Positions 1 to 24,000 of a stretch of 24,000 bases of DNA are shown here, one piece after another. The DNA is from Methanobacterium alkalithermotolerans. GTDB taxonomy: Archaea; Methanobacteriota; Methanobacteria; Methanobacteriales; Methanobacteriaceae. The notes under the pieces were generated by a model. That model searched no databases. It was not told where the DNA came from and saw nothing but the letters and a program-made list of their open reading frames with translations. Within the stretch, counting starts at the first letter, position 1; the number at the start of each line of letters is the position of its first letter. A program made the translations under genes and the position numbers. Location of the stretch: positions 903,447 to 927,446 of the forward strand of contig NZ_CP058560.1 of NCBI RefSeq assembly GCF_018141185.1, in the 5' to 3' direction.

Positions 1-864
1 TTAATCCCCCATGTATGCAGATTTAATAGATTTGAACCTATCTCCACTTTTGTTTTCAATGAGGTCATATAATTCCTGTGAATATTCCGCCTGGTTTTTA
101 TTAACAAATTCTCCTACAATTAATTTTCCAGCCAGTTCCTCAGGATTCATTTTATCAGCTTTCCTTTTATTTATGCTATTATCTTTCATCCATCTGAGCA
201 TTTCCAGAGGAGACTTCATCTTATTTTTACGTCCATAATAGGTATGACACTGGGAAACCGCTTCAACAAATGAAAATCCTTTATTATTCAATGCATTTTT
301 AATAGCATTTGCCAGTTGAAGTGGCTGAGCTGTGGTCCATCTAGCTACATATGTAGCTCCTGAAGCTGAAACAAGTTCAGCAAGATCAAAAGGCTTTTCA
401 AAGGCACCATAAGGAGCTGTACTTGCATAACTTCCCAGGGGTGAGGTGGGACTTATTTGTCCTCCGGTCATTCCATAGATACTGTTGTTAATACAAATCA
501 CGGTGAGGTCAATATTTCTTCTGGCGGCATGAATAAGATGATTACCTCCAATAGCAGCCGCGTCGCCATCACCAGTGAATACTACCACATCCATATTCGG
601 ATTTCCTAATTTAATGCCTGTTGCAAAAGAAATAGGCCTTCCATGAGTAGTGTGTAATGAATCGCATTTGACATATCCTGGTATTCTAGATGAACATCCA
701 ATACCTGATGCCATATTTATATTATTTAAATCCATTTGAGCCATTTCCATGCCTTTAAAAAAGGCATTTAATACGGTTCCATTACCACAACCAGCACAGA
801 AAATATTGGGAAGCCTATCCTTTCTAAGATATTTCATGAAAGGACTTTCATTGGTTTCTTCCAT
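1..864 (-). CDS. korB: 2-oxoacid:ferredoxin oxidoreductase beta (TPP-binding) subunit, probably 2-oxoglutarate synthase KorB
   Basis: Complete 287-aa ORF (stop at 1..3). N-terminal CAGCGNG cysteine motif. TPP-binding GDG...NN signature (FTGDGDAAAIGGNHL...ICINNSIYGMTGGQ). AAGGAG Shine-Dalgarno 8 nt upstream of the ATG at 864. It directly follows the alpha subunit gene. The Kor (rather than Por/Vor/Ior) assignment rests only on the delta-alpha-beta gene order and subunit sizes, from memory. Confidence 0.85.
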   Translation of the reverse strand: MEETNESPFMKYLRKDRLPNIFCAGCGNGTVLNAFFKGMEMAQMDLNNINMASGIGCSSRIPGYVKCDSLHTTHGRPISFATGIKLGNPNMDVVVFTGDGDAAAIGGNHLIHAARRNIDLTVICINNSIYGMTGGQISPTSPLGSYASTAPYGAFEKPFDLAELVSASGATYVARWTTAQPLQLANAIKNALNNKGFSFVEAVSQCHTYYGRKNKMKSPLEMLRWMKDNSINKRKADKMNPEELAGKLIVGEFVNKNQAEYSQELYDLIENKSGDRFKSIKSAYMGD

Positions 865-898
865 TGTTTAAACTCCTTAATTATATTATATGAAAAAT

Positions 899-2023
899 TT
901 AGACTGATTTAATTTTAGATAATATTTCAGCAGGTTTGTGTATCTCCCCGCCAATTTTAGGATGTAGATAAACCTGAGATTGTCCAGCAGCAACTCTCTG
1001 TACTTCATAAAACATTTGACCTAGATTCATCTCTACTACTATAAGTTTACTTGCAGATTCTGCTGCTTTTTGAATCTGTTTTTCAGGGAAAGGCCACGGA
1101 GTATCTATTTTAATGTATCCTGCTTTAATACCCTCCTCCCTGGCATTTTTTACTGCAGTAGTAACTGATCGGGAAGGGGCCCCATAAGATATCAGGATTA
1201 TATCTGCATCTTCACAAAATTCCTGTTTTACTCGGGTTATATTATCTCTATTTTTTAATATTTTATCACATAGTCGATTAACCAGTTTAGAGTGTTGTTC
1301 TGGTCTAGATGCATCAGGATATCCCTGATCATCGTGAGTAAGTCCAGTTACATGTAAATTATAGCCTTCTCCAAATGGCGGCATTTCAGGAGTATCTGTG
1401 GGATCGGCCTTAAATGGTAGAAAATCTCCTGGAGATTTAGATGGCATTTTACGACTAATTAAATCAGTTTCTTCTCCTATGGATATTTTTTCCCTCATAT
1501 GTCCCACTATCTCATCTCCCAGAACTATAACCGGTACCCTGTACTTTTCTGATAAATTAAATGCCTCCACAGTAAAGTCAAAACATTCCTGGACAGAAGA
1601 TGGTGATAGGGCTATTATTTCATAGTCTCCATGAGATCCCCACCGGGCCTGCATCATATCGCTTTGAGAAGCCATGGTGGGCTGTCCTGTTGATGGAGAG
1701 CCTCTCTGAATATCAGCTATTACTAAAGGGGTTTCAGTCATAGCAGCATAACCAATATGTTCCTGCATTAAAGATAGTCCCGGGCCGGAAGTGGCGGTCA
1801 TTCCTTTAACCCCCGTCCACACCGCTCCAATAACTGATCCCAATGCTGCGATTTCGTCTTCCATCTGAATAAAGGATCCTCCTTCTTTAGGAAGAAGTAC
1901 AGCCATGCTTTCTGCTATTTCAGTTGAAGGTGTAATGGGGTATCCTCCAAAAAACATACACCCTGCTTTTATGGCTCCATGGGCACATGCTTCATTGCCC
2001 TGAATGAAATATTCATTATTCAT
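899..2023 (-). CDS. korA: 2-oxoacid:ferredoxin oxidoreductase alpha subunit, probably KorA
   Basis: 374-aa ORF. The N-terminus QGNEACAHGAIKAGC..FGGYPITPSTEI is typical of OFOR alpha domain I. Its start overlaps the delta gene stop by 8 nt (ATGAATAA), which indicates translational coupling. Confidence 0.85.
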   Translation of the reverse strand: MNNEYFIQGNEACAHGAIKAGCMFFGGYPITPSTEIAESMAVLLPKEGGSFIQMEDEIAALGSVIGAVWTGVKGMTATSGPGLSLMQEHIGYAAMTETPLVIADIQRGSPSTGQPTMASQSDMMQARWGSHGDYEIIALSPSSVQECFDFTVEAFNLSEKYRVPVIVLGDEIVGHMREKISIGEETDLISRKMPSKSPGDFLPFKADPTDTPEMPPFGEGYNLHVTGLTHDDQGYPDASRPEQHSKLVNRLCDKILKNRDNITRVKQEFCEDADIILISYGAPSRSVTTAVKNAREEGIKAGYIKIDTPWPFPEKQIQKAAESASKLIVVEMNLGQMFYEVQRVAAGQSQVYLHPKIGGEIHKPAEILSKIKSV

Positions 2024-2237
2024 CGTCTTCCTCCACCTTTATAGCTTGATCAGGACACATCAAAGCACATAAATTACATTTAGAACATTCATCCTGATTT
2101 TTTGGTATGGGGATGTGCACTCCCTTCTTATCCAAAGTTTTAGATTGCTCATATACCTTTTTAGGACAGAATTCCATGCAAATATTGCATCCCTTACATA
2201 GATTAGGGTCTAGTTTTATCATGCTAATTCGTCTCAT
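2016..2237 (-). CDS. korD: 2-oxoacid:ferredoxin oxidoreductase delta subunit (2x[4Fe-4S] ferredoxin-like)
   Basis: 73-aa ORF with two CxxCxxCxxxCP motifs (CKGCNICMEFCP and CSKCNLCALMCP). It is the first gene of the D-A-B operon. An alternative start at the internal Met (2222) is possible, and no Shine-Dalgarno is seen for either start. Confidence 0.8.
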   Translation of the reverse strand: MRRISMIKLDPNLCKGCNICMEFCPKKVYEQSKTLDKKGVHIPIPKNQDECSKCNLCALMCPDQAIKVEEDDE

Positions 2238-2493
2238 TTTTTTTATTAGATTTAAAAATAGTTTAGATTTATTTATTATAAATAATTAATCATTATAATT
2301 ATGCTCAAATATCATGTTTTAACTTTAGTTTCCAAGGATTTTTTTGAAAATTCTTAAAAAATTAGAGTATATAATAATTAGATTGATTTGGGGATTTAAA
2401 TAATTTTTTTATTAGAAATTCAACTTAAAGAATATTATCGCAATCTAATAAAATCCTTTGATTAAGGAGATGGCAACCTATAAAAAATTAATA

Positions 2494-2886
2494 TTATTCT
2501 TCCTTTATGCTCTCCACATACATTAAGGGATAATTCAGATCAGGGATAAAATTCATTCTAATTACCGCCCTGGTTTTTTTAAAATCACAATGGAGTTCCA
2601 CGTCCAGCATATCTCCTGTGAGGGAAGTATATTCAAATTCCGTATCTAATTCAGCTAATATATGAGGATTAATCCGGACTTTAATCTTCTTGACTCCTGG
2701 CTGTAATTTAATACTTTCTTCAATGGCTTTTTGAAGAGAATCCGCACTTTTCAAACTTACCGGAGTTCCTATGAATTGGTGGAAAAGTGCACCCATGCTT
2801 ATGGCCCCCTCAAATATAGCCCTCTCCCGGGAAGATAGATTGCTGAAATATTTTTCATTTACTTTATCTTTATCATTGATATCCAT
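2494..2886 (-). CDS. small conserved archaeal protein, possibly an MptD-type dihydroneopterin aldolase (COG2098-like)
   Basis: 130-aa ORF with no transmembrane segment. The segment RERAIFEGAISMGALFHQFIGTPVS resembles my recollection of the ERA.FE.G...GA..HQF.GTP signature of the archaeal DHNA/MptD family. This is a recollection only and has not been verified. Confidence 0.45.
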   Translation of the reverse strand: MDINDKDKVNEKYFSNLSSRERAIFEGAISMGALFHQFIGTPVSLKSADSLQKAIEESIKLQPGVKKIKVRINPHILAELDTEFEYTSLTGDMLDVELHCDFKKTRAVIRMNFIPDLNYPLMYVESIKEE

Positions 2887-2926
2887 AAAAACACCTTTAT
2901 TAAATGAAATCAGGAGTTAGATTACA

Positions 2927-3646
2927 TTAAATACCAAATAAATTATTTATATCAGATAACTTTCCAGTAATAAAATCAGGAGGAATAGGGAAGAGATAGG
3001 CCAGTGTTAAAAATAGTGTTAAGGCGATTACCACAAATAATACTATTTTTTTATCCTCATTTACCGGGTAAAAGTAAGTCAGTGCCAGTCCACCAATTAA
3101 AAACCCCGCGATCATTAAGATTGCATAATAGTTCTCAGGATTATCCTGAGTAAATGTTTCATTTAAGGGTGTTAAACTAACTAAGTCTGTTTCAACTATC
3201 AAACGTTCCCGGGCAGAGCCTATAGGATGACAAGTAATTAAAAATAATTTTTCACCCTGTTCCACTGATATTCGGTAGGAAGCCGGGACAATAAAGGTAT
3301 TGTTAACCCTATATTCACCTTTTCCCACCCCCGGCCATTCCAGGAAAACAGAATCACCTGCTTTTAATCCATCCAATTTAAAAAAAGGTGATCCATACAT
3401 GGTACGATGTCCAAAAAGAATAACAGTTCCATTTCCAGGTTTCATGGATTGAGGTTCATGATATACACCATAGGAAACAGATTTATTATTAATATTTTGA
3501 GTAACATCAATAGAGGGCATTACCACAACCGCAGTGGTGGTATTGTTTTCCATTACAATTTGGGATGCATAAAAACTTACATCAATTAAAAAATAAAGGG
3601 ATATGATCAACATTCCCACTACAATAAAAAAGGTAGAGATTCGCAT
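2927..3646 (-). CDS. sortase-family transpeptidase homologue, membrane anchored
   Basis: 239-aa ORF. It has an N-terminal signal-anchor helix. The catalytic-triad-like motifs are TVILFGHR (His80), FLITCHP (Cys139, TLxTC-like) and RLIVE (Arg148), in the spacing seen in class C/D/E sortases. Two additional C-terminal transmembrane helices are present. There is no Shine-Dalgarno; a TATA-like box sits about 27 nt upstream of the ATG. Confidence 0.7.
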   Translation of the reverse strand: MRISTFFIVVGMLIISLYFLIDVSFYASQIVMENNTTTAVVVMPSIDVTQNINNKSVSYGVYHEPQSMKPGNGTVILFGHRTMYGSPFFKLDGLKAGDSVFLEWPGVGKGEYRVNNTFIVPASYRISVEQGEKLFLITCHPIGSARERLIVETDLVSLTPLNETFTQDNPENYYAILMIAGFLIGGLALTYFYPVNEDKKIVLFVVIALTLFLTLAYLFPIPPDFITGKLSDINNLFGI

Positions 3647-3673
3647 AGGTTATTTACTCATTAATTCTTCTGA

Positions 3674-3681
3674 AATATAAA
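3674..3681 (-). promoter_or_regulatory. candidate archaeal TATA box for the sortase gene (leaderless or near-leaderless mRNA)
   Basis: On the minus strand this reads TTTATATT. It ends 27 nt upstream of the sortase ATG (3646), which lacks a ribosome-binding site. That spacing fits a transcription start at or just before the start codon. Confidence 0.35.
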
Positions 3682-3695
3682 TATTTTTAAATTTT

Positions 3696-3729
3696 AAAAA
3701 AAGGATCAAGGGGTTAAAATAAAAACCCC
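3696..3729 (-). terminator. hairpin plus oligo-U terminator or attenuator after the surface-protein gene
   Basis: The minus strand reads GGGGTT-TTTATTTT-AACCCC (perfect 6-bp GC-rich stem), then TTGATCC, then TTTTTTT. It begins 3 nt after the stop codon at 3733..3735. Confidence 0.55.
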
Positions 3730-3732
3730 GGT

Positions 3733-4650
3733 TTAATGGCGCATAAACTTAGCGTAAACTACACCGGCACCAGCTACTAATGCACCTACTATAAATAATC
3801 CATAGGGAACACCAGTATCTCTGGTAGGAACTGAAGTAGTATTTTCCTGAGCACCTGCTGTTGGAATAGAACTGGAACGCCCCTGGGTGGCGCTGGATGA
3901 GCTTCTACCCATTGGCCATTCATAGACGTAGTTGAATACTCGAGAAGCACCTGGTTCCATTACTACATCCCAGGAAGCAATTTGAGTATCAACCGCAAGT
4001 TCGTCATCTAAGAATGTCACCCGTGGATTACTGTGTGTTAATTTAGAGTCAACAGGGACAATAGGTGCTCTTACTATACCGGATACCCTGGTGGAGTCCA
4101 CATTGGTTAGGCGGAAGCTGAAGTTTCCTTTCCACCGTAATATATCCAGATTAGGATTTAAAATTTCCAGTTCATTAGGAACAAACCAGGAAGCCATAAG
4201 GCCAGGTTCTGGTACCAGTGGCCAGTATACACCATCATCGGAATCCGCCCTTATAATATACGAGGGTATTTGTCCCATTTGTCCCACAGCAGATAGCTTG
4301 AAACAAACAGATTTAGTTTCCCCGGGCTGAATCTTCCAACCATAATCTCCTCCCAATTCAGGATATCGAGATTTGACCATTTTTACTGCAGCAGGGCTGG
4401 TCCAGTCAATAACCCAGAGTATGGTATTGTTTTCTGCTTCAGCCAGACTACCCTGATATGCCTGACTTATTTTAAAGTATTGCACATGATCATTGTTATT
4501 TTTAATTGTTACCAATATTTCCGCGGATAAATCCGAAAATTTATAGCTGGTAGCCTCTGGATTTTCCACTACCCAAACTTCTGATCCCCAGGACATTCCG
4601 GCAAAAGCCAGTATCAATATTAAAACGATGCAAATTTTATCCACTTTCAT
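3733..4650 (-). CDS. secreted two-domain beta-sandwich-like surface protein with a C-terminal hydrophobic anchor and basic tail (candidate sortase substrate)
   Basis: The start is refined from the track's 4710 to the ATG at 4650, which has a strong AAGGGGGA Shine-Dalgarno 6 nt upstream. Signal peptide MKVDKICIVLILILAFAGMSWG. Several N-x-S/T sequons. Ser-rich linker. The C-terminus is ...SSSIPTAGAQENTTSVPTRDTGVPYGLFIVGALVAGAGVVYAKFMRH. Confidence 0.7.
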   Translation of the reverse strand: MKVDKICIVLILILAFAGMSWGSEVWVVENPEATSYKFSDLSAEILVTIKNNNDHVQYFKISQAYQGSLAEAENNTILWVIDWTSPAAVKMVKSRYPELGGDYGWKIQPGETKSVCFKLSAVGQMGQIPSYIIRADSDDGVYWPLVPEPGLMASWFVPNELEILNPNLDILRWKGNFSFRLTNVDSTRVSGIVRAPIVPVDSKLTHSNPRVTFLDDELAVDTQIASWDVVMEPGASRVFNYVYEWPMGRSSSSATQGRSSSIPTAGAQENTTSVPTRDTGVPYGLFIVGALVAGAGVVYAKFMRH

Positions 4651-4706
4651 TTTAAGTCCCCCTTTTTGAATTAGAGTATAAAAATAATAAAGTGGTTGAG
4701 GGGTAA

Positions 4707-6107
4707 TCAACCATATATGGTTCTTAATTCATTAATCATCCAATTTGGAGCTTGCTGAGTAGGAACTGTTAGAATTATGCTGTCCATATTCTGTATTAAG
4801 AATAAAACATTTTCTCTAGGTACTTCCAGCAAGAGTAAGTACTGTGCATCCAGTTCACCAAGATTGGATGTTCTCTCAAAGTCAGATAACTTGATTCCAT
4901 AGTTTTGGAGTAAAGCCCTTGTTTCAGCTTCATTAAATCCTCCTGATGCAGCTGCCCTTAATAGTTGTTCCACATCAGCAGAAGATGTTTGTTCTCGTTG
5001 GCTTTGGGAAATCAGTTCATTAACTGAAAAACTCTGGCCACGGGTCACCCTGGCATCAATAGTTCCACTGTCTTTAGCCCTTAATATTGCCAGAACAGTA
5101 GCTCCACTAATTTGAGGAGTTGAACTTTCAGGTGTCTGAGTTGTTTGAGCTGGTTGTGCTTCTTCTCCCTCTTCTGTTTCATTTTGTTCAGGTTGTGCTT
5201 GTTGTTCCTGCTCCGGAGAAACCCTCAGATAAACATCCACCATATTACCCACACTAATTAGGCCCCCTGCCGCCTGTAATCGAGATATAATTATGGGTAC
5301 TGCCACGGTATCCGGGGTTTGAATTTCCATATTAGCCAGAACAGTAGCATCTGCCTGGGAAATAAATCTTTGGGCATCACTGGCCTTCATGATTACATTT
5401 TTCTGAGAACCAGAAGTATCCTGTTCAGGTGCAGACGGATCAGTGGAATAAACAATCATTACCCTGTCAAAAGGATCTTTTTTGCTATTGAGTTGCTGGT
5501 TTTGATATGTTCGCCAGGAATTAGTAGCCGGGCCAATCACATCCACCGACAGTACCTGCTCAGGAGTTACTCCTGCATCAATATCAGCTAGAAGAGCCTG
5601 TTTTTCAGGGTCTACAGCTAATGGACCTTTAAAATAGGCATTAATTTCATTTAATTTGGTTGCCTTAGCATCCTGCAACGTTTCTTGATAAGGAGCATAA
5701 ACAAGGAAATAATAACCAGAAGCTACCAGTATTATCAAAATCAGACCGAAAACCGCCGCACCAATAATCGTCCTTTGATCATCATCATCGCCAGGCAATT
5801 TTCTTCCGAAAGGACCCCCACCAGAAGCAGCTTTGGCCCCTATAGGCTTTTTAGCTTTATCTTTAGGTTTAAGCCTGATTTTTTCATCGCCCTTAGGCTT
5901 GATTCTAGGTTTAGGCATTGGTCGAGCTTTCTTAACTGGACCCCTCGAAGGTTTTTCTTCACTCTTATTCGCTTTTCCAGATATCTTACCAACCAGATCT
6001 TGGATTTTGCCTCCCACGTCAGACGATTCTTTCTCGCCGTTTTTCCTCAGATCTGGAGGAGAATCTTTATTGTTTTTCTTTTTACTACCTTTCAACTTAT
6101 CTAACAT
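4707..6107 (-). CDS. single-pass membrane protein: Lys/Pro-rich cytoplasmic N-terminal region, one transmembrane helix, extracellular domain with an acidic Q/E-rich insert (weak CpaB/RcpC-like pattern)
   Basis: Long ORF. The ATG at 6107 is preferred over the GTG at 6116. About 120 aa of K/P-rich low complexity precede the transmembrane segment IIGAAVFGLILIILVASGYYFLVY. The external region contains VAVPIIISRLQAAGGLISVGNMVDVYLRV....ATVLAILRAKDSG. The start overlaps the pssA stop (6097..6099). Confidence 0.7.
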   Translation of the reverse strand: MLDKLKGSKKKNNKDSPPDLRKNGEKESSDVGGKIQDLVGKISGKANKSEEKPSRGPVKKARPMPKPRIKPKGDEKIRLKPKDKAKKPIGAKAASGGGPFGRKLPGDDDDQRTIIGAAVFGLILIILVASGYYFLVYAPYQETLQDAKATKLNEINAYFKGPLAVDPEKQALLADIDAGVTPEQVLSVDVIGPATNSWRTYQNQQLNSKKDPFDRVMIVYSTDPSAPEQDTSGSQKNVIMKASDAQRFISQADATVLANMEIQTPDTVAVPIIISRLQAAGGLISVGNMVDVYLRVSPEQEQQAQPEQNETEEGEEAQPAQTTQTPESSTPQISGATVLAILRAKDSGTIDARVTRGQSFSVNELISQSQREQTSSADVEQLLRAAASGGFNEAETRALLQNYGIKLSDFERTSNLGELDAQYLLLLEVPRENVLFLIQNMDSIILTVPTQQAPNWMINELRTIYG

Positions 6108-6825
6108 GTGGACCACTTCTTAGATTCGTGAATAAGGCCAAAATGGGCATAAATATTATGAAAGTCATGGTTAGGATGAATAAAATCATGGCCGGGATAT
6201 TCATCAAACTTATTTGAATGTTTTGAGGCAATGAAACTGTCAGTATTAATATTAAAGACAGTCCTGCAGTTTTAATGCTTCTTATTTTAGGATACTCTAG
6301 GGTACTAATCATTAATAAGGACACGATAGTCATTATCAGGAGAGCTATGTCCTCCCTAAACATACCGGTAAGATAAAATGATGCCAGCACCACAGCAGTA
6401 ATAGGTATGGGCAATCCCACAAATTTATCTTGTGGAGTTCCAATTTGTGAAATGACATTGAACCTTGAAAGCCTCAATATACCACATATTACTATTAAGA
6501 GACTTACTAATATATTAATGTATCGTATATCATATGATAAAGTGGCTGAATACAAAAAGATTCCCGGCGCAACACCAAAGGATATAACATCACATAATGA
6601 ATCCATATTTTTTCCAAATCCTAATTTATCATCCCTATTTATTTTTCGTGCCACCCATCCATCAATAGAATCAAAAATTACTGCAATTAATATTAATTGA
6701 GCAGAAATTATTAAATAACCGTCCATGGCCATTATAATAGCCATAAATCCGAATACAGCATTAAAAATGGAGAAAAGGTCTGGAAGAGAAAAGTAATCTT
6801 TTATTCGCATAGTTTCTAGACTCAT
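6097..6825 (-). CDS. pssA: CDP-alcohol phosphatidyltransferase, probable archaetidylserine synthase
   Basis: 242-aa polytopic membrane ORF with the CDP-alcohol phosphatidyltransferase motif DSIDGWVARK(x8)GKNMDSLCDVISFG, i.e. D-G-x2-A-R...G-x3-D-x3-D. Serine specificity is inferred from the adjacent psd gene. Confidence 0.8.
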   Translation of the reverse strand: MSLETMRIKDYFSLPDLFSIFNAVFGFMAIIMAMDGYLIISAQLILIAVIFDSIDGWVARKINRDDKLGFGKNMDSLCDVISFGVAPGIFLYSATLSYDIRYINILVSLLIVICGILRLSRFNVISQIGTPQDKFVGLPIPITAVVLASFYLTGMFREDIALLIMTIVSLLMISTLEYPKIRSIKTAGLSLILILTVSLPQNIQISLMNIPAMILFILTMTFIIFMPILALFTNLRSGPHVR

Positions 6826-7000
6826 TATTAGACTCCCTGGTAATTAAATTGTAACTAAAGACTAATATAAATATTATAGGAATATTCTGTAATTAGAGTT
6901 ACCTACTACTGAAATAATGCCCCAAAAATAAAGATAGTCGTATATTATTAAATCATCCTATTAATTTAATATAAAAATCTGATTAAAAAAAGCTTAAATA

Positions 7001-7660
7001 TCACTTTAAAGAGGCCATAACTGTTTCTCCAGCCTTGGGTTTATCTCCTACTTCTACCATTACCTTAAATTTTTCATAGGGTACTATTAAATCAACACGG
7101 GATCCAAACCGGATCATGCCTAAACGACTCCCTATATTTACCTCATCCCCCACCTGAACATATTGGACAATCCTGCGAGCAACAAAACCGGCTATCTGAA
7201 TAACCCCTATTTTCCCATATTCAGACTCAATAACAATCAGATTTTTTTCATTTTCGGTCTTCACATTACCAAAGGCCACCTTGAATTTTCCCGGGCAATA
7301 TTTAGTTTTAACCACCTGGCCTGATACAGGAGCACGATTAACATGAACATCAAAAGGAGACATGAAGGTGCTAATTAGAATTCCTTTTTCGTTTTTTTCC
7401 AGAACATACTCCATTAAAGGGTAATCATAATCCACCTGTTCTATACGATCAATTTTGCCCTTTAAAATTCTGCCATCTGCTGCTGCCACCACAATTCCTT
7501 TATCCATTGGGGAATTTCTATTTGGATCTCTAAAAAATTGCATTAAAAATGCTATAAAAGAAAAAAGAAGAAAACTTATTATAAAATAACCAAAAAGGAA
7601 TGGTAAAAGTGCTAGGGTAAATAGTATACTTGCTTTTTTGAAAGTTCCTTTGACGAACAT
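7001..7660 (-). CDS. psd: phosphatidylserine (archaetidylserine) decarboxylase proenzyme
   Basis: The ATG at 7660 has an AGGTG Shine-Dalgarno 5 nt upstream; the track start at 7666 is a GTG. There is an N-terminal transmembrane segment. The GMIRFGSRVDLIVP motif carries the G-S self-cleavage (pyruvoyl-forming) site near the C-terminus. Confidence 0.8.
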   Translation of the reverse strand: MFVKGTFKKASILFTLALLPFLFGYFIISFLLFSFIAFLMQFFRDPNRNSPMDKGIVVAAADGRILKGKIDRIEQVDYDYPLMEYVLEKNEKGILISTFMSPFDVHVNRAPVSGQVVKTKYCPGKFKVAFGNVKTENEKNLIVIESEYGKIGVIQIAGFVARRIVQYVQVGDEVNIGSRLGMIRFGSRVDLIVPYEKFKVMVEVGDKPKAGETVMASLK

Positions 7661-8243
7661 GTGCACACCTGGTGATTAAGAGAATATTAATGAAGTAATT
7701 TTTTTAATTAAATTTATAGATTATTTAAGTAGATAATGATTATTTTCTATTAGCACCTTGCGATTGATAATAGCATATAAAGTATATAATCAGTTATGTG
7801 CATTACCGCCTATTTAATTTCCCTTGAAATTAGTATGATATATAATAATAGATAAATTAATTATATATTTCAGCATTGCCTTGAAATTTATTAATATAGA
7901 TAAAAATAGATTTAATAAATCTTATTATAATTACGTTTTTTATATTTTAAAATAAATAAGGGCATTATAACTAGATATAAAGACCTGAGAGGAAATATAT
8001 GAAATTTTATTTTAATAGGTGTGGGAACATATTAATTAATGAAAAGTTTATATTAGCACATATAATATATAATCCAGAATCAATTAAATATTTGGTTGAT
8101 AATTAATGGAAAAAAGAAAAATGGTTAGTTGGGATTACATATAAACATCTATAAATTAATATTTTATAAAATGTTTTTTAAAGTAATTTAAAATGAGTAT
8201 TTTTTTAAATTTATAACTATTACCCTCCTGCGAAGTGGTATTA

Positions 8244-8873
8244 ATGATAGAAAGTAAAATAAAAGTTCTTAGAAAGGCAGCACAAGTATCTACTGCCCAG
8301 GATTCAGATAAAATATGGTGCGTTATTGCCGGTAATGAAGAAATGGTTAATAATGTAGCATATGCCGCAATATCTGCTAAAGAACGAGTTAAAATAGTTT
8401 TTCGAGAGCATGTTAATTTAAAAGAGTCATTTGTTCGAAAAAAATTTGATTTTATCATGTTACATGGCGACAGCAACATTATAAGAGAATTGAGTTTGAT
8501 TTGTAAAGAAAATGGTGGAGCTTATCTAAAAATAGCCCCATATTACGTTAAAAATGAATCAAATCTAATATTGCTGGTGGCACCAGATAATGCTATAAAA
8601 AAATTTGCAGGAGATGCTGAAAAAGATAATATTAAATTTTCATTTATACTGGAAGATAAAACGACTGGTTTTATAGAAACTGATGTTTCCATAACCAATC
8701 ACCTTCCTAAGCTACTGCGTGATGTGATAGATCCCTTATTCAAACTGACAGATATGGTTCTGTCAACCATACTCATCTCAACTGATGAGCAGTACATTAA
8801 ACAGATAAAAAAAGTTGCTAATTCTAACCAGATATTCGTTGTAGAGTTCAAAGAAATTATTGAGGAGGAGTAA
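8244..8873 (+). CDS. soluble protein of unknown function, translationally coupled to mreB
   Basis: ORF of about 209 aa with no transmembrane segment and no motif I recognise. The ATG at 8244 is preferred over the GTG at 8235. A TATA-like TTTATAA at 8210..8216 is spaced for a near-leaderless transcript. The final codons GAG GAG GAG form the Shine-Dalgarno for the next gene. Confidence 0.6.
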   Translation: MIESKIKVLRKAAQVSTAQDSDKIWCVIAGNEEMVNNVAYAAISAKERVKIVFREHVNLKESFVRKKFDFIMLHGDSNIIRELSLICKENGGAYLKIAPYYVKNESNLILLVAPDNAIKKFAGDAEKDNIKFSFILEDKTTGFIETDVSITNHLPKLLRDVIDPLFKLTDMVLSTILISTDEQYIKQIKKVANSNQIFVVEFKEIIEEE

Positions 8874-8874
8874 T

Positions 8875-9948
8875 ATGTTCTCATTTGGAAAAAAGAAGAA
8901 TAATGAAGAAGTAAGAAAAAAATCGCTTAATGATACTTTAGGAATTGATTTAGGTACTTTAAACACCGTGGTGGCCAAGCCATCAGGGGATAAATTTGAT
9001 TTATATAAAATTCCATCAGTAGTAGCCGTGAAAAAAGAAGACCCGTCCTATGTTCTGGCTGTAGGTGAAGAAGCAAAGATGATGCTGGGCAGAACTCCAG
9101 AAGACATAGTGGCCGTAAGACCACTACGAAAAGGAGTTATTGAGAGCGTAGCTCAGGCAGAAGCCTTGCTGGTCTATTCAATTGAACTGGGATCAGGAGA
9201 AGACAACACAAGTATTGACCGTATAGTAATTGGAATACCCGGAGATGCTTCTGAAGTAGAAAGAAATGCTGTAGAAGAAATTGGTAGAAAAGCTGGAGCC
9301 AGTTATGTACTGGTAATCAGTGAAGGACTTTCAGCTGCTATTGGTGCAGGTTTACCTATTGCAGAAGCTACCGGAACTATGGTTATTGATATTGGGGCCG
9401 GTTCCAGTGATATAGTTGTAATTTCACTAGGGGGAATCACCGACATAGAAACCATCCGCTGGGGTGGAGACGATATTGATGACAATATCGTGGACCAGGT
9501 AAAGGAAAAGTATGAAGTGGAGATAGGTATTCACGAAGCAGAAAAAGCCAAAATAGGGGTGGGAATGGTACATTCCAATATAGATATGGAACTGGATAAA
9601 ACTACAGTTATAGGAAAGTGCATGAAAACCAATAAGCCTAAGGAAGTAGAGATTGACTCCAATATGGTGGCAAATGCTGCAGAGCCAATAGTAGTAAAAA
9701 TTGTTGAAGCATTAGCGGTAGTCCTTGAAAGACTATCCCCTGAATTAATATCCGGAGTATACCAAAAAACGGTGGTTGTAGGTGGAACTTCACAATTAAA
9801 AGGCCTTAAAGAAAGGATTTATGAAGAAGTGGGAATTCCAGTAGAAATATCTGATGACCCTATGACAGTAGTGGCTAAAGGAGCAGCCATTGTAGCTGCA
9901 GAACCCCGTGCATTAGAACCTGAAGTGCGATTGAAAGCCATGAAATAA
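8875..9948 (+). CDS. mreB: actin-fold ATPase, MreB-like rod-shape protein
   Basis: The start is refined to the ATG at 8875; the track's 8860 is a TTG. A GAGGAGGAG Shine-Dalgarno lies upstream, and the upstream stop TAA (8871..8873) is 1 nt before the ATG. Actin/Hsp70-fold motifs: LGIDLGTLNTVVA (phosphate 1), MVIDIGAGSSDIVV (phosphate 2), VVVGGTSQLKGL (adenosine). The size fits MreB. A basic N-terminal extension MFSFGKKKNNEEVRKK is present. Confidence 0.8.
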   Translation: MFSFGKKKNNEEVRKKSLNDTLGIDLGTLNTVVAKPSGDKFDLYKIPSVVAVKKEDPSYVLAVGEEAKMMLGRTPEDIVAVRPLRKGVIESVAQAEALLVYSIELGSGEDNTSIDRIVIGIPGDASEVERNAVEEIGRKAGASYVLVISEGLSAAIGAGLPIAEATGTMVIDIGAGSSDIVVISLGGITDIETIRWGGDDIDDNIVDQVKEKYEVEIGIHEAEKAKIGVGMVHSNIDMELDKTTVIGKCMKTNKPKEVEIDSNMVANAAEPIVVKIVEALAVVLERLSPELISGVYQKTVVVGGTSQLKGLKERIYEEVGIPVEISDDPMTVVAKGAAIVAAEPRALEPEVRLKAMK

Positions 9949-9961
9949 TTCCTTTTCTAAA

Positions 9962-9991
9962 TTTTTTATTTTTTTTATTTAAGTTTTTTTT
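9962..9991 (+). terminator. oligo-T archaeal termination signals after mreB
   Basis: Three T runs (T6 at 9962..9967, T8 at 9969..9976, T8 at 9984..9991) start 14 nt after the mreB stop. Confidence 0.5.
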
Positions 9992-10061
9992 ATTATTATT
10001 GAAGATTAAATTAAAATTTTAAAATCCTGCTATAATTAAAGAAATAATTTGAGATACTAAC

Positions 10062-10688
10062 ATGAAAATATTAGGCATTGATGAAGCCGGGCGTGGACCA
10101 GTTATAGGTCCTTTAGTAGTCTGTGGAGTTCTAGTTTCTGAAGATCAGTTGGAACTTATGGAAAAAATGGGCATTAAAGATTCCAAAAAAGTAGCTCCAA
10201 AAAAAAGAAATCTCCTGGCCCGTAAGATAAAAAAAATTGCAGAGTGCTTTGTGGTAAAAATTTCTGCCAGGGATATTGATAATATGCGGGCAAAGGACAT
10301 AAACCTCAATGAGATTGAAAAAATTGCCATGATGAAGATTATAAAAGAATCCCAGGCACAGTCAGTGATTATTGATTCAGTAGATGTAAATCCTTCCAGA
10401 TTATGTAGTGAAATTAGTGAAGTATTAGGCCCGGAGATTGACATTAAGGCAGAACATGGGGCAGACGATAATTATGTGGTGGTAGCAGCTGCCTCAATTG
10501 TGGCCAAGGTGGAAAGGGATATGGAAATAGAGAAATTAAGTCGCCAATATAGAAAATTAGGCAACCTAGGATCTGGGTATCCCAGTGACCCCCGTACCAA
10601 AGCCTTTTTAAAAAATTTTAAATACGACAATATGCCGGAATTTGTACGTAAGTCCTGGGCAACTGTAAAGAAAATGAAGGACAATTAA
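10062..10688 (+). CDS. rnhB: ribonuclease HII
   Basis: 208-aa ORF with N-terminal ILGIDEAGRGPVIGPLVV and DSKK motifs characteristic of RNase HII. Confidence 0.9.
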   Translation: MKILGIDEAGRGPVIGPLVVCGVLVSEDQLELMEKMGIKDSKKVAPKKRNLLARKIKKIAECFVVKISARDIDNMRAKDINLNEIEKIAMMKIIKESQAQSVIIDSVDVNPSRLCSEISEVLGPEIDIKAEHGADDNYVVVAAASIVAKVERDMEIEKLSRQYRKLGNLGSGYPSDPRTKAFLKNFKYDNMPEFVRKSWATVKKMKDN

Positions 10689-10883
10689 AAAATTGTAAAA
10701 ATTAGAAGATTAATAAGGACCCCCTTAATTTTATGAACTTATGTTTATCTAAAAACACATTCTATGAAAGTATTTAAATAGAGACCTCTAATCAAATGTT
10801 AGGAGCAGATAAGTTTATAAGATAATAACCCAATATGATTTGAATTAAATTAAATACAATTTCTAATAATAAAAGATGATAAA

Positions 10884-11723
10884 ATGATTCTGGATTTTTT
10901 TACCAATACACTGGGAACTATCCTGGAAATGTTTAAAAGTGGAGGCATAATCACCTACCTCATTGCTATAGTAGGTATATATGGTGTATTTACCTCACTG
11001 GAAAAAATTGTTTATTTAAAAAAAATATCAAGAGTAAATACTGCTCAGATAATTGGAACCGTTAATGATTCTATGGAAAAAGGAGGGTCACTTGAGGCAC
11101 TAAGAGCCATCGGCCAATTCCAGAACCCTATATCCAAGATTATTTCTGAAGCCCTTAAAATTGGATACCGGAATAAGGGTGAAGTGGAAGATGCTATGGA
11201 AAGGGTATTCATCGTGGAAATGGGTAGGATGACCAAGGGCATGGAAACCCTGAAAACCATTATTGAAATAGCTCCCCTGATGGGTTTGATTGGTACAGTT
11301 ATTGGTATGTTTTATACCTTCCGGGAAATTGGAATGAGTGCCGAACCTGCTGCCCTGGCTGAAGGGATTTACATCGCATTAATAACCACCATTATGGGTT
11401 TAAGTGTAGCCATTGTACTGGTACCCTTCTATTCATATATAAAAAGCCATATTGATAAAGAAATGGACAGCATTGAACTTGCCAAAAAAATGACTAACTG
11501 GAGCTATGCTGTAATGAAAATAAAGGTGGATGCAGATCTTGAAGAGGCTATAGAGGCCTTACAGGTATCAGAAGGGATTGTTAATGTAAAAAAGATAAAT
11601 GATCCTGAGGCTAATATCTGGGTGGCCTTCAAACCCAGTATGCTGGAAAAGAGTATTAACAATATCATACTGGAAAAATGCAATACTAATGCCGAAATTG
11701 TGATGAGTAAACTCAAGCAGTAA
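10884..11723 (+). CDS. MotA/TolQ/ExbB-family proton-channel protein with an extra C-terminal soluble domain
   Basis: 279-aa ORF with three transmembrane helices. The family signature is IEIAPLMGLIGTVIGM followed by ALITTIMGLSVAI. About 75 additional C-terminal residues (11496..11720) show an alternating beta/alpha pattern. Confidence 0.8.
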   Translation: MILDFFTNTLGTILEMFKSGGIITYLIAIVGIYGVFTSLEKIVYLKKISRVNTAQIIGTVNDSMEKGGSLEALRAIGQFQNPISKIISEALKIGYRNKGEVEDAMERVFIVEMGRMTKGMETLKTIIEIAPLMGLIGTVIGMFYTFREIGMSAEPAALAEGIYIALITTIMGLSVAIVLVPFYSYIKSHIDKEMDSIELAKKMTNWSYAVMKIKVDADLEEAIEALQVSEGIVNVKKINDPEANIWVAFKPSMLEKSINNIILEKCNTNAEIVMSKLKQ

Positions 11724-11787
11724 AACATCCACTATCCCGGCATTAAAATAGAAACTTTCCTAAAATAAATAAAAAAGGGTTTTTTAC

Positions 11788-12183
11788 ATGACTATGGATA
11801 TACAAAAATACCGTAATCAACTAAACAGTAGTAGCCCTAAATTTAATATGGTTCCTTTCATTGACATTCTTTTTACCATATTAATCTTTTTAGTGGTTAC
11901 CAGTACATTTCAGGTTGCGGATCAATCAGCGGCAGTTACCGGTAAACCAGAAATAGATGAAAATGCAGGTCCATCTGAATATTATTTAATACCGGTGGCG
12001 GGTTTAAGAGAAGTACTAGTTAATGGGGAAGATATGTCCCGTTTTATTAGAAATAGTGCGATTGCAGTGCATACCCGGGTGATTGATGAAGGTGAGCTTA
12101 TTATAAAACCCAAGGAGGGTAAAATAATAATTACATCCCCACCAGACCTGCCTACAAATAAAGCAGTTAAATCTCCAGAATAG
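11788..12183 (+). CDS. ExbD/TolR-family protein
   Basis: 131-aa ORF. The N-terminal FNMVPFIDILFTILIFLVVTSTF single transmembrane helix is typical of ExbD/TolR. It lies 64 nt downstream of the ExbB-like gene, with an AAGGG ribosome-binding site. Confidence 0.75.
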   Translation: MTMDIQKYRNQLNSSSPKFNMVPFIDILFTILIFLVVTSTFQVADQSAAVTGKPEIDENAGPSEYYLIPVAGLREVLVNGEDMSRFIRNSAIAVHTRVIDEGELIIKPKEGKIIITSPPDLPTNKAVKSPE

Positions 12184-12239
12184 TTTAAAAAAATAATTCC
12201 CGGAAAAAGGAATATTATTCGAATTATCAGGTGAAAAAG

Positions 12240-12842
12240 ATGTATCTTGGAAGAATATTAGCATTAGGAAGTAATGAAAATGGAACATTTGTAGCCTACC
12301 GGGTTTCCAGCAGATCTTTTCCAAATAGAATGGCTAAAGAATTTGAAGGAAGTGCTGCCATCATTCCGAAAGAAGGCTATGAAAAAGACATATTTGAAAG
12401 TCCTTACATTGCCTACAACTGTATTAAAATTGTGGATGATGTGGCCGTGGTATCCAATGGATCCCACACGGACGTAATAGCTGATAAAATATCTTTAGGG
12501 ATGAATATAAGGGATGCTATTGCACTTTCTCTTCTGGCCATGGATTATGAAAAGGATGATTATAATACTCCCCGAATTGCAGGGGCAATTAAAAAGGAGG
12601 GAGAAGGCTTTATTGGAATCGTGACTCACCAGGGCATATTGGTGGAAAAAATTCCTGCCGGTGAAGTAAGATACATTTCAACCTACGAACACATCGCCCC
12701 TCAAAAAGTACAATTTGAAGCAAAAAATTCTAAAGAGGCGGCAGAATTTATAATGAACCAGGGAAAATTTGAAGAATTCAGTAATGAAGTTACCTCAGCC
12801 GCTGCTTTTGCTGGTGCTAACTGGGAATTAAGCACCATCTAG
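12240..12842 (+). CDS. purO: archaeal IMP cyclohydrolase
   Basis: The ATG at 12240 has a GGTGA Shine-Dalgarno; the track start at 12231 is a GTG. The N-terminus [27 protein letters not shown] matches the PurO family signature as I remember it. Confidence 0.85.
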
Positions 12843-12985
12843 TATTTATCTAAAATTAAAAATAGCCTCTTAATCCTTTTAAATTCTAAAAATCCAGCGA
12901 ATAAATCTAATTAATTAAGAATAAATAAATTTATTATATTTTTATTTTGAAACACAAATTTTGCCAGTTTTATATGGGTGGGTTA

Positions 12986-13750
12986 ATGAAAATAGAATTA
13001 ATTGGTCTTGAAAATTTACCTTTAGTAAAAAAAGATGATGATTTATCATCTTTAATTGTAGATGTTGCCTTTAATCAGGGACTGAAGTGGAAAGATGGGG
13101 ATATTATTGTTATAGCAGAAACCATTATATCCAAAGCAGAGGGAAATTATATAAACCTGGATTCAATTAAACCCGGTAAAAAAGCAAATCATCTGGCCCA
13201 AAAAACTGGTAAAAGTCCAGAATTAATGGAAGCTATATTAAACCATTCCCGAGAAATAGTAAAAGTAGGAAATGATTTTATAGTAACTGAAACCAATCAT
13301 GGATTTATTTGTGCAAATGCCGGAATAGATGAATCCAATGTTGAAAAAGGTTGGGCTACTCCTTTACCCCTCCATCCAGATAAAAGTGCCAAAAATCTAA
13401 GAAAAAATATAGAATTAAAAATTGGCAAACAATTAGCAGTTATTATTTCTGATACCCAGGGAAGGCCCTTCCGGGAAGGTGCTGTGGGAGTGGCCATTGG
13501 AAGTTCCGGGATAAAAACTATCTGGAATCGGAAAGGTGAGATTGATCTTTATGGGCGTAAATTAGAAACAACTCAAATCGCAGTTGCCGATGAATTAGCA
13601 GCCTCAGCCTCATTAATAATGGGCCAGGCTGATGAAGGTATGCCAGTAGTGGTTGTAAGGGGTTACTCTAGTTTTGAAATTCTAAAAGATCCTGAATCTG
13701 GAGCTCAAGATCTAATCCGACCTAAAAAATATGATGCATTCCGCCAATAA
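12986..13750 (+). CDS. cofE: coenzyme F420:L-glutamate ligase
   Basis: [12 protein letters not shown] and [10 protein letters not shown] motifs of the CofE family. The start is probably the ATG at 12986 (GGTGGG upstream). The track start at 12947 is a TTG, and an ATG at 12974 is also possible. Confidence 0.85.
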
Positions 13751-13860
13751 AAATAATTTAGATAATACCAGTTTAATTTGCCTCCATCCATATCAAATAT
13801 TTTTTTAGAATAAGGCTTGTTAATCACAAAGTATATTTAAATCTTTAGATGAGAGTTATT

Positions 13861-14760
13861 ATGATCACAGTACTTTCTGGTGGTACCGGAACCCCCAAAT
13901 TAATTCAGGGTATAAAAAAAATAGTTGATCCGGAAAAGATTAATGTGGTAGTAAATACGGTGGAAAACGATTATTTTTCAGGAGTTTATGTTGCTCCTGA
14001 TATCGATACCGTGCTTTATACCCTGGCAGATATCATAAATGAAGATACCTGGTATGGGATTAAAGACGATACATTCATAACCCACCATAAGTTAAGTGAA
14101 TTGGGAACACCAGAACTCTTAAAAATTGGGGATAAAGATCGGGCTTTTAAAATACAAAAAACTAATTTAATGGAAAAGTACGATTTATCCAAAGTTGTTG
14201 ATATTCAAAGAAGTAGGTTGGGTATAGCTTCCCGGGTTATTCCCATGAGTAATCAGCAGTCCCGGATAAAAATTATCACTCCCTCCAGGGAAATTAGTTT
14301 TCATCAATTTTTAGTTCAGGAACAGGGAAAAAGTCCTGTAAAAGATGTAGTTTACAATCAGGTGGAACCTGTACCTGAGCTGGTGGAAAGTATAGAAAAT
14401 TCAGAAATAGTGATTATTGGGCCTTCTAATCCTGTAAGTTCGATTGGGCCAATAATATCTTTAAAAGGAGTTAAAAAAGCTTTGAAAAATAATTATGTTG
14501 TGGGAGTATCCCCCATAATTGGAAATAATCCAGTAAGTGGGCCTGCAGCTAAATTTATGGAAGCTCTTGGTTATGAAGTATCGTCCTGGGGAGTCAGTAC
14601 CATTTATTCTGATTTTTTAGATAAATTTATTATTGATGAACAAGACGCTGCTTTAAAAACTAAAATAGAAAAACTAATTAAAGAGGTTATAATAACAAAA
14701 ACCAAGATGCGTAACATAGGGGATAAAATAATGTTAGCCAAAGTAATTTTGGGTGAATAA
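13861..14760 (+). CDS. cofD: 2-phospho-L-lactate transferase
   Basis: The N-terminal [16 protein letters not shown] motif marks the CofD family. The ATG at 13861 gives the family-typical N-terminus, and a TATA-like ATATTTAAA (13833..13841) is spaced for a leaderless mRNA. The ATG at 13849 cannot be excluded. Confidence 0.85.
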
Positions 14761-14762
14761 AT

Positions 14763-15518
14763 ATGATACAGATGACTCTAATTCAAATTGATAATTACGG
14801 GCCCTGGACAGTTACTCCAGCTCCAAGGACCGAATCCGATCTACAAATTCTACAGGCAGAACTTTATGCAGATTTGCAGAGGCAGTTTGCTGCCAAGCAG
14901 GGACTGGTTTTTTTCACCCGATTTGACAATATGCTGGCTGTAACCAATAACAGTGATGTGGAAGACCACCTCCGAATTCAAAGATCCATAAGGAACAGAT
15001 ACCCTATAACTGTCAGTATGGGAGTAGGAGCGGCTGAAACACCCTATGATGCACAAAGAAATGCTTCTAAAGCCCTTCAAAATTATGGTGGTGCCCAATC
15101 TGAGGATAGAAGTGAAATCCTGGCTGTTGATGGTCTGGTTAATAAAGAAGAAAGTTTTGTACAGTTAGCCCATATTGATATTAATGGTATTACCGAATCC
15201 CTGACAGACATAGTCCCTGCTTATGATACTTCTTTTATTGTTAATAGAGTACAGCATTTTTTAATGAAAAAGTTAATTGAAAAAGGGTCATTGCTATTTT
15301 TCATTGGGGGAGACAACTTCATGTCCCCCTGCAATGGACTTGAACCAGAGGGTTTACTTAAAATTATTGAAGAAATCGAAGCAGAGATAAATGTGGCTTT
15401 AAAAGCAGGTATAGGAAAAGCCCCTACAGCTGAAAAAGCAGCTAATCTAGCTGATTTAGCTTTAGAAGAAATTCGTGATGGCTTTACTTATGATCTGGTT
15501 CATGTGATGAAAGAATGA
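14763..15518 (+). CDS. gch3: GTP cyclohydrolase III
   Basis: [33 protein letters not shown] and LKAGIGK match the MJ0145-type GTP cyclohydrolase III as I recall it. The start is 2 nt after the cofD stop. Confidence 0.85.
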
Positions 15519-15578
15519 ACATTTTTCTATTTTTCAAAAAAAAGTCTAAGATTAAATAATTCCTTAAAATTTATTTTT

Positions 15579-16331
15579 GTGAGTGTGAGTTTTATTAAAG
15601 TACTTGCTCCTATGGCTGGAATAACCAATGCGGATTTCTGTTTAAAACTTATCCCCTGTGGATTTGATATGGTGACACTAGGAGGATACAATGCAGATAA
15701 ACCCACCATCCATGCTGGGAAAAAAATAATGGAAAGGGGAAGGCTGGAATTCGATATATCTGAAGGGGAATTAATAGACAAGATTAAAAAAGAAGCCGAT
15801 GAAATTAAAGAAAATTGGGATGGTAAATTATCAGTTAATATTCGTTCCCTTACCCCGGATCCAATAATTGAAATATCTAAATTAAAGAAGGTGGATGTGG
15901 TGGAAATAAATGCCCATTGCCGTCAAAAAGAAATAACATCCATTGGCTGTGGACAGGCTTTACTTAGCAATCCCGATTTTATGGAAGAATTTGTCTTGCA
16001 GGTGGTAAAAAAAGCTAAAAGCAAAGTTTCTGTTAAGATAAGAGCCCATGTACCCGGGGTAGATGAGTTGAAAATAGTAAATATTATAGAAAATACCGGG
16101 GCAGATTTTATCCATGTGGATGCCATGAAACCAGGATATAAAGAAGCAGATCTGGATTTAATCACAAGAATCAAAGATAGATGTTCTATTTTTATAATTG
16201 GCAATAACTCCATAACTGATTTAGATTCTGCCCAAAAAATGATTGATTCCGGTGCCCAGGGGATATCCATTGCCCGGGCAGCCATGGCAGGTAAATTGAA
16301 TTTTGATTTGTCAAAAATTAGATTAAGTTAA
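15579..16331 (+). CDS. NifR3/dihydrouridine-synthase-related TIM-barrel protein (archaeal subgroup), function unknown
   Basis: 250-aa ORF with a GTG start. The N-terminal [12 protein letters not shown] resembles the Dus-family LAPMAGVTD motif. An alternating beta/alpha pattern and GISIARAA near the C-terminus fit a TIM barrel. Confidence 0.6.
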
Positions 16332-16340
16332 TTTTTTTTT
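16332..16340 (+). terminator. oligo-T termination signal
   Basis: A T9 run immediately follows the TAA stop (16329..16331). Confidence 0.45.
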
Positions 16341-16584
16341 AGTTGAAAATTATTTTCAGGAAAAATTAGAATGATAGCTTAAAAAAATTCTAAGTAAAAA
16401 AAATAAAATTTAATAAGCTATTGCATATTATAGTTATATTAATTATAATTAATTGTCAAAATCGAAGTGTGATTATATTTAATTATAAAAATTTAAGCTG
16501 CATAAAATAATTATATTAATAATAATTGTATGTGCAGAATTAATAAATAGTATTTGATAATAAATATTTTTAAAAGGTGGTTCA

Positions 16585-18186
<1,602 letters not shown>

Positions 18187-18187
18187 A

Positions 18188-18196
18188 TTTTTTTTT
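18188..18196 (+). terminator. oligo-T termination signal after atwA
   Basis: A T9 run starts 2 nt after the stop codon. Confidence 0.45.
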
Positions 18197-18312
18197 ATTC
18201 TATTATTTATTTAATTTTCTAATCTTTTTCTTAAATTTATATATTTTAATAACCAAACTAAAAAAATCAATTAAATTTAATTATTTAAATCAAGATAATG
18301 GAGGATTTTTAT

Positions 18313-18786
18313 ATGGAATGGGAAGATGCACCATCACACGTATGTCGCGGAGGAGATAAAAGAGCACTTGCTTTTTGTTGTCCTCCTGTGAAACCTTGCC
18401 CTATATTACACGCTTTAGAAGATTCTAATCGTACACCACAGGAATATATAAAAATAAAAGAGGAATTCGGGAAAAAAACAGCATTGGGACAGGGAGAAGG
18501 AACCTGTTTCGGGTCTTTAGTCTGGTGTTGTAAACCATCTAAACCCTGCCCCTTAAGGGATATGGTTATGCGCCGAATTGACATGAGTACTGACCAATAC
18601 ATGAAACTGAAAAAAGAATTATCAGAAGAATTGGTAGGTAAAGATGATTATTCCGATGAAGAAAGTATTAAAGCCCTTTCAGATACATTTAATGTTTCAG
18701 AGGGAGAAGCAAGTAACATTCTAAAGGAATGTGGCAATGATTTAAGAACCGCCATGAAAGTCTTAAGAATGAAGAATCTGGAATAA
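18313..18786 (+). CDS. duplicated Cys-rich (C-x(6,10)-CC-x-P-x-KPCP) protein with a C-terminal UBA/NAC-like helical domain
   Basis: The ATG at 18313 has a GGAGG 8 nt upstream; the track's ATG at 18298 overlaps that Shine-Dalgarno. Two internal repeats are present: [33 protein letters not shown] and [34 protein letters not shown]. The tail [36 protein letters not shown] follows the UBA pattern of archaeal NAC. Confidence 0.7.
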
Positions 18787-18811
18787 TTATTAATTTCTGG
18801 AGTTAATTTTT

Positions 18812-19450
18812 ATGGGCTGGACTTCGCTTTTTCTGAATATGGAAAAAAAGAAAGTTTTAATCGTTGGATCAGGCGAAGTAGGCCAAAGAAGAGCACTTAA
18901 ATTTCTTGATGCTCATTCAAAAGTGATTATAACTGGGGGAACCGTCCCTGAAAAACTATTGAAGTTAGGTGCCATTGAAAAGCCAGTTAATGAAATAGAA
19001 AAATGGATTAAATGGGCAGATCTGGTGGTAGTAGCTAGCGGCGATAATGAATTAAATAACAAGGCAGCTTTACTTGGTAAAGATAAACTTTTAAACCGGG
19101 CTGACTATCCTTTAGAAGGCAATGTTATAGTTCCCACCAGCTTTTTTTTGGGAGATGCTCAAATATCAATTTTTACAGGTGGAAAAAGTCCTTTAATGGC
19201 CAGAATACTTAGAAAAAAAATTCAAGAAGCTATTAAAGATGAGGATCTACTTCAAATTGAATTACAACACTATGCACGGCAATTACTTAAGGATAAAATA
19301 AGTGATCAAAAAAAAAGAAGAATTCATCTCTACCAAATATTAAATAACCCAGATATAATTAAATTATTAAATGAAGGCAAACTGAAAGAGGCTAAATCTC
19401 AAGTAAGGGAATATTTAACTAAAATTAATGGAACAACCCATGGTTTCTAA
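18812..19450 (+). CDS. sirC: precorrin-2 dehydrogenase / sirohydrochlorin ferrochelatase-like (siroheme synthase N-terminal type)
   Basis: The Rossmann motif [20 protein letters not shown] is preceded by the family-typical L.L.. lead-in. A GGAG Shine-Dalgarno lies 9 nt before the ATG at 18812. The gene is adjacent to hemA. Confidence 0.75.
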
Positions 19451-19471
19451 TTATAATAAGGAGGGAAGTTC

Positions 19472-20677
19472 TTGATTCTGAATATAAGAGTTGATCACAA
19501 AATCGCTGATATTAATACTATGGAAAATTCTACTGCTACCTTAGAAGACCTTATTCAGGATTTAAGTAAAAAGTATGAAGTTCAGGAATCTATCTCCCTC
19601 AATACCTGCAACCGGGCGGAATATTACCTGGTACTTAATGAACTTAAAGATGTAGATATGGACTGGAATGGTTATGAAAGTAATTTTATAATAGAAAAAG
19701 ACGAAAAAGCCCTTAAACATCTTTTAAAATTGGCTTCTGGTTTGGAATCAATGATTATTGGGGAAGATCAGATACTGGGCCAGATAAAAGATGCAAAAAA
19801 AGCAGGTTTGAAGGATGGAAGTTGTGGAACCGTCCTGGATTGCGTTTTCAACAAGGCCATCCATGTAGGTCAGTCTGTTCGACATAAAACAAATATAAAT
19901 AGGGGTTTTGTTTCTATTGGATCTGCTGCTGTTGAGCTGGCAGAATCTATACACGGAGATTTAAAGTGTAAAAAGGTTCTGGTAGTTGGTGCCGGTAAAA
20001 TGGGAACTCTCGTGGCTAAAGCGCTGGTTGAAAAACATTTAAAAGCCATAGTTGTTTCTAATAGGACTTATGATCGTGCTGTAAAATTAGCTAAAGAATT
20101 AGGTGGCTATGCCATTCATTTTGACCGTTTTATGGAAGCTATGTCCGATGCAGATGTGATTATTAGTGCCACCGGTGCCCCCCATCCCATATTGACTTAT
20201 GATAAGGTAAAAAAAGCAGTTCCTCCTCATAGAAGAAACTCGCTGGTAATGGTGGATATAGCAAATCCCCGAGATATTGAAGATAGAGTAATGGAATTAG
20301 GAGTTAAGGTATTTAATATTGATGACTTACGAGGTATCGCTAATAAAAATAAAAAATTACGTGAAAAAGAAGCTCTCCAAGCAGAAAAAATTGTAGAAGA
20401 AGAGTTAGATCTTCTTTTAAATTCATTAAAGCATTTTAAAATTGAACCAGTCCTGCGGGATATTAGAAAGAAAATGGAAATAGTCAGAACTAAAGAAACC
20501 CAGAAAGCTTTGAAAAAGCTGGGAGACTTGCAGGGAAAAGAACATGTAGTGGATAATCTTACCAGATCAGTGGTGGATAAGATACTATATGATATGATCC
20601 TGAATCTTAAAAAAGCCGCAGAAGAAGAAGATGAATCTCTGATTGAAACTTGTAAACTTCTTTTTTCAGTCGAATAG
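19472..20677 (+). CDS. hemA: glutamyl-tRNA reductase
   Basis: TTG start with an AGGAGGGAAG Shine-Dalgarno. Catalytic NTCNRAEYY motif, GEDQILGQ, and the NADPH-binding [10 protein letters not shown]. Confidence 0.9.
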
Positions 20678-20694
20678 TTTTTTTATTTATTTTT

Positions 20695-21411
20695 TTAATA
20701 GCGATCCATTATACCTAAAAACCGGCTGGTTAAAATAGCCAGGTAAGGGGCAATTATTACGTCTATAATAGCACCTAAAGGATAATCAATGGAATGTGCC
20801 ACATCTTCCAGGAAAAAAGGTTCTAAAAGCCAGATAATTATCCCGGTTAAAATGCAGGTAATTACGAATTTTTGAATTTTGACTCTTTTTATTCTTAAGT
20901 AAATCTCTTTAAAATTAAAAGCAGATCTGAATCTTCCTTCATGGTGAGCCATATTAAGAATAGCTCCTTGAAATAATATGAAAAATATTAGGGATCCTGC
21001 AGTTAAAACCCAAAATAATAGTTCATTATTAGAAAATACTTCTACTGTCCAGTTTGAGGAGTCTGCTATTAAAAATATTAAAAAAAAGATTAGTGGAAAA
21101 GAAAGATAAATGGTAAATACCACTGAATCCTTTACACCATGTTGGAATAAATTTTTAAGGTTATTAAAATGGGGTAATTGATCATGGCCCTTCACTGAAA
21201 ACTCTATTATTCTAAAAATATATCCCGCCTGGATGAAAAATAAAATAATCCACACCAGAAATACCAACCAGATCCAATCTAAAAATGATTTTTCCAAAGA
21301 TAGCCTATCTAAAAAATCAGTTAGAACAAACAGTATCCCTAAAGATATGAATTTAGTCCAGTCTGAAGCAGCATATCTGCTGGAGTCTAAAAACATTTCT
21401 TTGATATTCAT
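20695..21411 (-). CDS. polytopic membrane protein, DUF4013-like
   Basis: 238-aa ORF with multiple transmembrane helices. The segment QAGYIFRIIEFSVKGHDQLPHFNNLKNLFQHGVKD matches my recollection of the DUF4013 core (GY..R.I......G.d.LP.F......F..G.K). Confidence 0.6.
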   Translation of the reverse strand: MNIKEMFLDSSRYAASDWTKFISLGILFVLTDFLDRLSLEKSFLDWIWLVFLVWIILFFIQAGYIFRIIEFSVKGHDQLPHFNNLKNLFQHGVKDSVVFTIYLSFPLIFFLIFLIADSSNWTVEVFSNNELLFWVLTAGSLIFFILFQGAILNMAHHEGRFRSAFNFKEIYLRIKRVKIQKFVITCILTGIIIWLLEPFFLEDVAHSIDYPLGAIIDVIIAPYLAILTSRFLGIMDRY

Positions 21412-21447
21412 GGATTTACCGCCATTTATAAGTTTGAATTAAATAGA

Positions 21448-22569
21448 CTAGGCAAACATGTTCTTGGGCTCATTCTTTTCTGTTTGATAATTTTTAAGGG
21501 CGTATTCAATATCTTCCCTGTCCACTGTAGATTTATCCTCAGAAATGGCCTTGTGCAGAGCGGTTTTAAGTAATTTTTCTTTAATATCTCTTCCTGACAT
21601 TCCTTTGGATGATTGGGCTAATTTAGTACGGGATACTTTTACCTCCAGAGGCATGGATTCAATATATTTTTCAATCATTTCCCTTCTTTCATTCTCATCT
21701 GGTAGTTTAAATTCAATTTCCTCTTCGAATCTACTCCGGATGGCATAGTCTAGAAGTGAAGGATTATTAGTAGCTCCAATGGTAACCACCCCCAGGTTAT
21801 CTTTAATTCCATCCATTTCAGTTAGAAGGGCATTAACAACTTCGGATACATCCCCTCTTAAAGACTGGAATTTACGATCAAGGGCAATAGCATCAATTTC
21901 ATCAATAAATATCACAGAGGGTGAAGTTTTTGAAGCCAGATCATATAAATCGTGTATTTGTCGAGATCCATCCCCCACATGATCTCCAATTAAACTGGTG
22001 GCCTTTATCAGGTATAGAGGAACTTTTAGTTCCCCTGATAGTGATTTAGCCAGCATGGTTTTACCTGTACCGGGAGTACCATAAAATAGCACATTCCGGG
22101 GGGCCCATCCCTTGAAGTGTTCCGGGTCCTTCAGGTACTTTTGTATAATCTTACATTTCAATTTAGCCTGTTTTTGGCCAATCACATCTTCCATTTTGAT
22201 GTCAGTTTCCATATTTTTAATTTCATTGATTTCCTGATTATCAATCAAAATAATAGATGTTGAGGAAGTGATTTTAGAGTTATCAGGATGGGCTTTTATT
22301 ACTTTAAAAGCAAAGTCGGGCAATATTTTTTGATCAAATAAAAATGAACCCTCCACTGCATTAAAGCCCTCCCATTGTTCCCGGGCATAAATTTCAAAAA
22401 GTTGTTTATCAAATACTTCTATTTTGGGAGTATCAATTAAATTACAGCTGAAAGGGTACCCTACGGGTTGTAAAACAACCACTTTAGATTCTTTCAAGGA
22501 ATCCCTGGAATTTATGGATGATTTATTTTCAATAATATGTGAATCATAAACTATATTGTTAAATTTCAC
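21448..22569 (-). CDS. classical-clade AAA ATPase (single AAA module, MJ1494-like) with an N-terminal domain of about 130 aa
   Basis: GTG start with a GGTGAT Shine-Dalgarno. Walker A GTPGTGKT, Walker B VIFIDEID, second region of homology [17 protein letters not shown]. The stop lies 36 nt upstream of the DUF4013-like gene on the same strand. Confidence 0.8.
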
Positions 22570-22725
22570 TGCATCACCTGAATTTAAAAAAAAGTTAAAA
22601 TATAATGATAATTGTTTTGTATTAAAGACATATATGCTTTTGGAAGACTATATATTTTTTCAAAAAGAGATTAGATTAATATCTTGAGGGGATATAAATT
22701 CCCATGAGGATTTAAAAATAATATT

Positions 22726-22857
22726 CAAAAGTTGAACCCGGGGCAGAAATAGATACATTTGGCTAAGGATTAGAGGTTGATACCCACCCCAGGACAACGA
22801 TTGATAGAAACCACGAAACATTGCAAACACGAAAAATGATAATTTCATGGTATAAAA
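22726..22857 (-). repeat. 132-nt repeated element, copy A (candidate structured RNA; orientation inferred)
   Basis: Identical at all 132 positions to 22924..23055 by manual alignment. The strand is inferred from G-U pairs in the predicted helices. Confidence 0.85.
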
Positions 22858-22923
22858 CAACCCCATAAACATCTAATCAATTCAAAATACTTAATTTTGA
22901 AAAGGCAAAAGCCTTAAATGAAA

Positions 22924-23055
22924 CAAAAGTTGAACCCGGGGCAGAAATAGATACATTTGGCTAAGGATTAGAGGTTGATACCCACCCCAGGACAACGATT
23001 GATAGAAACCACGAAACATTGCAAACACGAAAAATGATAATTTCATGGTATAAAA
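22924..23055 (-). repeat. 132-nt repeated element, copy B
   Basis: Identical to copy A, at a 198-nt period. On the minus strand it is followed by the hairpin AAGGC-UUUU-GCCUU (22902..22915) and U-rich sequence. Confidence 0.85.
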
Positions 23056-23119
23056 TTCTTTATTTGACACTGCATTTTGAAATTTTATTTTTCATTAATA
23101 CATAGATTAATAGCATGAA

Positions 23120-23210
23120 CAAAAGTTGAACCCGGGGCAGAAATGGATACATTTGGTTAGGATTAGAGGTTGATACCCACCCCAGGACAACGATTGATGG
23201 AAACCATGAA
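23120..23210 (-). repeat. diverged or truncated third copy of the element (core of about 91 nt)
   Basis: Matches the first 92 nt or so (plus-strand reading) of copies A and B, with 4 substitutions (23145, 23157, 23199, 23207) and a 1-nt deletion. It is unrelated beyond about 23210. Confidence 0.8.
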
Positions 23211-23294
23211 TCAGCAAAAAATCCCTGGATAAGAAGGTTTTTTGGCAGAAGAACATTAACCAGGGTTTTGCTAGATTGGATGAAAAGTAGATTT

Positions 23295-23419
23295 TTTAGG
23301 TATGCCTAAAAACTCTATAGTTTAATGTGGATGTTTCCCATATATAAAGTTTAGGTATGCCTAAAACTACTTAATTAGAGGTAGGCTTTTCTAGTATATA
23401 AAAGTTTAGGTGTGCCTAA
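23295..23419. repeat. three copies at 55-bp period of the palindrome TTTAGGT(A/G)TGCCTAA(A), each adjoining a TATATAAA(A) box
   Basis: Palindromes lie at 23295..23310, 23350..23365 and 23405..23419. TATA-like boxes lie at 23340..23348 and 23395..23403. The inter-palindrome segments are weakly similar to each other (degenerate 55-bp tandem repeat). Confidence 0.8.
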
Positions 23420-23422
23420 TTT

Positions 23423-24000
23423 TTATTTCATATTATCAAAACAATTTTTAAGTCGCAGTGCATCCTGATCAATTAAAGGAGTCTCACAGATGATGGTTGA
23501 ATTCCAACCACTCTCTTTTAAAACTTCAAGTAATGGCTTTACCGGAGGTCCATATTCTTTTTCAGAGAGAATATGGTGTTTTTTTTCACCTGAATCGCCA
23601 AATTCAATGCGGGTAAAATGGCAGTGCAGATGATCTATATCCAGTTCATTGTCCAGTATATCTAAAATTTGATGATAGTCCTCTCTAGATTTAATTTTCC
23701 CACCACTCCGGGCATATAAATGTGCAAAATCAATAGTAGGCTGGAATTTATCCAGGGACTGACAAATATCAATAATTTCTTCTAAGGTACCTAACTGAGA
23801 TTTTTTTCCAGTGGTTTCCGGGGCAAAAGTGAAATTTTTTATTCCTTCTGCATCCAGTTTTTCAAGTACTGTTTCTAAAGATTCCTTACATTTTTTAAGG
23901 GCTTCTTCAGGAGTATATTTGGTATAAAATCCTGGATGGAAAACAATACGATAAGCTCCCATCCATTCTGCTGCCCGGGCAGACTGGACTAGTCTTTCAA
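23423..24000 (-). CDS. endonuclease IV / AP endonuclease family 2-like TIM-barrel protein, 5' end outside the window
   Basis: The reading frame stays open upstream of the track's Met through the window edge (..[16 protein letters not shown]..). Segments align with E. coli Nfo landmarks: VFHPG (NFHPG), APETTGK (VIENTAG), TIDFAHLYA (CIDTCHAFA), HCHF..GEKKHH (HLND..DRHH), IICETP (LILET). Confidence 0.65.

Follow-up and report, generated by a model that had tools for sequence, protein, structure and literature searches.

A sortase of pseudomurein-walled methanogens and its neighbouring candidate substrate with a conserved, non-LPXTG C-terminal signal

Archaeosortases are presented in current reviews as the archaeal C-terminal anchoring system. 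Genome papers have mentioned sortase homologues of methanogens with pseudomurein since 2010-2011 or earlier, and we found no description in the literature of a substrate or a reaction for them. Surface proteins and sortases of methanogens were proposed as targets for methane mitigation (PMC2812497). In 2025, the sortase considered here was included in a group of genes specific to archaea with pseudomurein, 'cluster C', which was set aside as pilus or surface related and probably unrelated to pseudomurein (PMC11915815). According to Table S2 of that study, the archaeal lineages with this sortase group all contain pseudomurein (PMC11915815). Cluster C corresponds to the locus described below and comprises MreB-like, coiled-coil, DUF515/CpaB-like and sortase genes, but the 305-aa gene, its C-terminal signal and the PssA/PssD neighbours are not listed in that study (PMC11915815). 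Thus, the sortase and the gene cluster are already published, while the substrate and the signal are absent from the searchable literature; a search for the genes by their locus tags in M. thermautotrophicus also returned nothing.

The window analysed here is a stretch of 24,000 nt from Methanobacterium alkalithermotolerans. The first-pass annotation had described two minus-strand ORFs in it, a sortase homologue of 239 aa (2927..3646) and, immediately upstream, a surface protein of 305 aa (3733..4650), and had taken the host for a pseudomurein archaeon. Both ORFs were recovered at these positions, and the closest genomes, with 95-100% identity, are those of Methanobacterium and of Methanobacteriaceae MAGs, in agreement with a pseudomurein-walled methanogen as host. 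The start of the 305-aa gene is the ATG at 4650, as in its orthologues; the mechanically called ORF extends back to a TTG at 4710.

The assignment of the 239-aa product to the sortases, originally based on its His, Cys and Arg landmarks, was confirmed at several levels. Its match to the Pfam Sortase model PF04203 (peptidase C60) is significant, with 66.7 bits (E 2.1e-18; profile positions 11-125 of 125) against a curated cut-off of 26.6 bits. The three catalytic residues, His80 in the motif LFGHRT (codon at 3407..3409, minus strand), Cys139 in LITCHP, a TLxTC-type signature (3230..3232, minus strand), and Arg148 in RERLIV (3203..3205, minus strand), align with those of the class C sortase 8t28 and are invariant in 35/35 aligned orthologues and in all 138 sortase sequences derived from related loci. 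When the AlphaFold model (pLDDT 76.6) was compared by Foldseek with solved sortases of classes A, C, D and E, the probability was 1.0 and the target-normalised TM-score reached 0.66. The product is a true sortase-family cysteine transpeptidase with the eight-stranded beta-barrel fold of sortases.

The enzyme consists of an N-terminal membrane anchor (residues 3-27), the catalytic beta-barrel (approximately 28-170), two C-terminal membrane helices (173-192 and 196-218) and a tail helix at the outer face (223-236). The model predicts helices at 3-27, 173-192 and 196-218, as had been expected from the sequence, and we regard the protein as a membrane-embedded enzyme with three membrane helices, which represents the single-copy sortase lineage of pseudomurein-walled methanogens. 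With scores of 36-43 bits on the NCBIfam models for classes C, D and E (cut-offs 140-165), it fits none of these classes. Its public annotation is class E sortase; on the corresponding model, NF033747, it reaches 40.4 bits and misses the cut-off of 160. A conserved YPVxED loop was considered as a site for a lipid head group and rejected on topology, since it is located between helices 2 and 3 and is followed by Lys-Lys, and should therefore be cytoplasmic.

The 305-aa protein is the candidate dedicated substrate of this enzyme. It contains a Sec signal peptide (residues 1-22), two beta-sandwich domains (approximately 36-245), a Ser/Thr stalk (250-272) and a C-terminal sorting signal (273-305). 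In the AlphaFold model (pLDDT 82.5) the C-terminal helix spans residues 284-304 and ends in KFMRH, and the Ser/Thr linker (residues 250-282) is disordered, with pLDDT <50. The search for homologues yielded 150 sequences at E <= 0.001; the 120 of them that were listed are all full-length or nearly so and carry no Pfam domain. No relatives of the 305-aa protein were found in Pfam, NCBIfam or the PDB. The family is tiny and confined to relatives of Methanobacterium and Methanothermobacter; within it, Lys50 and Lys60 (the latter in YFKIS) are almost invariant.

At its extreme C-terminus, the 305-aa protein shows the tripartite layout of motif, hydrophobic helix and basic tail, and all three parts are conserved across 120 orthologue clusters. 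The consensus is [ST]-V-P-[TS]-x-x-T-G-[VL]-P-[YF]-G-L, followed by the helix and then by Y-A-[KR]-F-x-R. In the window, the juxtamembrane motif S273-V-P-T-R-D-T-G-V-P282 (3805..3834, minus strand; family consensus [ST]VP[TS]xxTG[VL]P) lies in the peptide stretch SVPTKETGVPYGLF, and the hydrophobic helix with the short basic tail, conserved in sequence and length, extends from Y283 to H305 (3736..3804, minus strand; predicted helix 284-304). The first-pass annotation had flagged two motifs, VPTRDTG and IPTAG, of which only the former is well conserved. In VPTRDTG (residues 274-280), V is found in 95, P in 102, the first T in 87, the second T in 111 and G in all 120 clusters; the frequent Pro sits five residues before the Gly and the frequent Thr directly before it. 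A further Pro, two residues past the invariant Gly, is also present in 120/120 clusters. Exactly 24 residues follow the motif Gly in 98/120 clusters, with a conserved Gly 16 and a conserved Tyr 19 residues after it, and with the end A-[KR]-F-x-R. IPTAG (residues 262-266; 3853..3867, minus strand) lies in the variable stalk and is kept weakly (I in 34, P in 46 and T in 36 clusters). Column entropy is 2.2-3.3 bits in the linker versus 0-1.3 bits in the motif. Judged from these alignments, conservation of the juxtamembrane motif is far beyond chance.

No Pfam or NCBIfam family, including the LPXTG signal (PF00746 / TIGR01167), matched the 305-aa protein at E <= 1, and no PGF-CTERM-type or other NCBIfam C-terminal domain model matched it. 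The motif is VPxxxTG, without the LPXTG pentapeptide, and LAXTG is absent from the family consensus. In comparison to LPXTG, the Pro is located five residues before the Gly instead of three, and the motif abuts the helix directly. This direct contact is shared with the signals of exosortases and archaeosortases, unlike those of classical sortases. A profile search retrieved only 36 matches from 1.84 billion representative proteins, and the sole protein which carries the signal on a different body is a stalk-only derivative of 118 aa. When 2.16 Mb of related loci were scanned with a pattern, the signal occurred in no gene other than the one directly upstream of the sortase.

The gene order on the minus strand is pssD, pssA, DUF515, the 305-aa gene and the sortase gene. 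The first gene of the run encodes the archaetidylserine decarboxylase PssD (7001..7666; TIGR00164, 246.5 bits, cut-off 230), and is followed by the gene for the archaetidylserine synthase PssA (6097..6825; NCBIfam NF038087, 307.8 bits, cut-off 240). The start of the DUF515 gene (4707..6116) overlaps the end of the PssA gene; it encodes a CpaB-like bitopic membrane protein of 469 aa (Pfam DUF515, 70.5 bits, and a weak RcpC match). The intergenic region between the 305-aa gene and the sortase gene (3647..3732, minus strand) harbours a GC-rich hairpin (GGGGTT...AACCCC) and a T-run just past the stop codon of the substrate gene, and an AT-rich TTTATATT box approximately 30 nt before the ATG of the sortase gene; the former is a putative terminator, and the latter may be an archaeal TATA box.

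Throughout the family, synteny extends over the whole 14-kb block, which has an ExbD-like gene at one end and the 2-oxoacid oxidoreductase genes at the other; PssA is syntenic in every lineage sampled. The DUF515 gene adjoins the sortase gene in nearly all loci, including low-GC loci without the substrate gene, which were recovered in a metagenome scan with the DUF515 alignment; it is missing from locus L081, in which pssA directly abuts the sortase gene with a gap of 25 nt. When the L068 sortase was used to search metagenomes for loci of the Methanobrevibacter type, no relatives were found. Among the genes identified in related loci, the sortase is the only candidate sorting enzyme. Two other proteins were considered as its substrates. 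DUF515, with its C-terminus LTVPTQxAP, shares VPT with the signal, but was rejected, since L068 has Ser in place of the Pro (TVST) and the stretch is not followed by a C-terminal helix. An adhesin-like protein of 643/721 aa, whose gene lies close to the sortase that diverges most (L162, L163), carries a signal peptide; it lacks a C-terminal helix and was therefore rejected as a classical substrate.

The proposed linkage of the two genes holds in 119 of the 138 loci with a full-length sortase match, in which an intact 305-aa gene is located immediately upstream of the sortase gene. However, since the whole block is syntenic, adjacency alone is weak evidence. More informative is a short sequence of the sortase itself, Pro220-Ile-Pro222 (2981..2989, minus strand), in the loop at the outer-face exit of membrane helix 3. 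All sortases with an intact substrate gene upstream (119/119) keep Pro220-x-Pro222, and so do 7/7 sortases with a truncated, frameshifted or contig-edge copy of this gene. In all 12 sortases from loci without the substrate gene the Pro-x-Pro motif is broken, and the replacing residues differ by lineage, while His, Cys and Arg are retained in all sortases, including those with the broken Pro-x-Pro. The substrate-less sortases L005 and L012 are closer to substrate-bearing ones (70% and 67% identity, respectively) than to any other substrate-less one (57%), and in the tree a third group (L030, L051, L108, L104, L105 and L121) branches from within the substrate-bearing sortases. Together, this indicates at least three independent losses.

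The retention of Pro220-x-Pro222 only in the presence of the neighbour gene is the strongest new evidence for coupling, and this pattern in the sequences argues for a functional pair. The non-LPXTG signal appears to have evolved together with the sortase. The charge distribution and the predicted helices place the sortase motif and the substrate motif both at the outer membrane surface. An analysis of covariation between sortase and signal (mutual information with average-product correction, 94 non-identical pairs) gave low, scattered scores, with some tails mis-anchored. The gaps between DUF515 and the sortase gene in substrate-less loci are AT-rich spacers, in which no small ORFs were found. 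The sortase persists with an intact triad in several lineages without the 305-aa gene; it must have other roles there, and the 305-aa protein cannot account for its sole or original function.

The explanation which we prefer, and to which we assign an approximately even chance, is that the 305-aa protein is a dedicated sortase substrate, which is cleaved in its motif and ends covalently anchored to the wall. It would be exported by Sec and lose its signal peptide, and the C-terminal helix would hold it in the membrane with the basic tail inside the cell. We infer that this helix then docks on the membrane helices of the sortase, and that the motif VP[TS]xxTG-x-P can reach Cys139, since both ends of the catalytic domain are anchored at the outer face of the membrane. 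Cleavage would occur within the motif, by analogy with LPXT|G after Thr279, resulting in a thioacyl intermediate which a membrane-proximal amine would resolve. The likeliest acceptor would be a lipid-linked pseudomurein precursor, and the reported restriction of this sortase group to pseudomurein lineages among archaea fits such a wall-linked acceptor. At the end, the two beta-sandwich domains would be covalently wall-anchored on a Ser/Thr stalk of about 30 residues.

An unlikely alternative is that no processing takes place: the 305-aa protein would simply be anchored by its helix, maybe in a complex with the sortase or DUF515, and the real substrates would be encoded elsewhere. The co-loss of Pro-x-Pro and the substrate gene would equally fit such a stable, non-covalent membrane partnership, and helix-helix packing in a stable complex is expected to lead to high helix conservation. 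Further, synteny of the entire block accounts for the adjacency, the motif deviates from LPXTG and matches no sorting-signal model, and the sortase was retained with its triad where the 305-aa gene is missing. On the other hand, a plain anchor does not need a juxtamembrane motif of such conservation. The invariant Thr-Gly-x-Pro exactly at the helix start, the variable stalk beside it and the fixed length of helix plus tail are typical of processed signals, the signal survives on the stalk-only derivative, which has no globular domains, and the change in Pro-x-Pro tracks the presence of the gene.

The wall-linked acceptor of the preferred explanation has to be weighed against the PssA and PssD genes upstream, which raise the alternative that the acceptor is a lipid rather than pseudomurein. 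According to this alternative, which we consider quite doubtful, the sortase would cleave the same signal, and the amine of archaetidylethanolamine (or archaetidylserine), produced by the neighbouring PssA and PssD, would resolve the acyl intermediate, resulting in a lipid-anchored surface protein; a true sortase would then have converged on the function of archaeosortase ArtA. The cleavage motif is located at the membrane surface, and the gene run from pssD to the sortase gene would fit, the overlap between the pssA stop and the DUF515 start suggesting co-transcription. Moreover, none of the lineages sampled has PssA separated from the sortase region. The pssA and pssD genes of Methanosarcina form a cluster with artA, and in Haloferax the ArtA-dependent processing needs both lipid genes, with archaetidylethanolamine as the proposed nucleophile (PMC7157517). 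In M. thermautotrophicus, a proteomic study reported that the sortase and a phosphatidylserine synthase were both raised after cold shock (PMC6528648). However, PssA and PssD score best with the general models and reach only 104 and 133 bits with the 'protein sorting system' models (NF038086 and NF038088; cut-offs 200 and 240), and they are probably housekeeping copies in a block of conserved overall order. PssD was undetected in the sampled part of L067, L072, L073, L075 and L079 and of the low-GC loci, all of which keep the sortase. Finally, archaetidylethanolamine is widespread in archaea, in contrast to the reported restriction of the sortase.

Still less probable is the assembly of a fibre, in which a class C-like sortase would join 305-aa subunits head to tail, maybe with the CpaB-like DUF515 as a platform; a conserved Lys in each subunit would receive the C-terminal Thr of the preceding one after cleavage. 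Among solved structures, class C sortases indeed give the best sequence matches (8t28, E 5.2e-07; 2w1k, E 4e-05), and the C-terminal membrane helices of the model together with the adjacent substrate gene resemble class C enzymes. The two beta-sandwich domains with Lys50 and Lys60, and the weak match of the neighbour gene to Flp-pilus CpaB/RcpC, would also fit. Against this, the score on the class C (pilus-specific) model NF033745 is 35.9 bits, far under the cut-off of 160, and the class C lid motif DP[FWY] before the barrel is absent from residues 28-60 of the sortase alignment. The substrate fold matches no solved pilin, a YPKN-type pilin motif is absent, and the locus contains neither minor-pilin genes nor a second sortase. 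That the universal, single-copy sortase of the pseudomurein lineage builds or cross-links the pseudomurein sacculus itself is, in our opinion, very improbable.

The locus thus supplies a candidate substrate, a non-LPXTG recognition motif and a sortase feature, Pro220-x-Pro222, which tracks the substrate. Genetic tools now exist for Methanothermobacter, and with these three elements covalent attachment of surface proteins in pseudomurein archaea becomes directly testable there. The outcome would be informative whichever acceptor is used. A pseudomurein acceptor would mean convergence with wall anchoring in Gram-positive bacteria. A lipid acceptor would mean convergence with archaeosortase; it would be the first case of a true sortase lipid-anchoring its substrate, and Methanobacteria would have reached the haloarchaeal ArtA solution with a bacterial-type sortase.

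Apart from cluster C, three kinds of known systems are closest to this pair. The first are the class C, D and E sortases of Gram-positive bacteria (e.g. A. oris SrtC2 8t28, B. anthracis SrtD 2ln7, T. fusca/S. coelicolor SrtE), with which the fold, the His-Cys-Arg residues, the TLxTC-like LITC signature, the N-terminal membrane anchor and a substrate with motif, helix and basic tail are shared. In contrast to them, the 239-aa enzyme is extended at its C-terminus by two membrane helices and by a tail helix on the outer side, its substrate motif is VP[TS]xxTG-x-P placed against the helix instead of LPXTG, LAXTG or LPNTA, and it occurs in an archaeon, whose wall polymer is pseudomurein instead of murein. 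The second are dedicated systems such as the proteobacterial 'class GN / marine' sortase (TIGR03784) and SrtB with IsdC, which likewise pair one sortase with one adjacent cognate substrate and use a non-canonical signal of their own which is practically absent from other proteins. However, the 239-aa enzyme matches the GN sortase model only weakly (30.5 bits, cut-off 158) and the substrate family is unrelated; in addition, here the sortase predates its substrate and has the broader distribution. The third is archaeosortase A/PGF-CTERM with PssA/PssD in Haloferax and Methanosarcina, which has in common with our locus the archaeal C-terminal sorting, the motif abutting the helix, the membrane-embedded enzyme and the linkage to archaetidylserine synthase and decarboxylase genes. 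Unlike that system, the methanogen locus has a substrate matched by no PGF, PEF or related C-terminal model and a PssA of the general rather than the sorting-system type, and its enzyme is a true sortase, to which archaeosortases are unrelated in sequence and fold.

The product of the ORF at 2927-3646 (-), 239 aa in length, is a true sortase, as the first-pass annotation had read it: it scores 66.7 bits against the Pfam Sortase model, for which the cut-off is 26.6. Thirty-five aligned orthologues, with identities down to 41%, all have His80 (GHRT), Cys139 (ITC) and Arg148, and HMMER pairs these three with the catalytic residues of 8t28, a class C sortase. In the AlphaFold model (pLDDT 76.6) a beta-barrel lies between helix 3-27 and helices 173-192 and 196-218, which are followed by a short tail helix. 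The top Foldseek matches of this predicted fold are exclusively sortases A, C, D and E, with probability 1.0. Since the NCBIfam models of classes C, D, E and GN give 30-43 bits against cut-offs of 140-165, the enzyme was assigned to no defined class. The distribution of charges (Arg2 at the N-terminus, Lys199 and Lys200 between helices 2 and 3) suggests that both the catalytic domain and the tail at the C-terminus are outside the cell. In this predicted topology, the membrane would hold the barrel at its N-terminal as well as its C-terminal end.

The adjoining ORF (3733-4650, -) encodes the candidate substrate, a protein of 305 aa. Mechanically its reading frame reaches back to a TTG at 4710; the ATG originally chosen as the start (MKVDKIC...) is retained, and the orthologues begin there too. 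No Pfam or NCBIfam family and no PDB relative, either by sequence or by fold, matched this protein. In its model (pLDDT 82.5), the signal peptide is followed by two beta-sandwich domains, then by a Ser/Thr stretch that is disordered (250-282) and, at the end of the chain, by a helix (284-304). The C-terminus is thus built in three parts like a sorting signal, as had been proposed, with a motif differing from LPXTG. When 120 orthologue clusters were anchored on the invariant Gly, the consensus (counts out of 120 in brackets) was [ST]-V(95)-P(102)-T(87)-x-x-T(111)-G(120)-[VL]-P(120)-[YF]-G-L(109)-F-V-V-G ... G(111) ... Y(116)-A-[KR]-F-x-R(105), and in 98 clusters the protein ends exactly 24 residues after this Gly. 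VPTRDTG, one of two motifs initially picked, matches the conserved columns; the other, IPTAG, falls inside the highly variable stalk ahead of the signal and is not conserved. The signal has as its core Thr-Gly-x-Pro, placed right where the helix begins, and the sequence of the helix is conserved as well.

Searched with a profile of this family, 1.84 billion representative proteins yielded only 36 matches, nearly all of them full-length orthologues or fragments. The sole differently bodied protein bearing the signal among them is P0275 from a JGI metagenome, an intact stalk-only derivative of 118 aa with a family-like signal peptide, EPTLSSPSDI repeats and no beta-sandwich domains. A second stalk-only version, likewise with the sorting signal but lacking both beta-sandwich domains, lies at 894-1172 of the related locus L060 and looks like a deletion remnant; the sortase of this locus keeps the Pro-x-Pro motif described below. 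Two longer archaeal proteins have N-terminal domains in common with the family and are missing the signal. When 2.16 Mb of related loci were scanned for the pattern, the signal was found solely in the gene directly upstream of the sortase. The 305-aa protein and the sortase therefore look like a private, single-substrate system.

Both genes belong to a minus-strand run headed by the archaetidylserine decarboxylase gene pssD (7001-7666, -; TIGR00164, 246.5 bits). It continues with the archaetidylserine synthase gene pssA (6097-6825, -; NF038087, 307.8 bits), which shares its last bases, at 6097-6116 (-), with the beginning of the DUF515 gene. The latter (4707-6116, -) encodes 469 aa with a DUF515 and a weak CpaB/RcpC match, and is followed by the 305-aa gene, the sortase gene, a dihydroneopterin-aldolase-family gene and subunits of a 2-oxoacid:ferredoxin oxidoreductase. 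Between the 305-aa gene and the sortase gene (3647-3732, -), a GC-rich hairpin with a T-run directly follows the stop codon, and a TTTATATT box is located approximately 30 nt upstream of the sortase ATG. This arrangement suggests that the structural gene and the sortase are expressed at different levels. Divergent from the run is a pair of genes at 8235-9948 (+), a 212-aa gene, which has no family match, and after it an overlapping, bona fide mreB gene (PF06723, 343.7 bits); this pair is syntenic with the run in almost all loci. The same conserved block contains a MotA/ExbB-like and ExbD-like pair (10884-12183, +) in a host without an outer membrane, and the MotA/TolQ/ExbB family is among the candidate groups kept in a 2025 pangenome study of pseudomurein archaea (PMC11915815). 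Elsewhere in the window, a 162-aa protein (18298-18786, +) contains a Cys-rich module (CC-x-P-x-KPCP...) twice and ends in a UBA/HTH-like tail; all its Pfam matches are sub-threshold.

The order from pssD to the aldolase-family gene is almost invariant in 80 species-level genomes and in 80 contigs from metagenomes; the genomes closest to the window are Methanobacterium and Methanobacteriaceae MAGs (95-100% identity). The expected synteny of the pair was thus found, but adjacency by itself is weak evidence for a functional link, because the rest of the approximately 14-kb block is equally syntenic. A full-length sortase match is present in 138 loci. Of these, 119 have an intact 305-aa gene and seven a copy that is truncated, frameshifted or interrupted by a contig edge; 11 are without the gene, and in one a contig edge obscures whether it is there. 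It is absent from L005 and L012 (DUF515-sortase spacing 170-260 nt), from the clade of L030, L051, L108, L104, L105 and L121, from the low-GC, Methanobrevibacter-like L150 and L156, and from L081, where pssA directly abuts the sortase gene. L162 and L163, with the most divergent sortase, are also listed among these loci. Since the sortase is present without the 305-aa gene, it is older and more widespread than this substrate. Its most constant neighbour is the bitopic DUF515/CpaB-like protein, with the very conserved stretches TPDTVAVPI, ISGATVLAILRA and SNLGELDAQYL; accession numbering in a published table suggests that the two are adjacent in M. smithii as well. In low-GC Methanobrevibacter-like lineages DUF515 has a long N-terminal extension (711-759 aa versus approximately 460; L150:6909-9188, L156:7017-9236, L161:7044-9179). 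In the most divergent sortase lineage, the aldolase-family gene is followed by an inserted gene for an adhesin-like protein of 643 or 721 aa (L162:11418-13349, L163:3538-5703). This protein combines a signal peptide with GGAIxWY-type repeats, whose number differs from one contig to the other, and with Ig-like domains at the C-terminus; it has no C-terminal membrane helix.

We compared the sortases of loci that have the 305-aa gene with those of loci that lack it. Of 65 positions conserved to at least 90% in the former, 53, including the catalytic triad, are still conserved in the latter. Foremost among the few that are not are Pro220 and Pro222, in the loop where helix 3 is predicted to exit the membrane at its outer face. 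Both prolines are kept in 119/119 sortases with an intact neighbour and in 7/7 with a damaged or edge-truncated one, while none of the 11 sortases whose loci truly lack the gene has the motif intact, L162 being a twelfth case. The replacements differ from lineage to lineage (PVH, PID, QIP, TLP, QPL, PFD, PSI, PGS). The L005 and L012 sortases are 70% and 67% identical to substrate-bearing ones versus 57% to the closest other substrate-less one, and the L030-L121 group nests among substrate-bearing sortases in the tree; at least three independent losses from the locus are thus implied, in addition to three deep lineages. Although the comparison is only partly corrected for phylogeny, such repeated co-loss is hard to explain unless the Pro-x-Pro motif serves the 305-aa protein. 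The Thr-Gly-x-Pro of the substrate is predicted to lie at the same membrane surface.

The most likely reading, in which we infer docking, cleavage, cut site and acceptor alike, is as follows. The 305-aa protein would be exported by Sec and held by its C-terminal helix, which would dock on the membrane helices of the sortase. With the catalytic domain held at the membrane surface, the juxtamembrane motif could reach Cys139 and be cut within VP[TS]xxTG, by analogy after Thr279, and the resulting acyl-enzyme would be resolved by a membrane-proximal amine. As acceptor we favour a lipid-linked pseudomurein precursor, because the reported archaeal spread of the enzyme is limited to pseudomurein lineages and housekeeping sortases use wall precursors. 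To our knowledge, the latter holds for all characterised housekeeping sortases and is established for classes A, B, D and E. Within archaea, the sortase group has been reported from pseudomurein lineages only (PMC11915815 Table S2).

Alternatively, the anchor could be a lipid made by PssA and PssD instead of the wall. The two genes are conserved just upstream, pssA overlapping the DUF515 gene, and the run mirrors the artA-pssA-pssD clustering in Methanosarcina; in Haloferax, ArtA-dependent lipid anchoring requires PssA and PssD (PMC7157517). Further, the characterised archaetidylserine synthase MTH_1027 lies, judging from accession order, in the same cluster of M. thermautotrophicus, and cold shock was reported to raise both sortase and phosphatidylserine synthase (PMC6528648). 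However, PssA and PssD of the window are of the general type, and the entire block to which their genes belong is syntenic. The proline co-loss would also fit a membrane partnership of non-covalent kind, or simple anchoring by the C-terminus, but either accounts less well for the invariant juxtamembrane motif than sortase cleavage does. Weak class C affinities, two conserved lysines in the 305-aa protein and the CpaB-like neighbour make only a thin case for pilus-like polymerisation.

Public genomes already carry an annotation for the sortase, older genome papers count it, and in 2025 it was grouped with DUF515, a coiled-coil gene and MreB in the pseudomurein-archaea-specific 'cluster C', which its authors judged unrelated to pseudomurein synthesis (PMC11915815). 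Reviews cover archaeosortases only. We consider the pair new because, while the sortase is known, we found in the searchable literature no mention of the 305-aa protein and its signal or of PssA/PssD linkage to a sortase, and no experiments on any archaeal sortase. What appears to be new is a putative dedicated sortase-substrate pair in an archaeon, with a non-canonical, helix-abutting signal and a predicted three-helix sortase. In abutting the helix, the signal resembles those of exosortases and archaeosortases. In the gene run led by pssD and pssA (6097-7666, -), when compared to the artA-pssA-pssD cluster of Methanosarcina, a true sortase replaces the archaeosortase.

What the first reader, a model, noticed from the sequence alone, without database searches (positions are those of the whole stretch)
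22726..23210. Three tandem copies of a 132-nt element whose helices only work on the minus strand, upstream of the AAA ATPase operon
Seen directly: 22726..22857 and 22924..23055 are identical at all 132 positions. The 66-nt and 64-nt linkers that separate the copies are unrelated to each other, so this is not a simple recent tandem duplication of a 198-bp unit. A third copy (23120..23210) keeps only the first 92 nt or so, with 4 substitutions and one 1-nt deletion. Read on the minus strand, the element folds into a 5' hairpin CAUGAAA-N8-UUUCGUG. It also forms a long-range helix, GUUG-U-CCUGGGG pairing with CCCCGGG-UU-CAAC. That helix encloses two small hairpins, GGGU-AUCA-ACCU and AAAUG-UAUC-UAUUU. 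Each of these four helices contains one G-U pair that would be an A-C mismatch on the plus strand, which argues for a minus-strand RNA. The substitution at 23145 in copy C converts the G-U of the AAAUG hairpin into G-C, so it is structure-preserving. Copy B is followed on the minus strand by a hairpin AAGGC-UUUU-GCCUU plus U-rich sequence. All copies point toward the AAA ATPase start at 22569. They could therefore be tandem sRNA genes or repeated cis-regulatory leader modules. I cannot match the element to any RNA family I know.
Basis: partly seen in the sequence, partly recalled or inferred. Interest (0 to 1): 0.75.

Follow-up and report, generated by a model that had tools for sequence, protein, structure and literature searches.

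The report
Candidate iron-regulated small RNA, tandemly amplified
The three repeats are copies of a previously undescribed structured non-coding RNA gene of Methanobacterium alkalithermotolerans; its original copy sits behind a promoter with three binding boxes of the type an archaeal iron-sensing repressor uses, and some strains carry one copy and others three.

Summary
22726-22857 and 22924-23055 are identical, and a third related copy lies at about 23115-23225. The interpretation needs re-centring.

- **Copy C is the ancestral gene, not a truncated copy.** Five related lineages carry exactly one copy at this locus, each with copy C's 5' domain.
- **It follows an archaeal-type promoter.** TATA-like boxes alternate with three palindromes TTTAGGCATACCTAAA spaced 55 nt apart. 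These match the published ChIP-seq motif of the Haloferax iron regulator TroR (DtxR family). In sister species the same boxes control a feoAB iron-uptake operon at this chromosomal position.
- **Two long hairpins are conserved**, with compensatory changes, and three sequence blocks are conserved. No reading frame is conserved. T-runs follow the last helix in four of five lineages.
- **Not a leader of the AAA ATPase.** That gene has its own conserved promoter-like box downstream of the repeats.
- **Copy number varies.** Strains with an identical AAA ATPase carry one or three copies.
- **No known family matches.** Rfam gives no match, and the core was found only at this locus in the genome, metagenome and viral collections.

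Best reading: a clade-restricted, probably iron-regulated small RNA gene with strain-variable tandem amplification. Transcription, iron response and targets are all untested.

The parts
23405..23420 (-). Box 1: ATTAGGCACACCTAAA, a palindromic operator-like site, starting 3 nt after the stop codon of the upstream AP_endonuc_2 gene
   Evidence: One mismatch to TTTAGGCNNNCCTAAA. It lies 55 nt from box 2. A box is present upstream of the element in all orthologous loci.
23395..23404 (-). TATA-like box 1 (CTTTTATATA), directly downstream of box 1
   Evidence: That it acts as an archaeal promoter is inferred from the consensus, not shown.
23350..23365 (-). Box 2: TTTAGGCATACCTAAA
   Evidence: Exact match to the Haloferax TroR ChIP-seq motif TTTAGGC-NNN-CCTAAA (PMC10783522 read).
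23341..23349 (-). TATA-like box 2 (CTTTATATA). The inferred transcription start is near 23318.
   Evidence: 23341-23352 is the only perfect AAANTTTATATA in the 24-kb window. The box-then-TATA order is the same in L001/L020 and L019, and L034 has it at its only TATA; L035 has TTTTTTAG instead. The start site is inferred from usual archaeal TATA-to-start spacing.
23295..23310 (-). Box 3: TTTAGGCATACCTAAA, just downstream of the inferred start site
   Evidence: A TATA followed about 30 nt later by a box is also seen in L034 and in the feoAB promoters of L015 and L036.
23212..23273 (-). P1, the long 5' hairpin of the ancestral copy C (UAGCAAAACCCUGG ... CCAGGGAUUUUUUGCUG). Its apical loop carries the conserved block UUCUUCUGCCAA (23242-23253).
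   Evidence: RNAalifold consensus with compensatory changes in L019, L034 and L035. Coordinates.
23115..23211 (-). 3' domain of copy C. It holds the conserved single-stranded block GUUUCCAUCAAU (23193-23204) and helix P2 (5' arm 23176-23191, 3' arm 23125-23143). P2 encloses the conserved loop AUCC(U)UAGCCAAAUGUAUC, followed by CAACUUUUG.
   Evidence: The covariance model scores 108 bits here.
23056..23119 (-). Linker 2, between copies C and B
   Evidence: Unrelated to linker 1. It is 100% identical in the FCS_M genome, whose AAA gene is only 92% identical.
22924..23055 (-). Copy B. It has a derived 5' part (23009-23055) that starts with the TATA-like TTTTATAC and can form the hairpin CCAUGAAAU/AUGUUUCGUGG. 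This is followed by the same 3' domain.
   Evidence: (116.5 bits).
22858..22923 (-). Linker 1, with the hairpin AAGGC-UUUU-GCCUU plus U-run (22900-22915), which looks like a terminator
   Evidence: Function is inferred.
22726..22857 (-). Copy A, identical to copy B
   Evidence: 115.8 bits.
22714..22730 (-). T-runs (UUUUGAAUAUUAUUUUU) after the last copy, a likely archaeal termination signal. The same sequence follows the single copy in one-copy strains.
   Evidence: Termination is inferred.
22629..22641 (-). The AAA ATPase gene's own promoter-like box (AAAAGCATATATG), downstream of all the copies
   Evidence: Conserved upstream of the AAA gene in every species examined, including L015, L016 and L018, which lack the element.
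21448..22569 (-). Context gene: AAA ATPase (PRS2_N + AAA + AAA_lid_PRS2_C), 100% identical to the Methanobacterium alkalithermotolerans protein

Best explanation
The element is a clade-restricted gene for a structured non-coding RNA of roughly 190-200 nt, read on the window's minus strand.

**The ancestral gene is copy C.** It is driven by an archaeal-type promoter in which TATA-like boxes alternate with three palindromic boxes, TTTAGGCATACCTAAA, spaced 55 nt apart. These boxes match the binding motif of the archaeal DtxR-family iron regulator TroR.

**Proposed regulation (inferred).** With enough iron the repressor occupies the boxes and blocks transcription. When iron is scarce the RNA is made.

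**Architecture.**
- Two long hairpins, P1 and P2.
- Three conserved, probably exposed blocks: UUCUUCUGCCAA in the P1 loop, GUUUCCAUCAAU between the hairpins, and AUCCUUAGCCAAAUGUAUC in the P2 loop.
- A U-run after P2.

This is the build of a trans-acting regulatory RNA that pairs with mRNAs, or binds a protein, through its exposed blocks.

**Amplification.** In the M. alkalithermotolerans/FCS_M group the 3' domain was amplified in tandem. Copies A and B carry a different 5' part that begins with a TATA-like TTTTATAC and has no boxes. They could be transcribed by read-through from copy C or from their own weak promoters. Recombination between the about 90-nt identical cores then explains why strains carry one or three copies.

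**Shown:** repeat anatomy, conservation, helix covariation, absence of an ORF, motif match, copy-number polymorphism.

**Inferred:** transcription, iron response, trans action.
For: **Orthologues.** Single-copy orthologues lie at the same place, between AP_endonuc_2 and the AAA ATPase. They are found in J_0 (L001, L020), L019, L034 and L035; L014 is partial.

**Structure.**
- RNAalifold finds P1 and P2. 92.4% of cells are paired, against 30-61% when partners are slid, and 5 pairs show changes on both sides.
- The inferred full transcript folds with z = -4.45.
- Five of the 25 pairs are G-U in M. alkalithermotolerans, which fits only the minus strand.

**Non-coding.** Frames are broken by indels in J_0 and by stops in all frames in L019, L034 and L035. 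The ORF products have no Pfam match.

**Promoter and boxes.**
- The boxes are the only matches to TTTAGGCNNNCCTAAA in 24 kb; 0 of 100 shuffles reach that count.
- They equal the TroR motif TTTAGGC-NNN-CCTAAAANAN found by ChIP-seq in Haloferax (PMC10783522).
- In M. alcaliphilum-like genomes (L015, L018, L036) two such boxes 55 nt apart, with a TATA between them, precede a p93-feoA-feoB operon at the same locus.

**Independent unit.** The AAA gene has its own conserved promoter-like box. T-runs follow P2 in four of five lineages.

**Selection or recent exchange.** Against FCS_M, the units, linker 2, P1 and the boxes are 97-100% identical (copy C's core 95.7%). The AAA coding sequence is 92% identical and the unrelated intergenic stretch 89%.

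**Polymorphism.** Several independent assemblies support each state among strains with an identical AAA ATPase. One of them is a 2.2-Mb contig with one copy.
Against: - There are no expression data of any kind. Promoter, start site and terminators are read from consensus only.
- The covariation rests on three divergent lineages. Two of them (L019, L034) are close to each other, so there are few independent events.
- L035 does not fold better than shuffles (z = -0.24). In L034 the antisense strand folds at least as well, so thermodynamics alone does not fix the strand outside M. alkalithermotolerans.
- The link to iron is by motif identity with a haloarchaeal regulator and by association with feoAB in sister species. 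No regulator gene was identified in this genome.
- No target was found. Duplex energies with the 24 start regions in the window are no better than for shuffled probes.
- Copies A and B lack the boxes and P1, so their expression and role are unclear.
Confidence: 0.5

Rival explanations
1. It is a long, structured 5' leader. An iron-regulated distal promoter transcribes through the element or elements into the AAA ATPase/DUF4013 genes, and the repeats act in cis on those genes.
For: All units point toward the AAA start at 22569, with no gene in between. The T-runs after copies C and B are short (T4), so read-through is conceivable. In sister species the boxes also lie upstream of the AAA gene, divergent from feoAB.
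Against: - A promoter-like box about 60-70 nt upstream of the AAA start is conserved in all species, including those with no element and no boxes (L016, L017).
- The about 85 nt between the last unit and that box is not conserved.
- A T5 run follows the last unit.
- The element is missing from most Methanobacteriaceae, which have the same AAA gene.
Confidence: 0.12
2. It is a non-coding RNA that acts by binding and titrating a protein rather than by base pairing. Each unit displays GCCAA-containing loops, and amplification adds binding sites, in the manner of CsrB or RsmZ.
For: Both conserved apical loops contain GCCAA (CUGCCAA and UAGCCAAA). Tandem amplification of a stem-loop module multiplies such sites. 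No mRNA target was found.
Against: There are only two motif occurrences per ancestral RNA. No candidate protein is known. The target search covered only about 1% of the genome.
Confidence: 0.12
3. It is a non-functional remnant. A rearrangement at a variable spot, where sister species carry p93-feoAB, left a promoter fragment and junk sequence, and that sequence was later duplicated by slippage or unequal crossing-over.
For: - The locus varies among species: plain (L016), feoAB operon (L015, L018, L036) or element.
- The family is confined to a narrow clade.
- L035 folds poorly.
- Copy number varies without obvious cost.
Against: - Sequence blocks and both helices persist in lineages whose AAA gene is only about 79-80% identical at the DNA level (L019, L034), while neighbouring intergenic DNA is unalignable.
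- There are compensatory changes.
- The region is more conserved than the flanking coding DNA between species.
- The box-TATA arrangement keeps its orientation toward the element in all five lineages.
Confidence: 0.15
4. It is a small-protein gene family. The minus-strand ORFs of 70, 59 and 49 aa that overlap the copies (MKLSFFVFAMFRGFYQSLSWGGYQPLIL...) encode small hydrophobic proteins.
For: ORFs exist at 22660-22872, 22891-23070 and 23107-23256, all on the minus strand. Two start at an ATG inside the identical unit.
Against: - Copy C of the window is frameshifted.
- J_0 has two 1-nt indels and ATT in place of the ATG.
- L019, L034 and L035 have stops in every frame across the element.
- There is no Pfam match.
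- The C-terminal tails differ because they run into unrelated linkers.
Confidence: 0.02
5. It is a DNA-level element: a miniature mobile element, an attachment or recombination site, or a CRISPR-like repeat-spacer array.
For: Identical repeats are separated by unique 'spacers' of about 65 nt, with a divergent end copy. Assemblies break at the repeats. Copy number is polymorphic.
Against: - The 22-nt core occurs only at this locus in 185,579 species genomes. The conserved 19-nt block gave no true hit elsewhere in metagenomes or viral contigs.
- There are no terminal inverted repeats and no target duplication.
- The units are 132 nt, far longer than CRISPR repeats, and no cas genes were found among the neighbours scanned.
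- G-U pairs and compensatory changes argue for a single-stranded RNA.
Confidence: 0.03

Closest known systems
PrrF1/PrrF2 of Pseudomonas aeruginosa, and RyhB-type iron-sparing sRNAs in general (from established knowledge)
   Same: A small non-coding RNA gene whose promoter carries the operator of the iron-sensing repressor. There are tandem near-identical copies about 100 nt apart, and read-through across copies is possible. The RNA ends in a stem plus U-run.
   Different: - There is no sequence or structure homology: Rfam gives no match.
- The host is an archaeon, the promoter is of the archaeal TATA type, and the operator is of DtxR/TroR type rather than Fur type.
- Only the first copy has the operator.
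- Iron response and targets are untested.
TroR (DtxR family) regulon of Haloferax volcanii (PMC10783522)
   Same: The boxes TTTAGGCATACCTAAA fit the ChIP-seq motif TTTAGGC-NNN-CCTAAAANAN. There are several boxes in one promoter. In sister species the same boxes precede iron-uptake genes (feoAB).
   Different: The host is a methanogen of another class, and the regulator itself was not identified here. The controlled product is a non-coding RNA. My search of that paper found no occurrence of 'sRNA' or 'small RNA'.
Characterised methanoarchaeal sRNAs, such as sRNA162 of Methanosarcina mazei (PMC3510493, seen only as a search result)
   Same: A structured, trans-acting archaeal sRNA with separate functional domains is an established kind.
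   Different: The sequence and host are unrelated, and those sRNAs respond to nitrogen or carbon cues. No tandem amplification or metal operator is described for them, to my knowledge.
MDR1 promoter of Archaeoglobus fulgidus (from established knowledge: a DtxR-family repressor that binds three operator sites around the start site)
   Same: Three repressor sites are arranged around an archaeal TATA box and start site.
   Different: MDR1 controls its own operon with an ABC transporter, not an RNA gene. The similarity is recalled from memory and was not tested here.

Membership tests
Any Rfam 15 RNA family | Covariance-model score at or above the family's gathering threshold | tested here: not met
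   There were 0 matches in the window at gathering thresholds. At E up to 10 over 22500-23500, the only row overlapping a copy at any length is a 12.9-bit match to a human lncRNA model, which is noise.
Repressor-controlled trans-acting sRNA (RyhB/PrrF-like in function) | Operator of a metal-sensing repressor in the promoter of the RNA gene | tested here: met
   Three boxes match TTTAGGCNNNCCTAAA and alternate with TATA-like boxes. The motif is from PMC10783522. Binding itself was not tested.
Repressor-controlled trans-acting sRNA (RyhB/PrrF-like in function) | A discrete, non-coding transcript | tested here: inconclusive
   The non-coding nature is supported. Promoter and T-runs are present. 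No transcript data are available with these tools.
Repressor-controlled trans-acting sRNA (RyhB/PrrF-like in function) | Conserved exposed region that pairs with target mRNAs | tested here: inconclusive
   Three blocks are conserved in loops or linkers. No above-background duplex was found with the 24 start regions of the window. The rest of the genome could not be searched.
Repressor-controlled trans-acting sRNA (RyhB/PrrF-like in function) | Sequence homology to RyhB or PrrF | tested here: not met
   No Rfam match. The resemblance is functional only.
DtxR/TroR iron regulon | The same operator upstream of iron-homeostasis genes in related genomes | tested here: met
   L015, L018 and L036 have paired boxes 55 nt apart upstream of p93-feoA-feoB.
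DtxR/TroR iron regulon | A DtxR-family regulator encoded in the genome and binding the boxes | not tested
Cis-regulatory leader or riboswitch of the AAA ATPase | The downstream gene depends on the promoter upstream of the element, and the element co-occurs with the gene | tested here: not met
   The AAA gene has its own conserved promoter-like box. AAA orthologues at 66-79% identity lack the element.
Small-protein gene | Reading frame conserved among orthologues | tested here: not met
   Frameshifts and stops in J_0, L019, L034, L035 and window copy C.
Miniature mobile element (MITE) or insertion sequence | Terminal inverted repeats, target duplication, and copies dispersed in the genome | tested here: not met
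   No terminal inverted repeats. The core was found only at this locus in the collections scanned. A complete genome of the species itself could not be scanned.
CRISPR array | Short repeats (about 23-50 nt), many spacers, usually cas genes nearby | tested here: not met
   The repeats are 132 nt, there are only two spacers, and the neighbouring genes are housekeeping.

The most novel reading that the evidence does not exclude
This would be the first regulatory small RNA shown to be controlled by an iron-sensing DtxR/TroR-type repressor in a methanogen, and possibly in any archaeon. It would be a functional counterpart of bacterial RyhB/PrrF. It sits at the position where sister species carry the feoAB iron-uptake operon under the same operator. 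It is also caught in the act of tandem amplification, with strains carrying one or three copies.
Probability: 0.4. Interest if true: 0.7.

Novelty: new member of a known kind. Interest (0 to 1): 0.5.

Why it matters
Methanogens need large amounts of iron, yet how they adjust gene expression to iron supply after transcription is essentially unknown. Regulatory small RNAs tied to a defined metal sensor have, to my knowledge, not been described in archaea; two literature searches here found none.

This locus gives a concrete and cheap test: one promoter with three recognisable repressor boxes, one RNA of about 200 nt, natural one-copy and three-copy strains of a cultivated species, and five orthologues for target prediction.

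It also shows how a small-RNA gene can be amplified and homogenised within a species. This matters for annotation because the repeats break short-read assemblies at this spot.

Tried and rejected
**Searches for known families or more homologues**
- Rfam at gathering and at permissive thresholds, and a tRNA/tmRNA scan, found nothing.
- Metagenome scan with the conserved 19-mer: only two true hits, both already-known lineages. The other nine were chance matches. L027 scored 32.9 bits with my model but lies antisense inside a 228-aa ORF of an unrelated AT-rich organism.
- Viral contig scan found nothing.
- The covariance model of the 3' domain, run over all sequence held (163 kb), found no copy outside this locus.

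**Alternative readings tested**
- Protein-coding: rejected on frame analysis.
- Remnant of the p93 or feoA genes of sister species: tblastn shows no similarity, best E about 4-10.

**Uninformative tests**
- Target search in the window: duplex energies are no better than for shuffled probes.
- Thermodynamic strand test in orthologues: not decisive. L034 antisense z = -3.4, L035 sense z = -0.24.
- Search for the FeoB of M. alkalithermotolerans, to see whether its own feoAB promoter carries the boxes: no protein named for this species among the best 120 hits, so this is untested.
- Literature searches on the species, on DtxR operators in methanogens and on iron-responsive archaeal sRNAs: nothing on this element. 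The TroR motif paper was the only useful find.

**Not used**
- The sigma-70 promoter and terminator scan, because archaeal promoters are not covered.

Full report
**Observation.** The repeat is real.
- 22726-22857 and 22924-23055 are identical over 132 nt, and a third related copy starts at about 23119.
- A 32-nt core occurs exactly three times, always on the minus strand, against 0 expected by chance.
- The two linkers are unrelated.
- The unit folds clearly better as minus-strand RNA (z = -3.5) than as plus-strand RNA (z = -1.15).
- Rfam has no match at curated or permissive thresholds, and there is no tRNA.

**Source and neighbours.**
- The AAA ATPase downstream (21448-22569, minus strand) has PRS2_N, AAA and PRS2 lid domains. 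It is 100% identical to the protein of Methanobacterium alkalithermotolerans.
- The gene upstream on the same strand is a TIM-barrel AP_endonuc_2 protein.
- The rest of the window is housekeeping.

**Not a protein.** Minus-strand ORFs of 70, 59 and 49 aa overlap the three copies, so coding had to be excluded.
- Copy C of the window is frameshifted.
- The 93%-related species J_0 has two single-base indels and no ATG.
- The more distant orthologues L019, L034 and L035 have stops in every frame across the element.
- The ORF products have no Pfam match.

**Copy number varies between strains.** Ten assemblies encode an AAA ATPase identical to the window's.
- Four carry three copies, like the window (L006, L008, L009, L010).
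- Five carry one copy (L004, L005, L007, L012, L013). One of these is a 2.2-Mb contig.
- One has a gap of Ns at the repeats (L011).
- The one-copy allele equals the 5' part of copy C joined to the 3' flank of copy A. That is the product expected from recombination between the identical cores.
- In the FCS_M genome the contigs end inside the repeats.
- Within a genome the cores are homogenised. FCS_M has the same two variants (G and C) in both its C-type and A-type copies, while L006 has A and T in all three.
- The window's own copy C carries two private changes.

**Copy C is the ancestral gene.** Single-copy orthologues lie at the same position in J_0 (L001, L020, L026), L019, L034 and L035, and partly in L014. 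All have the 5' domain of copy C, not that of copies A and B. The 5' part of A and B (22811-22857) is a diverged, partly duplicated version. It is found only in M. alkalithermotolerans and FCS_M, where it is 100% identical.

**Structure.** An alignment of seven full-length sequences gives two consensus helices.
- P1 is a long hairpin (UAGCAAAACCCUGG ... CCAGGGAUUUUUUGCUG).
UCUGCCCCGGG).
- 92.4% of cells are paired, against 30-61% when partners are slid by 1-3 columns.
- Five pairs change on both sides, for example G-C to A-U at two P2 positions in L019 and L034.
- Three blocks are conserved in sequence and lie in loops or between helices: UUCUUCUGCCAA, GUUUCCAUCAAU and AUCCUUAGCCAAAUNUAUC.

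*Caveats.* There are few independent lineages. L035 does not fold better than shuffles. In L034 the antisense strand folds as well as the sense strand.

**Promoter and boxes.**
- Immediately after the stop codon of the upstream gene lie three palindromes at 23405-23420, 23350-23365 and 23295-23310, spaced 55 nt apart.
- The first two are each followed by a TATA-like box on the minus strand. 23341-23352 is the only perfect AAANTTTATATA in the window.
- On the minus strand two boxes read TTTAGGCATACCTAAA and one ATTAGGCACACCTAAA. These are the only matches to TTTAGGCNNNCCTAAA in 24 kb.
- A ChIP-seq study of Haloferax volcanii reports TTTAGGC-NNN-CCTAAAANAN as the motif of TroR. TroR is the DtxR-family repressor of iron-uptake genes under iron-replete conditions (PMC10783522).
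- Boxes precede the element in all five lineages. A TATA-like box follows a box in four; L035 has TTTTTTAG there instead.
- In the M. alcaliphilum-like sister clade the same chromosomal position holds a p93-feoA-feoB operon on the other strand. It is preceded by two such boxes 55 nt apart with a TATA between them.
- A third clade (L016, L017) has neither boxes, operon nor element.

**Independence from the AAA gene.**
- A promoter-like box (AAAAGCATATATG, 22629-22641) lies between the last copy and the AAA start. It is conserved in every species examined, with or without the element.
- The about 85 nt between element and box is not alignable between lineages.
- T-runs follow P2 in four of five lineages.

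**Distribution.**
- The 22-nt core was found only at this locus, in two other species genomes out of 185,579.
- The conserved 19-mer gave only known lineages in metagenomes and nothing in viral contigs.
- My covariance model found no other copy in the 163 kb held.
- Between M. alkalithermotolerans and FCS_M, the units, linker 2, P1 and the boxes are 97-100% identical (copy C's core 95.7%). The AAA coding sequence is 92% identical and the neighbouring intergenic DNA 89%. This points to selection or to recent exchange.

**Interpretation.** The best-supported reading is a clade-restricted gene for a structured non-coding RNA, under a DtxR/TroR-type and therefore probably iron-responsive promoter, with tandem amplification of its 3' domain in some strains.
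- I put about 0.75 on 'structured minus-strand non-coding RNA'.
- I put about 0.6 on control through the boxes.
- I put about 0.5 on the combined statement.

Transcription, iron response and mode of action (pairing with mRNAs or binding a protein) are inferred. A search for targets in this window was uninformative.

The closest analogue in function is PrrF1/PrrF2 of Pseudomonas: tandem sRNA genes under the iron repressor. There is no homology to it. The rival readings, scored separately, are a cis leader of the AAA gene, a protein-binding RNA, a decaying remnant, a small protein and a DNA-level element.

Noticed in passing
window 23295-23420; also L015:2215-2228, L018:2151-2219, L036:4017-4085: Palindromic TTTAGGC-NNN-CCTAAA boxes, always about 55 nt apart with a TATA box between them, form a conserved promoter module. 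It occurs in front of feoAB in sister species and in front of the RNA element here. It matches the Haloferax TroR motif and could be used to define the iron regulon of Methanobacteriaceae.
   Followed up: partly
L015:1906-2187 (minus strand) and L036:4123-4404: A conserved 93-aa protein with no Pfam match is the first gene of the box-controlled operon, directly upstream of feoA and feoB, in M. alcaliphilum-like genomes. It is a possible unknown partner of the Feo system.
   Followed up: no
AP_endonuc_2 to AAA ATPase interval in L016, L015/L018/L036, and window 22570-23422: The same intergenic position exists in three states among related species: empty, a p93-feoAB operon on the opposite strand, or the RNA element. 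It is a hot spot of rearrangement. No FeoB named for M. alkalithermotolerans appeared among the best 120 homologues of the M. alcaliphilum FeoB, so this species may lack that operon or have a distant version.
   Followed up: partly
L002:1-90 compared with window 23056-23119: Linker 2 and the A/B-specific 5' part are 100% identical between M. alkalithermotolerans and the FCS_M genome, although their AAA genes are only 92% identical. This suggests recent exchange of the array between lineages, or selection on the 'spacer' itself.
   Followed up: partly
window 22604-22626 compared with 22835-22857 and 23033-23055: A 23-nt stretch just upstream of the AAA start (AATGATAATTGTTTTGTATTAAA) is 78% similar to the plus-strand end of units A and B (AATGATAATTTCATGGTATAAAA). 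It may be chance in AT-rich DNA, or a trace of how the A/B 5' part arose.
   Followed up: no
window 10884-12183: A MotA/ExbB-like and an ExbD-like gene pair lies next to RNase HII. An MreB gene is at 8860-9948 and a sortase-domain gene at 2927-3646. All are ordinary for Methanobacteriaceae as far as I know, but the ExbBD pair has no obvious TonB-type partner in the window.
   Followed up: no
L011:about 2370-2770; ends of L002, L003 and L014: Short-read assemblies gap (L011) or end (L002, L003) inside the repeats, and L014 ends inside its copy of the element, so copy number in draft genomes of this group is unreliable.
   Followed up: yes

Follow-up and report, generated by a model that had tools for sequence, protein, structure and literature searches.

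The window analysed here, a stretch of 24,000 nt from Methanobacterium alkalithermotolerans, contains three copies of a TTTAGG-N4-CCTAAA palindrome. These are likely to be operators of an iron-sensing DtxR/IdeR repressor, placed on two tandem promoters that probably drive a structured non-coding RNA. We predict from the sequence that each palindrome (box 1 to box 3, Table 1) is bound by one dimer of the DtxR/IdeR/TroR-type metal repressor encoded in this genome. The array would then consist of two tandem promoters on the minus strand, P1 (proximal) and P2 (distal), which share the middle box and are probably iron-repressible. The sites are present, they are tied to DtxR and to iron-uptake genes, and the layout and direction of the promoters and the structure of the RNA are conserved. 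The array is real and looks like a functional regulatory element of a well-known kind, and its main interest lies in the RNA that it would control.

Table 1. Features of the array, its surroundings and its predicted regulator. Positions are those of the window unless a contig or locus is named.
Feature	Position	Strand	Remarks
Box 3, distal operator (predicted)	23405..23419	none	core TTAGGTGTGCCTAA; PWM score 22.5
P2 (distal) TATA box TTTTATATA	23395..23403	-	1 nt past box 3
Box 2, shared operator (predicted)	23350..23365	none	PWM score 24.1
P1 (proximal) TATA box TTTATATA	23341..23348	-	1 nt past box 2
P1 start site (predicted)	23315..23318	-	23-26 nt past the TATA box, within conserved CTATAGAG
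Box 1, proximal operator (predicted)	23295..23310	none	PWM score 26.4, the best of the genome
Hairpin 1, CCCUGG...CCAGGG	23216..23265	-	loop with UCUGCCAAAAAA, then U6 (23221..23216); from genus alignment and consensus fold
Hairpin 2, CCUGGGGUGGG/CUGCCCCGGG (23131-23186), with U4 (23124..23121)	23121..23186	-	conserved part of copy 3 of the 132-nt element
132-nt element, copies 1 and 2	22726-22857, 22924-23055	-	hairpin 2 only; without box or hairpin 1
AAA ATPase gene (PRS2-type)	21448..22569	-	next protein gene downstream, same strand
AP_endonuc_2/xylose-isomerase-like TIM-barrel gene, 3' part	23423..24000	-	281 aa in the genome
DtxR-family regulator, 255 aa	C1:1989159-1989926		PF01325 + PF02742 + FeoA/SH3-like domain
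Histone-fold gene	L019:1195-1476, L020:1185-1466, L034:1193-1465	-	genera g24 and g15

Architecture of the array

Direct reading of the DNA bears out the initial annotation, which recorded TTTAGGTATGCCTAAA twice (boxes 1 and 2), the variant TTTAGGTGTGCCTAA once (box 3) and a 55-bp period: the start-to-start distances are 55 and 55 bp. The 14-bp inverted repeat TTAGG-N4-CCTAA, the one-dimer form of an iron box, is exact in all three boxes. A search of the window for TTTAGGN4CCTAA with at most one mismatch gave six strand-hits, all within the three boxes; 1.2 are expected by shuffling, and none of 100 shuffles attained six. Over the 2.19-Mb genome the pattern TTAGG-Nn-CCTAA gave nine hits for n = 4, against 0-5 for each other n between 0 and 12. 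The boxes were also scored with a PWM trained on other genera (Table 1). In the reversed genome, which served as a control, hits reached 20.5, so the scan is not stand-alone evidence and it is the clustering and the context of the sites that count.

On the minus strand a TATA-like box comes right after two of the palindromes, as had been claimed: C-TTTTATATA after box 3 and C-TTTATATA after box 2. The start sites of P1 (Table 1) and P2 (near 23371-23373) were inferred from the usual distance between TATA box and start site in archaea. Box 3 abuts the P2 TATA box in the BRE position. By the predicted start sites, box 2 lies at about +6 to +21 of P2 as well as in the BRE position of P1, and box 1 lies at about +7 to +22 of P1. 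As expected of archaeal BRE/TATA promoters, the window has two boxes of the TTTATATA type, and in other genera the genes follow in the direction of the TATA box. Since the layout found throughout the family is box-TATA-box, the array is described as two tandem units that share box 2. The earlier suggestion of a dimeric factor that binds at the BRE-proximal position of two tandem promoters, both directed towards the 132-nt elements, is supported, and the putative factor can now be assigned to the DtxR/IdeR/TroR family.

Boxes and TATA boxes are intact in four congeneric species down to 70% DNA identity, and the spacers drift. Box 2 does not vary among the four genomes of the genus, and two congeners keep box 3 as TTAGGTATACCTAA. 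The most distant congener (G045, 70% identity) has the proximal unit alone, with two boxes; P1 is its sole promoter here, the P1 TATA box is conserved and CTATAGA is kept at the same offset. The distal unit is thus the extra one relative to G045, and would have been either gained in the three closer species or lost in G045. Among these four genomes only G045 lacks a three-box array; G023 also has such an array, and in G020 three boxes lie at spacings of 46/46.

The segments between the palindromes had been called weakly similar, and the array was said to have arisen by duplication of a 55-bp unit. The similarity does not hold up. The 55-nt units match at 31 of 55 positions, nearly all of them in the box and the TATA box, and spacer-to-spacer similarity is not significant (143 of 2000 shuffles align as well). 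Duplication is a plausible origin, although the spacers of this array cannot show it. It has parallels in a congener with two boxes and in another genus with an exact 54-bp duplicate; in G023 two identical 54-bp units stand ahead of the feoA operon.

The predicted regulator and its sites in the genome

The genome has nine exact TTAGG-N4-CCTAA sites, three of them inside ORFs and six intergenic. The initial annotation had proposed that further sites next to TATA boxes would define a regulon, and the intergenic sites do fall at three loci: the array (three sites), a feoB promoter (two) and the region before the ATG of a dtxR-feoB operon (one). At the feoB promoter the two sites lie at a distance of 22 bp, right behind a CTTTATATA box. 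The dtxR site ends at the ATG of the gene for the 255-aa DtxR-family protein, and a second feoB comes next. Weaker PWM hits that were inspected are inside ORFs. The target set in this genome would be very small, comprising the two feoB loci, the regulator itself and the non-coding RNA.

The DtxR-family protein has the three-domain build of IdeR, with a winged-helix DNA-binding domain, a domain for metal binding and dimerisation and an FeoA/SH3-like domain. Its nearest solved relatives are IdeR (1fx7; the relation to IdeR has an E-value of 4e-24) and an 'iron dependent repressor' (8pvt). It keeps the residues that match H79, E83, H98, C102, E105 and H106 of IdeR, and also Q43, with which IdeR contacts bases in reading DNA; Met10 of IdeR is replaced by Glu. 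The NCBIfam score of the protein is slightly higher as MntR than as DtxR, both scores being below the cut-offs. In view of these scores and of the Glu at position 10, manganese or another metal may apply, and Fe(II) is presumably the metal sensed. We take the protein to be a repressor rather than an activator. Members of the DtxR family can activate too, as TroR does with dpsA (PMC10783522).

In the feoB operon behind the two boxes (G000:C1:560.5-564.7 kb; L001, L012), a 63-aa ORF and the gene of a second DtxR-like protein come after feoB. In this protein of 233 aa the match to DtxR begins only at about residue 50, and an N-terminal DNA-binding domain was not detected. A nicotianamine-synthase-like gene ends just upstream of the two-box feoB promoter.

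Conservation across the Methanobacteriaceae

The palindrome is present across the Methanobacteriaceae, where it is found upstream of feoA, feoB and dtxR. A BLAST search with positions 23100-23440 against 200 genomes of the family matched the box-plus-TATA module in 111 of them. Exact box pairs, defined as two boxes 39-69 bp apart, occur in 107 of the 200 Methanobacteriaceae genomes and in 18 of 27 genera, and the reversed pattern used as a control gave none. The usual layout on the TATA strand is a box, 2-3 nt, TTTATATA, about 30 nt and a second box. In the loci that were fetched, the gap between box and TTTATATA is 2-3 nt in 41 of 58 units and 13 nt in most others, and the gap between TATA box and second box is 28-33 nt in 44 of 58 (19-21 nt in one genus).

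The direction of the promoters is borne out by the genes of other genera: of 31 units, 14 have a gene start no more than 100 nt away in the direction of the TATA box, as against one in the reverse direction. The genes behind the pairs encode FeoA, FeoB, a histone-fold protein followed by FeoA, and a DUF362 Fe-S protein. DtxR-FeoA fusion regulators are also found behind pairs, and these start 0-1 nt past the second box. Among the 27 closest dtxR orthologues, taken from named Methanobacterium-type genomes, 24 have an exact box within 90 nt of the start, compared with 0 of 80 control stretches. With boxes at its own promoter, dtxR is predicted to be autoregulated.

In genera g24 and g15 the first gene behind the boxes encodes a histone-fold protein of 90-93 aa (CBFD_NFYB_HMF, E ~1e-5), and feoA follows it. 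A histone-like protein would therefore belong to the iron regulon.

It had been suggested that the spacing, as five helical turns, puts all copies on the same face of the DNA. The 55-bp spacing stands, but the helical argument is not general across genera. A spacing of 55 bp corresponds to about 5.2 turns. Spacings of 54-56 bp are the commonest (g1, which is the genus of the array, g14, g15, g17, g24 and g26), and other genera have 43-44, 46, 50-51, 60-61 (with a third box between), 65-68 and 70-71 bp. A ladder with 11-bp steps (43-44/54-56/65-66 bp) was considered and dropped, as it is broken by the genus-specific classes of 46, 50-51, 60-61 and 70-71 bp. Since the spacings vary, the constant feature is the position of the boxes relative to the TATA box and start site and not their helical phase.

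The predicted structured RNA downstream

Two conserved hairpins follow the promoters on the minus strand (Table 1). Hairpin 1 is a candidate core of the regulated small RNA, and its stem is one pair longer in G045. In G045 both sides of hairpin 2 have changed (CCUAGGGUAAG/CUUACCCUAGG) and the helix is kept nevertheless. Its G-U pairs can form only in the minus-strand RNA, and Alifold gave -30.3 kcal/mol for this strand against -24.5 kcal/mol for the plus strand. In the genus alignment no conserved ORF was found on the minus strand downstream of the array. Small ORFs in the 132-nt elements (49-70 aa, minus strand) were rejected as coding, as a 1-nt indel between copies shifts the frame. With Rfam 15 no match was found at the gathering score in the window or in 14 related loci, and an E-value threshold gave chance-level hits only; no tRNA is present.

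Each of copies 1 and 2 of the 132-nt element begins with a TATA-like TTTTATAC of its own. At the start of these copies (22826-22857 and 23024-23055, minus strand) TTTTATACC is followed by T5, a sequence that has no counterpart in copy 3. The two copies may have their own iron-independent promoter or may be reached by read-through alone. The U6 after hairpin 1 might stop most transcripts ahead of the 132-nt element.

We propose that the array works as follows. Each promoter would have one operator 1 nt upstream of the TATA box, where TFB must contact the BRE, and a second operator some 30 nt downstream, immediately beyond the start site. In cells with ample iron the repressor, loaded with metal, would sit on each of the three boxes and obstruct TFB/TBP and RNA polymerase. 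Under iron limitation it would dissociate, and both promoters would fire leftwards. The transcript would contain hairpin 1 with its CUGCCA loop and U6, and then hairpin 2, which is the 132-nt element.

In genera g5 and g17, as in g1, the box pairs have structured non-coding sequence behind them. Over these three genera 24 of 63 units have the CUGCCA loop behind boxes on the sense strand and a single one has it on the antisense strand; the stem sequences of the hairpin differ among the genera. It is possible, though short of probable, that the array controls an iron-starvation small RNA of archaea which is part of a wider, undescribed family in at least three genera. Such a family might be made up of the DtxR-box promoters of g1, g5 and g17, with 100-300 nt of structured non-coding sequence and no gene behind them, and with a CUGCCA loop on a stem that varies. 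Its units might often be tandemly amplified, with 2-4 copies in g5, mostly next to feoB.

The loop of hairpin 1 was compared with 3453 crude start regions in a duplex scan. The top hits were mixed (P-II, topo VI B, L18, 2-oxoacid oxidoreductase, McrB, glutaredoxin and aIF1A), and in this crude search the predicted targets had no enrichment in iron proteins or in any function.

Possible targets of the promoters

A different target is offered by the AAA ATPase gene, which is the next gene on the same strand. The boxes would still control promoters, the true target would be the AAA ATPase/DUF4013 operon, and positions 23320-22570 would be its long structured 5' leader. In single-copy congeners the boxes are merely 330-350 nt upstream of the AAA gene, and in the closest genera they adjoin it as well. 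However, the gene is present in 61 of 61 genomes and has upstream boxes only in g1 and its four closest genera (g9, g11, g15 and g24), and most of the 30 genomes with the AAA locus that were scanned have no box upstream of it. Outside g1 the boxes upstream of the AAA gene point away from it, the TATA boxes of g9, g11, g15 and g24 facing the histone-fold gene and feoA. In g1 the module has therefore been inverted, so that it is now directed at the RNA. The stretch from the promoters to the AAA gene contains U6, U4 and additional T-runs, and the TATA-like sequences carried by element copies 1 and 2 also speak against a long AAA leader. The AAA ATPase gene is probably not the primary target, and we regard the reading of the whole intervening region as its leader as unlikely.

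The comparison with the nearest genera also allows the array to be seen as a left-over of an ancestral feoA-operon promoter that drives nothing useful in this genus. The promoter of the histone-fold and feoA operon occupies the same AAA-adjacent position in those genera; g1 no longer has that operon at this position, and its module is inverted. Against this, the boxes and TATA boxes have been retained in the four species while the neighbouring sequence diverged. A third box and its TATA box are present in three of the four (G045 having two boxes), the RNA helices downstream are kept by compensatory changes, and two other genera share the CUGCCA loop behind their boxes. A functionless relic is on these grounds very improbable.

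The palindromes had alternatively been interpreted as RNA hairpins which, with the U-rich TATA sequences, would form a threefold terminator for the AP_endonuc_2 gene. This gene reads convergently into the array and its stop codon (23423-23425) is 3 nt from box 3. U-rich sequence follows each hairpin on the minus strand, and the hairpins of boxes 3 and 1 are more stable than shuffles (z ~ -3.8). The stems, however, are weak, consisting of 5-8 A/U-rich pairs with two G-C pairs (-3.4, -4.5 and -6.3 kcal/mol), and a terminator scan found no terminator-like site. Archaeal termination relies on oligo-U and not on hairpins. Only U4 is found past boxes 3 and 2, in place of a long oligo-U or a G+C-rich stem with at least five U. 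In more than 100 genomes identical boxes lie 5' of feoA, feoB and dtxR, so that the boxes are explained without any role at a 3' end. We give this interpretation hardly any weight. The AP_endonuc_2 transcript probably ends at a T-run inside the array, which would be incidental. A CRISPR remnant, a mobile element and replication-origin repeats were dismissed as well, because many genomes have the same 14-mer at the promoters of dtxR, feoA and feoB.

Comparison with known systems

The predicted operators closely resemble those of TroR from Haloferax volcanii. The ChIP-seq motif of TroR is TTTAGGC-NNN-CCTAAA, often present more than once per promoter and responsible for iron-dependent repression (PMC10783522). 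TroR represses iron-uptake genes in an iron-dependent manner, and either of two copies of the motif suffices (PMC10783522). This motif is the TTTAGG-N4-CCTAAA of the array, and in both cases several copies are found at a promoter, beside the TATA box. TroR, however, comes from another class of archaea, and its described targets are protein-coding (siderophore, transport and dpsA). The accessible text mentions neither tandem units that share an operator nor a small-RNA target, and the term 'sRNA' is absent from it (PMC10783522).

The array motif is exactly the one-dimer consensus of 14 bp, TTAGGNNNNCCTAA, as redefined for IdeR of the actinobacterium Saccharopolyspora erythraea (PMC8464063). TTAGG-N4-CCTAA also matches the opening 14 nt of the classical 19-bp box (PMC7762939). 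The regulator itself is IdeR-like in its three domains, in most metal ligands and in Gln43, and unlike IdeR in having Glu for Met10. Bacterial IdeR/DtxR sites are usually 19 bp long, bind two dimers on opposite faces and overlap a sigma-70 promoter. In contrast, the sites here are single-dimer sites about 55 bp apart around an archaeal BRE/TATA promoter.

MDR1 of Archaeoglobus fulgidus also has several operators at one promoter, its own promoter included; these lie at and downstream of the start site and are not known from the BRE position. It is an archaeal homologue of DtxR with metal-dependent repression (Bell et al. 1999, as cited in PMC3074139). Its motif, GTT-N8,9-AAC, differs from the TTAGG-N4-CCTAA of the array.

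The type of switch is already known, and its probable RNA target is not. In bacteria, small RNAs are controlled by iron repressors in the cases of Fur with RyhB or PrrF1/PrrF2 and of IdeR with MrsI. As with RyhB, PrrF and MrsI, the candidate small-RNA gene here stands right behind an iron-repressor operator, and tandem amplification like that of PrrF1/PrrF2 is found here and in g5. It differs from these RNAs in its unrelated sequence, in the archaeal transcription apparatus and in having no known chaperone. By analogy, the array RNA might work like RyhB, PrrF and MrsI without being a member of their group.

Methanogens are among the most iron-hungry organisms known, and to our knowledge the way in which they sense and ration iron has barely been studied. 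We found one methanogen paper, in which a link between DtxR and FeoAB was inferred from proteomics only (PMC8516115). For the Methanobacteriaceae the regulon now becomes concrete, with one operator sequence, one regulator and a conserved promoter architecture. If the proposal is true, the RNA would be the methanogen counterpart of RyhB, PrrF and MrsI; no archaeal post-transcriptional iron response was found in the literature searched. A confirmed RNA would for the first time open up small-RNA-based iron economy in archaea to study. The box-TATA-box module could also be of use as a compact iron-switchable promoter in the new genetic systems for Methanothermobacter and Methanobrevibacter.

Related arrays in other genomes

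Genus g5 (L174-L181; for example L174:543-1500, L176 and L178) has 2-4 tandem units of about 310-330 nt. Each unit consists of a box, 13 nt, TTTATATA, 36 nt, a second box and about 250 nt that have no ORF of 40 aa or more on the same strand. Three hairpins are present in the unit, the middle one with AUCUGCCA(A/C)A in its loop and the last one formed by GGTGTTTAAA...TTTAAACACC and followed by a T-run. The arrays are divergent to a feoB gene in five of eight loci and have no Rfam match.

Genus g17 (L021, L022, L027, L031, L037-L043) has box-TATA-box promoters with the 55-bp spacing, often two of them about 530-620 nt apart. The non-coding sequence behind them includes UUAUCUGCCAAAAA as well as a hairpin, GAUCAAAAGU...ACUUUUGAUC, that is conserved and has GCCUUAAAUCACACUC in its loop.

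The box pairs of genus g14 (L018, L023, L024, L025, L028, L029) have a spacing of 54 bp and are followed by a leader with AATCACTCC, which could pair with a Shine-Dalgarno sequence. The leader is followed by a strong GGAGGTGA and then by a basic ORF of roughly 32 aa (MGRTKSGICGKK...), which is conserved. This looks like a tiny ribosomal-type protein under metal control.

The boxes are also found outside the Methanobacteriaceae. Four termite-gut MAGs of 'Bathycorpusculum'/Nitrososphaerota (L115, L116, L118, L120) contain dtxR orthologues of 52-56% identity with the same boxes before the gene. Three of the four loci have two boxes 38-40 bp apart and L118 has one. One of the boxes, TTAGGTTAGCCTAA, is identical to the bacterial consensus half. 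The presence of dtxR boxes in these genomes may be due to gene transfer between gut archaea.

By far the densest operator array seen is at G154:C1:262174-262244 (L047), where four boxes are arranged head to tail with a 19-bp period, TTAGGTATACCTAAGAAAG being repeated three times ahead of the fourth box.
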